NCBI GenBank assembly: GCA_032160165.1
Contig: JAVHWA010000089.1
Coordinates: 3,502-67,501, forward strand
Source: Acidobacteriota bacterium
GTDB lineage: Bacteria; Acidobacteriota; Blastocatellia; Pyrinomonadales; Pyrinomonadaceae
Length of the DNA: 64,000 nucleotides
Reading direction: 5' to 3'
The notes below the pieces were generated by a model. It worked only from the letters and a program-made list of their open reading frames with translations, made no database searches and was not told the DNA's origin. Within the stretch, counting starts at the first letter, position 1. Each line of letters opens with the position of its first letter. Both the position numbers and the translations under genes were made by a program. This document shows, piece by piece, positions 1 to 64,000 of the stretch.

Positions 1-596
1 GAGATTACTGCGATCTGATCAGGTCCAACGGGGATTTGTATTTCGTACTGGGAGACGTTTCGGGAAAAGGGATGGCGGCATCGCTCCTGATGTCGAATTT
101 GCAGGCCATGTTTCGCGCGCTGGTTCCGCTTGGACTGTCTCTCGACAAATTGATGGAGCGCGCCAGCCGTTTGTTTTGCGAGAACACGCTATCCACGCAC
201 TTTGCTACCCTCGTCTGCGGAAAGGCCAGTGCGAATGGCGAAATCGAGCTTTGCAATGCCGGCCATCTGCCGCCACTCCTGTTGCGCGAGGGCAAGTGCG
301 AGTCGCTGGACGCGACTGGGCTGCCTGTGGGAATGTTCTGCGACGAACACTTTGCGACGAACAAGGTGAAACTCGGTTCCGGCGATACGCTGTTGCTCTA
401 TACGGACGGCGTGACCGAAACACTCGATCTTACCGGAGCAGAATATGGAGTCGAGCGGCTCATGAAAGCGATAGACATTCCTATTTCATCGCGGCCTGCG
501 GCGCTAATCGACGCTTGCGTCACTTCCCTGGTTGATTTTCGTGGCGAGGGAGACACGGCGGACGACTTGACGATCATGGCGATCAAGTACGTCTGA
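1..596 (+). CDS. PP2C/SpoIIE-family protein serine phosphatase, C-terminal part (5' end outside window)
   Basis: The reading frame is open to the window edge (codons from nt 3 read DYCDLIRSNGDLYFVLGDVSGKGMAASLLM). The DVSGKG and YTDGVTE...DDLTIM motifs are typical of the SpoIIE/RsbU phosphatase domain. Confidence 0.75.
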   Translation, partial: DYCDLIRSNGDLYFVLGDVSGKGMAASLLMSNLQAMFRALVPLGLSLDKLMERASRLFCENTLSTHFATLVCGKASANGEIELCNAGHLPPLLLREGKCESLDATGLPVGMFCDEHFATNKVKLGSGDTLLLYTDGVTETLDLTGAEYGVERLMKAIDIPISSRPAALIDACVTSLVDFRGEGDTADDLTIMAIKYV

Positions 597-610
597 GGTC
601 GCGCGGCGGG

Positions 611-1360
611 CTAACGACCGGCGATGGCGGCGCGCATGTCGCTTACCGCACGTTCGAGGCCTGTAAAGATCGCGTGAGAGACGATGTTGTGGCCAATATT
701 GAATTCGGTGATCTCTTCTATCTTTGCGACGGCGCCAACGTTTCTATACGTCAGGCCGTGCCCAGCGGCGACTCGCATGCCGTATTGCATGGCCAGAGTT
801 GCGGCTTCGCGCATGCGCCTCAGCTCATGAGCGGCGCGCATCGCACCTTCGCTATGGGCAGCTCCGGCACCCAACGTTATCCCAGCATACTCTGCAGTGC
901 ATAATTCCACCTGCTGCGCTCCGACTTCCCGCGCGGCTTCTATTTGCGCCCCTTCCGGGTCGATAAAAAGACTGCTGATGATCCCGCCTTCCCTCAATCG
1001 ATGGACAGCTGCTCGGACGATTGAAAGGTTTGCACGAACGTCAAGGCCGCCTTCGGTCGTGATCTCTTTTGGGTTTTCTGCGACCAGCGTCACGGCGTCG
1101 GGGTGGACCTCAAGGGCGATCTTGATCATCTCCTCCGTGGCCGCCATCTCAACGTTGAGATAAGTCGTCACCACCTGTCGCAAGGCATGAAGGTCCGCAT
1201 CTTGTATATGCCGGCGATCTCCGCGCAGATGAACAGTGATGCCGTCGGCGCCGGCGGCCTCGCAGATCATCGCCGCGGCAACTACACTCGGCTCGGGAGC
1301 GCGCCGTGCCTGACGCACTGTTGCGACATGATCGATGTTTACATTGAGTCGCGCAGTCAT
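611..1360 (-). CDS. pdxJ: Pyridoxine 5'-phosphate synthase
   Basis: Full-length PdxJ-like sequence: [47 protein letters not shown]. The length of 249 aa is typical. Confidence 0.9.
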
Positions 1361-1372
1361 ACGTGCAATTTC

Positions 1373-2236
1373 TCAATCCCCAGTATCCGCATTGAATGAG
1401 CTTGCGCGCTGTCGCGGAACTTCGGCGTCGGTCATTGGCGAGCCGGAACTGTGCAGCGCCCGCTCAATGTCTTTCGCGCCCACGCGCGCCGCGACAATGG
1501 CGGCGTCATACACACCGCGTCTGACGCGACGGCGGATCGTACGGACCTCTTCAAGCAGCCTTGGAGTATCGCGCAATACGCTCAGCTTGCTTCCTTCGTT
1601 ATGGTCCCATCGAACGGCGATCTCCTTCAATCGCAGCTCCGCAAGGTAAGCGACATAGAGATACTCCACGTCGAAACCGAAGCGTTCGATGGTGGCGGCC
1701 TCGACAATCGGCCGGCAGACATCCATTCGAAAAGCCTTGAACCCGCATTGTGTGTCCCAGAATGGAAGTCCGGTTGCGAGTCGGACGATTAGATTGATGA
1801 TTCGCCCTCCCTGTTCCCGTCTCCACGGCTGATGAACGCCGATCAGATTGCGGTCCAGCGCGCGCGACCCAAAGGTCAAATCGTATTGCCCGCTCTCGAT
1901 TGGGTTGACCAGCTTCGGCACCTCTGTGATAGGCGTCGACAGGTCAGCATCGGAAAAAAGGGCGATTGGCGCGCGGGCGGCCAGCAGGCCGGTTCGCACG
2001 ACGTAGCCCTTTCCGCGATTCGGTTGAATTCGGATGGCCTTGGCCCCGACCTTACCGGCTTCGGCGAATGTCTCTTCTGCAACATCCGCAGTGTGATCGC
2101 TCGAGCCGTCATCGACAACAATAACCTCGCTGTTGGGGATGTTTTTGTTCAGGTACTCAAAAACCGTTCGCAACGTCCCGCCAAGGCGGGCCGATTCGTT
2201 GAACGCGGGAATAACGATGGACAGCGAGATAGACAT
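1373..2236 (-). CDS. Family 2 glycosyltransferase (dolichyl-phosphate glucosyltransferase-like)
   Basis: The N-terminal LSIVIPAFNES motif and the VVDDGSSD (DxD-type) motif are typical of a GT2 fold. Confidence 0.8.
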   Translation of the reverse strand: MSISLSIVIPAFNESARLGGTLRTVFEYLNKNIPNSEVIVVDDGSSDHTADVAEETFAEAGKVGAKAIRIQPNRGKGYVVRTGLLAARAPIALFSDADLSTPITEVPKLVNPIESGQYDLTFGSRALDRNLIGVHQPWRREQGGRIINLIVRLATGLPFWDTQCGFKAFRMDVCRPIVEAATIERFGFDVEYLYVAYLAELRLKEIAVRWDHNEGSKLSVLRDTPRLLEEVRTIRRRVRRGVYDAAIVAARVGAKDIERALHSSGSPMTDAEVPRQRASSFNADTGD

Positions 2237-2440
2237 CGGAAGAAGATTTCAGATCTTAGATTTTAGTTTGCATGTTTGAGTTGCAACTCTCTGGGGTTCT
2301 GTTTTTCACCTTAAACGTCAAACCTGAAACCTGCAACTAGTCCCAGCTTCCGGTCCTTTCGGCGACGCGCCGACGGCTATGTTATATTGCCGTTGGCGAA
2401 CACAATCGGTCCTGTTTCGAGTAGAGTTTTGGAGAATAGC

Positions 2441-4156
2441 ATGACCAGTAAATTCGGCATAGTTGCGCTGGCGGTGATCATATCCGCAACCATCGCCGGA
2501 GGCGTGGTCGACGTCTTCAAGCGACGCGCTCCCAGGGCCACCCGGACAGACAAGACGGTGGCCAGCGCCGACATTACCGAGGATTATCAGGAGGGAGTGG
2601 AAGTGATCGGCAACGAGTATGCCGGTGACGTCGATTATGAAAGGGCCACGCAAGCAGCGATTCAGGGAATGCTTTCCGCGCTCGACCCTCACTCGCTCTT
2701 CTTCCCGCGGGCCGAATTCACCAAACTGAAAGAGGACCAGGATTCGCGTCTGATCGGGATCGGCGTGACCATACTGCGACATCGCGACGGCGTTTACGTT
2801 CAGTCGGCAGTCCAGAACACACCCGCGGCACGTGCTGGACTCCGATATGGCGATCGCATCGTCGAGGTCGACGGAAAAGACGCGCGAGATTGGACGGGCG
2901 ACCAGGTGTCGAAGAATGTGCGAGGCGAGCGAGGCGAGCCGGTCAAGGTCAAGATCGAGCGCGCCGGCTCGCCGGTGCCAATCACCTATACCATCATTCG
3001 CGAATCGGTCCCGCTGCCCTCTATTCGCAACGCTTATATGATCAAACCCGGCACGGGGTATATAGGGCTGACCGGCGGCTTTCAGCACACCACGGCCGAC
3101 GAACTTCATGAAGCCGTCACTCGTCTCAAATCGCAGGGTATGCACCAGGTGGTGCTCGACCTTCGCGGAAATCCCGGCGGGCTGTTGGATCAGGCCATCG
3201 AAGTTTCCAGCGAGTTTCTGCCACGCGGCCAGGTGATCGTTTCCGTTCATGGACGTGTGGAGTACAGAGAGCCATATTACTATCGCTCTAGCGGGACTGA
3301 TCCGGAAGACTTTCCCCTGGTCGTGCTCATCAATCACAACACCGCTTCGGCTTCAGAGATCGTCGCCGGTGCAATTCAGGACCTTGGACGTGGATTGATC
3401 ATCGGGCAGACAAGCTTTGGAAAGGGGCTTGTACAGCGCGTATTCCAACTGCCATTCGGAACGGGATTGACACTGACGACCGCGAAGTACTTTACGCCTT
3501 ATGGTCGTTCGCTTCAGCGCGATTACTCGAGCGGCTCGTTCTACGATTATTACGTTCGACATGATGAGGAAGTCGCTTCGCCTTCGAAGTCTCAACGCGC
3601 CCCCGCTCAAGCCGCAATCGACCCGGCGATCGCGCAACCGACGCCCGTATCCACGCCGCCACCACCAACCGGACCTGCCGTTACCACAGCGGCCGGCCGC
3701 GTCTTCTACGGCGGCGGGGGAATCACTCCGGACATTGATATCAAGCCGCTTGAGATCACTCCAATTCGCGGGCGAATCGCCGAGGCAGCATTCTTCTTCA
3801 CTCGTGAGCTCGCGGCCGGACAGCTCCCCGGGCTCGATGCCTATCGCGTGGAGAAAACAGACTATGGCCACGTCCTGCGGCCGGGAGATTTTCCCATAAC
3901 CGATCGAGTTGTAGAGGCCTTTCGAGAGTTCGTCCAGCGCGATGGCAAACTTGGAATTCTGCCCGGTCAGATCGAAGCCGAGATCGAGTTCGTAAAGCTG
4001 CGCATTCGCGACGAGATCGTGACTGCCGCTTTTGCGACCGACGCCGGTGCGCAAGTCCTGATCGATAGCGATCCGCAGGTACTGCGCGCAGTGGAAGCGC
4101 TCCCCGAAGCCAAGCGGCTGGCGGAGAGCGTTCGTAACGGTCACTCTCAAGGCTAA
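2441..4156 (+). CDS. S41 carboxyl-terminal processing peptidase with PDZ domain
   Basis: Motifs seen are a PDZ-like GDRIVEVDG, LRGNPGGLL, NTASASEIVAGAIQD (catalytic Ser region) and FGKGLVQ (Lys). I prefer the ATG at 2441 because it is preceded by GGAG and followed by a TM/signal segment. The track ORF starts at 2387. Confidence 0.85.
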   Translation: MTSKFGIVALAVIISATIAGGVVDVFKRRAPRATRTDKTVASADITEDYQEGVEVIGNEYAGDVDYERATQAAIQGMLSALDPHSLFFPRAEFTKLKEDQDSRLIGIGVTILRHRDGVYVQSAVQNTPAARAGLRYGDRIVEVDGKDARDWTGDQVSKNVRGERGEPVKVKIERAGSPVPITYTIIRESVPLPSIRNAYMIKPGTGYIGLTGGFQHTTADELHEAVTRLKSQGMHQVVLDLRGNPGGLLDQAIEVSSEFLPRGQVIVSVHGRVEYREPYYYRSSGTDPEDFPLVVLINHNTASASEIVAGAIQDLGRGLIIGQTSFGKGLVQRVFQLPFGTGLTLTTAKYFTPYGRSLQRDYSSGSFYDYYVRHDEEVASPSKSQRAPAQAAIDPAIAQPTPVSTPPPPTGPAVTTAAGRVFYGGGGITPDIDIKPLEITPIRGRIAEAAFFFTRELAAGQLPGLDAYRVEKTDYGHVLRPGDFPITDRVVEAFREFVQRDGKLGILPGQIEAEIEFVKLRIRDEIVTAAFATDAGAQVLIDSDPQVLRAVEALPEAKRLAESVRNGHSQG

Positions 4157-4279
4157 GCTCCAACGCCCAAAAGGCTCGGACCCCACTGACCGATTAAGCA
4201 TCATCACTGCCGAACAACGTCGTCATCACAATTACTCAGAAAACGATCTACGTCATCTCGACAACTGAGGTTATCGACC

Positions 4280-5284
4280 TTGAAAGCCGTCCTCCATTTG
4301 ATTCTCTGCCTCGGATTTACACTCTGCGGTCAACAGGCTTCGGGTCCGGAGAGTGCGCCCGAAGTGCTCTTCCCCATCGTCGTTAATGGAAGAGGTGGCT
4401 ACATCGACAGGAAGGGCACGGTCGTCATAAAGCCGCAGTTCGATCTGGCAATGGAATTCTCCGAGGGGCTGGCTCCGGTCGTTATTGACAAAATGTGGGG
4501 CTACGTAAATACGAAGGGTGAGATCGTAATCAAACCTCAGTTTATAGGGGCAAGTGGCTTCGAGAATGGAATCGCGGCCGTCGGAATCGATGATCAGCGC
4601 GCATACATAGACCGGACCGGCATGGTCATGCTAAAGACGCCATATCGTTCAGGCGGCCTCTTCGTTGAAGGGGTGACTTCCGTGCACCTCGACGACGGCT
4701 GGGGATACATGGACAGGTCTGGCCAGCTCGTCATCCCTTTGCAGTTCGACTGGGCCTATGATTTTCACGAAGGACTGGCGCGCGTCGAGGTAGGGGGCAA
4801 GACTGGTTACATAGACAAATCGGGGAAGCTGATAATCCCCGCTCGATATGATAAGGGGTGGGAGTTTTCCGAGGGGCTAGCTGCCGTGGAGATTCGCGGC
4901 AGGGGAAGCAGCATCATAGATAAGACCGGTCGAACGGTGTTTAAGCCGCGCGCTCGTGTTCAGTACTTTGATCGCTTCTCTGATGGTCTGATCGCTGTTT
5001 TTGTGAACGACAAATTCGGTTTTATGGACAAGGACGGAAAGTTTTCCATCAGACCGCAGTTTGAGGGCGGAGGAAGCTTTCACGAGGGACTAGCTCCGGT
5101 CTACATTAAAGGCAAACAGGGGTTCATAGATAAGACCGGACGTATCGTCATCGCTCCCCGTTTCGATTTCACTTACGGTTTTGCCAACGGACTCGCGCGA
5201 GTGATCGTCAATAACAAAGATGGCGGCTACAAAATCGGCTATGTAGACAAAAACGGAAATCTTGTTTGGAAACCGACATTCTAA
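4280..5284 (+). CDS. WG-repeat (KWG-type) secreted protein
   Basis: Repeated GYIDRKG.VVIKPQFD...F.EGLA modules with WGY motifs follow a signal peptide. The TTG start is preceded by GAGG. Confidence 0.7.
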   Translation: MKAVLHLILCLGFTLCGQQASGPESAPEVLFPIVVNGRGGYIDRKGTVVIKPQFDLAMEFSEGLAPVVIDKMWGYVNTKGEIVIKPQFIGASGFENGIAAVGIDDQRAYIDRTGMVMLKTPYRSGGLFVEGVTSVHLDDGWGYMDRSGQLVIPLQFDWAYDFHEGLARVEVGGKTGYIDKSGKLIIPARYDKGWEFSEGLAAVEIRGRGSSIIDKTGRTVFKPRARVQYFDRFSDGLIAVFVNDKFGFMDKDGKFSIRPQFEGGGSFHEGLAPVYIKGKQGFIDKTGRIVIAPRFDFTYGFANGLARVIVNNKDGGYKIGYVDKNGNLVWKPTF

Positions 5285-5343
5285 CGCGCCACTCCAAGTC
5301 TCACTTGCGGCTTCAGGCATCGCCCCGATTCTATTCCGTGACT

Positions 5344-6510
5344 TTATTCCATAACTCTCGCGACAAGACATTTCAAGTAATAAGTCTCGGGCATTCCGAA
5401 TAGAACCGGATGATCGCTCGCCTGCATTCTCTTCTCTACTAGCTGCACGCGACGGTGCGCGTCTCTGGCAGCGTCGCCCACGATCTCAAGAAACATCGCC
5501 TCCGACATGTGATAGGAACAGGTGCAGGTGATGAGCAGTCCACCTTGGTTGAGGAGCTTTAGCGCGCGCAGGTTGATCTCTTTGTAACCTCTGGCGGCAG
5601 GTTTGACGCTCGCTCGATTCTTGGCGAACGCGGGCGGGTCAAGCACGATGGTATCGAAGCGCTCGCCCGCCGACTCCATCTCGCGCAGGGCATCGAAGAC
5701 ATTTGCCTCGACAAACTCGACATTGCGAGCGTCGTTCAGCTCCGCATTTCGTCGCCCGGCTTCGATCGCGTCAGGAGAGATATCCAACGCGCGAACGCTG
5801 TCGCAGGTCTTCGCCAGATGAAGCGCGAAGCCGCCATTGAAGGTGAAGCAGTCAAGCGCGCGTCCCTTCCCCAAACGCTGTGCAGCAAGCTGATTCTCGC
5901 TCTGATCCAGAAATGATCCTGTCTTCTGACCGCCAAGAGGTTGAACCAGAAAACGCACGCCGTGTTGAGTGACTTCGAGTCGCTCCGGCGGCTGACCGTA
6001 AAGCACGCCGACGCGCATCTCCAGTCCTTCCAGCTCACGGACGCGTACGTCGTTGCGCTCGACGATTGCGCGAGGCTGGAACTCCTCTACCAGCAGCTCC
6101 ACCAGCATTTCCTTTGATTGCTCTGTGCCCTGGGAGAGCGTTTGCATAACAAGTACGTCGTCGTAAACGTCGACGATTAGCGAAGGCAACAAATCGCCTT
6201 CGGAATAGACCAGGCGATAAGCGTTCGCGCTACGCCTGATTACCGCACGTCTGCGCGCCGCCGCCTGCAGGCGCGACCGCCACCAGTCCTTGTCGATGAC
6301 TTCGTCACCTGGAGTTAGCAGTCGCAGGGAAATCTCCGAGCGATCACTGAAGAAGGCCTGGCCGAGATGTCGATCGCGCTCGTCCCTCAGCGTCACAATC
6401 GAACCGCCCTCGACATCGTGGGCATTGACTACATCGCTTCGATAAATCCAGAGATGCCCGGCGCGCAATCGCTTCGCTCCGCGGAGCGTGATAATGACGG
6501 TTTGTTGCAT
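5344..6510 (-). CDS. PUA-domain class I SAM-dependent rRNA (cytosine-C5) methyltransferase, RlmI-like
   Basis: The N-terminal LRGAKRLRAGHLWIYRSDV (PUA-like) resembles RlmI. The SAM fold shows ALDCFTFNGGFALH and IVLDPPAF motifs. Confidence 0.8.
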   Translation of the reverse strand: MQQTVIITLRGAKRLRAGHLWIYRSDVVNAHDVEGGSIVTLRDERDRHLGQAFFSDRSEISLRLLTPGDEVIDKDWWRSRLQAAARRRAVIRRSANAYRLVYSEGDLLPSLIVDVYDDVLVMQTLSQGTEQSKEMLVELLVEEFQPRAIVERNDVRVRELEGLEMRVGVLYGQPPERLEVTQHGVRFLVQPLGGQKTGSFLDQSENQLAAQRLGKGRALDCFTFNGGFALHLAKTCDSVRALDISPDAIEAGRRNAELNDARNVEFVEANVFDALREMESAGERFDTIVLDPPAFAKNRASVKPAARGYKEINLRALKLLNQGGLLITCTCSYHMSEAMFLEIVGDAARDAHRRVQLVEKRMQASDHPVLFGMPETYYLKCLVARVME

Positions 6511-6529
6511 CGGGGTATTATAGCGGATA

Positions 6530-6572
6530 GTGGGCGGTGGTCAGTGGTCAGTGGGGAGTGGGAGGCGGATAG
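6530..6572. repeat. Heptamer tandem array (GTGGNNN)x5 flanked by direct GCGGATAG copies
   Basis: The array reads GTGGGCG GTGGTCA GTGGTCA GTGGGGA GTGGGAG, with GCGGATAG at 6523-6530 and 6565-6572. It lies directly upstream of the RlmI-like start. Confidence 0.8.
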
Positions 6573-6607
6573 AACGTTGATGGACATTGAACGCTTGTTG
6601 CGTGGGC

Positions 6608-7040
6608 TTACTTGCAATCGTTGCTCGTACCCTGCGCGAGTTTCGTCAGCCTGACGTTCCCATCGAAAGTATTAAGTGAGATCAGCCCCTGCCCGTTTCC
6701 GAAATGACCGATGATGCGTCGATTCACGTTTTCTTGGTGCTGAGAGGCCTGATTAATCTTAGCTGGAACTCATTCTCGATCACGCCGCGATACGAAGAAA
6801 GCGTGGCGGTAAACCGCTCGGTTTGTCTCGAATCGCCATTTCAACTGAACCGGAGATCGACTTCAGGTGATAGCGCGCCTCTGGGCTGATTGGTCCGGAG
6901 AACATTAGGCTGCTGTTCGAAGTATTGGCGTCGACATCACCGTGGATATTGTTGAATGTTATTGAGCCATTGGTGCTATCGACATTGACTCGCCCGCGCG
7001 AGCACTCAACAACAACATCGCCACTGGTCGGCGAGGGTGC
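6608..7040 (-). pseudogene. Frameshifted, 5'-truncated remnant of a beta-helix (DUF4097-like) protein
   Basis: Minus-strand translation gives GDVVVECSRGRVNVDSTNGSITFNNIHGDVDANTSNSSLMFSGPIS...SISGSVEMAIRDKPSG. After two frame changes it continues as FTATLSSYRGVIENEF and then NRRIIGHFGNGQGLISLNTFDGNVRLTKL, ending in a stop. No start codon is present, and the piece is not in the ORF track as one ORF. Confidence 0.35.
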
Positions 7041-7074
7041 TCGCTCTGGTCTCGGAGATGACGAAATCGAAAAC

Positions 7075-7110
7075 GGGCGAGGCCACTCCGGTCATAGAGT
7101 GGACTCGCCC
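7075..7110 (-). terminator. Rho-independent terminator after the TonB-dependent receptor gene
   Basis: GGGCGAG(TCCACTC)...(GAGTGG)CCTCGCCC forms a hairpin. On the minus strand it is followed by GTTTTCGATTTCG, about 35 nt after the stop at 7146. Confidence 0.6.
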
Positions 7111-7145
7111 GTTTAAAAGCGAACGCTAAGACTGCGATGCGTGCT

Positions 7146-10100
7146 TTAGAAGTTTAAGCGTATCCCTGCAGAAATGCGCCGGTTAGCCGACGCGGCGTTT
7201 CCGCCCCCGTCACCAAAACCTCCGAGCGTTGAAAGCGACTGCCCGAAGAGCGGCGAATTGAGATTGCCTACCGGATTGCCGAGGTTCGTGCGGTTGAATA
7301 GGTTATTGATGTTAACCGAGAAGGTCAGGTTGTAACGCTTCTCGGCGCCGGCGCCTCCCGGCCCGGCAGCACCGCCGCCCGGACGTGGACCTCCGCCACC
7401 CTGTGCGCCTCCGCCACCGCGCGGCGCGCCGGCAACTAGCCCGCCTCCACCTGCGCCGCCCCGGGGCGCTGCCGCTGTAGCCGCGGCAGGTTTCGCCCCA
7501 GGCATGTCACCAAAACCAAACGTTCGGCTGATGCCCAGATTGACCGCGAAGAAGCCCGGGCCTACTCCGTAGTTGCGCGGAATGATGGGAGTGCCAGGCG
7601 CAGGGTTGATATCAAAATCGCCATAGGCCGTTTGTCTCAGGTTCGCAGGCAACGTCGACGAGCTGGCAAATGCCGGACGCTCTCTAAAGATTCTGTCGCC
7701 GTTGGTATCGGCTCCCGTCGTGATGTTGAAGTAATTGCCCGTCCTGGCAATGATGAACGGGTTCAAAGAGAGTTTCAGTTTCGGCACGGCGAGCGTGCCT
7801 CCCAGAAAGAAGTTATGGCGCGGGATGAAAGCGAAGGGCCCTTTGTCTGCGTTGATGTCGTAGCTATTCGCGGGGAAGCATCCACTCCCCCCAAAGACGC
7901 AATCCGTGTTGCCTTCGGTCTTGGCGGTAAAGTAATTGGCGAAGAGGGTCAGCCCACGGCTGAGCTGAGTTCTGACACCCAGGATGAACTGCGTCATATT
8001 GAAATAGCCGCCCGATTCCCACTGAAAGACGTTGCCGACTGTCGGATCCGGTCGCACCGTAGGATTCCCAGGAAGCGGCGCATTAATGTCCCGAAACACC
8101 AAATTGTGTCTCTGGCGGATGGAGACAAGCAGCCCGAATACGGTTAAGTTACCCGGCAACTGCCGCTCGACGTTGAGAGCAGCGATCATCGTTGAGGGAG
8201 ATTGCAAGTCATTCGCGACGCGGTTGATGACCTGCGGTTGAGCAGCGAGCGTCGCAGTTGTGGGCACATTCGCGACCGTACCATCAAACCCGAAGACCGC
8301 ACTGCCCAGAATCGTCGGGTCAATGACGTTGAAACGCTGCTGGTTGACGCCGTTGAAGCGGTTCGCCGAGAGCGTGTTGCCTTCGCTAAAACGCTCATAG
8401 AAGTAACCGAAGCCGGCACGGACGACGAACTTCGGTTGCCCCGAGCCGAACTGGCCGATAGTCCCGGTAGAACTCCCGCCGGGCGCCCAGGCAAAGAAGA
8501 TGCGTGGCGCGAAGTTGAACTTGCTGTCAATGTTGGTTTGCTTCTCGTAGCGCAGACCGAGGGTCATGGTCAGGTTCGGGCGCAGGCGCCACTCGTCCTG
8601 GAAGAACCCGCCAAAATCTACCTGACTGACATCGGCCTCCGGGTTTCCGCCCGATAGGGTGAACTGGGTCGGGCCTCCACCGCGCGCAGTAATCTGCGCT
8701 GGCGTGAATCCCTGCTGCCGGAGAAACACTGTGCGGCGAAAACGCTCAAGACTTGTGATGTTAGCCAGAACGGTCTGACCGTTTGCTACGACGGGGTTGT
8801 TGGCCGCGTCCAATTGTGGTGCGAGTCCGCCGGCGAAGGTGAACGTCCCGCCGAAGTTATTTCGGGACACGTCCGTGATGTTCACGCCGCGCAGCCGCAC
8901 GCCGAATCTGAAGGTGTGATTCTGATACCACGTTGCGGTCATGTAGTTTTGCAGTTCCCAGCGACGAGCTCGGCTAAACGAGAGGCCAACTTGCGAACCA
9001 CCGGTCGTGAACGCTTCAAGTACTTGGACGGTAGGAACTGTGTTGTTGCCATTCTGCTCGTTCTTGTTGTCGACGAACTGGAACCGCGTCTCGTTAATCG
9101 TCTTCGGATTGAGCACGGCCGTCTCTGTAATCTGGAAAGTGTGTTGGGTGTTCGTCGTCTCGTATCCACGCGACGGAAGACTGAAGCCGCTGACGCCCAC
9201 ATTTCCAACTCTCGAGTGCGAGTAGGTGTAGCGCGCGACAATCGTGTTGTTCTGGTTGATGGCGTAATCGAAACGCGGGCTGAACGTGATAAAGCGCCGC
9301 GGCTGCAGAATCGTCTGATTGAAACTTACTGGGTTCAGGGCCGCGTTGAGCACGAGCGCGTTGATGACATCGTTGTCGTCAACCTCACGTCGCTGAAAAT
9401 CGAGGAAGAAGGATGACTTCTTGGCTGAGACCGGACCGCTCAACGTAAACCCGTAAAGCCGCGACTGAAAACTATCACGCGTGGGTGCAAACGGATTGCG
9501 AGCGTTCATGCTCTCGTCGTTGAAATTGAAGTTCGCGCTGCCGCGCCAACGGTCATAGCCGGGGCGCGTGAGAATGTCTATGCGACCAAAGCCGGGCTGA
9601 TCATTCTCGGCGTTCAAGGGGTTCTGGCTGACGCGGACTTCGCGTATGGCTTCTTTCGGAGGGAGGCGTCCGCCGGTGAAGCCGTCGATGTAGATTTGTC
9701 CACCGTTAGGCCCGACCGAGGGGCCAGCCAAAGCAGACAAGGCTGCGGCCAAATCATCCGGATCGTCCGGCAGCGCATCGAGGTCTTTGCCTCTAAGCAC
9801 AATGGCGTTGGCATTGCTTTCCGATTCGGTGCTGACACCTCTGGTATCACTAGAGACGGTGACCTTTTGCTCTTCAATCGTCACGCTCAGCTTGATGTCG
9901 AGTGGCTCGCGTCGCCCGGCCGCGATGTGAACGTCGGCAGTCTCAGATAGCGCGAAGCCGGAAGCGACCACTCGCACGGTGTAGGTTCCGGGTGCCAGGC
10001 CGTTCACAACGTACATTCCCTGTTCGTTTGTGATAGCGGTTTTTTCAGCGCCGCTCGCGTTGACGACTGATACGGTTGCGCCAACGACCAAGCCACCGAA

Positions 10101-10223
10101 TTCATCGGTCACCTGACCGCGCAAAGTTATTCCGGCTTGTTGCGCAAAGCTGGCAACGGCACATAAGGCGACGAGAAGTGCCAGGCCCACAATGTTCTTG
10201 ATTCTTTTATTGATCTGATTCAT
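7146..10223 (-). CDS. TonB-dependent outer-membrane receptor with N-terminal carboxypeptidase-regulatory-like domain
   Basis: A signal peptide is followed by a CarboxypepD_reg-like segment (GQVTDEFGGLVVGATVSVVN...GTYTVRV). Then come a plug-like region, a long beta-barrel and a terminal aromatic residue (IRLNF). A Gly-rich insert lies near the C-terminus. Confidence 0.85.
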   Translation of the reverse strand: MNQINKRIKNIVGLALLVALCAVASFAQQAGITLRGQVTDEFGGLVVGATVSVVNASGAEKTAITNEQGMYVVNGLAPGTYTVRVVASGFALSETADVHIAAGRREPLDIKLSVTIEEQKVTVSSDTRGVSTESESNANAIVLRGKDLDALPDDPDDLAAALSALAGPSVGPNGGQIYIDGFTGGRLPPKEAIREVRVSQNPLNAENDQPGFGRIDILTRPGYDRWRGSANFNFNDESMNARNPFAPTRDSFQSRLYGFTLSGPVSAKKSSFFLDFQRREVDDNDVINALVLNAALNPVSFNQTILQPRRFITFSPRFDYAINQNNTIVARYTYSHSRVGNVGVSGFSLPSRGYETTNTQHTFQITETAVLNPKTINETRFQFVDNKNEQNGNNTVPTVQVLEAFTTGGSQVGLSFSRARRWELQNYMTATWYQNHTFRFGVRLRGVNITDVSRNNFGGTFTFAGGLAPQLDAANNPVVANGQTVLANITSLERFRRTVFLRQQGFTPAQITARGGGPTQFTLSGGNPEADVSQVDFGGFFQDEWRLRPNLTMTLGLRYEKQTNIDSKFNFAPRIFFAWAPGGSSTGTIGQFGSGQPKFVVRAGFGYFYERFSEGNTLSANRFNGVNQQRFNVIDPTILGSAVFGFDGTVANVPTTATLAAQPQVINRVANDLQSPSTMIAALNVERQLPGNLTVFGLLVSIRQRHNLVFRDINAPLPGNPTVRPDPTVGNVFQWESGGYFNMTQFILGVRTQLSRGLTLFANYFTAKTEGNTDCVFGGSGCFPANSYDINADKGPFAFIPRHNFFLGGTLAVPKLKLSLNPFIIARTGNYFNITTGADTNGDRIFRERPAFASSSTLPANLRQTAYGDFDINPAPGTPIIPRNYGVGPGFFAVNLGISRTFGFGDMPGAKPAAATAAAPRGGAGGGGLVAGAPRGGGGAQGGGGPRPGGGAAGPGGAGAEKRYNLTFSVNINNLFNRTNLGNPVGNLNSPLFGQSLSTLGGFGDGGGNAASANRRISAGIRLNF

Positions 10224-10308
10224 GACTATGACCTTTACGAATTGCAGTTGAAGGTCGCGATGTTCCGCACTTCCAACTCAAAAATTATTCCAGTGGAGCG
10301 GCAGCCGT

Positions 10309-11526
10309 TCACGGCCCGCCGATACCCAAATTGATCGTTCCAAGATTGGGCGGACGATTGACGGGTCCACCTTGTCTGGCCTGAAGCATCGCGAATATTG
10401 GTTCAACTCCGGCGACGAGCGTGATGGCTGTGACTCTCGTAGGATCCGCCCCTGCTGTGCTGAGCAACAGAACCATTCCGCCTGGCTTCAATTCTGCCAG
10501 CGTGGTAGCAGGAAGATTGTCAATCATTCGCTGTATGTCGAATCCGCCGGCTGCGCCCGGAGGACCACCTGCGCCCGCAGGACCACCTGCAGTCGGAGGG
10601 CCACCGGCTTTGGCCGGAGTTCCGGCAGGTCCGCCAGCAGCGGCGGGAGGACGGCCGCCGGCAGGTGGTGCTCCGCCTGCTCCAGCCGGTCCACCCGCGG
10701 CCATCATTTGCATAAACTCCGGCGGGACATTCTTAAGCGTCGAATCTTTGCGAACAACCACTGTGAGCGGCTGCTTGGATTGAATGTCAGTAATCTTGAT
10801 CTCGCCGGCTGCGGCGTCAACCGAAGCGATCGCACCGCCGATTGTTCGGAACGAGCCCGTCACAATCTCTTCGGGAGTGAAGCGGGTGCCGTCGGTACTC
10901 TTGTCGCCTTTGGCGCGAAGCTGGTCGCCGACTTTGAGCTCATCGAACGAGCTCTTCTTGGCCTCGCTGAACTTAATCGAATCGGGCGCGTAGCGTCGCA
11001 TCTTTACTTTGTCGGTGATCGGAATGATAACTGCTTTGGGACCTTCGGCCGTCTTCGTTGATACCGTGATCTCCTTCGTCTGCGGGTTCAAAGATTCAAC
11101 CAGTCCCGAGAGTCCGCGCGACCGCCACTCGGCCCGCTCCTTCTCCTGTTTCTTCGCAATGTCGGACTGACTGACGACGATGATCTGTTGAGCGGGCACC
11201 GATTTTTTGTCCGCGGCAACATAGCCTCGTGCATAAACGCCGTCGCCCACAGTGACGTCTGTGAACGCGATTTTGATGGCTTTCGAGCGATCGGTCTCGC
11301 CGACGGGCATGCGCTCGTAAGAAGTTTTCTCGCTCAGCTTGACGCTAACAACTGATCCCGCATCCGTTTTGACGGTCATTTGTCCCGCGGGAGCATTGAT
11401 CTCGGTGATCTTTCCGAAAACTCGTGTTGCGGTGATAGCAGGGTCACTGTCTTGCGCAGAAGCGGTCGCACCTGTTAAGAGCGTGAACACAGCAAGCGCA
11501 AGAACTCCAAAAGCCTTTTTCATCAA
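10309..11526 (-). CDS. Secreted protein of unknown function with repeated beta-rich modules and a Gly/Pro/Ala-rich tract
   Basis: A signal peptide (ASAQD) is followed by repeated modules of the type G.I..I......I.V. There is a long tract reading AAGGPAGAGGAPPAGGRPPAAAGGPAG. Confidence 0.5.
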   Translation of the reverse strand: MMKKAFGVLALAVFTLLTGATASAQDSDPAITATRVFGKITEINAPAGQMTVKTDAGSVVSVKLSEKTSYERMPVGETDRSKAIKIAFTDVTVGDGVYARGYVAADKKSVPAQQIIVVSQSDIAKKQEKERAEWRSRGLSGLVESLNPQTKEITVSTKTAEGPKAVIIPITDKVKMRRYAPDSIKFSEAKKSSFDELKVGDQLRAKGDKSTDGTRFTPEEIVTGSFRTIGGAIASVDAAAGEIKITDIQSKQPLTVVVRKDSTLKNVPPEFMQMMAAGGPAGAGGAPPAGGRPPAAAGGPAGTPAKAGGPPTAGGPAGAGGPPGAAGGFDIQRMIDNLPATTLAELKPGGMVLLLSTAGADPTRVTAITLVAGVEPIFAMLQARQGGPVNRPPNLGTINLGIGGP

Positions 11527-11779
11527 CTTCCCTCGCTTCGATATAAGGAAAACACTGCGCTATTGCAGCATGTGACTGATATTTCGGTGGTACTGCCTGG
11601 TCGCCATCTATAATAACGAGCGACTAGCTGCTTTATTACGCGCGGACTGCGTCCAATGTTCAGTTTTTATGCCTTTATGGGGCGCTTTTCGCAGAGAAGA
11701 CGCCTGCTCGCGTGAAAAGCACCATTGAGCTAGATTAAGCGCGAGGAGGCTGAAAGTTCCAAAACCTTAATATACTGCC

Positions 11780-11807
11780 CAAGCATCGCTGAGACATCCG
11801 ATGCTTG
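11780..11807 (-). terminator. Hairpin downstream of the ECF sigma operon (possible terminator)
   Basis: The perfect 9-bp stem CAAGCATCG / CGATGCTTG has a 10-nt loop. A weak T-tract follows on the minus strand. Confidence 0.35.
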
Positions 11808-11935
11808 ACGACGGCATATCGGGGCCATTTCGATCAGAATGCCTCAGCATTACTATAGACGCATCAGCGAGTCCATTGGTTACGGGTATGTGGAGAGTTT
11901 GCAGCGAAAGGGTGCGCAAGCGGTGTTCTAACTAG

Positions 11936-12949
11936 TCAGGTGCGTCTCCATCCGACGCGATACCGGGCCGTGAGCGCGAGGCCCAGGCTTGCTACGAGCA
12001 GTCCAGCGCCGACGAACGGCCAAACATATGGGAGAGAAAGGAGAATCGCCCAGGCAATCGTTCCCGCGAGAAGCGCTACAGACTCTGAACGCAGTCTATC
12101 GCCAAAAAACCTGCGTTGAAGCCATTGGCCAGTGGCTGCCTGAATGGCCACCCGTCCGAACAGATATGCGAGCATCAATAAGATCAGCGCGGTCAGGCCA
12201 ACGAGCGCCGCAAAGACCGTCGGCAGGACGCTCAAACCTGCAATCACCCCAAAGGTCATCACTATCGAACCGACGAACCCGATCAGGCCTACTCGGACAT
12301 TAGTTAACTGTAATCGCATAACGGCACGACTGACTGCGCCCGGAGTTACCGCCGTCAACATCAACGATGCGATGAACCAGAACAGGGTCCCCATCACCCG
12401 ACTGCCCACATATGCAACCGTCCACTGAGGTGTCAGCAGGCTGGCGGGATTGCGCATGATATTGCGCAGCTCAGGTTCGAAGCCCGTGAACATTACAGTG
12501 GTGCTGGCCGGGTTTCGTCCCTGTCCACTGGTATCGCGATGATATGAACCGCCTATCACAATAACGTCGCCTCCAATTTGCGAGGCGTTGCGTTGAATAA
12601 CCGAGCCACCGATCGTTGCCACATCGCCTTCAACGATGCCCTCGACGATGACGTCGCCGCCGAACGCCATGACGCCGCGTTTGACGGTCCCTCGAACCAG
12701 TATTGATTGTCCCCAGCCGAATACATCAGACTCGCTAACGCCGTTAACGATTAGAGGCATTGTGGTATCGGGAAGCGTTTCGGCAGGGCTTTGCGCATTG
12801 ATGGCGAGGGCCATCACCAATAGCGCAAAGATCGTCGCGACCACACGTGACGCGGCGCGCACGACGTTTAAATCCGGAACCGCCTGAAGCGAGACTTGAT
12901 TCACAACAGTAAGCAAGGGGCACGTCGGGCCGCCGGACGTGGGGTTCAA
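11936..12949 (-). CDS. Membrane protein with bactofilin-like (polymer-forming) repeat region and multiple TM helices
   Basis: GGDVIVEGIVEGDVATIGGSVIQ...GGDVIVIGG repeats are followed by about 5 hydrophobic helices. It is the last gene of the sigma/anti-sigma operon. Confidence 0.5.
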   Translation of the reverse strand: MNPTSGGPTCPLLTVVNQVSLQAVPDLNVVRAASRVVATIFALLVMALAINAQSPAETLPDTTMPLIVNGVSESDVFGWGQSILVRGTVKRGVMAFGGDVIVEGIVEGDVATIGGSVIQRNASQIGGDVIVIGGSYHRDTSGQGRNPASTTVMFTGFEPELRNIMRNPASLLTPQWTVAYVGSRVMGTLFWFIASLMLTAVTPGAVSRAVMRLQLTNVRVGLIGFVGSIVMTFGVIAGLSVLPTVFAALVGLTALILLMLAYLFGRVAIQAATGQWLQRRFFGDRLRSESVALLAGTIAWAILLSLPYVWPFVGAGLLVASLGLALTARYRVGWRRT

Positions 12950-12950
12950 T

Positions 12951-13562
12951 TCAGAGACTGATCCGCGTTCTGTGATATTCGACGATCAGACGACGCAGCA
13001 TGATTAGCGCTGAGGCGAAGAGCACGATTATTAGAAGACCAAATGGCCACGATTCAAAAAACAGGTGGCTACCAACGCCGCGGGAAAGGACGGCCATACC
13101 TGCACCTGCGGAGTAGAGTGCATGCCCGAGGAAACTAAAAAGTGCAGCGGCGGATCTCCAAATCAGCCGCGCCGGTGCAAGCACTGATTCACTGGCGGCC
13201 GCTCCGCCAAGCAGCGCCACTGAGAGGATCAGCAGCACGCCGCAAAGGCCGAACGCGCGCCTCCGTTCACGAGGTTCGCGAACACCTCGCAGATCGGATT
13301 GCGCCCGTGCAGCGACGACTTGCGCAAAGTTTCTCGGCAGCTCAACGCCAGCGCCGGCTATCAGAGCGTTCTCCAACTCTGCCACCAACCTTTGCTGCAG
13401 CCGATATTCAACGGTGCACCTATCGCATGTGACAAGATGGTGTTCGAGGAACGCGATCGAACGCTGATTAAGCTCGCCGTCAAGATAAGCGATGATCTCT
13501 TCTTTATAGCAAGCTGTTCGATCTTTGGTTGAAATACTCATAGTCAACATCCAGGCGAGCAA
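12951..13562 (-). CDS. Anti-sigma factor, zf-HC2 type, single-pass membrane
   Basis: The motif is C-x23-HHLVTCDRC. TM segments follow, and the gene sits directly after the ECF sigma gene. Confidence 0.7.
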   Translation of the reverse strand: MLAWMLTMSISTKDRTACYKEEIIAYLDGELNQRSIAFLEHHLVTCDRCTVEYRLQQRLVAELENALIAGAGVELPRNFAQVVAARAQSDLRGVREPRERRRAFGLCGVLLILSVALLGGAAASESVLAPARLIWRSAAALFSFLGHALYSAGAGMAVLSRGVGSHLFFESWPFGLLIIVLFASALIMLRRLIVEYHRTRISL

Positions 13563-13585
13563 GCCTTACAATACGCGGTTTCGCA

Positions 13586-14197
13586 TCACACGCCGGTAAT
13601 TCCTCGTTCCACAAACTGATGTCGCATTAATTCACGAGCTCGAAAGAGCCGGTTCTTTACGGTGCCGAGCGGCAAGCCCGTCACATCGGCGATCTCGTCG
13701 TAGCTCAGATCGTGCGAATGGCGAAGCACTATCAACGCTTTATAGCAGGAAGGAAGCTGACGAACCACCTGCTCTATCTCGGCACGCCTTTCGGACCGCT
13801 CACTTTCTTGCTCCGGCGATAGCCGTCGACTCTCGATGGGACGTTCTCGTTGCTCCCCGTCAAACTCATTCATTAATGATTGCTCGCGCGTCGAATGCTT
13901 GCGCAAATGATCAACCGCCGAGTTGTGCGCGATCTTGTAGATCCATGTTGAGAATTTGAATTCAGAGCGATAGCGGGAGAGCGAGCTGTAGACTTTGATG
14001 AAAACTTCCTGTGTCAGATCCAGAGCGGCGTCGTAGTCTCCCACCATGCGATAGACATAGGCGGCGATGGGGCGTTGGTATCGGCGCACCAGTTCTTCGA
14101 AGCTGTCCTCGCGCCCGGCCAAAGCCCGCGATACGAGGTCGCAGTCCACGACAACAGAAAGATTGCCTACGGCTGTCGACGATGCATTCATACTCAT
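13586..14197 (-). CDS. ECF-type RNA polymerase sigma-70 factor
   Basis: Region 2 (LVRRYQRPIAAYVYRMVGDYDAALDLTQEVFIKVY...FSTWIYKIAHN) and region 4 (SYDEIADVTGLPLGTVKNRLFRAR) are both recognisable. Confidence 0.9.
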   Translation of the reverse strand: MSMNASSTAVGNLSVVVDCDLVSRALAGREDSFEELVRRYQRPIAAYVYRMVGDYDAALDLTQEVFIKVYSSLSRYRSEFKFSTWIYKIAHNSAVDHLRKHSTREQSLMNEFDGEQRERPIESRRLSPEQESERSERRAEIEQVVRQLPSCYKALIVLRHSHDLSYDEIADVTGLPLGTVKNRLFRARELMRHQFVERGITGV

Positions 14198-14278
14198 GAT
14201 GCTCTGGTTTTACGATGCTGGCGCATTAAAAGTTTCAGATCCGAATCTTCGTGCCCTGGGCCGAACCGCTGGGTTTTC

Positions 14279-14956
14279 TTAATTTTTGGGAGTTGCTGGC
14301 GAAAGACGATTCAAGGTAAATGTCTTCATGTTTTCACACTCTGGATCTAACCCACCAATCTTTACTGTCGCGGTAACGGTCTCAGCCTGAACTCCGGTAG
14401 TGTCTACGGTGAGAGTTGGGTTGCGCTTGCCGCTAACCATCTTTCCGGCTGAAATGGTCCAGGTGTAAGCGGGCTTTAAGTCAGCGGGGCCCATCAAACT
14501 TAGGCTGAAGGTAGCCAACGACCCAGCTGCATTAACCGAGCCGTCTATGATTAGAACTGGACAATTGCAGAGCTCGAAATTAATTATGAACGCCGAAGAC
14601 GATGCAATACCTCCCCGGCCATCGCTCACCTCTACGGTTGCTCTGTGATGTCCCAGCTGATCGAATCCCCACCGCACTCTGCGGCCGGAACCAACGAGCT
14701 TGCCGGTGCTGGTTGTGTATTTGTAAGTTAGCTTATCTCCGTCAGGGTCTTTTGCATCAGCGAAAAGTCTAACCTCTCCTCCATAGCATAGCGTTGTCGG
14801 AGAGGCGATAAGAGTGACGGTAGGCGGGAGATTCTGCGGCACCTTCTTTCGTGCTATCTGGGCCGATGCTGCAACGCACAACATTGGAAGAGCGAGTGCC
14901 AGCAACGTCGACTTCGTCGCAACTTTCGCTTCCAGTGAATAGGTGAGTCTGAACAT
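14279..14956 (-). CDS. Secreted PKD/Ig-like domain protein, last gene of the secretion cluster
   Basis: A signal peptide is followed by the DPDGDKLTYKYTTSTG...VEVSDGRGG motif typical of PKD-like domains. Confidence 0.5.
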   Translation of the reverse strand: MFRLTYSLEAKVATKSTLLALALPMLCVAASAQIARKKVPQNLPPTVTLIASPTTLCYGGEVRLFADAKDPDGDKLTYKYTTSTGKLVGSGRRVRWGFDQLGHHRATVEVSDGRGGIASSSAFIINFELCNCPVLIIDGSVNAAGSLATFSLSLMGPADLKPAYTWTISAGKMVSGKRNPTLTVDTTGVQAETVTATVKIGGLDPECENMKTFTLNRLSPATPKN

Positions 14957-14968
14957 CTGTTCCGGCTC

Positions 14969-15925
14969 CTAGCTCCACGCAAGCGTTGCCAGGCCGGCGG
15001 GCGCGGCAAGGGCGTCAAAGCTGAAGTCGCCGGACGGAAGCAAAAGGCCAACGGCCGCAGCATCCAGCATTCGAGGGCGGGTCTCCAGGGTCTCGTTTAC
15101 GATCTCGCTCACGCGGTTCCTGTCGAAACCCTCGCCTACGACCAGAATCCGATTGAGTGCATCCGGCGCGCCCCCGTTGTCCCCGGCAACGACGCGATCT
15201 CGGTAAAAAAGAAGAAGACGGTAGAGCTCGTCATCGCGGTCCTCAGCATCGCACATTACCGAGCGGACGATTGTCGGTTGTTTGTTGCGAAGCATTACCG
15301 CAGTGAACCCTTCGGCGTGCGAGCTGATCAGCAGGGAATCTCCCGGTTCTGCCGTCCGATTAAGCCATAGCGCTTCGCCCTGATGTCGAGGCAGAATCAA
15401 TCCTGCACGCCAGCCCAGCTCCGCGAAGACTGATTCGTACTCAGCCAGCACCGAAAGCCGAATCGCGGTGGCCAAATATCTGGACCGTCCCTGCGCGTCG
15501 GCGGGCAGTCGTTCGCGCGTCACTCTTATCTCGTCCGTGGGCGCGCCAAAGGACCGTTCGTACTTCCATCGCAACACGTCTTCCAGCTCTGCACGCGAGG
15601 CGGCTTCGGTATCCAGTGTGAGGATGGCGACCCGTGTCACCGCTTCGGGAAGCGCGACAGACCACTTCTCCTGCTTTCCCAGGCCCGCACTCAAGGCCGC
15701 TTCCGAAAGCAGGTTCACCAATGAAGCGATGTCCGAGATATTGGTGTCGTCGAAACTCGGCTGGATGAGCGACTGTGGCAGCGTTATGGTGGCCGCGCGT
15801 CTGATGGAAAAACCGCCGCCGCGTGGGCGGTCCAGATGAACAACCGTCGCCTGACTGTTCTCGAGCCCCAGAGCGGCCGAGGGAAAGCGAGGGCTCGCAA
15901 GCTTACCGAAAGGTGTGGGAGGCAT
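14969..15925 (-). CDS. PilM/GspL-like assembly protein (actin-like fold, weak)
   Basis: The call rests on its position in the cluster plus a PilM-like layout: GLENSQATVVHL..., LP...I.PSFDD.NI.D...L, LPEAVTRVAILTLD...ELEDVLRW. Confidence 0.45.
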   Translation of the reverse strand: MPPTPFGKLASPRFPSAALGLENSQATVVHLDRPRGGGFSIRRAATITLPQSLIQPSFDDTNISDIASLVNLLSEAALSAGLGKQEKWSVALPEAVTRVAILTLDTEAASRAELEDVLRWKYERSFGAPTDEIRVTRERLPADAQGRSRYLATAIRLSVLAEYESVFAELGWRAGLILPRHQGEALWLNRTAEPGDSLLISSHAEGFTAVMLRNKQPTIVRSVMCDAEDRDDELYRLLLFYRDRVVAGDNGGAPDALNRILVVGEGFDRNRVSEIVNETLETRPRMLDAAAVGLLLPSGDFSFDALAAPAGLATLAWS

Positions 15926-16016
15926 AAATTAGAATTGAACTCTAAGAGGCGTTACCGGCCGGAGCGGTCCAACAATAGTTTCCCACTCTAACGGTACGCG
16001 CGCTGGCGACCAGCTT

Positions 16017-16391
16017 TCACCACTCGTTGTAAGAGGAACCGTCGGAAGCCTGATCTGGTGATCCGCTCCGAACGTTGGTGACGCCGGTTCCCCCTTCCGC
16101 GGAACTGGGGTCATCGCCCATCTCGGGTGCCCATGTATCATTCCGCTCAGTTAAGGGATCTACCGGGATCTCGCGCATGTACCCCGCGTTAACAAGTTCC
16201 TCAAGCGACGATGGCAGCTTGCCCTTATCGGCCGCGTACATGTCGATCGATTTTCGAAATTGGAAAAGGTCGTCGCGAAGCACGGTCTCTTTCGCATAGA
16301 CCACAGTTTTCTGATACTGCGGCATAGCGATCGCGGCGAGAATGATGATTATCGAAATGACGATCATCAACTCGAGCAGGGTGAATCCCAT
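16017..16391 (-). CDS. GspG-like pseudopilin (prepilin-type N-terminal methylation domain); start uncertain
   Basis: It shows GFTLLELMIVISIIIILAAIAMPQY and a GspG-like C-terminal part (GKLPSSLEELVNAGYMREIPVDP). The track ORF extends to 16646, but that extension is translated heptamer repeats and overlaps the upstream gene. The ATG at 16391 lies immediately before G-FTLLE. Confidence 0.7.
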   Translation of the reverse strand: MGFTLLELMIVISIIIILAAIAMPQYQKTVVYAKETVLRDDLFQFRKSIDMYAADKGKLPSSLEELVNAGYMREIPVDPLTERNDTWAPEMGDDPSSAEGGTGVTNVRSGSPDQASDGSSYNEW

Positions 16392-16398
16392 CGAACTA

Positions 16399-16506
16399 GT
16401 TGGCAGTTGGCAGTTGGCAGTTGGCAGTTCACTCTGCGCGTTCGCAGCATCAAGCGTAGCCGACGACTCATCGCCCACTGCAAACTGAAGACTGCTTACT
16501 GCCAAC
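16399..16506. repeat. Inverted heptamer arrays (GTTGGCA)x4 ... (TGNNNAC)x4 between the two pseudopilin genes
   Basis: GTTGGCA is repeated four times at 16399-16426. TGCAAAC TGAAGAC TGCTTAC TGCCAAC lies at 16479-16506 and is the reverse-complement unit. Confidence 0.85.
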
Positions 16507-16512
16507 TGGCTC

Positions 16513-17253
16513 TTACCAATCACTATACTTCTCTCCATTGAGCGCGGTCCCGTTCGACTTGGAACGAACGTCGAACACGTTCTCGCCTCCCCAAGAGCCC
16601 GAATCCTTCGAGTCGTAGGTCGAGCGCAGGTCCCAATCGCGCTCACCCGTCATAGGGTCGATCGGGATATCGCGGAGGTAAACTTTCTTCTTGGTCGACG
16701 TGAGCGTGTTGCTTGTCGCCGTAGTATTCGAATTACCCAGACCGACTATCCCGCCGCCACCGCCGGCAGGCTGTCCGATTGGCGTCACACTCACGCCGTT
16801 TACCAACGTCTCGAGATCGGGTGGATATCGATCCGGGTTGTCGGTGCCGAAAATTGTGTTATCTGTTATCGCTACCCGGACTCGAGGGTCAATCATAGGC
16901 GGGTTCGCGTTCGGGTTGGGGTTGGGATTGGGCTGCGCCTGTTGTTGCTGTTGTCCCAGCATTGCCGCGCCAAGAACCGCCTCACGATGAAATTGGTCTA
17001 TAGCGGCGCGCAGTTCATGAAGTGCTTCGCGCAGCCGCTGCTCTCGCTGACGCTTGACCGACACCTTCAGCAAGGGGATTGCTCCCATGGTGAGGATTGT
17101 CAGAATCATGAGCGTGATTACCAGTTCGAGGAGCGAAAAGCCGCTCGCCGAATGGCTGAGAGAGCGATGGGCAGTTGGTAGTGATGGTCCCGCTTTCCGC
17201 GTTCCCTTCTCGACTGCCAACTGCCCTTTCCTTGCTGACAACTGCTTTTTCAT
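16513..17253 (-). CDS. GspG-like pseudopilin with long basic leader and Q/N/P-rich insert
   Basis: It shows GFSLLELVITLMILTILTMGAIPLL, an insert QQQQQAQPNPNPNPNANPP, and a C-terminal YLRDIPIDPMTGE. Confidence 0.75.
   Translation of the reverse strand: MKKQLSARKGQLAVEKGTRKAGPSLPTAHRSLSHSASGFSLLELVITLMILTILTMGAIPLLKVSVKRQREQRLREALHELRAAIDQFHREAVLGAAMLGQQQQQAQPNPNPNPNANPPMIDPRVRVAITDNTIFGTDNPDRYPPDLETLVNGVSVTPIGQPAGGGGGIVGLGNSNTTATSNTLTSTKKKVYLRDIPIDPMTGERDWDLRSTYDSKDSGSWGGENVFDVRSKSNGTALNGEKYSDW
17169..17226. repeat. 10-bp inverted repeat GGGCAGTTGG / CCAACTGCCC (same TTGGCAG family) inside the pseudopilin leader-coding region
   Basis: The perfect arms lie at 17169-17178 and 17217-17226. Confidence 0.8.
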
Positions 17254-17254
17254 A

Positions 17255-19993
17255 CTACTTCACTAGCACGCGACTCTCCTGCATCTGCAGCTTCACCACC
17301 CGCCCGTCCGATGTAAAGACCTGGACGTTTGTCTGGTCGAATCCAATGACAGTTTCCCCGTTCGCAATAGCTTCGATCTCCAGGTAAACGACGGTGTTCG
17401 CGCCAATCTTGAGTGACGATCCGGCCTCGGGTGAAATCGTGATGCCGATGACCCCCGCGGGATCAATCACCTGCATCATACTCGCAATCTTTTTCGTCCC
17501 ATCCGACAAGTCGCCCGCTGAAACGCTTCTGACGGCGATGACTCGCGGATCAAACTTGAGACGGACGATGGCGTTGCCCAGCGGCTCTTTCGAGTCGAAC
17601 ACCAGCGCGATTCGTTGCTTGTCACCCACTCGCATCTCGGGTTGGGTCGCAACCAATCTTGCGTCTGCGATGACACTGCCTCCGCCCTTTTCTGAAAGTC
17701 CGGCCAGCAGTTTCACTCCGGCTGAATTCTTTTCGGCGTTCGACCGACTGGCCTCGCTGTTCTCGGTAGTAGCTTGAATCTTCTCAGCCAGCGAGCCGGT
17801 TGGAAGATCGAGTCGCGGCTGCGAAGGCGGGGCCACCAACGATTGGGACATCTCCTTCGGCTGCGATACGGCGCCGCTCCCTTTGAGGGCCAGCGCGGTC
17901 GAGCTGGGCGGTTCGCCGGTTAACTTCGCGATCGCGCTAGCCAGCGCGTTTGATGGTTGTGGAATATTCGTGGCGACGACGGGACTGGCGACGGGAGTTG
18001 ACGCAGTCTTTTCCGGGCCCGGTTCCGCAGAGGTCGTCCCGGCATTTACCAACGCCGCCGGCGCAGGGACGTAGGCGGGAGCGGGTCCCGCATCCGGTAG
18101 TTGCACCACTACGTTTCTCGGGATTCGACGAGCAGCCGCGAGCTGGTCCTCGCGGTCGGCTTCCTGCACCATCGCTTCAAGAGAACTATTCGTCGGCGTA
18201 GACAGTGTCCCGCTCGGCCTTTCTCTTTCGTCGTTTGGCGTGATCGCGGGAGCTCGCAACACTCTGGGTGTGACAGCTATCACAATATCGACCTGAGTAT
18301 TATTTCGCGTGGGGGCTGTAAACAGTCTCCCCAGGATGGGAATCAAGCCGAGCAGAGGCAGGCCCCTGCGTCCATTTGATTGAGTGTCCTGCGCAACTGA
18401 GGCCAGCATCATTGTGCGGTTGTTTTGAATTCTGGCAGTGCCGGTTATTGTCCGTTCGGTGAAAGTCGGAGTCAGGCTGCCCGCGTTAAGGATGTCCTTT
18501 GATTCAATCGACATCTTGACCTGCACATCAAGATTGGGAAAAACCTGCGGTTGAAACTTGAGCGTCAATCCGGTTGGCTCGTACTGGATGACAGGAAACC
18601 CGCCACCGAAGTTAACGCCGCCGGTCACGCCGCCTGGCTGCGTAGTTCCGTTCGTATTTGCAAACGGAAACGTCTGTGCGGTCTGGACGGGAACGCGTTG
18701 ACCGATTCGGGCCGACGACTCCTCGCCGTTGAAGGCATGCACCTGAGTCGAAGCCAGCAACTTCGTTCGGTCCCTGCGCTGAAAGGCGGTGAGCTGTGCG
18801 GCCGGGATAACGAGGGCTGCGCCGAGAGCGGTGGGAGCGCTTGCAATCCGTGTGGCGACATCTCGCGCGCCACCGAGGATGCTCAGTCCACTAGTTCCGC
18901 CAAGGCTAAAGAAGCCACTGGAGTCGCCCGTTCCCAGTTGGTTTCCAAGCTGGAGCAAGTCAGTCCGCGAAACTTCATAGATGTTGACATCCATCACCAC
19001 CTCGGCTCGGTCCTTGTCGATACTTGCAAGGATCTCTCCGATCAATCGCAGGTTCTCCGAAGTATCACGAACCGTAATACTGTTCGTGGGCTCATCCGGA
19101 AGCACGATCGTCTGCGGCCTGCCCTGGTTGGGTGGAATCGCGGCCGCGACTATGTCGCGCGCCTTCTGCGGGAGAATGTTCGCCAGATAGAAAGTGCGAA
19201 TGGCCAGTTGTTGGTACTGAGCACGACGGGTCTGGTCGGCGACGATAATCGTTCGGCGATTGACCTTTTGAAAGAAGAGTCCCTCCTGAAGAAAGATCAA
19301 GTCGAGCGCCTGTGCTGTTGTCACATCGCTGTAGTTGACTTCGACGGTCCGCGGCGTGCGAAACGACTGGCTGTCGAATATGACGTTGAGATTGAGATTT
19401 TCAGCCAGAAGACGAATCTCGGTTTTGAGATCGCCCGTATATTTAATGATGCGCAGCTGCTCTGTTCGTTGCGGTGGAAGCGACGGGTCCTCTTGAAGGC
19501 TCGGTCGCGTTCCGGGCATCGCGGGAGTCCCGCCTCCTTCCTGATTGGACGTGGGCGCAGACTTACTATTGGGAAGGTCGCCCGGCAGGGTCTCGCCTGT
19601 CTTCTCACGCTGCAGGCGTAGCATGCGCTCCATCTCGGAAAGCGCGAGCTCGTTAACAGGGTCGTATCCGTATGCCTGACGAAAAGCGTTGTAGCCGCCG
19701 ATGTAGTCGCGTTGCTCAGCCAGGGCGCGGCCCTGCTGCATGTACGTCTGCGACGCGTTGAAGACGGCGCGCCTGTAGTGGAGCTGATATTCGACGCTCG
19801 ATGGGTCGGCTGCGACAGCAAGGGTGAACTCCTGCGCCGCCTTATCCCACTGCTGCGCAGACTCGTATTGGAGTCCGCGCTTGTAGTTCTTCTCGCCTTT
19901 CTTCGCAAATGCCGTCATGGGCGCAGCGAGTAAACAAAAAACCACCAGCATGGATGCAAACGAGCGCGTAGGAATTGATGTACTTTTCATCAT
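17255..19993 (-). CDS. Secretin (GspD/PilQ family) with TPR-like N-terminus and cohesin-like C-terminal domain
   Basis: The secretin core shows LLASTQVHAFNGEESSARIGQRVPV and RGLPLLGLIPILGRLF...VDIVIAVTPRVL. The N-terminal region is TPR-like, and the C-terminal region reads RVGDKQRIALVF...LKFDPRVIAVRSVSAGDL. I prefer the start at MMKSTS (19993), with a signal peptide; the track starts at 20089. Confidence 0.9.
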   Translation of the reverse strand: MMKSTSIPTRSFASMLVVFCLLAAPMTAFAKKGEKNYKRGLQYESAQQWDKAAQEFTLAVAADPSSVEYQLHYRRAVFNASQTYMQQGRALAEQRDYIGGYNAFRQAYGYDPVNELALSEMERMLRLQREKTGETLPGDLPNSKSAPTSNQEGGGTPAMPGTRPSLQEDPSLPPQRTEQLRIIKYTGDLKTEIRLLAENLNLNVIFDSQSFRTPRTVEVNYSDVTTAQALDLIFLQEGLFFQKVNRRTIIVADQTRRAQYQQLAIRTFYLANILPQKARDIVAAAIPPNQGRPQTIVLPDEPTNSITVRDTSENLRLIGEILASIDKDRAEVVMDVNIYEVSRTDLLQLGNQLGTGDSSGFFSLGGTSGLSILGGARDVATRIASAPTALGAALVIPAAQLTAFQRRDRTKLLASTQVHAFNGEESSARIGQRVPVQTAQTFPFANTNGTTQPGGVTGGVNFGGGFPVIQYEPTGLTLKFQPQVFPNLDVQVKMSIESKDILNAGSLTPTFTERTITGTARIQNNRTMMLASVAQDTQSNGRRGLPLLGLIPILGRLFTAPTRNNTQVDIVIAVTPRVLRAPAITPNDERERPSGTLSTPTNSSLEAMVQEADREDQLAAARRIPRNVVVQLPDAGPAPAYVPAPAALVNAGTTSAEPGPEKTASTPVASPVVATNIPQPSNALASAIAKLTGEPPSSTALALKGSGAVSQPKEMSQSLVAPPSQPRLDLPTGSLAEKIQATTENSEASRSNAEKNSAGVKLLAGLSEKGGGSVIADARLVATQPEMRVGDKQRIALVFDSKEPLGNAIVRLKFDPRVIAVRSVSAGDLSDGTKKIASMMQVIDPAGVIGITISPEAGSSLKIGANTVVYLEIEAIANGETVIGFDQTNVQVFTSDGRVVKLQMQESRVLVK

Positions 19994-20161
19994 GGATCTC
20001 TCTACCAAAGATTCGCCAACGTCGTGATGCGGACGCGTTAGCCGTAAATGCGTGGACCGGCGACAGTGAGCAACGCCGCCAGGCGTCACAGGGCTATAAC
20101 GCTCCGCAAGAGACAGAGTTCCGAAATCAACTCGCGTTACCCCGAGTTCGGCGAAGAAAGC

Positions 20162-21877
20162 TCACTTATTTATGTTCACTTCCTCGACAAACGTCACGCG
20201 GTTGATCTCGTGCAAAGTGGAGACACCGGAGAAAACTTTTTGCAGCGCAGACTCGCGCAGGCCTGTTAAGCCTTCGGCTTCGGCGGCCCGTCTCACTTCG
20301 GAGCCTGGACGTCGCTCCACTATCATCTCGCGGATATTATCCGACAGATCGAGCAATTCGTGAATGGCGGTGCGCCCTCGATAGCCAGTGTGATTGCATG
20401 CGTCGCATCCATCGCTACGATAAAAGGCGCGGCCCTTGTGCTCTTCCGGCCGAAGGCCAGACTCAAGCAACTCGTCATCCGTGGGCCGGTATGAGTGCTT
20501 GCACACTGGACACAGGATGCGAATCAGACGCTGCGCAAGGACGCAATTCAAGCTCGATACGAAATTATACGGCTCGACGCCCATGTTCAAGAAACGGCCA
20601 ATCACGTCGATTACGTTGTTCGCGTGAACGGTGGTGAATACCAGATGTCCGGTCAAGGCTGATTGGATGGCGATCTGTGCGGTCTCTTCGTCGCGTATTT
20701 CGCCCACCATGATCTTGTCCGGATCGTGCCGCAGAATCGAGCGCAGCCCGCGCGCGAACGTCAATCCCTTTTTCTCGTTGACAGGTATCTGAGTGATACC
20801 GTGCAATTGATATTCGACAGGATCTTCGATGGTGATGATCTTGTCTTCTTCATTGCGGATTTCGTTCAGCGCCGCGTACAGCGTAGTCGTCTTACCTGAG
20901 CCGGTAGGACCGGTGACCAGAACCATGCCGTAAGGCTCTGCTATATAGCGGCGAAACTTCCTCAGATCGTCCTCGGAAAATCCAACTACATCGAGGTTCA
21001 GGTTACGAAACTCTTCGTTGATCTGTTCTTTGTCGAGAATACGAATGACAGCGTCTTCGCCATGCACCGTCGGCATGATCGAGACTCGAAAGTCTACATT
21101 TCTTCCCTTGTATCGCACGCGAAAGCGACCATCCTGCGGAACTCGCCGTTCGGCGATGTCGAGTTCCGACATCACCTTGATGCGCGAGATCAGGGTCTGA
21201 TGATAGGCGAGATCGATGGGATCAACCTTGGCGTAGAGCGCACCATCTATACGGTACTTGACCTGGACCTCGGTATCCCTGGTTTCGATGTGAATATCCG
21301 AGGCCCGCGATTCCATCGCATTGAAGACGATCGTATCGACGAGTTTGATGATCGGCGACATGTCGGAATCGGTCGCCAGTCGATCGAGGTCGAGCACCTC
21401 TTCGCCCGTCTCGGTCTCTTTTACCAGAGAAATACGAAAGCCTGACGCCGCCTCCTGCAGGACGCGCTGGGTTGCATCGCCTTTTCGCAGAACGACATCG
21501 ATAGCGCCCGCTGTGGCTACGTGTGGAACTATGCGCGCATGCAGAGCGCTCGCCAACTCGTCCAACGTCTCCAGATCCGTCGGGTCGGCCATCGCAAGAT
21601 GCAGTCGCTTGCCATCCCGTCGAAGAGGCACGAATTGATGTCGGAGCATCAGGTCGACCGGGATCTCGTTCAGCAGCGAGTAATCTATGGGAGAATCGCT
21701 ATCGTGAGGCAGCAGATTGACGTAAGGCAGGCGGTAGCGGCGAGCCATCTCGCGAGCTTCCTGGACCTCGGGCGGATCGCTCTCGGTTGCGAGAGTCAAA
21801 TCCTCTATCGCGGCGGTTTCCTCCGTCGGCGGATAGGACGAGATCGTCTCTGCCATTTCTTCGGATATCTGCTTCAT
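20162..21877 (-). CDS. Type II secretion / type IV pilus assembly ATPase (GspE/PilB family)
   Basis: Motifs seen are Walker A VTGPTGSGKTTT, Asp box, Walker B IMVGEIRD, His box and a tetracysteine CPVC...CDAC. A T2SSE N-domain is present. Confidence 0.95.
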   Translation of the reverse strand: MKQISEEMAETISSYPPTEETAAIEDLTLATESDPPEVQEAREMARRYRLPYVNLLPHDSDSPIDYSLLNEIPVDLMLRHQFVPLRRDGKRLHLAMADPTDLETLDELASALHARIVPHVATAGAIDVVLRKGDATQRVLQEAASGFRISLVKETETGEEVLDLDRLATDSDMSPIIKLVDTIVFNAMESRASDIHIETRDTEVQVKYRIDGALYAKVDPIDLAYHQTLISRIKVMSELDIAERRVPQDGRFRVRYKGRNVDFRVSIMPTVHGEDAVIRILDKEQINEEFRNLNLDVVGFSEDDLRKFRRYIAEPYGMVLVTGPTGSGKTTTLYAALNEIRNEEDKIITIEDPVEYQLHGITQIPVNEKKGLTFARGLRSILRHDPDKIMVGEIRDEETAQIAIQSALTGHLVFTTVHANNVIDVIGRFLNMGVEPYNFVSSLNCVLAQRLIRILCPVCKHSYRPTDDELLESGLRPEEHKGRAFYRSDGCDACNHTGYRGRTAIHELLDLSDNIREMIVERRPGSEVRRAAEAEGLTGLRESALQKVFSGVSTLHEINRVTFVEEVNINK

Positions 21878-23109
21878 CGCGTCACTTGAACGTTCGATAT
21901 GGCTGAGATGATTGGTAGATAGATACTTAGCAGAATCGTAACTACGACTCCACCCATCACAATAAGAATCGCAGGCTCCATCGTCGTCGTCAACTGTTCA
22001 AGCTTCACCTCAGCCTCAGAATCATAGAACGCCGCAACCTCATCGAGCATCTCGCGCAGGCTCCCCGAACGCTCGCCGACGCCGATCATATCGAGAGCGA
22101 GCTCGGGGACCCAACCCGCCGCCTCCAGGCTCTCAGTAAACGAGCGCCCTTCGCGCACCATCGGCAATATGGATGCGCTCCTGCGACGCAACTCGCGATT
22201 GGTAATGGACTCTGCCGCGATCTCCCATGAATCAAGCAAAGTGATGCCCCCCGCAAGTAGGGTGGCTAGCGACCGCGTAGCCTGCGCCACGGCGACTTGT
22301 TGCAGCAGCTTGCCTACGAGCGGAACCTTCAAGAGGGTTTTGTCGAGTGCCAGCCGGCCAGATGGCGTGCGCAGCCAGATGACCAAACCCACAACGCTGA
22401 CAATGATCAAAGGCAAAACCCACCAGAAGTTCTCGCTCAACCATGTCGAAATCCCCGTCACGATCAATGTCAGCAACGGCAGCTTATTCTTGCCAAAGCC
22501 TTCGAATAAGTTCGACATCCTGGGGACCACAAAGAGCGTAAGAAACGTCACCATTCCGAACGATGCCATCAGAAGCAGTGTGGGATACGCAAGCGCCCCA
22601 CGAATCTTCCGGCGCAGCCCAACGCTTCTTCGCATGTAGGCGACGTAGCGATCCAACACCTCATCCAGGGCGCCACTTCGTTCTCCCGCCAGGATCGATG
22701 CCGTATAGATGCGTGGGAAGAGCGGACCCTGTGCCGCGAACGCAGACGACAAGGCCATGCCCCCTTTTATCTTCTCTTCGACATCCGCAAGCACCAGTCC
22801 GAGTCCTGCCGATTGAGCGCGTTTGCGCAGCATGGAGATGGCTTGAAGAATCGGTATACCGGCTCGCAGGAGCGCGGCGAGTTGTTGGTTGAAGAGCAGA
22901 AAATCGTTGGCCTTAAATCTCGCGTGCGGGCCATTGCTTCCACGTCGAGTAAGCCCGGCGACGCCGAAGGTCTTCGGTGGAGTGACCGCGAAGACGCGAA
23001 AGCCTTCGCTCTCCAGGCGGGCGCGCGCGTCCCTAACCCCGACCGCCTCGATGGTACGGGTAATGATTTCCCCCGAGGGCGTTCCCAGTCGACAGATAAA
23101 CTCGGCCAT
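21874..23109 (-). CDS. Type II secretion system F / PilC platform protein
   Basis: Two GspF repeats are present (FNQQLAALLRAGIPILQAI and ATRSLATLLAGGITLLDS) with 3 TM helices. Its end overlaps the gspE-like start by 4 nt. Confidence 0.9.
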   Translation of the reverse strand: MAEFICRLGTPSGEIITRTIEAVGVRDARARLESEGFRVFAVTPPKTFGVAGLTRRGSNGPHARFKANDFLLFNQQLAALLRAGIPILQAISMLRKRAQSAGLGLVLADVEEKIKGGMALSSAFAAQGPLFPRIYTASILAGERSGALDEVLDRYVAYMRRSVGLRRKIRGALAYPTLLLMASFGMVTFLTLFVVPRMSNLFEGFGKNKLPLLTLIVTGISTWLSENFWWVLPLIIVSVVGLVIWLRTPSGRLALDKTLLKVPLVGKLLQQVAVAQATRSLATLLAGGITLLDSWEIAAESITNRELRRRSASILPMVREGRSFTESLEAAGWVPELALDMIGVGERSGSLREMLDEVAAFYDSEAEVKLEQLTTTMEPAILIVMGGVVVTILLSIYLPIISAISNVQVTR

Positions 23110-23481
23110 GGTGAATCTATGTTGCGAGGGCAAAAAACTGTCTGCCCTTCAGATGCGCGGCAGACGCGCCGAGTATAGCATGCGTCCATAAGAGTGCGAA
23201 CCGGCTGCCTCTCATGTATTTTCGTGCAGTTATCGTTACAAAATACTCGGTGGGCCGGCTGTTCTGAGAATTCCAAACTCAGAAGGCTATATGCCTCCGA
23301 GTACACGCCAACCGAGGCTGAAAGTTGCGACTTCTTGATCGCTATCTCGCGTCAAATAGGCCGAGCGCAAGACTTGTCTACATCGCCGATGGCGTGGGGT
23401 GCGCAAAGTTAGAATGATCTTTGCAACCCGGGCCAACTAATTTATAGTTCCGGCGAACCGTAACTCCGTCGATCACCTTCA

Positions 23482-25641
23482 ATGAAGGGGATCACCTATT
23501 CACGTCTTCACAAAGGAGATCCCAGCGTGCAAGCATCTCGCAACGCTTCCATCGTCCTCGCCCTATTATGTCTGATTTGTCCGGCAAGGCGCCTCGACGC
23601 CCAGCAGGTTCCGTCAGGTCCGACTAAGCCCACACCTCAGTCAAAGCGCAGAGAGATTCATCCCAGGGAAACTCCAAAACCGCCGACGGCGCCAATGGAC
23701 ATGCAGGGTATGCAGGAAGGCGGCATGCGACACCAGCAGCAGCCAGGGATTCCACCGCCCTATTACAACTATCCCTTCGGCAGTTCCACCATTGAACACC
23801 GCGTGCTAAGGGTGGATCAAGCCGTTGAAATGGCGCTGGGCAATGCGTCGGCTTACCAACAGTCCAGGTTGGACGAGCGCGTGGCGGTCGAAGATGTTAG
23901 GCAGGCGCGAAAGGCGTTCCTGCCCCAACTCTCGCTCCCACTAATCTACAATGGAACCACCAACTCGCTGATTCATCAGCCCGACGAACCAATTATCTAC
24001 AGCTTCGTGGCCTCAAGCGCGATAAATGAGACGTCGGCGTTTCTCAACGCCTCCGGGCCTATCGATTTGTCAGGTCGCTTACGGGCATCGTTGCGCCGAA
24101 GTCGAGCGCTGCTGGCCGCAGCCCACTCCGGAGCTTTGGTAGCACGCCGCTCCCTCATCATCACTACGGTTGATGCATATTACGGGCTGGTGCTGGCGCG
24201 ACAAAAACGGCGGCTCGCGGATGAAACTCTGGCGCTGGCCGAGGCATTCGCCAGGATTGCTGAGAACGCTCAGCAGCGCGGAGAGGGCGAGGAGGCCGAT
24301 GTCCTTCGCGCGCGAGGGTCGGCGCTTCTCAGGCGAGATGAGCTGGAACAAGCTCGCGCGGCAGAGTCCGCCGCAATGGATCTCTTGCGAGTTCTGACCG
24401 GAGTCGAGTTCTCAACACACATAGATTTATCGAACGTCACGGATTCTGTGCCCACCGCGAACGATTTCAGCGACTACACGGAAGCGCTTATCAAGAGCAG
24501 GCCGGAGCTGAGCCAGATCGAATCGCTCAAAAGCGCGGCACTGGCCGACGCCAGCGAGGCGCGCCGCGAGCTCTTGCCGGAGTTGACCTACAGTTTGAAT
24601 GGCGGGTTCGATGCGTCGGATTTCAGACCGCTGGGTAGATACTCGGGCGGCCAGGCCATAGTGAGCCTTAACATCCCGCTACTCAATTGGGGCGCGAGTA
24701 AGAGTCGAGAGACCCAGGCCCGCCTACGCGCCCAGTCTCTGGATTTGCAGCGAGAAAATACCCTCAGGGAATTGCGGGCGGAGTTTTATACCTCTCGCGC
24801 GAATGCGTTGTCTGCCATAAAACGGATCGCTCAGACGCGGGGTGCGGCAGACGCGTTACAGCGGAACATAACGCTCGTCTTTGGTCGATATCGCGCAAAA
24901 CAATCGACCATTCTCGATGTGCTGGATGCTCAATCAAGCTATGCTGAGGCACGCCTCGCTTTCTACCAGGCGATCGCCGACTATCGCACCGCACATGTAC
25001 GTATCGAAGCAGATCCCGCCAAACTAACAGACTCAGAACGAATTCAGCCCCGAGCGCCGGACGTCATGCCCGCGCCCGCGTGTTCGCTAACCCTCTCGCG
25101 AGCTCCCGATGTAGGGGGCTTCCGTCTGGGAATGAACACCGCGCAAGCCCAGGCGCTTGTCCACGGTCTCAACGTCTCGTCCGCGGATGAACTGGGCGTT
25201 TCGAGCGCGGTGCTTAGCGGGAACGCTCTAAATTACAGCACGGAAAGCAGGAGCTATTTCGAGGGTGTTGAATCGCTGGCGCTGGAGTTCACGGACGGTC
25301 GGCTCTCGTTCATTCGCGTCAACTATCCGCTGACGAACCGGTGGGGTGATCCGGACGAGTTCGTCAATACAATTTCCCAGAAGCTCAATCTTCGCGGAAA
25401 GTGGAAGCGTTTCTATGATTGGGAAAATAAGAACGTGCGTGACACCAAAGATCTTAACGACCTGGCGCTCGAGTGCGGCGACCTACGCATCAGCGCGGGT
25501 ATCGGTGTGGTCGGACTTGGCGGCGATCAGATTCCCCACATAGAGTTTCAGGACATGACTACGATGGAGCTCATCAAGTCGCGCGAGGATGAAAAGAGTC
25601 GCCGGGAACTCGAGTACCAGAAGCGAAAGGACAAGCCGTGA
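23482..25641 (+). CDS. TolC-family outer-membrane protein with about 200-aa extra C-terminal domain
   Basis: Two OEP repeats are visible (VEDVRQARKAFLPQLSL..., ARLAFYQAIADYRTAHVRIE). They are followed by an unrelated C-terminal region. Confidence 0.75.
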   Translation: MKGITYSRLHKGDPSVQASRNASIVLALLCLICPARRLDAQQVPSGPTKPTPQSKRREIHPRETPKPPTAPMDMQGMQEGGMRHQQQPGIPPPYYNYPFGSSTIEHRVLRVDQAVEMALGNASAYQQSRLDERVAVEDVRQARKAFLPQLSLPLIYNGTTNSLIHQPDEPIIYSFVASSAINETSAFLNASGPIDLSGRLRASLRRSRALLAAAHSGALVARRSLIITTVDAYYGLVLARQKRRLADETLALAEAFARIAENAQQRGEGEEADVLRARGSALLRRDELEQARAAESAAMDLLRVLTGVEFSTHIDLSNVTDSVPTANDFSDYTEALIKSRPELSQIESLKSAALADASEARRELLPELTYSLNGGFDASDFRPLGRYSGGQAIVSLNIPLLNWGASKSRETQARLRAQSLDLQRENTLRELRAEFYTSRANALSAIKRIAQTRGAADALQRNITLVFGRYRAKQSTILDVLDAQSSYAEARLAFYQAIADYRTAHVRIEADPAKLTDSERIQPRAPDVMPAPACSLTLSRAPDVGGFRLGMNTAQAQALVHGLNVSSADELGVSSAVLSGNALNYSTESRSYFEGVESLALEFTDGRLSFIRVNYPLTNRWGDPDEFVNTISQKLNLRGKWKRFYDWENKNVRDTKDLNDLALECGDLRISAGIGVVGLGGDQIPHIEFQDMTTMELIKSREDEKSRRELEYQKRKDKP

Positions 25642-25956
25642 GCGGACCGAGCGCCGATGGCGAGAATGTTGAATCATCGTCGAGGGCCGACAGCATCTTA
25701 CTGAAAGTTGCGTGCATCATAGCTGCTAAGCGCTTTGTCTTGCGCCCTCGGCTGGCTTGACTTACAATGCGGCCAGCCTTCGCGGACAGCTGGTGGAAGT
25801 TGCGAGCGGTAGTCTCCCCGAATGCCGTCCACATTGCTTCAAAAAACTGCAGTGCCTTAGAGAAAGCCAACGCAGCTTTCACAAGAGGTACAGGAAGACC
25901 TTTTTTCTCACGGGACCCTAAACACAACCCGAGCTAAAGAAGGAACAGGGGGTCGC

Positions 25957-26982
25957 ATGATAGTCCGGCGCCGCAGAGCACCTCAGGTCCCGCTCGTCTC
26001 CTGCCTGGTCTTCGCCTTTGTCTTCCTTATTGCTCCAAACATCATCAGCGCACAGGAAAAAAAGCCGGAATTGACGACGGCGCAGCAAACGCCCACGCCG
26101 TTACCCACTCCAGCGCAACAGGGCAAGGAGGCTAAAGAGGTTGAGGTCTTTAATACGGACCTGATCACTCTGACCGTCACCGTCACCGACACATACGGTC
26201 GATATGTTTCCGGGCTCGAGAAAAAGGCGTTCAAGGTCTTCGAAGATAAGGAAGAGCAGCAGATCGAATACTTCAGTGACGACGACGCGCCTGTCTCGGT
26301 TGGGGTGATCTTCGATGTCTCTGGTTCGATGAGCGGCGACAAGATAAGAAAGGCCCGCGAGGCGCTGTCGCGATTTATCCAAACCAGCCATGAGTCCGAC
26401 GAATACTTTCTGATCGCCTTCAATTCGCGCGCTCAACTTCTGCTGGATAAGACCCGGGACGGCGATGCCGTCCTTAATAAGCTCACTTTCGTAGAGACGA
26501 AGTCCAATACCGCCCTCTACGATGCCTGCTATCTGGGCGTGGAAAAGGTTTCGCGCGGTGCCCATCCGAAACGGGCGCTCCTTTTGATCAGCGATGGTCA
26601 GGACAACAATTCCCGATACACCTTCAGCGAGGTTCGGCGTTTATTGAAGGAGTCAGATGTCGTTTTATATTCCGTAGGCATTCTCGGCGGGAACGATCCG
26701 GGCAGCCCGCTCGGGATGGAGGGTCAGTCGGTACTGGACGAACTCTCGGCTGTCTCGGGTGGAAAAGCCTTCTTCCCGAACACGTCGGCCGAGATGGACG
26801 AACTTTTCGAACGCATCGCGCTTGAGCTGCGCCACCAGTATTCACTCGCTTACAGACCGAAGAACTTCACGAACGATGGCAAGTGGCACAAACTTAAGGT
26901 TAAGGTTACCCCTCCCCGTGGCTTGCCGCGTCTGTTCGTTCGCAGCCGGGAAGGTTATTACGCAGTGACGAACCCGAAATAG
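25957..26982 (+). CDS. VWA-domain protein (VWFA-related acidobacterial type)
   Basis: A signal peptide is followed by the MIDAS-like FDVSGSMSG and LLISDGQDN. The layout resembles TIGR03436-type proteins. Confidence 0.85.
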   Translation: MIVRRRRAPQVPLVSCLVFAFVFLIAPNIISAQEKKPELTTAQQTPTPLPTPAQQGKEAKEVEVFNTDLITLTVTVTDTYGRYVSGLEKKAFKVFEDKEEQQIEYFSDDDAPVSVGVIFDVSGSMSGDKIRKAREALSRFIQTSHESDEYFLIAFNSRAQLLLDKTRDGDAVLNKLTFVETKSNTALYDACYLGVEKVSRGAHPKRALLLISDGQDNNSRYTFSEVRRLLKESDVVLYSVGILGGNDPGSPLGMEGQSVLDELSAVSGGKAFFPNTSAEMDELFERIALELRHQYSLAYRPKNFTNDGKWHKLKVKVTPPRGLPRLFVRSREGYYAVTNPK

Positions 26983-27282
26983 GGAAAGACTGCGGGCCTT
27001 CGGCAACTTATCGCGCGGTTACCAGCATCTCTGATTTGCGTGTGCGTGCGAACAGCTGTTTGTCCACGCTCTTTGCCCCAGCCGCGTGCCACATGCGAAG
27101 TCGAGTCGGAAGCGCCTCGACACTCCTCTCCTCTTCCAGGCAGGAGAGGCGTGCGGGGCGCTTTGGACGATTGGGCAGAGGCGAAAATAAGAATATAGTA
27201 ATGATCGAGAATCAGGGATGCGGGTCTCGACCTAGGCTCTTAGAGATATACGCCTGCGATTTTTGCATTTATTGAGGTTGTT

Positions 27283-28542
27283 ATGAGTAGGTTTCAAGTT
27301 GGAACATTCGATCGACGCCGCACGTTGGCAATCGGCTTGCTGGCGTTGATAAGCTGCGGGATGTTGATCGTCTCGCAGATCGGAAGGGCCCAGACGCAGG
27401 AGGGCCGCCCGCGTCGTAGCGCAACACCTCCGCGCCCAATTGCACAGCAGACGCCGACCCCCAAGGTGACTCCCACGCCTAAAGTGCCGCCCGGATTGGT
27501 TCGTCCCGGTCAGGTCATTCTCAATGAACCTCCGCCCGACATGGCGAACCCGCTCGGCGCAGAAATAGATGCCAACGGGACGATAAAGATCGACACCGAG
27601 CTGGTGAACCTGAATGTTCGAGTGATTGATCGCAACAACCGGCCGATCGGAGATGTTAAGCAGGACGAGTTTCGCATCTTTGAGAACGGCGTGTTGCAAC
27701 CGATCTTCTCTTTTTCGAGAGAAGAGGTTCCGGTCAGCTACGGGCTTGCGATTGATACTTCCGGCTCGCTTCGCTCTCAGTTAGCATCGGTTATCGAGGC
27801 GGGCAAGGTAATCATCAACAGCAACAAACCCAGCGACGAAACTTTTCTGGTTCGTTTTATTTCAAGCGATAAGATCGAACAGGTCCAGGACTTTACCTCG
27901 AGTAAGGAGGACTTGCTCGACTCGTTGGACACTTTCTTCGTCGAAGGTGGACAGACCGCGATTGTCGACGCGGTTTATGTCTCGGCAGAGCATGTTGCGG
28001 AGTACAAGAAGGGCGATGACAATGACCGGCGCCGCCGCGCGTTGATAGTTGTGACAGATGGCGAAGACCGCGGGAGTCAGTATAAACAAGACGACCTGTT
28101 CCAACGGTTGCGAGAAGAAGACGTACAGATCTACGTCATTGGTTTCGTCAACGAGCTGGACAAAGAGGGCAACCTCATCCGAAAGAGTGCGCGCGAAAAA
28201 GCTGTCAATCTCATCAACCGTTTGGCGAAGGAAACCGGCGGCCGTGCTTTTTTCCCAGAGTCGCTCTCAGACCTGCCTGCGATCGCAGACGAAATTGTTC
28301 GCGACCTGCGTACCCAATACGTAGTCAGCTATAGTCCAACGAACAAAGACCGAGACGGGTCGTATCGAGCCATCCGCGTGGCTATTGCCGATGCTACCGG
28401 CAAAGATAAACGAATCGCCTTGACCCGCACGGGTCGCGTAGCCGGACGCGAAGGTGGCCCAGCCATCCCCAAGCCGCCCGTTCCGCGCACTACCACTTCC
28501 GCGCCCTCGCAGAAGTCTACGGGCCCGGGTAGAAATCCCTGA
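27283..28542 (+). CDS. VWA-domain protein (VWFA-related acidobacterial type), paralog of 25957-26982
   Basis: It has the same layout: IDTSGSL, VVTDGEDRGS, and a C-terminal ...YVVSYSPTN...YRAIRV. Confidence 0.85.
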   Translation: MSRFQVGTFDRRRTLAIGLLALISCGMLIVSQIGRAQTQEGRPRRSATPPRPIAQQTPTPKVTPTPKVPPGLVRPGQVILNEPPPDMANPLGAEIDANGTIKIDTELVNLNVRVIDRNNRPIGDVKQDEFRIFENGVLQPIFSFSREEVPVSYGLAIDTSGSLRSQLASVIEAGKVIINSNKPSDETFLVRFISSDKIEQVQDFTSSKEDLLDSLDTFFVEGGQTAIVDAVYVSAEHVAEYKKGDDNDRRRRALIVVTDGEDRGSQYKQDDLFQRLREEDVQIYVIGFVNELDKEGNLIRKSAREKAVNLINRLAKETGGRAFFPESLSDLPAIADEIVRDLRTQYVVSYSPTNKDRDGSYRAIRVAIADATGKDKRIALTRTGRVAGREGGPAIPKPPVPRTTTSAPSQKSTGPGRNP

Positions 28543-28573
28543 TTGATAGGCAGCAGCAGTTGATTGAGAATGC

Positions 28574-28606
28574 GACCCCGGTCAATCCATGCGGCTGACC
28601 GGGGTC
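28574..28606 (+). terminator. Hairpin terminator after the second VWA gene
   Basis: The perfect 11-bp stem GACCCCGGTCA / TGACCGGGGTC has an 11-nt loop and is followed by TTAGCTTTC. Confidence 0.55.
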
Positions 28607-28865
28607 TTAGCTTTCATCATCGGGCTACCGAAGTGCATCGCTGGGGTAGCTCAACAATCCTGACGAGCGCGGCCGAATGCATAGTTCTTCAGTGCGCCCA
28701 TCAGTTTGTTGTAGGCTGATGACAACCCAAAGACTGTCGGACGACGGACCGCATAACTACCGAATTTCACATTAAATCGATTTTGCTCTTCAGCTTCTGC
28801 TAGAATGCGCCCCGTAACTTCAACTCCTCATTAAATACTAGCTGTTCACTTTGCAGGAGGCATCT

Positions 28866-29735
28866 ATGTCGTGTGACGTTGAAATGCTCGCGGGAATCGA
28901 AATGTTCGAAATGCTGGACGAAGAAGATCGACTGGCATTGGCGGAGGTAATTGATTACGAAAAACTCGAAGCCGAGAAGGTACTGTTTCAAACGGGTGAG
29001 CCGGGCGAATCGTTATATGTCGTCCGCTCGGGCGAGATTGAGCTGTACATCAAAGATACCGCGGGCCAGAAAATCGTCCTTAACGTAGTCGCTGCCGGCG
29101 AGATGTTCGGCGAGTTGTCCCTGCTGGATAGCGGACCCCGAAGCGCCACCGCAGTTGCGCTGATGGACACCGAATTACTGGTGCTGGATCGCGAGGACCT
29201 ACTGCTGCTCTTTCAGAAGAAACCGGAAGCTGCTCTTCACATGCTCGCCGCAATGAGCTCCATGACACGCAAGGCAGATCAACTGTTACGAACTCGGGTC
29301 TCGCGCAACGTCAACGAAGAGGTGAAGATACACAGCACGCTTTTGCTAAGAATAGCGGACTGGATTGCGTGGTTCAGTGGCAGCATGGCTTTCCTCTTGA
29401 GCAATGTGGTCTGGTTCGTTACCTGGATTTTGCTGAATACTTTGATCCTGCCAAGGGATCCCACCACGAATGAAGTTGGTTTCGATCCCTTTCCATTTGG
29501 CTTATTGACGATGATTGTCTCGCTAGAGGCGATATTTCTCTCGTGCTTCGTCCTCATAAGTCAGAATCGGCAAACGGAAAAAGATCGTGTCCGCTCCGAT
29601 ATCGAGTACGAGATCAATGTAAAAGCCGAATTGGAAGTCGCCCATCTCCACGAGAAAACGGATCGAATCTACGAAGAAATGTTGGCGCGGTTTACCAAAC
29701 TGGAAAAGGCACTGGCCCAGTCAGAGAAGGCTTGA
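28866..29735 (+). CDS. Cyclic-nucleotide-binding domain protein fused to DUF1003 membrane domain
   Basis: The cNMP-binding motif is FGELSLLD..PRSATAVA. The DUF1003-like region reads DPFPFGLLTMIVSLEAIFLSCFVLISQNRQ. The ATG at 28866 is preceded by AGGAGG. Confidence 0.75.
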   Translation: MSCDVEMLAGIEMFEMLDEEDRLALAEVIDYEKLEAEKVLFQTGEPGESLYVVRSGEIELYIKDTAGQKIVLNVVAAGEMFGELSLLDSGPRSATAVALMDTELLVLDREDLLLLFQKKPEAALHMLAAMSSMTRKADQLLRTRVSRNVNEEVKIHSTLLLRIADWIAWFSGSMAFLLSNVVWFVTWILLNTLILPRDPTTNEVGFDPFPFGLLTMIVSLEAIFLSCFVLISQNRQTEKDRVRSDIEYEINVKAELEVAHLHEKTDRIYEEMLARFTKLEKALAQSEKA

Positions 29736-29756
29736 TTTTGATTCGAGAGCGGCGAC

Positions 29757-30107
29757 TTATCGTTGCGTATCGTTGACGGTAGTGGGTTGGTTGCTGCCTT
29801 TGTCGGGCTCGTTAGAGATTTGGTAAGTGATGTAGGCGATAAAAACGAGCGCAAGGACGAGGATAACAATAGCCACTGGTTCGAGGCCGAGAATAGTGGA
29901 CTGCGGGTTCTGCCCGTCTGCCAGGTCTTTGGGAAACTTTAACTCGGCTGTGTCCATCTCGAGCGACCCGCCGTTGTTCGAGTTCCCTTGCTTCTCTACA
30001 CCGGAGCGTTCTTCCGGCGGCGCAAGCGAGCCGGCCTTTTTGAATGCTCGTTCAGTAGATCCACGAACCGGATTGTGCGCCCTGCGACTTTCTTTCTTCA
30101 CAACCAA
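29757..30107 (-). CDS. Hypothetical small membrane protein
   Basis: The ORF has one C-terminal TM helix and overlaps the corA stop by 10 nt. I recognise no family. Confidence 0.3.
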
Positions 30108-31090
30108 TTCCTTTTCTTAAAGTAGAAGTACAGAACGAATCCCACCACGAACATCGACGACAGCGCGACCACATAACCATACTTCCATCCCAGCTCTGGC
30201 ATGTGAAGGAAGTTCATTCCATAGATTCCGGCAATAAGTGTCACCGACATCAGAATAGTGGCGATGGACGTGAGCCGCTTCATGATGACGTTCATGCGAT
30301 TACCCTGGACCGACAGGTATGCGTCCATTGTGGAGCTGAGCATATCGCGCAGTGTGTCAATCGTGTCGGCGACTCGGATGATATGGTCAAACACGTCCTG
30401 GAAATAAACGTAGGATTCTCGAGGGAAAATTGGTTGTTCGCGCCTGAGGAGCGTATTGAAGACGTCTCTCAATGGCGTTATCGAACGGCGCAGGTAGAGC
30501 AGCTGTTTCTTGATGCGAAAGATCTCTTCGATTGATGCCGGCTTGAACTCGCCGAAGATTTCGTCTTCCAGGTCGTCCATCCGTTCGCTCAATATATCCA
30601 ACAGCGGCATGTAGTCGTCAACAATCGCATCCATCAGGAGATAGGCGAGCATTCCTGCGCCGTGCTCGGCTCTATCGGTCCATTCGTGCCAGAGCCGTGT
30701 GGCTGTACCCACCGCGCGAATGGGACGGCTGTGGACGGTGACCAGGAAGTTTGACCCGAGGAAGATGTTGAGCTCACGCAGCTCGAGGTGATCGTGCGGA
30801 CCGACGAGTTCAGCTTCGTATAGGACGATGAAGTAATAGCCCTGATATTCTTCAACCTTCGGGCGTTGATGGGTCTGCTGGCAGTCTTCTATAGAGAGCG
30901 GATGAAAGTTGAACTCTTCTGCGAGTTCCATGAAGTCCTGACTAGTGGGATCGTTGACGTCGGCCCATACTACGTTCTTTTTCTCGAGGCAATACTCGCT
31001 AATATCGGCGGCGGGAAAATCCTCGATGAATTTCTTCTGCTCGCTATCGAGACAAATCGTAGTGATCACACTGCTCTCCTCTCGCACCAT
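30098..31090 (-). CDS. corA: Magnesium/cobalt transporter CorA
   Basis: It carries the signature GIYGMNF followed by the last TM helix. The length of 330 aa is typical. Confidence 0.9.
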
Positions 31091-31467
31091 GGCGATCCCG
31101 CTGAGTATACCCGTTCCCTTCAGTATTCAAACAGCCGCGCACCGCACTCACAAAGCATTACCCAGGCCGCCGAGCGACAGCTTCAGGATGGCAACCTGGA
31201 TCGAATGCTGGAAGATGATTCTGCGTCCCGTACAGTAGAGTTAGTGGGACCAAAGGGGTGGAGGATGGGTTCGATTGGGCTGCGGCCCGATAAGATTCGA
31301 CGGCTGAGGGTTCTAGTGTGTATGTCCGCCTTGGATGATCTTTGTCGCGATGTCGGAAGGCGAATGCCTCGCGAGTCACGAGGCCTGCGAGCCGACAACC
31401 AGACCGCTCCCCTACATGCACGGCGGTGAAGCGGCGGAGGGCCGACTGACCGCGTAGATACGAAAGA

Positions 31468-31794
31468 TTAGCTCTGCTTGGTTCGGACCGAGCCGCTAAT
31501 CTTCTTGCGGGTCGTTTCGCCGGTCCTGAGCACAGGTATTCCCTGGTCTACGTCCGAATGTGGGCGCGGGATCACGTGGGTGGCTACAACCTTTCCCACT
31601 CTAGAGGCCGCTGCTGCCCCGGCGTCGACTGCGCTTTTGACGGCCGCCACTTCCCCCCGGACAATTGCCGTTACCAGCCCTGCGTCTATCTTTTCGTATC
31701 CCACCAGTTGGACGTTCGCGGCTTTGACCATGGCATCGGCCGCCTCGATCATCGCCACCAGCCCCATACATTCGACCATGCCGAGTGCTTCCAT
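31468..31794 (-). CDS. BMC-H shell protein (Pfam00936-type BMC domain)
   Basis: [59 protein letters not shown]...HVIPRPH is a canonical PduA/EutM-like hexamer sequence. Confidence 0.9.
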
Positions 31795-32055
31795 CGTGAC
31801 CTCTCAACTTCAAAATAGATAAGCGAACTCGATCAATATAGTAACATGGGGCAATATGCCCGCACTAAGATTTAGACGCCCGCGCTCCCATAAAATAATA
31901 TTGCTTTTCCATCAGGGGACAGTTAAGCTTCGGAACTATAAGTGTCCCCTCGCCGGACAACGAATATCTCTCCGGCGCTCTCTCAGCACACACTTATACT
32001 GGGCCGCGGACGAAAGGTCGCCGCATCAAAAAAGAATTTAGGCTAAGCGAACTGC

Positions 32056-32361
32056 TTAGAAGAGCGACAGCACGCTCTGCAGAAGGCTGAGCGTGAGCTC
32101 GGATATGGGATCGATGTAGCTTGTGTCGCTGGACGTTCCGCTTGTCAGGGTACGTTCCTCAGGCATCCTACTGGTCATCGACGGCGGTGGCTCGGGCGGT
32201 GGCGGTACATCGCCACACTGTATGTCTCCAGCTATGACGGACGAAGCTAGAACACACGATAAAGCAGCTGTGGCTAAGAGTTGGCGTAGGGGCTTCACGT
32301 ATTTTCTCCTGGGTGGTTGAAAGTAATGATCGCGGCTGGTTATGAAGCTAAAGCCAACCAC
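32056..32361 (-). CDS. Hypothetical small secreted protein
   Basis: A signal-like LLATAALSCVLASSVIAG is followed by a Pro-rich tract and an amphipathic C-terminus ELTLSLLQSVLSLF. Confidence 0.35.
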   Translation of the reverse strand: MVGFSFITSRDHYFQPPRRKYVKPLRQLLATAALSCVLASSVIAGDIQCGDVPPPPEPPPSMTSRMPEERTLTSGTSSDTSYIDPISELTLSLLQSVLSLF

Positions 32362-32449
32362 TATTCTGAGCAGCCGAATAATACCATATCGGGTAAAGCA
32401 GTTCGCGACGGCAAGGTGGCTTGCAGGGTAGGAGAAAGGTAGACCTCAC

Positions 32450-34735
32450 ATGAACTTAGTGTCGGAGTTAGTTCGGCAGATAAGTAATCCGAGCCTCCCC
32501 CGCGACCAGCGTGCGGAGCTCCGCTGCCATCTTGCTAAAGAGCTGGAAGAGGCGGGGAACTATGACGAGGCTGGGGCGGCTTTTGGAGAGATTTGGGAAA
32601 GCGTGGGGGAACGTCCCAGGGTTGACGGACTGGAGCCGCGTGTCGCCGGTGAGGTCCTTATGCGCGTTGGTGCTCTGACGGGTTGGATCGGAAGCGCAAA
32701 TCAATTAGCGGATGCACAAGAAATTGCAAAGGACCTAATCAGTGAGAGTGTTTCCCAATTTGAGTCGATCGATGATATCGCAAAAGTAGCGGAGGCGCGG
32801 ACGGAGCTCGCGTATTGTTACTGGCGGGAAGGTGCATTCGACGAAGCAAGAGTCACGTTGCACGCGGCGTTAAGCTACCTGACCGAAGAACATTCAGAAG
32901 TGAAGGCCGTCGCCTTGCTCCGCAGCGCCATCGTTGATATATCCGCCCAACGCTTCAACGATGCTTTACGGATCCTGACTGAAATCCAGCCGCTTTATGA
33001 TGAAGTTAAGAGCCATTCCTTTAAGGGACGATTTCACATCGCGCTCGCGAACACACTAAAGAATCTTGGAACTACTGAAAGACGCGGCGACTATATTGAT
33101 CGGGCACTAATCGAATACGCCGCAGCCAGCCATCATTTCGAAATGGCGGGACATACGTCGTATCGGGCCGCGGTGGAAAACAACTCGGGCTTCCTGTTAT
33201 TCAAAGAAGGAAAGTTCGACGAAGCAATAGCTCACCTGGAGAGCGCGCGCCGACTGTTCACCAGTCTCAAGGACAAGGTTCATAGCGCTCAGGTTGACGA
33301 GACACGGGCTCGCGTCCTGTTGGCCCAAAAGCTCAACCTAGAAGCTGAGAAGGTCATAAGGTCCGCTGTTCTGACCCTCGAGAAAGGCGGTGAGCATGCG
33401 TTGCTTGCCGAAGCGTTGACGACGCATGGCCTGGCGTTGTCGCGGCTGGGCCAGCGCGAGCATTCGCGGACGGTGCTTACCCGCGCCATGGAGGTTGCAG
33501 AACAGGCTGGTGATCCTGAGGGAGCCGGACGCGCAGCGCTGACATTGATTGAGGAGCTGCGAGACCGGTTGACCGAAGAAGAAGCGAGCCACATCTATCG
33601 GCACGCCGATGAGCTTCTTGCCGGCTCCCAACACATCGCGACAATCTTACGTCTGCGCGATTGTGCCCGGCACGTACTCGACTTGAATAAAACGAGTACG
33701 CGAGACGAGGCGACGACCACCTTCGTCTACGCGGCAGAGAACACGGCGGCACTGTTACAGCAGGCTCGCCGACTCTCGGAGATCGATCGGCCGGTTTTGA
33801 TTACCGGCGAACCGGGAACGGGAAAGGAAGTCCTGGCTACTCTGATCCATGAGTGGAGCGGTCGCGGTGGCAAATTTGTAGCAATCAACTGCGCGGCCCT
33901 CACCGACACCCGGATCGAATCACAGTTGTTCGGACATAAGAAGGGCAGCTTCACGGATGCAGTCGAGGATTATCCCGGAGCAGTTCGCGAAGCTGCGGGA
34001 GGTACATTGTTCCTCGATGAAGTGGCCGAACTAAATACTCCGAACCAGGTGAACTTGCTCAGGCTGATCGAGCGCGGCGAGATTTATCCGATCGGAGCCA
34101 CGGCGCCGGAACGAATCAATGTGCGAGTAATTACAGCCACGAATCGCAATCTGGCGGACCGAGTGTCAACGGGTAAGTTCCGACAGGACCTATTCTATCG
34201 TCTACAAACATTTCACCTGGATGTCCCTCCGCTGAGGGAACGAGCCGAAGACATACCGTCGATAGCGGAGCACTTTATTGCCGAAGCGTGCGAGCGTCAC
34301 CACAAACGTGTGATCTTCCACCCGGACAGTCTGGCCGCGATGAAAGAGTTGCCGTTGCCCGGTAACGCGCGTGAGCTGCGCATACTGATCGAGCGTACGC
34401 TTCTCAAAGCGGCGGACGGCGCTGAGATCGCACCCGGCGCAATCGAGACGGTGGCGCTTCGTCAGACGCGCGAGGCCGGATTCGCAGAGGTGTGGGAAGG
34501 TTTCTCTCTGGTAGAGGAGGTTTTGCGTTTTGAGAAGGGGTTGATTCTACGCGCGCTCAACGCAACCCAGGGAGGAGTTACTCGCGCTGCCAGGCTCCTG
34601 GGTGTGACCCATCAAACTTTGTCCTTCATACTTAACACGAGGCACAAAGACCTGCTGAGTGTGCGAAAACCCGTGACGCGACGCCGGCGTAGCATAATCC
34701 GTCCGGAGTTCGCTCGCGCGAGAAAACAACAGTGA
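32450..34735 (+). CDS. TPR-containing AAA+ enhancer-binding-type (sigma-54-interaction domain) transcriptional regulator with Fis-type HTH
   Basis: Motifs seen are Walker A GEPGTGKE, Walker B GTLFLDEV, an arginine finger region and a C-terminal GGVTRAARLLGVTHQTLSF. The GAFTGA loop reads GSFTDA. Confidence 0.85.
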   Translation: MNLVSELVRQISNPSLPRDQRAELRCHLAKELEEAGNYDEAGAAFGEIWESVGERPRVDGLEPRVAGEVLMRVGALTGWIGSANQLADAQEIAKDLISESVSQFESIDDIAKVAEARTELAYCYWREGAFDEARVTLHAALSYLTEEHSEVKAVALLRSAIVDISAQRFNDALRILTEIQPLYDEVKSHSFKGRFHIALANTLKNLGTTERRGDYIDRALIEYAAASHHFEMAGHTSYRAAVENNSGFLLFKEGKFDEAIAHLESARRLFTSLKDKVHSAQVDETRARVLLAQKLNLEAEKVIRSAVLTLEKGGEHALLAEALTTHGLALSRLGQREHSRTVLTRAMEVAEQAGDPEGAGRAALTLIEELRDRLTEEEASHIYRHADELLAGSQHIATILRLRDCARHVLDLNKTSTRDEATTTFVYAAENTAALLQQARRLSEIDRPVLITGEPGTGKEVLATLIHEWSGRGGKFVAINCAALTDTRIESQLFGHKKGSFTDAVEDYPGAVREAAGGTLFLDEVAELNTPNQVNLLRLIERGEIYPIGATAPERINVRVITATNRNLADRVSTGKFRQDLFYRLQTFHLDVPPLRERAEDIPSIAEHFIAEACERHHKRVIFHPDSLAAMKELPLPGNARELRILIERTLLKAADGAEIAPGAIETVALRQTREAGFAEVWEGFSLVEEVLRFEKGLILRALNATQGGVTRAARLLGVTHQTLSFILNTRHKDLLSVRKPVTRRRRSIIRPEFARARKQQ

Positions 34736-34759
34736 GGACTACGCCCGATCAGTACTGTC

Positions 34760-36127
34760 TCAGTTTCTCAGCGAATGGATCGGCGCAGGAATTCTACCTC
34801 CACGGCGTATGAACATGTCGGAAGAAAACTGATGAACCGCCATAATAGGCGCAGTCCCCAATAACCCGCCAAACTCGACAGTCTCTCCAACCGACATACC
34901 CGGTACCGGAATAATCCGAACAGCCGTAGTCTTGTTGTTCATTACCCCAATGGCCATCTCATCGGCGATGATGGCGGCTATTGTCTCAGCGGAAGTTGAG
35001 CCCGGGACTGCGACCATATCGATCCCTACGGAACAAACGCTTGTCCAGGCTTCCAATTTGTCCAGCGACAACGCGCCCATCCGAGCAGCATCGATCATAC
35101 CGGCGTCTTCGGAAACTGGAATGAACGCCCCGCTCATACCGCCCACCGAGCTCGAAGCCATGGCCCCGCCTTTCTTCACCGCATCCGTCAGAAGGGCCAG
35201 CGCGGCGGTAGTACCGTGCGTGCCGGCACGTTCAAATCCCATTCCCTGGATGATCTCGGCAACCGAATCGCCCGGTGTTGGTGTCGGCGCCAGCGAAAGA
35301 TCGATTATGCCGAACGGAATGCCAAGACGCCTGGCTGCTTCGCGTCCGATCAACTCGCCGGCCCGCGAAAGCTTGAACGATATTTTCTTTATGATCTCGG
35401 CTATCTCGTGAAGCGGAAGGTCGGGCGGCGCGTGCTTGACGGCGTGATTCACCACGCCGGGACCTGAGACACCAACGTTGATCACGGCCTCTGGCTCTCC
35501 GACGCCGTGGAACGCTCCCGCCATAAACGGATTGTCTTCCACTGCGTTGGCAAAGCACACAAACTTGGCGCACGCCAACCCACCTCGGTCTCGAGTGCGC
35601 TCTGCCATCTCCTTGATGAGCGCGCCGGTGCGTCGAACGGCGTCCATGTTTATTCCCGCCCGCGTCGTCGCCACGTTAAGCGAGGAACACAACCGCTCAG
35701 TAGACGCCAGCGCCTCGGGGATCGAATCCATAAAGTCGCTCTCAACTCGCGTCCAGCCCTTGTGAACCAAAGCGGAATAGCCGCCGATAAAATCCACGCC
35801 GACGCTTTGCGCTGACTCGTCGATCGCACGTGCGAGCGCAATGTAATCCCCTTCCGAGCGAGCGCCTTCGACGATCATCGAAGCGGGAGTAATAGAAATT
35901 CGTTTATTGGCGATCCGGATTCCCACCTCATCGCCAATCTCATCTACCGTTGCGACAAGCCGGCCCGCTGTCCGCAGGATCTTCTCGCGAACTCTGTCTG
36001 CGGTTTTCTCGATCGTATCGCTCGCGCAGTTTCGCAGCGATAGGCCAAGCGTTACCGTGCGAATATCGAGATGTTCGATCTCCGTCATCCGCAAGGTCTG
36101 TAGAATTTCAGCCTGTGAATATTCCAT
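34760..36127 (-). CDS. UPF0210 / DUF711 protein (named PFL family protein in NCBI annotation)
   Basis: It shows the N-terminal [18 protein letters not shown] and the C-terminal [17 protein letters not shown]. About 450 aa and an adjacent ACT-domain partner are both characteristic of the family. Confidence 0.8.
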
Positions 36128-36130
36128 AAG

Positions 36131-36221
36131 AGTTTAGAGTTCAGGGTTTCGGCTTTCAGGCTTCAGGCTTCACGGTTTAATTCAACTCGGAACTCAAAAC
36201 CCGAAACTCAGTACCCAACTA
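36131..36221. repeat. 13 consecutive heptamers forming an imperfect inverted array (spacer between zinc-ribbon gene and UPF0210 gene)
   Basis: The left arm reads AGTTTAG AGTTCAG GGTTTCG GCTTTCA GGCTTCA GGCTTCA CGGTTTA. The right arm reads ATTCAAC TCGGAAC TCAAAAC CCGAAAC TCAGTAC. Confidence 0.8.
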
Positions 36222-36635
36222 TCCGAGGAGATGGTTGAACCAAAGAAACAGGAGAGCAACTACGAAGATAGCGATAGCGATGAGCACGAATCGCAGGTTG
36301 GGATCGTCAGAGGCTTCTTCGAGCATTACATTGGAGGCCTGTCGCCACTTTTCCACGCGGGGGCCGATCTTGCCTTCCACAACCTCGCGTGCAGATGTTC
36401 TTACTCGCTGTCGTTTCGCGGGCTCGTCGCCGCTCGGAGCCACCTCGACCACCGCGGCGGACGCCTGGGCTTTTCCATCTGTCGCTTTCAGCGACGAAGC
36501 CTCAGGTGCGCTCGTGTCGGATACGGCTTCGGTCGTTCCGGACTTCAAGGTATTTCCGCATTCCGGGCAAAAAAAAGCCGTTCCGCGCACCGAAGCGCCG
36601 CATTTCAAACATCGCCTTGAGATCTCAGGTTCCAT
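36219..36635 (-). CDS. Zinc-ribbon protein with C-terminal TM helix
   Basis: It shows CLKCG...CPECG and FVLIAIAIFVVALLFLWF. Its start overlaps the stop of the upstream ACT gene (TAATG). Confidence 0.6.
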   Translation of the reverse strand: MEPEISRRCLKCGASVRGTAFFCPECGNTLKSGTTEAVSDTSAPEASSLKATDGKAQASAAVVEVAPSGDEPAKRQRVRTSAREVVEGKIGPRVEKWRQASNVMLEEASDDPNLRFVLIAIAIFVVALLFLWFNHLLG

Positions 36636-37108
36636 TAGATTCGATGCATCGCGTTAAAGAGGTCTTCCCGTTGCGCATAGATGCGAACGCCCAAATGCTC
36701 GCCCGCTTTGCGAAAGCGCTCCTTGAGTGCTGAAGCAGATTCCTTCGCGCGGGAAATGTCCGCGATGATGATCATCGCGAATTTGCCCTGAACGACGGTC
36801 TGGTTGATATCGATTATGCTGCACTCGGCTTCTGCGAGGACCTCGGACACGCCGGCGACGATTCCCGGATGATCCACGCCAAAGACAGATACGATCAATC
36901 GCGCTGCGGAGCCTGCGTCGCGCGCTTCGCGTTCGCGCACGCTCGTGGGACCTGCATCCACCTCGCCGGCTGCGCCGTTGCCTACCACGGGCTCAATAGC
37001 AGTGTAGACGTCAGTCACTAACTGTTCGACCATCTGTTCGTCAGCGCCCGCGCCCAGTCGGCCATAGACCGCCCGTGTTATCCGATAAATCAGTTCTTCG
37101 TTTGCCAT
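36635..37108 (-). CDS. ACT-domain protein (UPF0237-like) with about 70-aa N-terminal extension
   Basis: The ACT core reads LIVSVFGVDHPGIVAGVSEVLAEAECSIIDINQTVVQGKFAMIIIADI. The extension contains the helices EELIYRITRAVYGRL and EQMVEQLVTDVYTAIEPVV. I prefer the start MANEEL at 37108. Confidence 0.7.
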   Translation of the reverse strand: MANEELIYRITRAVYGRLGAGADEQMVEQLVTDVYTAIEPVVGNGAAGEVDAGPTSVREREARDAGSAARLIVSVFGVDHPGIVAGVSEVLAEAECSIIDINQTVVQGKFAMIIIADISRAKESASALKERFRKAGEHLGVRIYAQREDLFNAMHRI

Positions 37109-37167
37109 TCCAACCCGGTGACAACTCAAATGGAGACAGAAGACAGGCTCGCGACAGGTAATACTCG

Positions 37168-37500
37168 CTACCGCCTTCGATTATCTACCCCCCTCAGTTC
37201 GTCCGCGGCGTCATTAGCTTCCTGCGAAACCGAATCCTGTAAGTCCATCCGATCAACGATCGCGACCACAGCGGCTTCTATCGACATATCCTGATTGCCG
37301 ATAGCGGTGCGCGCGGCTTTGCCATACGCGCACATCACGATTTCACCAATGCCGGCTCCTAGCCGATCAGCAACCACCACAATATTCCGCGTCGGCTCTT
37401 TGTCCAGATCGTAAGGATGGACAATCAAAAAACGAACGCCCTCCAAATCGGGCGTCTTCTTGGTTGACCAGACTGTACCGACTACTTTGCCCAGGAACAT
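37168..37500 (-). CDS. BMC-P vertex protein (EutN/CcmL family)
   Basis: MFLGKVVGTVWSTKK...GVRFLIV......VVADRLGAGIGEIVM...G.AAR is a canonical EutN/CcmL pentamer sequence. Confidence 0.9.
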   Translation of the reverse strand: MFLGKVVGTVWSTKKTPDLEGVRFLIVHPYDLDKEPTRNIVVVADRLGAGIGEIVMCAYGKAARTAIGNQDMSIEAAVVAIVDRMDLQDSVSQEANDAADELRGVDNRRR

Positions 37501-37505
37501 AAAAA

Positions 37506-37575
37506 GTTGGCAGTTGGCAGTTAGCAGTATTACCAGTCGGACCCAAGCAGTTTGCTGCTACTGCCCGCTGCTAAC
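37506..37575. repeat. Heptamer array (GTTGGCA GTTGGCA GTTAGCA GTATTAC) with inverted partner CTGCTAAC; spacer between AldDH and BMC-P genes
   Basis: The array lies at 37506-37533 and the inverted match to GTTAGCAG at 37568-37575. On the coding strand, (CTGCCAA)n ends 5 nt before the BMC-P ATG. Confidence 0.8.
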
Positions 37576-37587
37576 GGCCCACTCGCC

Positions 37588-39471
37588 TTATCCTTTCGCG
37601 AACACTTCAGCGGGGTCGCCTATGTCGCGGGCTGAAGGGGTGATGATGGTGCGCGCATTTACGTAGATCTTTTCACCCTTTTGAATCGCGCGGCGCACGT
37701 CGTCTTCGCTAACGAAATCGACTGGCGCGCGTGCACTCCCATTCGCGGTGCCCCGCGATCCGTTGGTTGAATTTCCTCCACCATGCGGTGTGGAACTCCG
37801 TGACGTGTTTTCCGGCGAACTCCCATTGCCTCCGCGCGCCTCGACTGCTGTCGGCGCGGCTTCAGCATGCGGCGCTGCCGACGGGGCGGCGTACATGCTT
37901 CCCGCTTCGATATCAATCACCGGCTGAGCAGGTGACGCAGAGGCAGTTGGACGCATGGCTGCATGCGTGGCCTGGCCAGGACTGCGGCCTGCAAGGAATC
38001 TATCCACGATGGCTGCGATTTCTTCGCGACCGATTGGTCGCGGACCTTCCTGCGACGCAGCCACCGCCGGTTGCGAAGGCGATACGGTAGTCTTGTGAGT
38101 CGCAAGCGCCGGCCTGCTGCTTTTGACCGGTCTGGTTTCGAACGCCACTCGCTTTATGTCCATCAAATGGAGCGGAGAGACGTTGTCCGAAGTTACGTTC
38201 CCTCCCCAGGATCCACAGCCCAAGGTCATGGAAGGCGGCAAGGCCGTCGAGAAACCAATCGCTCCGTGCGTAGTCGGTGAATTTACGATAATGCGCGATG
38301 CAGGCATCTCGCGCCCGTACGCTAGGGCGGCTTCGCGCGAGCGGGTATGAACTCCTGCGGTGTGGCCCATTCCGCCATAACTAAGGATTTCGAAACAGCG
38401 TGCTGCGCCACGCTCGAGTCCATCGGCGACATAAAAGGCGAGCAACGGCGAGAGCTTTTCCATCGAGAGCGGATAGTCGCGGCCTACGCCACCGACGTCG
38501 AACAGTAAACAGCGTGTGCCCGGCGGTACGCTCAGACCAGCCAACTGAGCGATCACTTCCACAGACTTGCCCACGATCTTGGGATTCAGCGAGCGTTGAG
38601 GGGTCGCAACTACCTTTGCGAGTTGATCGGATTCGGACGCATTCAGGAAGTGCCCTCCCTGGGCTTTGAACTGTTCGCGAACAGCCTTCTCGATCGGTGC
38701 GTCCACCACGACCGCTTGCTCGGAAGCGCAGATCGTTCCATTGTCGAAGCAGGTCGATGTCAGAATATCCTGTATGGCTTTAGCTACGTCGGCTGTCCGT
38801 TCGATGAATACGGGAACGTTGCCGGGCCCTACACCAAAAGCCGGCTTACCCGAAGAATAGGCCGCACGCACCAATCCGATTCCACCCGTCGCCAGAATGA
38901 CCGCAGTCTGCTTGTGTTTCATCAGACTTTCAGTACCCTCGATCGACGCAGTTGTCATGCAGCCGATGGCGTCCGCGGGCAGGCCTTCCTTGACTCCTGC
39001 ATCTCTAACGACTTTGACGGTTTCATTGATACAGCGGATCGCTGAAGGATGTGGCGAGAGGACGATCGCGTTACGCGATTTGACTGCGATCAGACATTTA
39101 AAGATAGCGGTCGAGGTTGGATTCGTGGAAGGTATGATTCCGGCAACCACTCCGCGCGGACTGGCGATCTCAACCACGTCTTTTGTCTCGGAGACTACGC
39201 CGACCGTGCGCAGATTCTTGAAGTAGTTCCAGACGTCTTCAGCCGCGAACCGATTCTTGACTTCTTTATCGGCCGGGATTCCAAAGCCGGTCTCTTCGAC
39301 TGCCAACGCGCCAAGCCTGGCGGCTTCGCGCAACGCAGCTTTGGACATCGCCTCGCAGATGCGATCGATCTTACCCTGATCGAAACGGGCCAGATCTACT
39401 TGAGCGCGATGCGCCGCTTCGACAAGATCGCGCGCCTGCTGGACCGAGACGAGGTCTTTGTCAACTGACAT
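37588..39471 (-). CDS. CoA-acylating aldehyde dehydrogenase (EutE/PduP-like) with about 170-aa C-terminal extension
   Basis: The core shows the N-terminal [24 protein letters not shown] and catalytic [15 protein letters not shown]. It ends near ...[12 protein letters not shown]. The extension carries [15 protein letters not shown] and the terminal [34 protein letters not shown]. Confidence 0.9.
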
Positions 39472-39491
39472 GGCAAACTCCCCAAAGCTCT

Positions 39492-39561
39492 GAATCGCGA
39501 ATCGTGAATGGTAAATAGGCGAAGAGCAGCCGCTATTTACGATTCACGATTTACGATTTAC
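39492..39561. repeat. Inverted heptamer arrays (GAATCGN)x3-4 ... (GATTYAC)x3; spacer between BMC-H and AldDH genes
   Basis: GAATCGC GAATCGT GAATGGT AAATAGG is followed by a loop and then CTATTTAC GATTCAC GATTTAC GATTTAC. The right arm overlaps the BMC-H stop codon. Confidence 0.85.
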
Positions 39562-39952
39562 TTCTCTCTTTGTTGTTCTCTCGCGCGCCCGACATTGATC
39601 GGCCCTGATCGCCTTCGCCGAGTTGACCCTTCGCACCTGCGCCGATTGCGCGCTCGTCCGGGCTATAGCCCGTTCGGCCATTGACCGGGAGAACACGTTC
39701 AACTTCGCCGTGGGGGCGCGGAATCACGTGCACGCTTATCAATTCTCCGACTCGGCGCGCCGCTGCCGCACCTGCGTCGGTAGCGGCCTTAACCGCGCCA
39801 ACATCTCCGCGGACGAAGATGGTCACATAGCCCGCGCCTATATATTCTTTTCCTAAAAGCGTCACATTGGCCGCCTTAACCATCGCGTCGGCTGCCTCAA
39901 CGGCGCCGACAAATCCTTTGGTCTCGACCATTCCTAATGCTTCGAGAGGCAT
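39551..39952 (-). CDS. BMC-H shell protein with about 45-aa C-terminal tail
   Basis: It reads [60 protein letters not shown]...HVIPRPH. The ATG at 39952 lies 9 nt after GAGGA. Confidence 0.9.
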
Positions 39953-40078
39953 GAGTATCAATCCTCACTTTTCCGGTTGTAGAAGTTAAAAGCGATTGCT
40001 GGTTGTTCTTGCTCTGCAATCGTAGACCTGTGGGCCGGAAGAATCAAGACCAAAAGACTGGAGGGTGACGTCAAGCTA

Positions 40079-40235
40079 GTCTGACGAGTCGGGCGAGTTT
40101 GTCGAGTCTGGCGAATCTCTCGAGTGGACTGGGTCGCTCCGGGTCCCAGGCGTCAAGTGAGTCTGGCGATCAATTCGATAGACTCGCAGACTCGGCAGTC
40201 TCGGCAGACTCGCCAGACTCGCTAGACACTTGACT
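40079..40235. repeat. Inverted arrays of 9-nt units (GTCTGGCGA-type x7 / CAGACTCGC-type x5)
   Basis: The left arm reads GTCTGACGA GTCGGGCGA GTTTGTCGA GTCTGGCGA ATCTCTCGA. The right arm reads AGACTCGC AGACTCGGC AGTCTCGGC AGACTCGCC AGACTCGCT. The arrays lie in the divergent spacer between the BMC-H and rodZ-like genes. Confidence 0.85.
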
Positions 40236-40423
40236 GATAATAGTTTGACAACATTTTACACCGCACGTTATATTCGCGCCAAGATATGTGACGGGCCCGC
40301 TGCGAACAAGGGGCAAGCATTGGTGGGAGTTGCGGCAGGCGGTCTCGGAAAATTTCTTTGCCGATTCCAGGCAGACTTCAATTTCCGCCCATCGAAACCT
40401 CTTAGGGCGAACGCGGATTGGTG

Positions 40424-41194
40424 ATGGCAGCTTCTTTTGGAGAACAATTGCGACTCGCACGAGAGGCGCGTGGGGTAACTCTACGCCACATCTCGGATCA
40501 GACTCGCATTTCTGTTCGCTATCTTGAAGCCATAGAGACAGACGACTACAAACGCCTACCCGGCGGTATCTTCAACCGCAGCTTCATTAAATCCTACGCC
40601 AAACAAATAGGATTCGACGAAAAGGAAGCCATCGAGGGCTATCTGCGGACGGCCCGCGAACAGGGCGAATCCGATGAAGTAGCGACTACGCCCTACAAGT
40701 CGCACGTCTACACTGACGGCGGTTCGCGTTCTCCCATAGTTACGTTACTATTAACGATTCTGATTCTGGCGATTCTCTCGTTGGGAGTCTATGCGGCGGT
40801 TCACTGGTACCAGAGACGAGAAGCAGTCCGCGCGACCAATGACGCCCAACCTGCGAGTTCCCCCCGCTCGGAACTCGCGACACCAGCGCCCCAACAAGGA
40901 ATACCACCGGGTCCAACCACACCCGCCAGCGGTTTTCATATTGAAGTTACCGCGCGCGGCGAGGATGTCTATATCGACACTTATATCGACGACAGCAAGA
41001 AGACCAGAGGCATTCTGCTGAGGACGGACGCGACGGAAAAATTTGACCCGGACGACCGGCTGAAGCTTAAGTTTGCACTCGTCAAGGCAAAGGCGCTTGA
41101 AGTAACAATCAACGGACGCCGAGCGAAAGTGCCGGTAGACAAGACTGAGATGCTGATTACGAAGGAAGGATACGAACAACAGTTCATACAATAA
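40424..41194 (+). CDS. RodZ-like HTH (XRE-type) membrane protein
   Basis: It shows the N-terminal FGEQLRLAREARGVTLRHISDQTRISVRYLEAIE, a central TM helix and a C-terminal DUF4115-like beta domain. Confidence 0.7.
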   Translation: MAASFGEQLRLAREARGVTLRHISDQTRISVRYLEAIETDDYKRLPGGIFNRSFIKSYAKQIGFDEKEAIEGYLRTAREQGESDEVATTPYKSHVYTDGGSRSPIVTLLLTILILAILSLGVYAAVHWYQRREAVRATNDAQPASSPRSELATPAPQQGIPPGPTTPASGFHIEVTARGEDVYIDTYIDDSKKTRGILLRTDATEKFDPDDRLKLKFALVKAKALEVTINGRRAKVPVDKTEMLITKEGYEQQFIQ

Positions 41195-41275
41195 TCAAAC
41201 GCGCGTACTCGTGTCGCCTCTGCCTGATGCGATGGGAGCCTGCGTGTGCAACTACGACAACCACCAGAATACCGC

Positions 41276-41306
41276 GCCCGCTCTAATGATGCGGGCATTT
41301 TTCTTT
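41276..41306 (+). terminator. Rho-independent terminator after the rodZ-like gene
   Basis: The hairpin GCCCGC-tctaatgat-GCGGGC is followed by ATTTTTCTTT. Confidence 0.6.
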
Positions 41307-41318
41307 ATCGAGGAGTAA

Positions 41319-42794
<1,476 letters not shown>

Positions 42795-42904
42795 TTCACG
42801 AGCGCATGGAGATCGGAGGATCGGAACGGATGGCTGCACCTCCGATTCGAATGCAGGGTTCGATCGACCTTACTCCCAAAATCTCAACCCATCCATAGGA
42901 GGTC

Positions 42905-43330
42905 ATGAACATGCGTTACCATCTTCACATCGCAGGAGTCCTGACACTTTTGGGATTATTCGCGCTGGCAGAGTCGCCGCGCCTGCTTCAAATTCCCTCG
43001 CCCAAACTGCTATCGCCTGCCAACGGGGCCGTGATGGACAACGGCTGCAGTGACAAATCAAACGGAATCACCTGGGACTTTGACTGGAGCGACGTGCCCG
43101 GCGCGACCGCATACCACATCAGGGTCTGGCGCAACCCTGCGCTTCCGGTAATAAACCGGATGAACGTTGCCACGTCGGATTATCATTACGATAGCCCGCA
43201 AACCTACGTCATCAATTCAAACCTGGCTGGCTGGCGCTGGAGAGTACGCGCCAAAGTTGGAGCCACGTGGGGCCCATGGAGCAGGACCGGCTTCATCAGC
43301 GTGGAGAGGTTGAACACGGACTGTCGGTAA
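42905..43330 (+). CDS. Small secreted protein, paralog A (unknown family)
   Basis: A signal peptide is followed by a motif shared with the next gene: L.SP..GAVMDNGC.D.S..I.WDFDW.DV.GAT.YHI.VW.NP..PV...W.W.VRA......G.WS......E...TDC. Confidence 0.5.
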   Translation: MNMRYHLHIAGVLTLLGLFALAESPRLLQIPSPKLLSPANGAVMDNGCSDKSNGITWDFDWSDVPGATAYHIRVWRNPALPVINRMNVATSDYHYDSPQTYVINSNLAGWRWRVRAKVGATWGPWSRTGFISVERLNTDCR

Positions 43331-43348
43331 TCTTCCAGGTGCAGCGAG

Positions 43349-43777
43349 ATGATGATCCTGCCTCAATTGTTCGCGCACCGTCTGATGGTTCTTTGCGTCA
43401 TGATCGGACTGCTGGCGCCGGCGCCTGTGCAACAGACAGTCCCGCCGCCTGCGTTGATTTCTCCGGTCGAGGGCGCGGTCATGGACAATGGCTGCCGAGA
43501 TCAGTCCGACTCAATCGATTGGGACTTTGATTGGGAAGATGTGTGGGGCGCTACGCTTTATCACATCAAAGTCTGGCACAACCCCGAGAAGCCGGTGGTT
43601 GATGCTGCTACCGTGACGGTCTCAGAATACAAAGATGTGAGTCGGAAAAGCTACATCATAGAGGCCAATCGCAAAGGCTGGTGCTGGACCGTGCGCGCCA
43701 GAGTACGACGACAATGGGGAGAGTGGAGCGATGTTCGCTGCTTCGAAGCGGAACCAGTAGACACCGACTGTCCGTAA
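43349..43777 (+). CDS. Small secreted protein, paralog B (tandem duplicate of 42905-43330)
   Basis: It has the same length, the same Cys positions and the same motif as paralog A. Confidence 0.5.
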   Translation: MMILPQLFAHRLMVLCVMIGLLAPAPVQQTVPPPALISPVEGAVMDNGCRDQSDSIDWDFDWEDVWGATLYHIKVWHNPEKPVVDAATVTVSEYKDVSRKSYIIEANRKGWCWTVRARVRRQWGEWSDVRCFEAEPVDTDCP

Positions 43778-43823
43778 CACGGCCTTAGCTTTCCGCTGCC
43801 ACACATCGAAACGATTCACGCGA

Positions 43824-44945
43824 TTGTCTAAGAAGGTCTTAATCCTGTCGGTGTCTGCCGGCGCGGGTCACATCCGCGCCGCGGAAGCTCTCGAGCGTGC
43901 TTTTCTGGAAGTCGAGCCGGAGCTCGAGGTCAGACATGTCGATACTCTGCTCTACACCAACAAACTCTTTCGCCACCTTTATTCCAAAGCTTACATCGAT
44001 ATGGTTAACAAGATGCCGGAGGTGCTCGGTTGGCTCTACGATCATTTAGATAAGCCCTGGAAGAACGAGCGCCGGCGACTGGCGTTAGACAAGCTCAATA
44101 CCCGTCCCTTCATCAAGATGCTCAAGGAGTATCGGCCGGACATCACCGTCTGCACACACTTTCTTCCCGCAGAAATAATCTCCTGGCTCAAGGCAAAGCA
44201 GCGGATCAGTTGCAGACAATCAATCGTTGTCACCGACTTCGACGTCCACGCGATGTGGTTGTGCCGTCATTACGAGAACTACTTCGTCGCGCTTGACGAG
44301 ACGCGCTTGCATCTGGCAAAGCTCGGCATTCCCGAGGAGAAGATCACCGTTTCCGGAATTCCTATCGATCCGACTTTTGCGCGGCAAAAAGATCGTCGGC
44401 AGATGCGGGAGAAGCACGGACTTAAGCAGGATGTCACAACCATCCTCTTGTCCGCCGGAGGGTTCGGCGTCGGACCGGTGGAGCACATCGTGAAATCGTT
44501 AAAGGACGACCTGCGAAGTACTGTACAGGTCGTCGTTCTCTGCGGTCGCAACCAGAAACTAAAAGACCGCATCGATCGGCTGGCGGGCGCGCCCCCGGAT
44601 CGTCTTTCGATCAAGACGGTGGGCTATACCACCGAAGTCGACGAACTGATGAGCGCTTCTGACATCCTGCTTGGAAAACCAGGTGGGCTGACGACCTCAG
44701 AGGCGCTCGCCAAAGGATTGATCTTCGTGATAGTCAACCCCATCCCCGGCCAGGAAGAGCGCAACTCCGATCATCTGCTGGAGGAAGGCGTCGCAATCCG
44801 CTGCAACAACTTGCCTGTCCTGGCTGATAAGATAGATCGCCTGCTCAACGACCCGGCTCGCATGCAATCGATGCGAGCGAACTCCGCTCGTCTTGCCCGC
44901 CCGAATGCCGCACTCGACATAGCAAGGCAGTTGCTCTCGGCATAA
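43824..44945 (+). CDS. MGDG-synthase-like (GT28-type) diacylglycerol glycosyltransferase
   Basis: It shows the N-terminal VLILSVSAGAGHIRAAEAL and the C-terminal KPGGLTTSEALAKGLIFVIVNPIPGQEERN. Confidence 0.8.
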   Translation: MSKKVLILSVSAGAGHIRAAEALERAFLEVEPELEVRHVDTLLYTNKLFRHLYSKAYIDMVNKMPEVLGWLYDHLDKPWKNERRRLALDKLNTRPFIKMLKEYRPDITVCTHFLPAEIISWLKAKQRISCRQSIVVTDFDVHAMWLCRHYENYFVALDETRLHLAKLGIPEEKITVSGIPIDPTFARQKDRRQMREKHGLKQDVTTILLSAGGFGVGPVEHIVKSLKDDLRSTVQVVVLCGRNQKLKDRIDRLAGAPPDRLSIKTVGYTTEVDELMSASDILLGKPGGLTTSEALAKGLIFVIVNPIPGQEERNSDHLLEEGVAIRCNNLPVLADKIDRLLNDPARMQSMRANSARLARPNAALDIARQLLSA

Positions 44946-45016
44946 GCGATCGCGACCAAAGGCGATAAGACGCGATGGACTTCATTCTTGGTCCTGACCG
45001 CTTACGGTTGAGAGAT

Positions 45017-45676
45017 CTAACTCGCCTTGTGTGAACGCCCGTATATGCCCAGCTGTCTGTCGTGCAGCTTCATAAAAATTGCCAGCGCGCATATCGATCC
45101 CACCAGCGCGAGGAACATGTCCCAATGCGAGTCCCAAATGTCGCCCTGGGTTCCCAGGAACTTGTCCCCCAGGTCGGGAGTGACCAGTACTGCAACCCAC
45201 CATTCGATGAACTCATAGAATGCTCCGATGGCCAGCACGATCGAAGCAGTGATAAAAGCCATCCAACGGCGTGAGGTCGTAACGTACCTAAGCAGAATCT
45301 CCCTGATGGGAATTGCCATCAAAAAGCCGAGCATGAAATGCGCCACGCGATCGTAGTGATTACGCGATAGACCGAATTCCTCTTTCAGCCAGTTGAAAGG
45401 CGGCGTTAGCGCGTAGGTATAGTGCCCGCCATAAGTCTGGACCAGCAGGTAGAAGAAGATCAGATAGTAGGCCAACCGTGTGAATTTGAAGTGGGGATAT
45501 ACTATCAAAGTCGCGACTAGCATCGAGAGCGGAAAGAAATTCTCCATGGCCCAGTCCCACCTATCGTAAGGCCGGACCGCCAGAGCGGCGAACGCGACGA
45601 GGTAGACGATGAGGAGAACGACCAGCTCGCGGTTGGACGGAATCTGTTTCTGATATTCGGTGGGTGAAGTTTTCAT
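45017..45676 (-). CDS. DUF2238 (YjdF-like) inner-membrane protein
   Basis: A multi-TM protein with YGGHYTYALTPPFNWLKE...RNHYDRVAHF. I prefer the start at MKTSPTEY (45676). The track extension to 45859 has no membrane-protein character. Confidence 0.75.
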   Translation of the reverse strand: MKTSPTEYQKQIPSNRELVVLLIVYLVAFAALAVRPYDRWDWAMENFFPLSMLVATLIVYPHFKFTRLAYYLIFFYLLVQTYGGHYTYALTPPFNWLKEEFGLSRNHYDRVAHFMLGFLMAIPIREILLRYVTTSRRWMAFITASIVLAIGAFYEFIEWWVAVLVTPDLGDKFLGTQGDIWDSHWDMFLALVGSICALAIFMKLHDRQLGIYGRSHKAS

Positions 45677-45969
45677 CTGATACCGGCGACCGCGACCTCT
45701 CATGCCGTTTTCGACCGACGACGTCTCCTCGCGATTCTGTTTCCACTGCCGCGGCTCGGGATGATAACAGGGATCTGTGGCATGATATAGAGATCCGATT
45801 GTGAGTAGTGCATGCATTGCCCGACAGTTGGAGCCCAACGGAGGCGCTTTGCGTTTCAAATCGGGTCAAGGTTTGAACGCGAGAGCGCTTTGGTTTCGCT
45901 CTTGGGGCGGCATCTGACTATTAAACTGTCATTCGTCGAGCGGCACTGGGGTTGCTCTTGTATCCAGAG

Positions 45970-46878
45970 ATGAAACGCGAAACGGTCTTAATCTCCAATC
46001 CGAAAGCAGGTCGCGGCGGGCAGAATCGTGCGCGCGATGAAGCGCTTTTTTGCGAAACGTTGAGACGGCGCGGCGTGAAGATTGATGTTCTGCATACAAG
46101 AGGGCCAAACGACGCCGTTCGCTTTGCGGCGCAATCTATTCGGCAAGGCGTTCGCGATCTGATCGTCTCTGGCGGCGATGGAACGATCAACGAAGTGTTG
46201 CAGGGATCGGTTGGAAGTGACGCCAGGATCGCCGTGTGGCCGCGAGGCACGGCAAACGTGTTCGCCCGAGAACTGCAGCTGCCATTCGACAGTGAACAAG
46301 CGGCGAAGGTGATAGCACGTGGTATTTCAAAGCCAGTACATGTCGGTTGCGCCACGATCGAACGGACGGGCGAGCAACGATATTTCTTTCTGATGGCCGG
46401 TATCGGCCTGGACGCGTCGATTGTGAGACAAGTGCGTCCGAATTTGAAGCGGCGCGTTGGGGAAGCCGCGTTCTGGTATTCAGGTCTCGGTCATCTGGCC
46501 CGATGGCAGCCGGTACAATTTGGCGTAGAGATCGAGGGTCGCAGGCTGGACGCAACTTTTGCCGCCATCGGCAAGGCTGCCCACTATGGCGGCAATCTCG
46601 GCATTACGCCGCGCGCAGATCTGGAGAAGCCCGAGTTTGAGATTTGCGTCGTTAACTCGAAAAGCAGGCTTCATTTTCTTTATCTCCTTTCTCACGCAAA
46701 ACGTCGTCAGGGTGTCGGAGAGCACATACGAGGTGTTCAGTTCATCCGCGCGACCCGCGCGCGGGTGACGGGCGATGTCATGGTTCAGATAGATGGCGAG
46801 TTGACCGGAGAGCTTCCTATGACGTTCGAGATCGCAGACTCGTCGGTGGAGGTTATTTGCCAGGAGAGGCTGGCTTAG
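45970..46878 (+). CDS. Diacylglycerol-kinase-family lipid kinase (YegS/BmrU-like)
   Basis: It shows LISNPKAGRGG and VSGGDGTINEV, with a DAGK catalytic domain layout. Confidence 0.8.
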   Translation: MKRETVLISNPKAGRGGQNRARDEALFCETLRRRGVKIDVLHTRGPNDAVRFAAQSIRQGVRDLIVSGGDGTINEVLQGSVGSDARIAVWPRGTANVFARELQLPFDSEQAAKVIARGISKPVHVGCATIERTGEQRYFFLMAGIGLDASIVRQVRPNLKRRVGEAAFWYSGLGHLARWQPVQFGVEIEGRRLDATFAAIGKAAHYGGNLGITPRADLEKPEFEICVVNSKSRLHFLYLLSHAKRRQGVGEHIRGVQFIRATRARVTGDVMVQIDGELTGELPMTFEIADSSVEVICQERLA

Positions 46879-49805
46879 TTGCCGAACCTGTTGCGATATT
46901 CGGCGGAGTTCAAGAAACCATTAATCATGATCCGATAATCCCCACCCGTCTGATCCATTGTCTGGATCCAGCTCAAATACGAGATATCGGCGCTTCTTCT
47001 CAGATAGCCAAAATACTGCATTATGACGAACGCTTCGTTGTAGTACTTCCGATAGACTTCCCCAGTCTCCGCTACTGCGCGCAAGACCTGCGGTCTGGTC
47101 AACGATCCACTCGTCAGCCCCACGATCCACGCTTGTTTACCCGGATGATTCGGAAATCCGAGAGTCTGCAACAATGCCTCTACATAAGCGGTCGGGTCGG
47201 ACAATGCTCCATACCTGGCCTGAAAGTCCTGTCTTGTCATGAACTCGCTAATGAAGGCCATCTTGTTGGCTTCCAGTTCTTGTGCAGATAGAAACCCGCT
47301 GACTTTGGCGAGGTCGGGAATGAACTCACTGTAAAGCGGGATCTTGCTTACGGCGGAGTAGAATCGGTAGATGAAATACCCACGGTCCTGGAACTCGGGA
47401 CTTCGGAAGAACCCCGCACTGGCTTCGATCCTGTCGCATGGAGGCGCGACCGAGATCCCACACTGGTTGAGCACGTTCCGCCAACCTGTAAGGCCCGCCG
47501 CATCCGGTTCACGGCCCAGGAAATCTATGTACTGTTGAAGGATGAAGAAGTCGGTTTGATCTATAGGAGTATGGCCCGTAGTGGCGTCATTGTCTGTGAT
47601 GATAACTGTCGCTGTTGAGTTTGAACCCAGGGCTGCACCGACCGGGTTACTCAGCTTGATCATGAAGCTCTCCGAACCTTCGGCGTACGAGTCGTTCACA
47701 ATCGGGATAAGAATAGTCTTGGTGCGCTCCCCTGGGGCAAACCGCAGCGTTCCGACCGTCGTCGCATAGTCGCAGCGCTGCGACGCTTTTCCACTAACGG
47801 TATCACAGTTCTGCAAGCCTGCCGTATCAGAGGTCGCATAGTCGACGCTCGCAGAATTTGAGGGATCGCCGGCACGAGAGACCGTAATACTGAGTCTTCC
47901 TGCGTCCTCCGCTATGTTGTAGCTAATCTGACCCGATTGCACAGCCGGAGAATCGTCGTTCACTATCGTCACGGTCGCGGTTCCGTCGAGGATCGCTACA
48001 TTGACTGGGTTTGAGAGGTTGACGAAAAAACTCTCAGTCGCTTCATTCACCGTATCGCCGTTAACCAGAAAAGCTATGAGCCTAAAGGTCTCACCTGGAG
48101 CGAAGGTGATAGACCCCGATGAGGCTTGGTAATCACTGCCGGCAATGGCCGTATTATCTGCTGTCGAATAATCCACTGTGATGGGCTTTGGGCTACCTGT
48201 ATTCAACCTTAGACCCAAAACAACAGTTGTATTGCCAGCATCACCTTCAGCTATGGGACCGGAATCTACGATGGCGATTGTTGGCGGTGGGTCATCATTG
48301 AGGAGGGTACATGTCGCTACACCGCGAACAATCGTTCCACCAATCGGATTTGAAAGGGTTAGGTTGAAGGTTTCGTCGTACTCGTCTAAAGTTTCACCGA
48401 GAATAGGTACAAGAACAGTCTTAGCAGTTTCCCCAGGATCAAAAGCAACTACCCCGCTGACCATATCGAAGTCCGGACCAGGTGAGGCTGTGCCCGCGGA
48501 CGTGGCGTAGCTCACTGTTACGCGCTGAGCGGACGAGGATGAAAGTGTCAAGGTGAATCTGGCTGGAGGCGCATTGATATCGTTCCCTTCCGGCATCGTT
48601 ACATCGCCGACGGAGATGCCAGGCAGGGTTGGAGGAAGGGAGCCACAACTGTTAAGCAGGATAGCTATTAGTGCAGACGACCCGTCCCGAGAAGCAACGA
48701 TGTCAGTCTTGCCGTCTTGATTGAAATCTTCGACTGCAATGGAAGTCGGAGACGGGCCGAGATCAAAGCTCGCGGCCGCGCCAAATCCGCCAGTCCCGTT
48801 GCCCATAATGATTGTAACATCTCGGACTGCATGACTAGCCACGGCCAAATCTGGCTTACCATCGGCATTAAAGTCGCTAGTTGCGATGGATGTCAGTTCT
48901 TTTCCCAACGGGAAAGTCGCCGACGCTACGAAGCCTCCGGATCCATTTCCACGCAGGAGTGCAACGTCGCGGGAGAACTTGTTTGCCACGGCCAAGTCGA
49001 GCTTGCCGTCACCATTAAAGTCGGCTGCGACCAAGCCAGCAGGACTTGACCCAACGGAAATACCTGACGATTGGGGAAACCCGCCAGCCCCGTTATTTAT
49101 GAAGACCACGACGGAACCGGTGGTCGTGTTCGTCGTGGCCAAATCCCACTTACCGTCGGCGTTAAAGTCTCGCGATATCACCCGATCAGCGGCTCCGCCT
49201 ACATTGAGCGAGTCTGAACCTGTGAATTGACCTGTGCCGTCACCGAATCGAAGTTGTAGGCGTCCCCCATTGTATTGATCCGCCAAAGCCAGATCGGCTT
49301 TACCATCATTGTTGAAATCTGCTACAGCTATGGACTCAACAAGCCCCACAAGGCCAAAGGAGCCAACAACTCCAAAACTCCCGGTCCCGGAACCTAACAA
49401 GACAACTATGCGTGCATCGGAAGGTGAGCTTCCAATAGCTGATACAGCTATGTCTATTTTGTTATCCGCATTAAAATCTCCCGTCTCGATGGCAGTAGGA
49501 CGGTTCCCGACGACGGTAGAGCTCGGCGATCCAAAACCTCCCGCCCCATCACCTAGCATGACGGAGATATAATTTGATCCGAAACTGGCCACCACGATAT
49601 CTGGCTTTCCATCGCCGTTGAAGTCTCCTGCTACCACTGAGCGAGGGTCTGTCCCAACACCAAATGTATTTCCTGGAGTGAAAACCGGTGTATCGCCACA
49701 TGTGCCGGTCGCATAGATTCGGCTGGAGTTGCCGACTAGTCCGACGAATCCGACGCATAACAACGCTGCGCTGGAAAACCGCAATATGGGAGACATCAGT
49801 TTCAT
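46875..49805 (-). CDS. Large secreted FG-GAP/VCBS-repeat, Calx-beta and DUF4214 protein
   Basis: There are many DFNGDGK.D.A.. repeats and three or four Calx-beta-like modules (V.YAT..GTA..G.DF....G...F.PGE..K...). The C-terminal region FILQQYIDFLGREPDAAGL is DUF4214-like. A signal peptide follows M at 49805. Confidence 0.8.
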   Translation of the reverse strand: MKLMSPILRFSSAALLCVGFVGLVGNSSRIYATGTCGDTPVFTPGNTFGVGTDPRSVVAGDFNGDGKPDIVVASFGSNYISVMLGDGAGGFGSPSSTVVGNRPTAIETGDFNADNKIDIAVSAIGSSPSDARIVVLLGSGTGSFGVVGSFGLVGLVESIAVADFNNDGKADLALADQYNGGRLQLRFGDGTGQFTGSDSLNVGGAADRVISRDFNADGKWDLATTNTTTGSVVVFINNGAGGFPQSSGISVGSSPAGLVAADFNGDGKLDLAVANKFSRDVALLRGNGSGGFVASATFPLGKELTSIATSDFNADGKPDLAVASHAVRDVTIIMGNGTGGFGAAASFDLGPSPTSIAVEDFNQDGKTDIVASRDGSSALIAILLNSCGSLPPTLPGISVGDVTMPEGNDINAPPARFTLTLSSSSAQRVTVSYATSAGTASPGPDFDMVSGVVAFDPGETAKTVLVPILGETLDEYDETFNLTLSNPIGGTIVRGVATCTLLNDDPPPTIAIVDSGPIAEGDAGNTTVVLGLRLNTGSPKPITVDYSTADNTAIAGSDYQASSGSITFAPGETFRLIAFLVNGDTVNEATESFFVNLSNPVNVAILDGTATVTIVNDDSPAVQSGQISYNIAEDAGRLSITVSRAGDPSNSASVDYATSDTAGLQNCDTVSGKASQRCDYATTVGTLRFAPGERTKTILIPIVNDSYAEGSESFMIKLSNPVGAALGSNSTATVIITDNDATTGHTPIDQTDFFILQQYIDFLGREPDAAGLTGWRNVLNQCGISVAPPCDRIEASAGFFRSPEFQDRGYFIYRFYSAVSKIPLYSEFIPDLAKVSGFLSAQELEANKMAFISEFMTRQDFQARYGALSDPTAYVEALLQTLGFPNHPGKQAWIVGLTSGSLTRPQVLRAVAETGEVYRKYYNEAFVIMQYFGYLRRSADISYLSWIQTMDQTGGDYRIMINGFLNSAEYRNRFGN

Positions 49806-50157
49806 AAAACGCTGCAAGAGTTCCTCTAGTATCTGAACCTCGAGATGCTCGTCAATGTTCTTCCCGATCGAATCACCTTTTGTAGGACTTGTACGGTTAT
49901 CAGTAGAGTAGAGGACGAACAAGATGCGAAGCGACGTTTGGGTATTCAGCCGGCTGTTTCACCCGCTAGAGGTCCGCAATCATCTACATGCTGTGCCAGG
50001 TCTAATGCTACTGGAATCATTCAGTCAATGCCGTGGCAGCGTGAAGGAAGTACACCTGATACCACTTGTACTTGGAGCCTCCCGTGAGTTTGCACCGTCT
50101 CAAGGACAGTTGAGGAGCGGTGCGGAAAGATTAGCATAGTTTTGAGTGCCAGGGATG

Positions 50158-52092
50158 TCAAAAAGACGGGCGATTCTCCTGCTTCCCACTCGATGATCCA
50201 TCCGTCCACGCTGATCGTTGCGCGCGCATTTCCGGCGTGGCGTCTTTGATCTCTTCGATGCGGTAAGTTGACACAGACGGCTTCCCTAACGTGATCGGCT
50301 GTTTGAAAATATCTCGATTACGCTTGATCGTTAGCACCACTTTCTCGTCAGGCCTGTATCGAATGATAGTGGGCGTAAATGTCTCGCGCGTCACCCTGGT
50401 TTTCCCCACCGCCAGGATTATGTCGCCTTCTTTGAGCCCGGCATCTTCCGCCGGCGAGCCTGGCCGCACAGTCTTGATCTTCAAAGCGGTTGGCTCGTTG
50501 CCATCTGGTTGGAGACCGACGTAAGCGTTGGGGGAGAGATCGCGAACAAGTCGTAGGCCCACGCTCGCCAGGGCCTCGTCGTAGGGCGGCGTCTCAACTC
50601 CTCGCACGTATCGCTTGAAGAAGTCACTCATGTCGCTGCCCGCAATTTCGGATGTCACCCGCTCGAAATCTTCGCTTGTGAATCCTCGGCCACGCAGGTA
50701 GTAGGTGGCGTTCGGGCTTTTCAGATAGAGTTCTTCATAAAGGCGCCGCATTACGTCATCGAGCGAAGCGCGCCCCTGCGTCTTGCCACGGATCCACAGG
50801 TCGAGCGTGATCGCGAGGACTTCGCCTTTGTAGTAGTAGCTGACGGTCGTGTTAGCCAGATTAGTGCGTTGCGCGTCCAGAACACCGTCAAAGAACGGAG
50901 CCGAGATTGACGAATCTTCCGCGCTCATTAACTTGCTTGCCTTCGCGGTCTCGATCCCGTTGATCACATGACCCAATCGCTCAAGCATCTTCTCATCAGA
51001 CCATAGGCCCGCTCGCCTCATCATCAGCTCACCGTAATACTCGGTGATGCCTTCTGCGACCCACAGCCCTCGAGTGCTTACCGGTCTCGTGAAATCCCAC
51101 GGACCCAACTCTACCGGGCGCAGGCGCTTCACATTCCAGACGTGGAAAAATTCATGCGCCACGCTCTCGAGCATCTCCTGATAGGTTCGCGGCTCAGCCA
51201 GGGCGCCCGGCTGGATGATGTTTGTCGAGACGAGGTGCTCCATTCCATCTCCCGACTGATCATCGTTCGCAAAATGAAGTAGAAATGTGTAAGTTTCAAA
51301 CTCGGGCGGACCCCACATCCGCGTCTCTGCTCGCACGATCTTTTCGATATCTGAAACCAGTTGTTTGCGCCTGCCGCCTTCATCGCCGAAGGAGTGGACG
51401 ACCACTCGGTACGTTTTGCCATCGACCTTGAATTCGTCCATCGTCCAGTTGCGCGAAATCTCGGTGGGCGTGTCGATCAGAATGTCGTAATTGGGAAAAC
51501 TGAACTTGCACTGGTCCGCGTTCTGGCTGGCGCCGTTGATCACGCGCCAACCGGCAGGCGCTTCAATCAAAAGATTAACCGGGTCCTGTTTGTGGTCCAC
51601 CACATACATGAAAACTGAACCGCCATTGAACATGGCGTGGCGAGAATCCAATTGCGAAAAGGTCCCGGAAAGGTCGTCGCCGAACACCTTATAGGTGAAC
51701 GTCAGATCCTTGCTACCAGATAGCGATACGCGCCACGTTTGATCGTCGATCCTTGTCACTGGACGACTTGCTTGATCACACAGCGCGCGCGGGGGGCAGA
51801 TTCCAGCGGCCGCCCGGACTTCCTGCACATTCTTGGCAAAGTCGAAGATCGAATACCTGCCTGGCGACCACCTCGGCATTTGGAAATCTACATAATCAGA
51901 TGTCGAACTCCGGCCCACGGAAACCTCTATCTTCACTTCGAAGAGGTGCGAAACCGGTCGCGACATACTGAGCGTGTAATTAATCGGTGAGAATCGCTCC
52001 TCCGGCTGCGATGAAGCTGCCGACGCACAGATGGCGAGCAGGACGAACGCGGTTGCTGCGCGTGTTACGTAGCTCAGTCGGGACCTGATCAT
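50158..52092 (-). CDS. M61-family glycyl aminopeptidase with C-terminal PDZ domain
   Basis: The zinc site is HEFFHVWNVKR, and the PDZ-like region reads GSPAEDAGLKEGDIILAVG. A signal peptide is present. Confidence 0.85.
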   Translation of the reverse strand: MIRSRLSYVTRAATAFVLLAICASAASSQPEERFSPINYTLSMSRPVSHLFEVKIEVSVGRSSTSDYVDFQMPRWSPGRYSIFDFAKNVQEVRAAAGICPPRALCDQASRPVTRIDDQTWRVSLSGSKDLTFTYKVFGDDLSGTFSQLDSRHAMFNGGSVFMYVVDHKQDPVNLLIEAPAGWRVINGASQNADQCKFSFPNYDILIDTPTEISRNWTMDEFKVDGKTYRVVVHSFGDEGGRRKQLVSDIEKIVRAETRMWGPPEFETYTFLLHFANDDQSGDGMEHLVSTNIIQPGALAEPRTYQEMLESVAHEFFHVWNVKRLRPVELGPWDFTRPVSTRGLWVAEGITEYYGELMMRRAGLWSDEKMLERLGHVINGIETAKASKLMSAEDSSISAPFFDGVLDAQRTNLANTTVSYYYKGEVLAITLDLWIRGKTQGRASLDDVMRRLYEELYLKSPNATYYLRGRGFTSEDFERVTSEIAGSDMSDFFKRYVRGVETPPYDEALASVGLRLVRDLSPNAYVGLQPDGNEPTALKIKTVRPGSPAEDAGLKEGDIILAVGKTRVTRETFTPTIIRYRPDEKVVLTIKRNRDIFKQPITLGKPSVSTYRIEEIKDATPEMRAQRSAWTDGSSSGKQENRPSF

Positions 52093-52145
52093 AAGCCTGT
52101 TACTCCATGGGCGAGATTTGAAAGGGCGAGAGTATTTGAGTTTCG

Positions 52146-52174
52146 AATCGCGAAATTATCTGCGTTTCGCGATT
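52146..52174. promoter_or_regulatory. Perfect 10-bp palindrome arms AATCGCGAAA / TTTCGCGATT in a divergent promoter region
   Basis: The arms lie at 52146-52155 and 52165-52174, between the M61 peptidase and alaX-like starts. They are preceded by a GGGCGAGA..TTTGA direct repeat. Confidence 0.4.
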
Positions 52175-52260
52175 ACCTGTCAAAGCTCGCCTCTGACCCA
52201 GCGCCGGTCCGATTGGTTTCTTGACGTCCAATCGACTCTCGTTTAGTTTGATGCTCGACT

Positions 52261-53472
52261 ATGAGCGCAACCGAACGTCTCTATTATCACGACTCGCACC
52301 TTACCGAATTTGAGGCTCGGGTGGTCGCCGTCACCGAACGCGTCAGCGGCTGGGTGGCCGTTACGCTGGATCGGACGGCCTTCTATCCGACTGGGGGCGG
52401 ACAACCGAGCGACACCGGCACTCTGAACGACACGCGCGTCGTCGAATGCATAGACGTAGAAGACGGCGGAGTTCTGCACGTTGTACAGGGCCGCACGCTT
52501 GCAGTCGGTGACGCAGTTATAGGTAACGTCGACTGGCCGCGTAGACTTGACCACATTCAGCAACATACTGGACAGCACATTCTCTCGCAGGCCTTCATTG
52601 CGCTCTTCGGCGCCGAGACGCGCGGCTTTCGCATGCTTGATCAGTACTCTGAGATTGATCTCGCGCTGGAAGAGCCTTCAGAAGATAAGCTCGATCGGGC
52701 AGTGGAGCTGGCCAACAGTATAATTTGGGAAGACCGCCCGATCCGGATTCGGAACGTCACGAAGAGCGAGGCAGCTTCCCTTCCCTTGCGAAAGGAGTCC
52801 CCACGCGAAGGCGAACTCCGCTTGATCGAAATCGATGGGTTCGACTTGACGCCCTGCGGAGGTACACACGCGAGGGCAACAGGCCAGGTCGGAATGATGG
52901 CGCCGCGTTCCTTCGAACGAGCGAAGGGTTTGACCCGATTGGATTTTGTTGCAGGCGGAAGGGCACTGGCCGATTACAATCGAGTCAATCGAGTAGCGCG
53001 CAGCGTGGCATCGATGTTCAGTGCCGCACGTGATGAAACGCCACCCTTGGTCGCTCGGCTGCTTGACGAGAACAAACAGCTAACGCGGCGCGTGCGCGAG
53101 CTGGAGGAGACTACCGCACGCATCGAAGCCGAAGAGATGTTGGCGGCCGCAACAATCGTTGGTGATCGCTTCAAGTTATGCGCTCATGTGCTCGAAGGAC
53201 GCGACGCAGAGTCGCTTAAGTCGCTCGCGCTGGCGCTGATCTCACACGCTGAGACGATCGCTCTGCTGGGATCTCGCGATGGCGATACGGCACGACTGGT
53301 CTTCGCCCGATCCAGCGAGGCGCCGGGAGACATGAACGCGTTGATGCGTGAGGCTTGTTCGGTGCTCGGCGGACGCGGGGGCGGTCGAGTTGATATGGCG
53401 CAGGGAGGCGGACGCAACGTGGAACGGCTCTCGGAGGCGATCGAGCAAGCGAAGCAGGCTTTGAGTCACTAG
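52261..53472 (+). CDS. alaX: Alanyl-tRNA editing protein (AlaX-L type, with DHHA1-like C-terminus)
   Basis: It shows TERLYYHDSHLTEFEARVV, the zinc motif HIQQHTGQHILS, CGGTHA, and the C-terminal GGRGGGRVDMAQGGG. Confidence 0.85.
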   Translation: MSATERLYYHDSHLTEFEARVVAVTERVSGWVAVTLDRTAFYPTGGGQPSDTGTLNDTRVVECIDVEDGGVLHVVQGRTLAVGDAVIGNVDWPRRLDHIQQHTGQHILSQAFIALFGAETRGFRMLDQYSEIDLALEEPSEDKLDRAVELANSIIWEDRPIRIRNVTKSEAASLPLRKESPREGELRLIEIDGFDLTPCGGTHARATGQVGMMAPRSFERAKGLTRLDFVAGGRALADYNRVNRVARSVASMFSAARDETPPLVARLLDENKQLTRRVRELEETTARIEAEEMLAAATIVGDRFKLCAHVLEGRDAESLKSLALALISHAETIALLGSRDGDTARLVFARSSEAPGDMNALMREACSVLGGRGGGRVDMAQGGGRNVERLSEAIEQAKQALSH

Positions 53473-53489
53473 GGTTCAATCCTCTTTGA

Positions 53490-53566
53490 CACGCCACACC
53501 TGATATCCGACACCCGATCCCCGACACCCGGCACCCGGCACCCGGTACGTGGCACCCGGTACCCCG
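53490..53566. repeat. Eleven tandem heptamers, core (CACCCGG)n
   Basis: The array reads CACGCCA CACCTGA TATCCGA CACCCGA TCCCCGA CACCCGG CACCCGG CACCCGG TACGTGG CACCCGG TACCCCG. It lies about 60 nt upstream of tRNA-Ala. Confidence 0.85.
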
Positions 53567-53628
53567 AACGTTTGACCGATATTCGATGACTTGAAACTTA
53601 AAACTTGAAACTGTATTCTTGTCGGCGT

Positions 53629-53705
<77 letters not shown>

Positions 53706-53719
53706 ATTAAATCAATGAG

Positions 53720-54793
53720 TTAAGGCAGGGAGGCGACCCTGCCTTTTTCATTTGTCACCGATTCGTCACTTGACGAAATCGGTTTTACTAAGTTCTCGAC
53801 TGCTCGACGCTTCGCCTCATCGGTGGCGTGGGTGTAACGCAGAGCCATTCGTACGTCTGACCAGCCGAAGATAGCCGCAAGCGTAAAAGCATCTGCTCCG
53901 CGGTCAGCCATGCGAGTGGCTGCCGTATGACGCAAGTCATGGAAGCGGAAATCCTTGATTCCTGCGTCGCTCTTCGCCAAGTCAAATCGACGCTTCACGT
54001 CGACCAACCGTCCTTCGGTCTTCGGACTAGGAAAGACGTACTCGCTGGTGTGCGGTAGCCCTTCCAACATTGCGCGGACCGTCTGGTTGATCGGAACGAA
54101 ACGATCTTTGCCGTTCTTGGAGACCCGAATGTGAATCACCCCTCGCGGCAAATCCACGTCGAACCAGGTGAGATTGAAAATCTCGCCTTGCCTCATTCCG
54201 GTGTTAATCGCCATAGTGACGATCCCCTGTACCCATTCCTGACCTCGAAGTTTCTCGAACAGCTTAGCTTCCTCTTCGAAAGTCAAATAACGCGTCCTTC
54301 CGTTGTTCGTGCGAAACTTCCGCACTCGCCGACAAGGATTGCTTTCGATCAGCTCGGCATCGAACGCCAGAGAGAAGATTTTCGATAGCACGCACATCTC
54401 GCGATTTACCGTCGCAGGATTTCGCTGGCGTTTGTACATCGTCTTTCCCTCACGACGCTTTTGCTTCCACTTCTCGATCGTCGGTGGAGTGATTTCGGAG
54501 AGCATCATCCTCCCGAACGTCTCGTTAAGCATGCCGCAAATCTTCACGTCATCTGGGTACGTTCGCTTGTGGAGTTTTGAGTAAGGCAGGAAATGATCCT
54601 TGACGAATTTGTCAAAGCGAACTTCCGGCCTCCTCTTAATCTGGTATCGGTTTTCAAAGACCTTGTTCTCGATCACGGTCGTGGCTTTGATGGCTTGTGG
54701 TCGCGTGTGCGCTTTTTTCAGAACCCGTTGCACCCGCCTGCCGTCGATCGTGATGTCACAGAACCATCTTCCTCTTCGCTTGTAAACTGACAT
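53720..54793 (-). CDS. Tyrosine-type site-specific integrase
   Basis: It has an N-terminal SAM-like domain. The catalytic residues lie in NTGMRQGE (Arg), FHDLRHTAATRM (HxxR) and GWSDVRMALRYTH (Tyr). Confidence 0.9.
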   Translation of the reverse strand: MSVYKRRGRWFCDITIDGRRVQRVLKKAHTRPQAIKATTVIENKVFENRYQIKRRPEVRFDKFVKDHFLPYSKLHKRTYPDDVKICGMLNETFGRMMLSEITPPTIEKWKQKRREGKTMYKRQRNPATVNREMCVLSKIFSLAFDAELIESNPCRRVRKFRTNNGRTRYLTFEEEAKLFEKLRGQEWVQGIVTMAINTGMRQGEIFNLTWFDVDLPRGVIHIRVSKNGKDRFVPINQTVRAMLEGLPHTSEYVFPSPKTEGRLVDVKRRFDLAKSDAGIKDFRFHDLRHTAATRMADRGADAFTLAAIFGWSDVRMALRYTHATDEAKRRAVENLVKPISSSDESVTNEKGRVASLP

Positions 54794-54872
54794 CGTGCTC
54801 CTTTCCGGTTGCAGCCATCACGGGAGCAGTCCGAGGATAGCAAAGCAACGCGTGATTTTCTATATCGCTTAC

Positions 54873-55061
54873 CTAACGAGACGGTTCGTTCCATGCGACT
54901 ACCGCGTCCAGTCGAAATCGGAGAAGCCCGCCCTTTCGCTCGTAAGGGATTCTTCTATCGCTTACCCAGGAGTAGATCGTGCGCGGCTTCACCTTAAGTA
55001 GTTCGGCCACCTCTTTCAGCGTCAAGTACATCGGGCGCTCTTTGGTTTCCTTCAAATTCAT
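54873..55061 (-). CDS. Excisionase-family / MerR-like HTH DNA-binding protein
   Basis: MYLTLKEVAELLKVKPRTIYSWVSDRRIPYERKGGLLRFRLDAV is a typical excisionase-family HTH. The start is uncertain (55061 or 55031). Confidence 0.65.
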   Translation of the reverse strand: MNLKETKERPMYLTLKEVAELLKVKPRTIYSWVSDRRIPYERKGGLLRFRLDAVVAWNEPSR

Positions 55062-55304
55062 GACTGCCTTTCCGAAAGGGGGCATTGAGATGCCGCAGAC
55101 CAACTCGGCACAATCCAGCTCGATGTCAATCCATGTGCCAAAACCAACCTAAGCGAAGTAGTCGTGCAATTCTTGTTGAAATCCGAGTGAGTAAAGGAGA
55201 GGAGTGGCGGAGACTGTCTGATCAAATCTCGGAAAATGGGCGGGGCTGCATGCAAAACCCAACACCGGCTCTGCAGACACTAAACAACACCGGTCGGGGT
55301 AAAT

Positions 55305-55916
55305 TCACGCATCGTCCTCGTCGGCGGGGTCGGTTGGGTGTCCGTTCTCGTAGGTTAGTCGCCCTTGGCGATCCTCGTCATCAGCGGCGGTGCCAGCCGA
55401 AGCGGGTTCCTTCCCAACAATCTTATCTCTGATTTCCTCGGCTAGTCCGTAGGAGTAGTCCTGAGCGTCCTCAGTTTGTAGTTCGAATAATCGGCCGATC
55501 TGCTCGCGGCTTCTTCCCTTTTCATGGAGGGCAGGGACGGAAAGATACTCCCACGATTCCACTCTTGCAGCGCGAGCTTCGACCAAGGCTTCCTGTATGA
55601 GTTCCAGGTTGGCACATTGAATGCGGTACGTAATCTCGTCTTGGCCGATCATCCTGAGCAGAGGTGTCTGAATTGTCTGGAGTGTTTCAGGGATTTCCTG
55701 AGTGGGGGGAGGCTGCTCGGTCTCCTCACGGTGTACGATTTTCCGGCGGCGAGCAGCAAGGGCTTCATCCAAGAGTTCACGCACCAACGGCGCGACTTCC
55801 TGGGCACCGGTCGCCTCCATTATTGCTTGAATCTGAGTCGCCTGATCAGCGAAGAGGTTCAAGGCCGTCACCTTTTTTATGATGACTCGAGTGCTCGTTC
55901 GCATTCGTTTTTGCAT
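55305..55916 (-). CDS. Hypothetical island protein with acidic C-terminus
   Basis: It is a long ORF with coding-like composition. I recognise no family. Confidence 0.4.
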   Translation of the reverse strand: MQKRMRTSTRVIIKKVTALNLFADQATQIQAIMEATGAQEVAPLVRELLDEALAARRRKIVHREETEQPPPTQEIPETLQTIQTPLLRMIGQDEITYRIQCANLELIQEALVEARAARVESWEYLSVPALHEKGRSREQIGRLFELQTEDAQDYSYGLAEEIRDKIVGKEPASAGTAADDEDRQGRLTYENGHPTDPADEDDA

Positions 55917-56514
55917 GTATGACGACTTCCCTTATTTGATTTATTTGATCTGCGCAGAAGGGGGGCATTCGGGGCGTTCAATAAATCTGCAAACAATTGA
56001 ATCGACGGCGCTTTTGCTACATCCTTATCTGCCAAAGTATTTTCATTAAATTTGATAAGGGACAAAGCTATTGCAAATAAATGACCTTACGTCGATGTCA
56101 GGCCCGTTTTGGAACGCTATCTTGTCTGCCCGCTTTATTGACCTACTTTATTGCTTTATCCACCACCTAAAGACGACAGATGGAGGCGTAACTTCCAGGG
56201 CTGCTGATCTCGCTGGGATCGGTGGCAAAAGTGCGCAACCAGAAAGCTGGGAAGGACCGCCGAGGCTAAACCCACAGACAAATCTTAGACCTACTCAGCG
56301 ATCGCCAGGGCAGTCTGGGGGTACATGAACAGAGACTTCTCATAGCCAGACCTCTCCCCGAAACTGGCCGCTTCCGATACATGCGGGCGCGCGCATACGC
56401 GCGGAACCTCGACCTCCCCGCACAGGGTTTTTTGTCTTCTTTTTCCTTAATCGGGTTCAACCACGCCGTCCGAAGTCAGACCCAGTCGTATAGTCACTGT
56501 GCGAGGTTAGCGTG

Positions 56515-56850
56515 TTAGCGTCTCCCCAGATGACCCAGAGGAATCGCCGGCGGAGGAGTTAGGTTTGCCCACCGTCGTCGCAGTCTCGCCGCAGCCTTAC
56601 TCCGTGCATGTATTACGCGGCGAAACCTGTCCTGATTCCATCGGACGCGTGTCTCTGTTAGTTCCCTGTTTAGCCGGATCAATAGCCGCATGGCCTCGGC
56701 CGTGAGTAGGCGGTCACAAGTCAAGACAATTGGCGGGGCCTCCGCTCTCAGGGCTGCGTAGGTTTCGGCGCAGAGGGGGCGACGACTCGGCTTCAAGTTA
56801 TCAGGAATGATCGGGACGAGTGCGGACGCAGATGTGCTCTTCTGTGACAT
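56515..56850 (-). CDS. Hypothetical island protein
   Basis: This is an ORF only. It is Arg-rich, and I recognise no family. Confidence 0.3.
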   Translation of the reverse strand: MSQKSTSASALVPIIPDNLKPSRRPLCAETYAALRAEAPPIVLTCDRLLTAEAMRLLIRLNRELTETRVRWNQDRFRRVIHARSKAAARLRRRWANLTPPPAIPLGHLGRR

Positions 56851-56935
56851 CTCGCTTTCTCCTTTATGTTGGACAAGCGACGAGGGGGCGGCGCGAGTGG
56901 TGTGAATACTCGTACCGCCGCGTTGACTGTCACGC

Positions 56936-57241
56936 TTAGTATTCGCTCGGAAGTAACAGCGTTGTGGCGCTGCGGTCCGCCTCGGTGATGATCCAAAGCT
57001 GTTGGCTCCCGATCCGATAGCTGCTCAGCAACCGATATCCCTTCTGGAGGGAAAGCTCGTTTTCGCGGATGTCGTCCTCGCTGAGCTCTCCCCAGTCGCA
57101 GGACATGTGACGGCGCAAAAACTCGATCGCAGTCTGTCCGGCGATTTGGAGCGCTTCTTCCGCGCCCGGCGTGATGAAGGTTTGGCCTAGCGCAAAGCGT
57201 CTGACGCCCAGCGCTTGAATCGTGGTAGAGTTCGCTTGCAT
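56936..57241 (-). CDS. Small conserved plasmid/ICE-associated protein (unknown function)
   Basis: I recall the C-terminal motif CDWGELSEDD...N...L..G.R.LS.Y......LWIITEADRS.TTLLLPSEY from conjugative elements next to ArdC genes. The ATG at 57241 is preceded by AAGGAG. Confidence 0.55.
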   Translation of the reverse strand: MQANSTTIQALGVRRFALGQTFITPGAEEALQIAGQTAIEFLRRHMSCDWGELSEDDIRENELSLQKGYRLLSSYRIGSQQLWIITEADRSATTLLLPSEY

Positions 57242-57324
57242 CGATTTTTTCTCCTTCATTGGTGAAATGTTTGGTGCCTGGGCTAGGCGAGCGTTCGCGC
57301 GCTTTCCTAGCCCCTTCTCGTTGT

Positions 57325-58167
57325 TCACTGTTCCTGCTCGGTGTGGCTTGATTGTTGTCGTCCGGCTCGCAGAATTTGATCAGCCGCGCGAAAGATCTTC
57401 TGAGCGCTCTTTTCAGGGATCGCATCTGCGTTGAAGACGCGTCCCTGGTATAGCCAGTTTTGAATGTAGCCTCGGCAGAAGTCCGAGCCTTCGAGTTCGA
57501 GTGCTTCACAACATAGCAACGCGACTGCTTCCGCTTCAATTTCGCGCAGGCTCTTAGGAGTTCTTTCCGTATCCGTAAAATCGCCTTCGGCTGTGTGACC
57601 TAAGACGACATGCGCGGCTTCGTGAAAAAGCGTCTTGTGCGGAAGTTGAGCTACTGGATTGATCGCGATCTGACACTTTCGCGCGTAGCCTTGACAGTTG
57701 CCGTTCGTCTCTGCGAATGGGATTTGTTCGATGGCGAGGGAGGCAAGTGCGCGGTCGGCGTTCCAGTCCGGTGTTTGCGGAGGCGTGAAGTCTTCGCCCG
57801 AGGTCTGGCAGATGACGAACCAGCGAGCCTTGTGCACAAATGACGTATAGACGCGTGCTCCGCTTGCTTCGTCGTTCGGCTCTGATTCAGCCTCTCGGCG
57901 CTTGCAGGTGAACGGCATACAGAGGATCAAAGCTCGCTCGCCACGTTTGACGATTCGGCCGAGCTCTTTCCATTTCGGAAACGTATTGATTGGGCCGGGC
58001 TGTAGTCCTCGCATCTGACACTGCACGAGCGCGAGCACTTGATTTCCGAGCGAGTAGTTGTGAAAGGCGGTGTAAGCTTTCATGATCAAACCGGGTTTGT
58101 TTACAGCTTCAACTAACAAGGCCGACCATTTGGGTATGTCCACTGATCGGGTTGCGTGTCTGTCCAT
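57325..58167 (-). CDS. ArdC-like anti-restriction protein (ssDNA-binding N-domain plus zincin metalloprotease)
   Basis: The N-terminal domain reads YSLGNQVLALVQC....GPINTFPKWKELGR.VKRGERAL. The C-terminal domain carries HEAAHVVLGH (HExxH). The ATG at 58167 is preceded by AAAGGAG. Confidence 0.8.
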   Translation of the reverse strand: MDRHATRSVDIPKWSALLVEAVNKPGLIMKAYTAFHNYSLGNQVLALVQCQMRGLQPGPINTFPKWKELGRIVKRGERALILCMPFTCKRREAESEPNDEASGARVYTSFVHKARWFVICQTSGEDFTPPQTPDWNADRALASLAIEQIPFAETNGNCQGYARKCQIAINPVAQLPHKTLFHEAAHVVLGHTAEGDFTDTERTPKSLREIEAEAVALLCCEALELEGSDFCRGYIQNWLYQGRVFNADAIPEKSAQKIFRAADQILRAGRQQSSHTEQEQ

Positions 58168-58474
58168 GGTTGGTGCTCCTTTCGCATCCATGTTTTGGTC
58201 TTTGGTCTTGAAAACAGGTTTCCCCCTCGTAGGGACGTTGGGACACGAGTGGGCGCCCGGACGCACACCCGAAGGGGCGAAACGAAGTGGAGCACTCGGA
58301 GGCTTTGCGGAGAGTTGTGCGGACGGGCTCTCGTGGCACAATCGGCCCGTAGAGGGGGAAACTAATTCAGATGTCTCGGCTGGAGTGGAGCGAAGCGGAA
58401 TGGAGGCCGAGGCCTAATTGAATTAGCGCTGTAGGGGAAGGAGATAGTAGGTCTAGGGTAGTATTAGTTGAGCC

Positions 58475-59167
58475 ATGAGATACATTGAAACATATGGAGA
58501 TCAACGACAGCTCGCGTTCTGTGCGTTCTGTGGAGGAGCCACAGGGACTCGTGACCATTGTCCATCACGGGTCCTTCTGGACAAGCCTTACCCGGAGAAC
58601 CTGCCTGTAGTACCTGCATGCCGTACCTGCAATGCCGGATTTTCATCTGATGAGGAGTATTTCGCACGTTTGGTTAGTTGTGTTCTAGCAGGCTCGACAG
58701 AACCAGACTCGATTCCTCGACAAAAAATTGCGCGCATCTTGCGGAAGAAGCCTGCGCTTCGCTCTCGGATAGAACAATCTAGAAGGGAGACTGCGTCCGA
58801 GATTAGCTTTACGCCTGAATCTCATCGGGTATTTTCTGTCGTGAGAAAGCTCGCACAAGGCCACGCGCTCCACGAACTCCACGAGCCGTGTGCCTATCCA
58901 CCGAGCGAGATATGTATTCAGCCCTTTGCCTTAATGAGTGAGGCCCAACGTGATGAATTTGAGAGTCCGAGCCCACTTGGACGCAGTATTTGGCCGGAGG
59001 TTGGCAGTCGCGCTTTGCAACGGCTCGTCACAGAGAAAAATGATCTCTATGACGGTTGGCTTGAGATTCAACGAAGAGGATACCGGTTTCAGGCTTCAGT
59101 ACCGAATGGAATCGAAATCCGCATTGTTATTCAAGAATACCTAGCGGTTCTGGTGCGATGGGAGTAA
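58475..59167 (+). CDS. HNH-like nuclease-domain protein
   Basis: CAFCGG...TRDHCPSRVLL......NLPVVPACRTCNAGFS is a Cys4 plus His-Me finger-like arrangement. The C-terminal 130 aa are unassigned. Confidence 0.55.
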   Translation: MRYIETYGDQRQLAFCAFCGGATGTRDHCPSRVLLDKPYPENLPVVPACRTCNAGFSSDEEYFARLVSCVLAGSTEPDSIPRQKIARILRKKPALRSRIEQSRRETASEISFTPESHRVFSVVRKLAQGHALHELHEPCAYPPSEICIQPFALMSEAQRDEFESPSPLGRSIWPEVGSRALQRLVTEKNDLYDGWLEIQRRGYRFQASVPNGIEIRIVIQEYLAVLVRWE

Positions 59168-59190
59168 TGCTCTCACCATGGCTTCTCACT

Positions 59191-59496
59191 TCAGAACTCA
59201 ATATTTGCCTTCGGGTGCTGAAATCCGAGTACAGACCGAATCTTCTCCGCGCATTCATTCTGATTCCTAACCGCCTCGATGTGACCTTTGTCCGTTCCAC
59301 CCTCTCCGCCACGCGCGTCTATATATGCACTCATACGCGCAGCAACAACAGCAAGTTGGATTAGACTATTGGATATCAATCTCAAGTCCTCTCCATGTAC
59401 GTCGGAGAATGTCTCTCTCCATTCCTCCGGCTTAATCTTGACAAGGTCCTCTGCGGCTGTTCGAAAGAGCTGTGCGATTTTGCTAGTGTCAGTCAT
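59191..59496 (-). CDS. Hypothetical small protein, co-oriented 56 nt downstream of the HTH-NTPase gene
   Basis: This is an ORF only, predicted helical, and probably in an operon with 59553-61730. Confidence 0.4.
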   Translation of the reverse strand: MTDTSKIAQLFRTAAEDLVKIKPEEWRETFSDVHGEDLRLISNSLIQLAVVAARMSAYIDARGGEGGTDKGHIEAVRNQNECAEKIRSVLGFQHPKANIEF

Positions 59497-59552
59497 TCCT
59501 TATATTCACAACCTCCAACTTCATCGAATCGAATCGATCTATTTGCCCACAT

Positions 59553-61730
59553 CTACTCTGAGGGAGCTTCGAGAATCTCTTGAAGCCCATGCACCAATTC
59601 TTCCCACGCCCTGTTGACCTCGGCGGTCAGTCTGCGGTAAAGATCACGAACGGCAGCATCGCTGAACCACGTCCGTGTCTCTTCCGCGACGACGTTTCGA
59701 TAAGGACCGCCGGTTCCGTATACCCTCTCGCATTTGTCCCAGTAAGTCGAAGCGCTGTGCAACCGATCTCGATAAATCGTCTCGCCGAAGACTTGTGCTT
59801 GCCGGGTCAGATTCTCAACCGCCGCGTCCACGTGCTCCGCAATTTGCCGAAGGAACTCTCGCGCGTTGGCATAATCAGGGTTTCCAGCGAGATTATCGAT
59901 GACAGCCTTAAGGTTCTTGACTCTTTCACCTGCTGTGTTAGCTACAATTTGTCGAGTTGCGTAGCCGAGTTGATAATAGTAGTCAAAGTTATCCCACGTA
60001 CCTTCTCGACGCACTGAAGCCCACAGTGTGCGTGCATGAATGGAGCGAATCTCATCTTCGAGCAATTGGTCTGGCCGTCTACTCTCCTCCAGCCGCGTGT
60101 TGTCGCGAGCCCAAACTCTCAAATGATCCATAACCTCGCTAAGCGCTAATGCCCGTTCTTCTCGCGTACGATGCTTAACGAGTTCATCTAATTTTTGCAC
60201 TGTGTCAGCTACACGGTGATTGTATTGCTGACGGACTGCAGAAAACTGGTTTACAACAAAGGTGCGAAAGCTCTCGACGTCGCGCTTCGAAGTAGCATTA
60301 AGGAATATAACGGGAAGCTGGTCCGCCCTCAGGGGTTGTAGCGCATGATGGATGTGTGCAAGCTTGACGTCGTACCCCGCTTCATCTGATTCCACAAAGT
60401 CATTAGTCGATTCGTCCTTCATATCAACCGCTTCTTCGTTGCGCGGAAGGACGAGCAATACCATTCGCTCGTCCAGGCTGGCATCAGCGTGCAATGACAT
60501 TGCTCTGCCAATCAGGCTGATAGTGGGAAGGTCCGGAGCCTCACCGAATTTTGTGCAAAGGAGCAGAATGGCGTGGGGGTCGTCGAAGTGACTATCAATA
60601 TCCGCGCGGGCGGACGCTTGGTCAACTCCCTTTGTGTCAACCACCCCAACATTGATGTACTGGCCATCGAAGAGCTTTCCCGGAACGACGACGTTAATGC
60701 GCTTAGGAAGCGAAAAGCCAGCGCGTCGACCATTGTTGATCTCTTTGAATGTCTTTTGCAGCCATTCAAGCTCCTTGACCTTTGGATCGCCATCCTCGCA
60801 CCATACAGTGGTGTCGCGACGCCGTAGCAAGTCCATCTTCGTCAGAATGTGAATCGCAAGCTCTTCGCGCACGGGAAACGATGTCGCAAGCAATTGCGCT
60901 TGAGCTTCGCTCAAACCCGAAAGACCTCGGATCGCGCGAGCCATCTCCTCTGAGACCCAAGGCACCTCTTCGGCTGCGCCCGCTTTGGACTTCTCCTTTG
61001 ATCGGACTTTCTTCGGCGGCTTCTCTGCGCCTGTGATCTTGGGCCTTGGAGGGTGTTTCGCCACGGCAAGCAGGTGATCGGCATAATCAAGGACATAGCG
61101 ACGAATTTCTTCGTCGGTACAAGGCTCCACGATTAGTCCGTATTGTGGACCAGCTTCAACCCGCACCTCGCAGAGGGTGGTGCGACCGCCGCCTACCTCT
61201 AAAACCATCCGACGCGCGAAGGGCAACTCTTCTTTGTCGAGCGTGAGACCCAACGAAGTGCAAATCGCGCTAGTCTTGCCAACACTTACTACGCCGATAA
61301 AGACGAGGTAATGGTCGATTCGCTTCAAAAAGTCTGAGCACCTCAACAGATCAGCTGCGTAGAGATCCAGAGCGCGCACAAATACTGCCTTCGTCTCAGG
61401 ATCGGCCTTTAACTCATCGATACGAGCGAGTTGCTGATCTATGGTTAGAAGGGATTCCCAATCGGGATGTGGAAATGTAGGCCGGCGAGTCGGATCAATC
61501 CATTTCGCTTTCAAGTACCGAAGACAATCCGAAGCTAGTTCAGTGTTTATTGACTTAAGGTAAGCCCTTATTTCATCATCTGTGGGCAAAACCTCTCCGC
61601 TTTCCATTCGGAAAACGCGGGTTGTATTACTTCCCATTGTCTTTGCCAAAGACGACTGGGTAATGCCCGCACGATCTCGCACGTGGCTTAAGATCCGGCC
61701 GATGTGTTCAAATTGCCCTGACAACCCCAT
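59553..61730 (-). CDS. XRE-type HTH fused to a dynamin-like/TRAFAC P-loop NTPase and a long helical C-terminal region
   Basis: The HTH reads AGITQSSLAKTMGSNTTRVFRMESGE. The G1/Walker A is FIGVVSVGKTS (about 61269-61300), the G3-like motif is VVDTKG (about 60629-60640) and the G4-like motif is LLLCTKFGE. A Lys-rich insert lies between G1 and G3. Confidence 0.7.
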   Translation of the reverse strand: MGLSGQFEHIGRILSHVRDRAGITQSSLAKTMGSNTTRVFRMESGEVLPTDDEIRAYLKSINTELASDCLRYLKAKWIDPTRRPTFPHPDWESLLTIDQQLARIDELKADPETKAVFVRALDLYAADLLRCSDFLKRIDHYLVFIGVVSVGKTSAICTSLGLTLDKEELPFARRMVLEVGGGRTTLCEVRVEAGPQYGLIVEPCTDEEIRRYVLDYADHLLAVAKHPPRPKITGAEKPPKKVRSKEKSKAGAAEEVPWVSEEMARAIRGLSGLSEAQAQLLATSFPVREELAIHILTKMDLLRRRDTTVWCEDGDPKVKELEWLQKTFKEINNGRRAGFSLPKRINVVVPGKLFDGQYINVGVVDTKGVDQASARADIDSHFDDPHAILLLCTKFGEAPDLPTISLIGRAMSLHADASLDERMVLLVLPRNEEAVDMKDESTNDFVESDEAGYDVKLAHIHHALQPLRADQLPVIFLNATSKRDVESFRTFVVNQFSAVRQQYNHRVADTVQKLDELVKHRTREERALALSEVMDHLRVWARDNTRLEESRRPDQLLEDEIRSIHARTLWASVRREGTWDNFDYYYQLGYATRQIVANTAGERVKNLKAVIDNLAGNPDYANAREFLRQIAEHVDAAVENLTRQAQVFGETIYRDRLHSASTYWDKCERVYGTGGPYRNVVAEETRTWFSDAAVRDLYRRLTAEVNRAWEELVHGLQEILEAPSE

Positions 61731-61939
61731 ACTAGCTCCTCGTGAACTGATTTCGCCACCATGTGCTTTATACGCGAAACGTATTCACCGTGTCAAGCCC
61801 CTCCCGCGAAATGCATTCGCCCCGCCGGCAGTTTGGGATTGAAGCTGAAAGCATTTGGCCGATTCTGCAAATAAAACTCTTTCAATCTTCCCTTTGTTAA
61901 GGCAAAATGCTATGTTTTAGGTTTTTCGTATCCTCCAAA

Positions 61940-63259
61940 ATGCCAGAACCGGAACGACGGCTGCGATTTATCGATCTGTTTGCGGGTCTCGGGGGCTTCC
62001 ATTTAGCTCTCAACGCGCTCGGACACGAGTGTGTCTTCGCTAGCGAGATCGATGACGAGTTGTGTGATCTCTATGAGAAGAATTTCGGATTGAGACCTAC
62101 TGGGAACCTAAGAACTATTCATGAGGACGACGTGCCTGAGCATGACGTTTTGTGTGCCGGCTTCCCCTGCCAACCATTTTCCAAGGCGGGTGAGCAGCTT
62201 GGAACCAAATGTCGCCTTTGGGGTGATTTGTTCTCGAAGCACGTTCTGAGATTGCTTCGTCGTCACACACCGACGTATCTAATAATGGAAAATGTCGCTA
62301 ACTTGGAGCGTCACAACGGAGGGCGAACGTGGAAAAAGATGCGCCGCCAACTCGAGGAGTGCGGCTACAACATCGACACTAGAATCTTATCGCCTCATTT
62401 CTTCGGAGTGCCACAGATTCGAGAGCGCCTTTTCATTGTTGGAAGTCGCGTCGGGCTCGGCCACTTTTCCTGGCCAGAGAAAGACAACGCGGTTCCCAAT
62501 GTAGACTCGGTCTTGGATGTTAATCCTCCAGACGCAAAAGCCCTTCCGACTCAAGTTGTTCGTTGCTTAGAAGTCTGGCAGGATTTTCTTAATCGGTCAC
62601 CAACGGGAGTGGAGTTGCCTTCTTTCCCGATCTGGACAATGGAGTTTGGTGCAACCTATCCATTCACGAAGTACGATTCGCTGCACAATATCTCCCTTTC
62701 AACGCTCCGCAATTACAAGGGCACCTTTGGGCAAAGTCTGCAACGCTATCATCGCAAAGATTTGCTGTCGAGAATACCGACCTATGCGCGGGCAGAAGAA
62801 AACGCGTTTCCGCGGTGGAAGCAGTTGTTTATTAAGCAGAATCGGGAGTTTTATCAGAGGAACAAAAGTTGGATTAAACCCTGGTTGCCGACAATCCGAT
62901 CCTTTCCATCGAGCCTTCAAAAATTTGAATGGAATTGTAAAGGTGAGGTCCGCGATCTTTGGAGGTATGTAATTCAATTCCGTGCTTCTGGTGTTCGCGT
63001 TAAGAGACCTACAACTGCCCCATCCTTAGTAGCGATGACGACCACGCAGATCCCTATAATTGCATGGGAGCGCCGCTACATGACTCCTTTGGAATGTAGC
63101 AGATTGCAAAGTATGGAGCGTCTTCCCCAACTTCCCCCGTCGGAAACCAGCGTGTGTAAGGCGTTAGGTAACGCCGTCAACGTCGAAGTCGTTAGGCGGT
63201 TAGCACACGAATTGTGCAGCGCGCCCACAATGGTTCCAGAGCAGGCCCGCGCTGCCTGA
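61940..63259 (+). CDS. dcm: DNA (cytosine-5)-methyltransferase
   Basis: Motif I is FIDLFAGLGGF, IV is GFPCQPFS, VI is MENVANL, VIII is QIRERLFIVG and X is GNAVNVEVV. I prefer the ATG at 61940 over the track start 61907. Confidence 0.9.
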   Translation: MPEPERRLRFIDLFAGLGGFHLALNALGHECVFASEIDDELCDLYEKNFGLRPTGNLRTIHEDDVPEHDVLCAGFPCQPFSKAGEQLGTKCRLWGDLFSKHVLRLLRRHTPTYLIMENVANLERHNGGRTWKKMRRQLEECGYNIDTRILSPHFFGVPQIRERLFIVGSRVGLGHFSWPEKDNAVPNVDSVLDVNPPDAKALPTQVVRCLEVWQDFLNRSPTGVELPSFPIWTMEFGATYPFTKYDSLHNISLSTLRNYKGTFGQSLQRYHRKDLLSRIPTYARAEENAFPRWKQLFIKQNREFYQRNKSWIKPWLPTIRSFPSSLQKFEWNCKGEVRDLWRYVIQFRASGVRVKRPTTAPSLVAMTTTQIPIIAWERRYMTPLECSRLQSMERLPQLPPSETSVCKALGNAVNVEVVRRLAHELCSAPTMVPEQARAA

Positions 63260-63293
63260 GGTCCCGACGGCCAGAAGTATCCTCATCGCACGA

Positions 63294-64000
63294 ATGGAAG
63301 ACTTCAAGTTGGCGAAACCACCCACAATCGATCGCGTAAGCATTCGACCTGGCGTCAGCATTCTTTCTGTTCTCTCACATCTCAACTATCGCCCATGGTT
63401 TGCTCTAGCTGAATTCGTCGATAACGCGATTCAAAGTCATTTGACCCATCACGCGGCTCTAGTTGCCGTTGATGGACCAACCAAACTCAAAGTCTCAATT
63501 GATATCGAGTCGACCGATGGCGGCCGAATAACTGTAAGGGACAACGCTGCCGGAATTTCGGCTGGCGATTTTCCAAGGGCGTTTCGTCCCGCGCAATTGC
63601 CACCTGATCGCTCTGGCCTTTGTGAATTCGGCATGGGAATGAAAAGCGCGGCGTGTTGGTTTGCGCCTCGCTGGTATGTTAGGTCGTCGGCGTTGGGCGA
63701 GCCGGTTGAAAGAACTGTCAAATTTAATATCGATGAGATTATTAGGGACTCACTTGATGAGTTGGACGTGCAATCGGAGCGTTGTTCTGCCGAATCGCAT
63801 TTCACAGAAATTGCCCTAATGGGACTTCACCAATTACCAATTGGAAGAACTCTGGGAAAGATCCGATCTCATCTGACGGAGATTTACCGGATCTTCATCC
63901 GAGAAGGGATGCTGGAACTACGGCTCAACGGCGAAGAGTTAAGCTACGAGCAGCCGGAAATACTTGTCGCACCCTCGTATCGGGATGAAGACGGGACACC
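63294..64000 (+). CDS. GHKL (HATPase_c_3 / MORC-like) ATPase, N-terminal part; ORF runs off the window and is absent from the ORF track
   Basis: My own translation from the ATG at 63294 has no stop through 64000. It begins MEDFKLAKPPTIDRVSIRPGVSILSVLSHLNYRPWFALAEFVDNAIQSH (N-box E..DN). It continues ...ITVRDNAAGIS (DxGxG-like) and ...GLCEFGMGMKSAACW (G2 box). Confidence 0.75.
   Translation, partial: MEDFKLAKPPTIDRVSIRPGVSILSVLSHLNYRPWFALAEFVDNAIQSHLTHHAALVAVDGPTKLKVSIDIESTDGGRITVRDNAAGISAGDFPRAFRPAQLPPDRSGLCEFGMGMKSAACWFAPRWYVRSSALGEPVERTVKFNIDEIIRDSLDELDVQSERCSAESHFTEIALMGLHQLPIGRTLGKIRSHLTEIYRIFIREGMLELRLNGEELSYEQPEILVAPSYRDEDGT

Follow-up and report, generated by a model that had tools for sequence, protein, structure and literature searches.

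A Tethered Two-Helix Module on a UPF0237-Type ACT Protein Encoded Beside Microcompartment Shell Genes in Acidobacteriota

The stretch of Acidobacteriota DNA analyzed here (64,000 nucleotides of contig JAVHWA010000089.1, hereafter the window) encodes an ACT-domain protein whose N-terminus carries a module that is translated, conserved, and helical, and a linker that is disordered and free of constraint sets it off from the ACT core. The gene lies among shell genes of a bacterial microcompartment (BMC), and in several lineages the module is genetically coupled to such genes. The explanation that we prefer, to which we would assign a probability of about one half, is that the module associates the ACT protein with a BMC of the ACI type and that a DUF711 protein, encoded downstream, piggy-backs on it. 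A first-pass annotation made from the DNA letters had read the same region as a pair of encapsulation-peptide-like amphipathic helices, and the present results retain part of that reading and revise the rest.

The ACT Protein and Its N-Terminal Module

The ACT gene is a minus-strand ORF (36635-37108) that starts with ATG and encodes a protein of 157 aa, the translation of which begins MANEELIYRITRAVYGRLGAGADEQMVEQLVTDVYTAIEPVVGNGAAGEVDAGPTSVREREARDAGS. The N-terminus quoted in the first-pass annotation matches this translation exactly, and the span flagged there (36902-37108) corresponds to codons 1-69. The remainder of the gene (36635..36901, minus strand) encodes a UPF0237-type ACT core (aa 70-157) followed by the stop codon. 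Pfam ACT_6 matches aa 71-143 (2.4e-14), while the 90-position NCBIfam model for UPF0237, NF001220, aligns its positions 3-90 with aa 70-157 at 98.4 bits (cut-off 74), such that the ACT fold covers the family model end to end and the protein falls within the family. PDB entry 1ZPV (91 aa) matches the core alone, with a TM score of 0.88, and many representative homologues are only 89-98 aa long. Because all of these place the core from ~aa 70 onward, the claim of an extension of ~70 aa over stand-alone UPF0237 proteins is borne out; rather than being a stand-alone protein of ~90 aa, this one has 69 extra N-terminal residues and is a member of a subfamily of longer proteins (130-165 aa).

An AlphaFold2 model, built with an alignment of 38 sequences, predicts two helices (aa 4-18 and 24-42) with pLDDT >90, disorder at aa 43-57 with pLDDT ~50, and then the ACT fold. 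Helix 1 (EELIYRITRAVYGRL; 37055..37099, minus strand) is supported by the model, conservation, and codon entropy, and helix 2 (EQMVEQLVTDVYTAIEPVV; 36983..37039, minus strand) by the model, its hydrophobic moment, and the conserved LG-xxA turn (aa 18-23) that joins the two helices, in which G19 is nearly invariant among 38 distant homologues. The Gly/Ala/charged linker that had been proposed between the helices and the core is also found (aa 43-69; 36902..36982, minus strand), with a pLDDT of ~50 over aa 46-54, low conservation, and a length that ranges from ~10 to ~60 aa across homologues. The earlier claim of two amphipathic helices holds for helicity, since both are predicted, and in part for amphipathicity: it is significant for helix 2 (muH 0.45, p=0.001 against shuffled sequences), whereas helix 1 lies within the range of shuffles (muH 0.49, p=0.16).

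An ACI-Type Operon

On the minus strand, the operon runs in the order BMC-H, aldehyde dehydrogenase, BMC-P, ACT, zinc-ribbon, and DUF711, and the same order occurs in 80 genomes of Pyrinomonadaceae/Blastocatellia wherever the contig reaches far enough. The first gene encodes a BMC-H shell hexamer protein (39551..39961, with a likely ATG start at 39952; Pfam BMC 4.3e-29, synteny). It is followed by a gene for a 627-aa acylating aldehyde dehydrogenase (AldDh; 37588..39471; Pfam Aldedh, TIGR02518-like), which has an encapsulation peptide at aa 482-496 (37984-38028), recognized from conservation of the tail, and a C-terminal domain at aa 584-627 (37591-37722) that resembles the N-termini of EutQ and EutT, its HMM matching EutQ aa 7-39 and EutT aa 4-39. 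The gene for the BMC-P (EutN/CcmL) vertex shell protein (37168..37500; Pfam EutN_CcmL 1.6e-28) precedes the ACT gene, with 59 bp between the two, and it occupies this position in every related locus whose sequence reaches that far. Immediately downstream, the gene for a zinc-ribbon protein that has a transmembrane segment at its C-terminus (36219..36635; weak Pfam zinc-ribbon matches) starts within the ACT stop codon, sharing 1 nt with it, and its position is kept in related loci at 27-50% identity. The DUF711/UPF0210 gene (34760..36127) encodes a protein of 455 aa with no extension (Pfam DUF711 8.5e-182; NF003700 end to end; PDB 2HA9 6.4e-157), and follows the ACT gene after a single small intervening gene, in line with the known UPF0237-UPF0210 pairing. 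Finally, a second, solitary BMC-H gene (31468..31794, minus strand; Pfam BMC 2.5e-29; 59% identity to the first in tblastn) has counterparts on the downstream side of DUF711 in most related loci. The BMC context reported by the first-pass annotation, two BMC-H genes and one BMC-P gene, is therefore present in the window. With regard to expression signals, sigma-70-like and terminator-like sites occur around the operon at chance frequency, and no match to a sigma-54 promoter was found near it. A gene for a sigma-54 activator adjoins the operon.

The operon matches the ACI-type microcompartment satellite locus that Sutter et al. 2021 described (PMC8217296). As described there, the satellite locus has an AldDh gene beside BMC-P and BMC-H genes, with a peptide near the C-terminus of the enzyme and then a domain of ~50 aa (PMC8217296, Suppl. 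Data 2); in the window, the peptide at aa 482-496 precedes a conserved 44-aa terminal domain, and the BMC-P and BMC-H genes flank the AldDh gene. In the ACI type, the main locus is located elsewhere in the genome and combines genes for a class II aldolase and a hydroxyacid dehydrogenase with a BMC-P triplet (PMC8217296); the window contains just one BMC-P gene. The hosts are also those of ACI, i.e., Acidobacteria of subdivision 4 or 6, since the closest homologues and the 80 syntenic loci come from MAGs of Pyrinomonadaceae, Blastocatellia, and Chloracidobacterium, and Blastocatellia are named among ACI hosts (PMC8217296). Moreover, the HMM table of the same BMC catalogue lists one ACT model for ACI and MIC3 loci, with no extension or encapsulation peptide described on ACT, and in the portion of the catalogue available to us none of its encapsulation-peptide models is named for the ACT HMM. 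Encapsulation peptides were not detectable in MIC3, and none were found in MIC3 and FRAG genomes in that catalogue (PMC8217296).

Distribution of the Module and Its Coupling to Shell Genes

The module is a single helix-LG-xxA-helix unit of ~40 aa that is common to ACT homologues of only 30-40% identity, and it is therefore an old feature of an ACT subfamily and not a local acquisition. When the 17,020 ORFs from the window plus 170 loci were searched with a module HMM, no convincing match fell outside ACT proteins, and a homology search with the 67-aa N-terminus alone recovered no other protein family, only fragments, frameshifted copies, and chimeras of the ACT family. Likewise, Pfam, NCBIfam, and the PDB contained no match to the module, and a Foldseek search with the whole ACT model produced matches to the ACT core only.

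The module was compared with shell-gene adjacency in 90 unrelated metagenomic loci, including those of a metagenome scan with a six-sequence alignment as query. The ACT gene lay directly downstream of a shell gene in 27 of the 72 loci with a module or weak module vs. none of the 18 plain ones (Fisher p=0.0017 for loci with at least 500 bp upstream, kinship among loci being ignored); put differently, all 27 shell-adjacent genes carry a module or weak module. The shell-adjacent module loci represent at least six sequence clusters or lineages, with GC contents from 0.40 to 0.67, and the shell-adjacent ACT genes of Pyrinomonadaceae carry the module too. Among homologues of 30-40% identity, those found directly after BMC-P or BMC-H comprise loci L084/85, L086, and L087 and 22 loci of the metagenome scan. 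A DUF711 gene was located downstream of ACT in 74 of the 90 metagenomic loci, within ~170 bp or overlapping in ~60 of them, and triads of shell, ACT, and DUF711 genes are often isolated amid housekeeping genes. Conversely, the available flanks lack a shell gene in 37 of 63 clear-module loci, and in 10 of the 13 module loci for which each flank extends 8 kb or more. Module loci without a shell gene within 10 kb belong mostly to Ignavibacteria; the others include a lineage in which ACT follows a histidine kinase and DUF711 is absent, and a high-GC lineage (L158).

It is conceivable from such loci that the module has nothing to do with BMCs and is an oligomerization or partner-binding domain of one ACT subfamily, with DUF711, a kinase, or the protein itself as partner, in which case shell adjacency would reflect co-regulation or shared metabolism. 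We regard this as rather doubtful. It would account for the long-flank module loci, most of which have no shell gene within 10 kb, for the module-bearing genes that come after histidine kinases without DUF711, for the age and ACT specificity of the module, and for the absence of significant similarity to catalogued encapsulation peptides (the AldDh peptide and the E. coli Eut proteins having been compared). However, it leaves unaccounted for the split of 27 of 27 shell-adjacent genes with a module against 0 of 18 plain genes adjacent, a pattern that Pyrinomonadaceae repeat and that holds across the clusters and the range of GC content. Plain ACT-DUF711 pairs function without the module, which must therefore be dispensable for the pair itself, and the isolation of the triads amid housekeeping genes also counts against this reading. 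Moreover, the main non-adjacent group, the Ignavibacteria, has fragmented, shell-only BMC loci and is the chief host of FRAG1 (PMC8217296, Suppl. Data 2); this link is at the taxon level only, as the ACT-bearing Ignavibacteria MAG CG_4_8_14_3_um_filter_37_9 was not found among the FRAG1 hosts in the part of the catalogue consulted. Finally, some ACT homologues have, in place of or besides the module, a ~45-aa domain that matches the N-termini of EutQ and EutT, and BMC-type add-ons were therefore acquired more than once in this family, the second and independent one matching the shell-binding domain of EutQ.

Comparison with Encapsulation Peptides and EutQ

Canonical N-terminal encapsulation peptides, such as those of EutC (aa 1-19), EutE (aa 1-19), PduD, and PduP, consist of an amphipathic helix and a poorly conserved, flexible linker ahead of the cargo domain, and the module shares this terminal position and type of linker. 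It also resembles them in its hydrophobic moments (0.45-0.49 vs. 0.41-0.55 for known peptides), in belonging to a gene embedded among shell genes, and, with regard to EutC and PduD, in sitting on what would be the smaller member of an enzyme encoded by two genes. Unlike them, it is composed of two helices with a conserved LG-xxA turn, spans ~40 rather than 15-20 aa, remains conserved between phyla, even where overall identity drops to 30%, is confined to ACT proteins, and is dissimilar to the peptide of the co-encoded AldDh. When a profile of the module was run against 16 E. coli Eut proteins, the best match was the encapsulation peptide of EutC (aa 2-23), at a weak 8.9 bits, which is lower than the best chance match among the 17,020 ORFs (11.3 bits). 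The ACT helices and the AldDh peptide show no significant similarity (hhalign E 0.11 and 0.36; no reciprocal HMM matches), and a resemblance seen by eye between them, EE(L/I)xx(I/V)xR..GR, was dropped on the basis of these values.

The encapsulation-peptide reading thus survives in modified form. Its layout of helices, flexible linker, and cargo domain stands, together with the adjacency to BMC-P, the presence of the module on all shell-adjacent ACT genes, and the weak match to EutC; what does not stand is the notion of two independent peptides, given that the helices form one conserved unit of ~40 aa, and the age of this two-helix, ACT-only unit and its dissimilarity to the AldDh peptide likewise count against it. 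The region is plausibly an encapsulation or cargo-association module, albeit one of an unusual two-helix type.

An equally good structural analogy for the module, though one that is architectural only, is the H3/H4 hairpin of EutQ, a binder of encapsulation peptides. In the N-terminal linker region of EutQ, H1/H2 binds the shell (in Salmonella) and the H3/H4 hairpin binds the encapsulation peptides of cargo (Sci Adv 2025, PMC12487888); for EutQ 62-99 and EutC aa 1-20, the Kd is 6-8 uM (PMC12487888). As in EutQ, the window's protein has a helical hairpin on a flexible tether ahead of a small globular domain, the neighboring AldDh ends in an H1/H2-like domain, and two ACT homologues (P0234 and P0238) keep the EutQ order of H1/H2-like domain, linker, two-helix module, linker, and body. 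It differs in that it lacks the H1/H2-like domain itself and has an ACT domain as its body, where EutQ has a cupin. By this analogy, the module could be, instead of an encapsulation peptide, a receptor that clamps the AldDh peptide (aa 482-496), or an aldolase peptide, in a helical bundle, and the ACT protein could be an adaptor or scaffold of the cargo core, possibly one that senses a metabolite. We consider such a role unlikely. The two-helix unit with its conserved turn and flexible tether, as in EutQ 62-99 (PMC12487888), the domain order of P0234 and P0238, and the combination, in the neighboring AldDh, of an encapsulation peptide with an EutQ H1/H2-like domain are all consistent with it, and conservation across phyla suits a folded receptor more than a simple peptide. 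In addition, hhalign aligned the ACT-family profile with EutQ at one place only, aa 69-100, i.e., on H3/H4, and in the search of the E. coli Eut proteins with the module profile, EutQ aa 71-99 ranked second. Yet none of this sequence likeness is significant (hhalign E=0.27, probability 0.2%; HMM 3.6 bits), and BLASTP of P0238 against EutQ gave no match; homology of the module to EutQ H3/H4 (aa 62-99) was rejected on the hhalign and HMM values. The module genes located far from shell genes weaken this role as they weaken the preferred explanation.

Other helical N-terminal extensions on BMC-locus members have been catalogued, including that of BUF3 (helical, 70-80 aa) and the BMC-specific N-terminal domain of the FRAG4 ACT protein, and extensions of this kind have been proposed as targeting or assembly elements (PMC8217296, Suppl. 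Data 2). They resemble the module in their helicity and flexible linkers, and FRAG4, compared by its description only, also has an ACT-domain protein beside shell genes, but they belong to other BMC types and phyla. The closest known counterparts of the proteins themselves are the stand-alone UPF0237 ACT protein SP0238 (PDB 1ZPV) and its partner, the UPF0210 protein SP0239 (PDB 2HA9), to which the ACT core (aa 70-157) and DUF711 are clear matches at the level of orthologues. SP0238, however, is a protein of 91 aa without an N-terminal module, and no shell genes are nearby.

Sequence Constraint and the Start Codon

Conservation across 81 sequences is as high in helix 1 (0.90) as in the ACT core (0.87), and it falls to 0.34 in the linker. 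Variability at the three codon positions follows suit, with 0.39/0.14/1.36 bits in helix 1 and 0.37/0.22/1.32 bits in the core, while the linker is variable at all three positions and has no codon constraint. By these substitution patterns, the helices, which like the ATG start are conserved in 78 of 80 genomes of Pyrinomonadaceae/Blastocatellia, are evidently under purifying selection and the linker is not.

The annotated ATG of the ACT gene is, on comparative grounds, genuine: an ATG and the motif MA(N/D)E(E/D)LIYRIT occur at the same position in 78 of 80 related genomes of Pyrinomonadaceae/Blastocatellia, and in ~20 of those an in-frame stop lies 0-2 codons upstream. An annotation artefact, with the true start downstream of the helices (an outcome that the first-pass annotation had itself named as fatal to its reading) and an ordinary ACT protein of ~90 aa as the product, could draw on the internal Met at aa 26 and on the lack of a strong visible Shine-Dalgarno sequence upstream of the ATG at 37108, but it was rejected as extremely improbable because of this start conservation and because codon positions 1 and 2 are constrained while the third varies, a sign of translation, and it is further at odds with over 100 proteins of 155-165 aa, each called independently, that span 100% of the query.

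A Proposed Role for the Module

In the explanation that we prefer, aa 1-42 would constitute a tethered helix-turn-helix module that links the ACT protein to the ACI-type BMC, and its binding partner would be the shell, on its lumenal face, or else the cargo core assembled through encapsulation peptides. The ACT protein is probably a small regulatory subunit of the downstream-encoded DUF711/UPF0210 enzyme, and the module would carry the extension-less DUF711 protein into the compartment by piggy-backing. Such an arrangement has precedents in EutBC and PduCDE, where the targeting element resides on a small subunit, and EutC piggy-backs EutB and PduD piggy-backs PduCE. We infer that the module binds some component of the shell or cargo, that ACT pairs with DUF711 in a complex, and that the two proteins come to reside inside the compartment. 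In favor of this explanation are the anatomy and constraint of the region, the operon context, the shell adjacency of distant module-bearing homologues, the second, EutQ/EutT-like add-on in the family, and the likeness to the EutC peptide. Against it stand the module-bearing genes far from shell genes, the two helices, the conservation across phyla, the occurrence on ACT proteins alone, the dissimilarity to the AldDh peptide, the weakness of the EutC match, the lack of Pfam and PDB matches to the module, and the hydrophobic moment of helix 1 within the range of shuffles.

Implications

To our knowledge, the ACI, MIC3, and FRAG compartments have no known signature enzyme. The ACI type is found in Acidobacteria able to dominate communities in soil, and Ignavibacteria, Planctomycetes, and many candidate phyla have compartments of the FRAG and MIC3 types. 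A tentative extension of the preferred explanation, against which we would place the odds, is that module-bearing ACT proteins and DUF711/UPF0210 could be an unrecognized cargo of all of these compartments, with the module as a shared, phylum-spanning device for targeting or adaptation, DUF711 as a new class of BMC enzyme, and ACT as its ligand-sensing, shell-tethering partner. The fold of DUF711 is a ten-stranded beta/alpha barrel, related to that of ribonucleotide reductases and glycyl-radical enzymes.

Should the module prove to be unrelated to BMCs, the recurrent shell-ACT-DUF711 triads would still call for explanation. If, on the other hand, it is a targeting or adaptor element, then the widespread and uncharacterized UPF0237/UPF0210 pair would be the first concrete cargo candidate for ACI, MIC3, and FRAG compartments, and the pair would gain its first functional context. 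Moreover, a conserved targeting module of two helices would be added to the toolbox for compartment engineering.

Genomic context of the ACT gene

The gene for the ACT protein (36635-37108, minus strand, ATG start, 157 aa) is the fourth of a minus-strand operon that opens with BMC-H (39551-39961), an acylating aldehyde dehydrogenase (AldDh; 37588-39471) and BMC-P (37168-37500), and that continues beyond ACT with a zinc-ribbon protein bearing a transmembrane segment (36219-36635) and DUF711/UPF0210 (34760-36127). A second, solitary BMC-H gene (31468-31794, minus) lies beside a CorA transporter gene, and a sigma-54 activator gene with TPR (32450-34735, plus) stands between it and the operon; no match to the sigma-54 promoter consensus lies near the operon. 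The AldDh contains a conserved internal peptide of 15 aa (aa 482-496), flanked by low-complexity linkers, and a highly conserved 44-aa C-terminal domain (aa 584-627; 37591-37722, minus). In the microcompartment catalogue of Sutter et al. 2021 (PMC8217296), the ACI locus type belongs to Acidobacteria subdivisions 4 and 6; the AldDh of this type bears an encapsulation peptide close to its C-terminus, with a domain of ~50 aa behind the peptide, and BMC-P and BMC-H genes stand alongside. The operon is a satellite locus of this type. Pyrinomonadaceae, Blastocatellia or Chloracidobacterium MAGs are the source of the closest homologs and of every one of the 80 syntenic loci, which keep this gene order as far as their contigs extend.

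The zinc-ribbon protein (138 aa; zinc ribbon N-terminal, transmembrane segment C-terminal) is encoded by a gene wedged between ACT and DUF711, whose start shares 1 nt with the ACT stop codon. Related Pyrinomonadaceae loci keep this gene in place, although the proteins are only 27-50% identical, and the ACT-DUF711 pairs of other lineages are without it.

The N-terminal extension and its two-helix module

The first-pass annotation had described a ~70-aa extension relative to stand-alone UPF0237 proteins (36902-37108, codons 1-69 of the ORF), and the N-terminal sequences that it quoted agree exactly with the translation. The extension is real, since known families match only aa ~70-157 and many representative homologs are 89-98 aa long. 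Pfam places ACT_6 and ACT at aa 71-143, the NCBIfam UPF0237 equivalog NF001220 (90 positions) covers aa 70-157 end to end, and agreement with the UPF0237 protein 1ZPV of Streptococcus pneumoniae (91 aa) is confined to the core in both sequence and fold (TM 0.88); the extension itself matched no entry in Pfam, NCBIfam or PDB.

Among 1.8 billion cluster representatives searched, many homologs (130-165 aa long, 30-50% identical) have the same N-terminal unit (consensus xxEExIxxIxxxxxxxLGxxAxxxxVExxVxxV) and a linker of very variable length behind it. Since distant homologs share this unit, with a nearly invariant glycine in its LG turn, the two helices are one helix-turn-helix module of ~40 aa, which is old rather than a local novelty. 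The module was restricted to ACT proteins in 170 of 170 loci examined. Another subset of ACT homologs has a separate N-terminal domain of ~45 aa, and in two of them (P0234 and P0238) this domain comes first and the module second. A further homolog, P0220 (L089:10001-10423, L090:5918-6340), has the EutQ/EutT-N-like domain without the module; its genes are paired with DUF711, and no shell gene lies within 10 kb of them.

AlphaFold2, run with a 38-sequence alignment, predicted helices at aa 4-18 and 24-42 (pLDDT above 90), then a disordered segment (pLDDT ~50) and the ACT fold. The proposed layout of two helices and a flexible linker is therefore borne out by prediction. As to amphipathicity, only helix 2 exceeds shuffled sequences: hydrophobic moments are 0.49 and 0.45 for helices 1 and 2 (0.55 and 0.41 for the E. 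coli encapsulation peptides of EutC and EutE), and helix 1 falls within its shuffled controls.

An ACT model is named for ACI and MIC3 loci in the catalogue's HMM table, and the ACT protein at ACI loci is therefore already on record (PMC8217296). The catalogue text makes no mention of an extension on it, and the part of the encapsulation-peptide HMM file covered here holds no ACT-derived model (PMC8217296); a literature search likewise returned no paper joining ACT domain, encapsulation peptide and microcompartment. The conserved module thus goes undescribed in the catalogue that defined ACI.

Association with shell genes

Shell genes also accompany distant ACT homologs outside the Acidobacteria. 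For example, P0218 (35% identity) lies in the order BMC-P, ACT, DUF711 and P0205 in the order BMC-H, ACT, DUF711, and the gene for P0238 closes a full metabolosome locus (AldDh, PTAC, PduS and several shell genes). Another 80 loci came from a metagenome scan that used distant homologs as queries, and were annotated with HMMs built for this analysis. BMC-P or BMC-H was directly upstream, within 122 bp, in 26 of 63 loci with a clear module, in one of nine with a divergent module and in none of 18 with plain ACT (Fisher p=0.0017, computed on loci whose upstream flank reaches 500 bp or more and uncorrected for phylogeny). Adjacency is seen in six or more sequence clusters (GC content 0.40 to 0.67), often as an isolated shell-ACT-DUF711 triad amid housekeeping genes, sometimes followed by a carbon-nitrogen hydrolase (CN_hydrolase) gene. 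This gene directly follows the BMC-P, ACT, DUF711 triad in three unrelated lineages (L084:3275-4135, L095:11818-12702, L144:11976-12932) and may be a clue to what reaction the ACT-DUF711 pair serves.

This distribution argues against a role unrelated to microcompartments, which we consider unlikely, although 10 of the 13 module-bearing loci that are flanked by 8 kb or more on each side have no shell gene. Most of these 10, by exact-sequence look-ups, are Ignavibacteria, the main hosts of FRAG1 loci, which consist of shell genes alone, spread across as many as six places in the genome, with no identifiable enzymes (PMC8217296, Suppl. Data 2); non-adjacent loci are therefore compatible with a microcompartment role. 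The Ignavibacteria genes (L114-L140; e.g., L124:9992-10414, L137:9995-10417) use GTG or TTG starts, validated by exact matches of their products to public gene calls. The clearest misfit is one lineage (L081-L083, L106:9980-10444) in which the module-bearing ACT gene lies directly behind a histidine kinase gene, with no DUF711 and no shell gene within 10 kb. In the short contigs of this lineage (L081-L083), the gene after ACT encodes an enoyl-CoA hydratase.

Comparison with Eut proteins

When the 16 proteins of the E. coli K-12 eut operon were scored with the module profile, the top match was weak and fell on EutC aa 2-23 (8.9 bits, E=0.0016 for 16 sequences), an experimentally validated encapsulation peptide. 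The second, also weak, was EutQ aa 71-99 (3.6 bits), and the best chance match among 17,020 ORFs (11.3 bits) lies above both. The first-pass reading of the helices as encapsulation peptides is partly supported: their layout and shell adjacency favor it, the resemblance to EutC is weak, and the two helices are a single unit; the ACT helices have no significant similarity to the AldDh peptide.

The ~45-aa ACT add-on and the AldDh C-terminal domain both single out the EutT and EutQ N-termini (17.9, 10.8 and 10.0 bits), and an HMM of 69 AldDh tails lands on EutQ aa 7-39 and EutT aa 4-39 among the 16 Eut proteins. In Salmonella EutQ, shell binding resides in helices H1/H2 (aa 9-41) and, beyond a flexible stretch, binding of the EutC and EutE peptides in the H3/H4 hairpin (aa 62-99); aa 1-99 suffice to target GFP (PMC12487888, 2025). 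Because the matched EutQ region binds the Eut shell, the AldDh tail, which the catalogue calls a domain of unknown function (PMC8217296), may be a shell anchor.

It is also conceivable that the module, like H3/H4, receives the encapsulation peptides of other cargo. The domain order of P0234 and P0238 mirrors that of EutQ, but the module does not significantly resemble H3/H4 (hhalign E=0.27), and we regard this role as unlikely.

Translation and conservation

An ATG followed by MA(N/D)E(E/D)LIYRIT stands at the same position in 78 of 80 related genomes, with an in-frame stop 0-2 codons upstream in ~20 of them. Majority-residue fractions are 0.90 for helix 1, 0.76 for helix 2, 0.34 for the linker and 0.87 for the ACT core, and the corresponding codon-position entropies are 0.39/0.14/1.36, 0.63/0.39/1.46, 1.39/1.35/1.79 and 0.37/0.22/1.32 bits. 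This pattern shows that the N-terminus is coding and evolves under purifying selection, and that the linker is constrained in presence only. Given this conserved start and coding signature, a start-codon artefact, in which the extension is never made, is extremely improbable.

Proposed role

The leading reading, to which we give a probability of about one half, is that the two-helix unit is a microcompartment-association module. As a tethered element, it would bring the ACT protein, probably a regulatory small subunit of DUF711, to the ACI compartment; it may bind the shell, in the manner of an encapsulation peptide, or else the peptides of other cargo, in the manner of EutQ H3/H4. Since DUF711 has no extension of its own (NF003700 aligns end to end), it would be carried in by piggy-backing on the ACT protein, much as enzymes of EutBC and PduCDE are imported on a partner subunit. 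DUF711 belongs to a ten-stranded beta/alpha barrel group that also includes ribonucleotide reductases and glycyl-radical enzymes (PMC4390871). The module would thus represent a conserved two-helix targeting or adaptor element on a regulatory-type protein, and its main value is as a lead that links the uncharacterised UPF0237/UPF0210 pair to microcompartments of unknown cargo.

Follow-up and report, generated by a model that had tools for sequence, protein, structure and literature searches.

An XRE-type helix-turn-helix joined to a dynamin-like NTPase: a stand-alone candidate defence gene on a bacterial mobile element

The window (the whole 64-kb stretch of DNA that was analysed) carries a gene for a 725-aa protein in which an N-terminal XRE-type helix-turn-helix (HTH) is followed by an extended TRAFAC-type NTPase domain and a helical stalk. 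On balance, though far from securely, the gene is probably a stand-alone and autoregulated candidate defence gene on a mobile element, its product having a bacterial-dynamin-like fold and acting as a switch in immunity or in conflict between elements. In animals, the dynamin-superfamily GTPases Mx and GBP are front-line antiviral effectors. The only bacterial dynamins tied to phage resistance, to our knowledge, are the two-gene Eleos system and the housekeeping DynA.

Domain architecture and conserved motifs

59553-61730, minus strand: gene for the 725-aa XRE-HTH/dynamin-like NTPase (ORF call, homologues, AF2 model, Foldseek)
61536-61703, minus strand: XRE-type HTH domain, residues 10-65 (Pfam HTH_3 and HTH_31, family profile against the PDB)
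61323-61460, minus strand: long N-terminal helices preceding the G domain, residues 91-136 (AF2 secondary structure, full-length Foldseek alignments to BDLP-type proteins)
60291-61322, minus strand: extended NTPase (G) domain, residues 137-480 (motifs in alignment A1, order of strands and helices in the AF2 model)
61272-61295, minus strand: P-loop GVVSVGKT, inside the G domain
61176-61178, minus strand: candidate switch-I Thr185, invariant in alignment A1
60957-61055, minus strand: Lys/Pro-rich disordered insert, residues 226-258 (low pLDDT; only in the subclade of the window)
60627-60638, minus strand: DTKG motif, inside the G domain
60429-60449, minus strand: LPRNEEA motif, inside the G domain
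59568-60287, minus strand: C-terminal helical stalk-like region, residues 482-721 (AF2 secondary structure)
59979-60008, minus strand: conserved aromatic/Gly loop RxGxWxNxDY in the stalk-like region
59700-59741, minus strand: conserved aromatic/Gly loop W664..G672xG674..Y677 in the stalk-like region

The HTH_3 score of the protein is 23.3 bits against a Pfam cut-off of 23, and the match is much stronger in its relatives (30/30 homologues, best E = 2.5e-13). A family profile searched against the PDB retrieves XRE-type, C-protein and HipB structures (E = 9e-7 to 1e-5). The XRE-type HTH that an earlier note had read from the sequence is thus borne out.

The same note had picked out a G1 and a 'VVDTKG' G3, and both hold across 30 diverse homologues: G146-x4-G151-K152 is invariant, with T or S at position 153, and so is D365-T-K-G368, which is of the DxxG type. 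T185 is invariant within GGxTxCE in 30 homologues and, from its position, is a candidate for the G2 switch-I Thr. No conserved [NT]KxD, the canonical G4, occurs anywhere in the protein in the 30-homologue alignment, and base specificity is therefore not fixed by motif. The conserved motifs at the candidate G4 positions are LCSxFNNAP (391-399) and LPRxxEA (428-434), P429, R430, E433 and A434 being invariant or near-invariant in alignment A1; the 'CTKFGE' formerly taken as G4-like belongs to the conserved LCSxFNNAP and is not an NKxD.

The Lys-rich insert described earlier does exist and is predicted to be disordered (pLDDT < 50 for residues 229-255 in the AF2 model), but it is restricted to the six closest homologues (62-93% identity, alignment A1). 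The C-terminal region is helical in the AF2 model over residues 482-721, as had been supposed, and has W540, R575, G577, W579, Y584, W664, G672 and W709 as invariant residues (alignment A1). No killing or effector domain is recognisable in the HTH form.

Relationship to dynamins

The AF2 model (pLDDT 85.2) was compared at full length with the PDB by Foldseek, and the top 37 matches all belong to the dynamin superfamily (probability 1.00, best E = 3.6e-8). The best match is to C. jejuni DLP1/2 (5oxf/5owv; E = 3.6e-8), followed by SynDLP (9em9), M. smegmatis IniA (6j72), N. punctiforme BDLP (2j68/2j69) and mitofusins, over a range of E = 3.6e-8 to 1e-5. When the BFVD viral library is searched with the model, giant-virus dynamins rank first. 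The bacterial DLPs and the 725-aa protein have in common an extended G domain between N- and C-terminal helices, G1, the candidate G2 and the DxxG-type G3. By analogy with BDLP and mitofusin, the N-terminal helices probably pack with the C-terminal ones.

This likeness is one of predicted fold. Identity to the bacterial DLPs is ~10-13%, and the global TM-scores of the predicted model are just 0.25-0.41. Pfam gives no Dynamin_N match in the 725-aa protein; the sub-threshold matches in the G domain are to MMR_HSR1 (14/30 members), RsgA (10/30) and Dynamin_N (7/30, best E = 0.017). Against the PDB, a single-sequence phmmer search gives marginal matches, and a profile search by hmmsearch gives HTH proteins alone. 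Alignment to E. coli RdcA/YjdA by hhalign covers the P-loop alone (probability 8%). Membership of the dynamins at the sequence level was rejected on the two PDB searches and the hhalign alignment. The claim of a dynamin-like P-loop NTPase in the earlier note therefore holds at the level of fold only, as judged from the AF2 model.

Unlike the ASCE/STAND fold, the NTPase has DxxG and a candidate switch-I Thr, as dynamins do, and its Foldseek matches are dynamins and G-alpha. The nSTAND matches are stray sub-threshold hits to the P-loop (E ~2e-3) in two variants.

Because the top structural matches are membrane-active BDLPs, the protein might be a conventional membrane-remodelling dynamin of the DynA, IniA or BDLP type that carries an HTH by chance. 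This is very improbable. Hydropathy shows no transmembrane or membrane-binding segment and no paddle in the protein; the maximum (KD19 = 1.68 at residue 142) is the sole hydrophobic peak and corresponds to the beta1/P-loop core. Unlike bacterial DLPs, the protein also has no NKxD and does have a DNA-binding domain. Moreover, it is solitary, whereas many BDLPs are pairs or tandem fusions, its gene is accessory and mobile rather than core, and Dynamin_N is below significance.

Promoter and putative operators

61767-61796, minus strand: near-consensus sigma-70 promoter of the NTPase gene, TTGACA at 61791-61796, 18-nt spacer, TATAAA at 61767-61772 (read from sequence)
61736-61740, minus strand: ribosome-binding site (RBS) AGGAG of the NTPase gene
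61742-61756, 61774-61788 and 61806-61820: three 15-nt dyads G[CT]GAA-N5-TTC[GA]C, putative operators, spaced by exactly 32 bp

The automatic promoter scan missed this promoter because its -10 rule demands T at position 6. The middle dyad sits inside the 18-nt spacer. The dyad pattern matches these three sites alone in the 64-kb window, where 0.57 matches are expected. Equivalent dyads are present in close homologues, and over 83 loci the 160 nt upstream of the gene show an 8.9-fold enrichment of GAA-N4-TTC and a 3.9-fold one of GAA-N5-TTC. That three phased palindromic putative operators overlap the gene's own promoter suggests autorepression.

The HTH domain resembles those of XRE autorepressors and of the C proteins of restriction-modification (RM) systems (C.BclI, 2b5a; HipB). 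As with C proteins, the dyads overlap the gene's own promoter and a methyltransferase gene is adjacent. However, C proteins and HipB-type proteins have 70-100 aa, and in the 725-aa NTPase the HTH makes up less than 10%.

An HTH combined with an NTPase may simply make a regulator that senses a signal, as in STAND proteins of the MalT type, and in STAND a single NTPase core serves regulators and immune proteins alike. The main rival explanation is that the 725-aa protein is a dynamin-fold analogue of such MalT/AfsR-type regulators, an NTP-switched transcription factor whose NTPase and stalk sense a signal and which controls cargo genes (here Dcm/GHKL) or functions of the mobile element; it would then be an oversized C protein and not a defence effector. 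We consider this possible but rather unlikely. The HTH is nearest to C.BclI, HipB and similar XRE repressors, and the operator array lies within a 176-bp region shared with dcm. On the other hand, the operators are centred on the gene's own -35, -10 and RBS, which fits autorepression, and a mismatch-tolerant search shows no excess of operator-like sites elsewhere in the island or the 64-kb window, so that a regulon past the gene's own promoter was rejected.

The island and the 101-aa gene

53629-58341: integration end and backbone of the island
53629-53705: tRNA-Ala (ARAGORN)
53720-54793: integrase (Pfam)
54873-55103: Xis-like HTH_17 gene (Pfam)
56936-57328: 130-aa ORF, 79% identical to a gene of locus L097
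57325-58341: ArdC-like gene (Pfam), 67% identical to a gene of L097
59191-59496, minus strand: gene for a 101-aa helical protein, 56 nt from the NTPase gene, apparently a mobile-element backbone gene
61907-63259, plus strand: Dcm, divergently transcribed (Pfam DNA_methylase, E = 1e-64)
from 63294 and cut by the window end, plus strand: GHKL/HATPase_c_3 protein (HATPase_c_3, E = 3e-14)

The island context described in the earlier note stands as regards the integrase, the Xis-like gene, ArdC, the tRNA-Ala and the divergent Dcm followed by GHKL; the 'HNH-like' neighbour (58475-59167), in contrast, has no Pfam support. The tRNA end is not repeated as an att site within 54001-64000, which places the far end of the island outside the window. 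The 725-aa gene is best read as stand-alone cargo, carried by an integrative mobile element whose insertion site is tRNA-Ala.

The two ORFs, 725 aa and 101 aa, do lie on the same strand with a gap of 56 nt, as had been noticed, and no terminator is predicted between them. A pN/pS of 0.21-0.28 shows the 101-aa ORF to be a real gene; its product is a helical hairpin in the AF2 model, with no family match and no fold match (best E = 4). The two might form a cassette, the 101-aa protein being the toxin, the antitoxin or an adaptor of the HTH-NTPase, and the pair does recur in locus L011, where the NTPase is 74% and the small protein 67% identical to those of the window. By tblastn, however, L011 is the only one of 94 other loci with the 101-aa gene downstream of the NTPase. 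It is missing there in the other 93, including L006 (73% identity), L008 (71%) and L009 (62%) and all distant homologues. The 101-aa family is also larger than the NTPase subclade (103 clusters, 62-83% identity), and in L096 and L097, which are related acidobacterial elements, its gene lies near the same ArdC backbone with other cargo and no NTPase. The cassette was rejected on the 94-locus tblastn, the homologue search with the 101-aa protein itself and the NTPase-free contexts, and it is hardly credible as an explanation. A type II toxin-antitoxin or Abi pair with an HTH antitoxin likewise needs a co-inherited small partner, which the 725-aa gene does not have. The 101-aa gene thus appears to belong to the element backbone and to be functionally unrelated to the NTPase, and the operon call made in the earlier note is corrected: adjacency within a shared island had passed for partnership.

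Distribution, novelty and domain variants

Full-length homologues number more than 326. Clustered at 50% identity, the family has 783 representatives, and it gives 258 matches in 185,579 species genomes. It occurs in Pseudomonadota, Planctomycetota, Acidobacteriota, Actinomycetota and Verrucomicrobiota, with a patchy distribution over plasmids (19 carry it), conjugative elements and tRNA-linked islands. One copy, WP_211136444.1, is on an IncU plasmid of Citrobacter, and Burkholderia and Cupriavidus have copies as well. Carriage by phages is zero among 50,697 phage records (INPHARED) and two among 2.9 million IMG/VR contigs.

In public databases the family is annotated as 'XRE regulator' only, and no model of Pfam, NCBIfam or PADLOC covers the 725-aa protein beyond the HTH. 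The PADLOC v2 library includes models of Eleos; a PADLOC scan gave just HTH_VI (E = 7e-4) and a chance-level PtuB, neither of them significant. Known defence families were rejected on these grounds, with NCBIfam matching the HTH only. A full-text literature search found no published description of an XRE-fused dynamin-like family, and the suggestion in the earlier note that the protein matches no described system agrees with these results.

Different members of the family carry different modules on the same core. TIR_2 takes the position of the HTH in P0331 (E = 4e-19) and P0361 (E = 3e-18). SAVED does so in P0305, which is in an operon with an AAA_21/DUF2813 ATPase, although this match is marginal at 29.3 bits, the cut-off being 26.2. 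These variants are a small minority among the 150 representatives listed. Relatives without an HTH also exist, and in one variant a Sigma70_r4 DNA-binding domain is added. The replacement of the HTH by TIR or SAVED in some relatives marks the core as an immune-type module and supports an immune role independently of the gene contexts. For the transcription-factor explanation, the Sigma70_r4 variant is a point in favour, whereas TIR-fused relatives and HTH-less ones cannot act as transcription factors.

Neighbourhoods of the homologues

The earlier note had supposed a link to defence islands, and inspection of the neighbourhoods revealed mobile, defence-rich contexts in many genomes. Individual homologues lie beside a type III-like RM system and a Bil/Bub ubiquitin-like system, beside type I RM and McrB, beside GmrSD_N, HEPN and an NB-ARC protein, directly upstream of BREX (which is 3' of the homologue), and with type I RM in an integrase/TrfA island. 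A 19.9-kb plasmid is made up of Rep/Par, the HTH-NTPase, DUF262, RelE/HigA, an Eco57I-type MTase accompanied by a helicase, and an AAA protein with an S8 peptidase. In pooled scans, N6_Mtase, MmeI, GmrSD, Eco57I, Abi_2, KAP, HipA, CbtA and DrmD recur within +/-2 neighbours, and toxin-antitoxin genes are likewise frequent; this association with defence genes is a raw tally of neighbours, some of which are housekeeping genes at island edges.

No partner is conserved. All-vs-all clustering of 833 neighbours gave nothing common to more than 7 loci, and in ~80 loci neither a second NTPase nor a conserved neighbour was found, the family gene standing single. DUF262/GmrSD occurs as a possible partner in 3 loci only. 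Among the co-directional +1 genes, the ten most tightly spaced are of diverse kinds, and the small ORFs downstream of the homologues are mutually unrelated. Any other conserved partner was rejected on the neighbour clustering, the small-ORF comparison and the survey of +1 genes. The NTPase gene is often immediately 5' of, and co-directional with, RM, BREX or MmeI operons, as a transcription factor for cargo might be; against this, there is no conservation at all among the neighbours, and the downstream gene lies on the opposite strand in 29 of 78 cases.

The neighbours also bear on a further explanation, that the gene works for the mobile element and not for host defence, with a part in its establishment, upkeep or partition, or in anti-defence within the first-entering region. 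It has ArdC near it in the window, Rad52/PDDEXK/DUF932 in L009, T4SS genes in L004 and L099, TrfA in L092, TrwC in L094 and ParA/RepA in L098. Nevertheless, the explanation is quite unlikely. The gene moves among unrelated backbones (F-type and P-type T4SS, IncU, tRNA islands and small Rep/Par plasmids), which is the behaviour of cargo and not of a core function; L096 and L097 have the backbone of the window yet no NTPase gene; and the TIR and SAVED fusions point to immunity.

Proposed mode of action and comparison with known systems

The defence or abortive-infection function put forward in the earlier note is kept as a candidate. For the preferred reading, a stand-alone defence or conflict switch, the following course may be proposed. 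The HTH would bind the three phased dyads across the -35, the spacer and the -10/RBS of its own promoter and keep expression low; this binding may also influence the divergent dcm/GHKL promoter. The NTPase-stalk core would be a switch whose assembly is driven by nucleotide, within a system of immunity or of conflict between elements. When an invading phage or plasmid triggers it, the core would oligomerise and deploy the N-terminal module. In the TIR variants the deployed module would deplete NAD+, while the HTH form may bind DNA with high avidity or reprogram transcription, or else the dynamin-like module may act mechanically.

A bolder form of this proposal, tentative and on present evidence somewhat doubtful, is that the NTPase-stalk core represents an unrecognised class of dynamin-fold immune switch, a counterpart of STAND/Avs with interchangeable XRE-HTH, TIR and SAVED modules. 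The HTH form would then be a DNA-directed, Mx-like machine that idles on the three phased operators of its own promoter and, at infection, polymerises on DNA and so silences or traps the invading phage or plasmid. STAND proteins (Avs sensors, MalT/AfsR regulators) and the 725-aa family share a central NTP switch, a helical C-terminus and a swappable N-terminal module (HTH, TIR, SAVED or none), the STAND side being drawn in part from Kaur et al. 2020 (PMC7159879). In conflict systems an HTH can stand in the place of the effector (Kaur et al. 2020, PMC7159879).

Eleos, or 'Dynamins' (LeoA + LeoBC), is anti-phage, and P-loop mutations abolish its defence (Millman et al. 2022, bioRxiv 10.1101/2022.05.11.491447). 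Eleos and the 725-aa protein are alike in being dynamin-superfamily NTPases in defence islands; Eleos, however, consists of two consecutive dynamin-like genes, whereas the 725-aa NTPase is solitary and HTH-fused and has no significant PADLOC match. A parallel between Eleos and Mx was drawn by the same authors (Millman et al. 2022, bioRxiv 10.1101/2022.05.11.491447). For the 725-aa protein, the comparison with Mx and GBP is an analogy of immune context only, with no specific relationship in sequence or structure evident; MxA is a weak Foldseek match (rank 43, E = 3e-3). In the DO-GTPase/GAP1 systems (Kaur et al. 2020, PMC7159879), two GTPases with zinc ribbons at their N-termini form a pair, and a conserved GAP1 gene follows downstream. 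The 725-aa family, by description, is set apart from them by having no zinc ribbon, paralogous pair or conserved downstream gene.

In this family a single widespread gene unites a dynamin-like motor with a DNA-binding domain, and the predicted operator array offers an immediate experimental handle. If the family defends, it would provide a compact and tractable model of a dynamin-type switch that senses infection and acts on DNA, and the principle of an NTPase with a swappable effector would reach from STAND to the dynamin fold.

Architecture and predicted fold of the NTPase

The genes of the island that bear on the analysis are as follows.

57325-58341, minus strand: ArdC-like gene (ArdC N-terminal ssDNA-binding domain plus a weak Peptidase_M78/IrrE-like region)
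58475-59167, plus strand: 230-aa Cys-rich ORF (CxxC...CxxC)
59191-59496, minus strand: 101-aa ORF, 56 nt downstream of the NTPase gene
59553-61730, minus strand: NTPase gene (725 aa), with an XRE-type HTH at residues 10-65 (Pfam)
61907-64000, plus strand: Dcm (450 aa), then a HATPase_c_3 (GHKL, MORC-like) protein cut by the window end

The 725-aa and 101-aa ORFs lie on the same strand with a 56-nt gap, as the earlier note described, and the XRE-type HTH that it named is the sole domain found by Pfam in the NTPase; NCBIfam and PADLOC scans gave no further significant match. More than 326 full-length homologues, about 715 aa long, emerged from a search of 5.8 billion proteins; those that are named at all are annotated only as 'XRE family' or 'helix-turn-helix' transcriptional regulators. 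When 30 diverse homologues are aligned, Walker A (G146-x4-G151-K152), T185 within GGxTxCE and the DxxG motif D365-T-K-G368 are invariant, which bears out the P-loop and VVDTKG motif proposed earlier, and LCSxFNNAP at 391-399 is conserved. No NKxD motif was found in these 30 members, and CTKFGE, formerly read as G4-like, is therefore not a G4. The Lys-rich insert noted between the motifs is present (residues 226-258), but it is restricted to the six closest homologues and predicted to be disordered in the AlphaFold2 model.

Three cysteines of the NTPase domain are also invariant in the 30 homologues: C157, past the start of the P-loop helix, C187, in TxCE beside candidate switch I, and C392, in LCSxF. 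They suggest a metal, redox or structural cluster close to the nucleotide site. A weak phmmer match (E = 0.008) to PDB 9vzy_A, a 393-aa 'HTH cro/C1-type domain-containing protein', extends over both the HTH and some of the C-terminal helices (residues 625-708 of the window protein); it may be due to chance, or 9vzy_A may be a distant relative, with a solved structure, of the stalk region.

With a mean pLDDT of 85.2 and a pTM of 0.69, the AlphaFold2 model built from the alignment is of good confidence. With this model as the query, all 37 Foldseek matches in the PDB at E ≤ 1e-3 belong to the dynamin superfamily, led by C. jejuni DLP1/2 (E = 3.6e-8) and followed by SynDLP, IniA, BDLP, mitofusins and dynamin itself; among predicted viral structures, giant-virus dynamins rank first. 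Global TM-scores range from 0.25 to 0.41; such low values are to be expected when multi-domain proteins have flexible hinges. At the level of sequence profiles, hhalign against E. coli RdcA/YjdA aligned the P-loop alone (probability 8%), and the Pfam matches in the 30 members, mostly to TRAFAC-type GTPase families, are all sub-threshold (MMR_HSR1 in 14, RsgA in 10 and Dynamin_N in 7, besides ABC_tran in 9). No hydrophobic segment fit for a paddle or anchor was found. The protein shares G1, a candidate G2, G3 and the predicted fold with dynamins, but not G4, sequence-profile membership or a membrane element. Therefore, the earlier label 'dynamin-like' is supported at the level of the modelled fold, while full membership of the dynamin family is not established. 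That the NTPase is a conventional membrane dynamin is very improbable.

The 101-aa ORF belongs to a mobile-element backbone

The earlier note took the 101-aa ORF for a small partner forming a two-gene defence cassette with the NTPase. The ORF is a genuine gene, with a pN/pS of 0.21-0.28 against three homologues, and its predicted structure is a helical hairpin, for which no fold match was found. Among 94 loci, however, a copy lies downstream of the NTPase homologue in L011 only, where the NTPase is 74% and the small protein 67% identical to those of the window. It is absent from L006, L008 and L009 (73%, 71% and 62% NTPase identity) and from all distant homologues. Its family (103 clusters, 62-83% identity, Blastocatellia and Pyrinomonadaceae sources among them) outnumbers the NTPase subclade, and the acidobacterial contigs L096 and L097 carry it without any NTPase on elements with the same backbone. 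Compared with window positions 56936-59496, these contigs have ArdC at 66-67% and the 101-aa ORF at 71-73% identity, and L097 has a 79% identical counterpart of the 130-aa ORF (56936-57328). The cargo at this backbone differs between the three elements.

Cargo at the shared backbone
Window: HTH-NTPase and Dcm/GHKL
L096 (8001-16306): duplicated Methyltransf_35/HATPase_c_3 modules, Dcm and HhH-GPD
L097 (1-16306): Piwi (pAgo) and CHAT pair, DUF6602

Because the 101-aa gene occurs without the NTPase on backbone-sharing elements of varying cargo, these comparisons indicate that it is part of the backbone flanking variable cargo and not a partner of the NTPase; there is hardly any prospect that the two-gene cassette is correct. 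The backbone region appears to be a hotspot for defence cargo in a family of mobile elements that carry relaxase and T4SS coupling-protein genes.

The 130-aa ORF overlaps the ArdC-like gene by 4 nt and has 43-46% identical homologues in L017 and L026, two planctomycete loci bearing the NTPase family. The 230-aa ORF, previously called HNH-like, has no Pfam or NCBIfam match, and its PADLOC hits (PDC-M01B) are at chance level only. Its 66% identical homologue in L096 (10724-11413) sits between two Methyltransf_35/HATPase_c_3 pairs, so that the ORF is perhaps part of the Dcm/GHKL-type module and not associated with the NTPase. The Dcm/GHKL pair, transcribed divergently from the NTPase gene, is of the methyltransferase-plus-GHKL type known from RM-associated MORC-like systems. 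Additional palindromes (61850-61860 and 61901-61911) lie immediately upstream of dcm.

Domain-swap relatives

With an HTH-less query, 783 relatives at E ≤ 1e-3 were detected among 1.84 billion representatives, 193 of them at E ≤ 1e-30. An N-terminal extension of about 85 residues is present in most and absent from a subgroup of about 610-650 aa. Atypical members differ as follows in Pfam scans.

P0331 and P0361: N-terminal TIR_2 (E = 4e-19 and 3e-18)
P0305: N-terminal SAVED (29.3 bits against a cut-off of 26.2)
P0232: additional C-terminal Sigma70_r4
P0334: C-terminal zinc finger (zf-Di19)
P0293 (824 aa): distinct N-terminal region of about 190 residues, no Pfam hit

The TIR and SAVED variants retain the P-loop, TxCE (TxPE in P0305), DT[KR]G, LCSxFxDAP and the C-terminal aromatic/Gly loops. 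P0293 has GEHAIRKS in place of the P-loop and DTRP in place of DTKG; it has probably been inactivated or reduced to a sensor or scaffold. As both TIR and SAVED are hallmarks of bacterial immunity, their presence in the place of the HTH speaks for the NTPase-stalk core being an immune-type switch whose N-terminal module can be exchanged. HTH domains have themselves been reported in effector positions of conflict systems (Kaur et al., PMC7159879).

P0305 (921 aa) is encoded last in an operon of three overlapping genes (L102:161-4841; also on L103 and L104), behind an AAA_21/DUF2813 (OLD/ABC-type) ATPase and a 218-aa protein. The operon is a candidate three-gene system; these short contigs show no CD-NTase. 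An HTH-less distant relative on Pseudanabaena galeata plasmid pPg_01 (L100:7836-10547; 664 aa, 23% identity over the G domain) has its stop directly at the start of a gene encoding an 'HsdR N-terminal domain' (PD-(D/E)xK-like) protein, with UvrD-helicase, Rpn nuclease and MazF genes close by; this pair may be an NTPase-plus-nuclease version of the family theme.

Distribution and neighbourhoods

The family is mobile and widely distributed. Scanning 185,579 species-representative genomes yielded 258 relatives, spread over many phyla; 19 of 72,556 plasmid records, none of 50,697 phage records and 2 of 2.9 million IMG/VR contigs carry one. Proteobacterial copies include WP_211136444.1 on a Citrobacter IncU plasmid and one on C. 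necator CP017757.2. Clustering of 833 ORFs within six genes on either side at roughly 90 loci revealed no conserved neighbour, the largest cluster being common to at most 7 loci; a type I HsdM (N6_Mtase) gene is among its members. In 49 of 78 loci the next gene downstream runs in the same direction, but its identity is mixed (DUF6094 methyltransferase, TnpB, MmeI, TraG-like protein and several unknowns), and DUF262 recurs near the NTPase in 3 loci only.

Neighbours of NTPase homologues at individual loci
L001 (C. necator): type III-like MTase/ResIII; Bil/Bub-type ubiquitin-like system
L004: F-type T4SS; type I RM; McrB
L008: NB-ARC; GmrSD_N; HEPN
L009: Rad52/PDDEXK/DUF932 upstream; full BREX operon immediately downstream
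L092 (Burkholderia stabilis): integrase, TrfA, type I RM island
L094: TrwC
L098 (19.9-kb Sphingopyxis plasmid): Rep/Par, then HTH-NTPase, DUF262, RelE/HigA, Eco57I-type MTase and helicase, AAA and S8 peptidase

Clear RM, BREX or type IV restriction modules lie within 10 kb in 7 of 13 annotated neighbourhoods, and toxin-antitoxin or HNH/MTase pairs alone in 2 further ones. For the homologues, a defence-island context is suggested by this raw count, which is not a formal enrichment. A role of the NTPase in element maintenance or anti-defence, a minor rival, appears improbable.

Operator array and promoter

The 176 bp between the NTPase gene and dcm contain three 15-nt dyads, G[CT]GAA-N5-TTC[GA]C, spaced exactly 32 bp apart, and a near-consensus promoter.

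61742-61756, 61774-61788 and 61806-61820: dyads
61791-61796, minus strand: TTGACA (-35)
61767-61772, minus strand: TATAAA (-10), after an 18-nt spacer

The dyads are the sole matches in the 64-kb window (0.57 expected), and no excess appears elsewhere in it when mismatches are allowed. One precedes the -35, another occupies the spacer, and the third separates the -10 from the RBS; close homologues have equivalent GAA-N5-TTC dyads around TTGACA-type promoters. In 160 nt around the start (-150 to +10) at 83 homologue loci, GAA-N4-TTC is enriched 8.9-fold (36 loci) and GAA-N5-TTC 3.9-fold, against 0.2 to 2.0-fold for spacing and composition controls. GTT-N5-AAC, meant as a control, is likewise enriched 8.8-fold (19 loci); this palindrome probably represents the GAAAC half-site again, arranged the other way round (tail-to-tail), suggesting that clades differ in operator architecture. 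From these sequences we infer that the HTH autorepresses the NTPase gene through the putative operators, possibly with a secondary effect on dcm.

Function and relation to known systems

The main rival reading is an NTP-switched, MalT-like transcription factor governing adjacent cargo, in favour of which speak the C-protein-like HTH and the frequent position of the gene upstream of RM or BREX operons. It is nevertheless rather unlikely, considering that neighbours are not conserved, that operators occur at one locus only, and that TIR-fused and HTH-less relatives exist. The reading somewhat favoured is that the NTPase is encoded by an autoregulated cargo gene that stands alone and acts in defence or in conflict between elements. 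Its dynamin-like core would act as a nucleotide-driven assembly switch. The data show the architecture, motifs and fold of the NTPase, its mobility, the absence of a partner, the operator array and the domain swaps; operator binding, the trigger, oligomerisation and the output are presumed.

The closest known systems are Eleos and the structural BDLPs. Eleos consists of two dynamin-like genes without an HTH, whereas the NTPase is a single, HTH-fused gene, and it matches neither the Eleos architecture nor the Eleos protein models, which the PADLOC library includes. No description of an XRE-fused dynamin-like family was found in a full-text literature search, in agreement with the earlier impression of an unfamiliar architecture. 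The family appears to be new within the known field of dynamin-superfamily NTPases in bacterial immunity. Although the cassette originally proposed is wrong, the NTPase family is widespread, unannotated and mechanistically suggestive, and its role may lie in defence.
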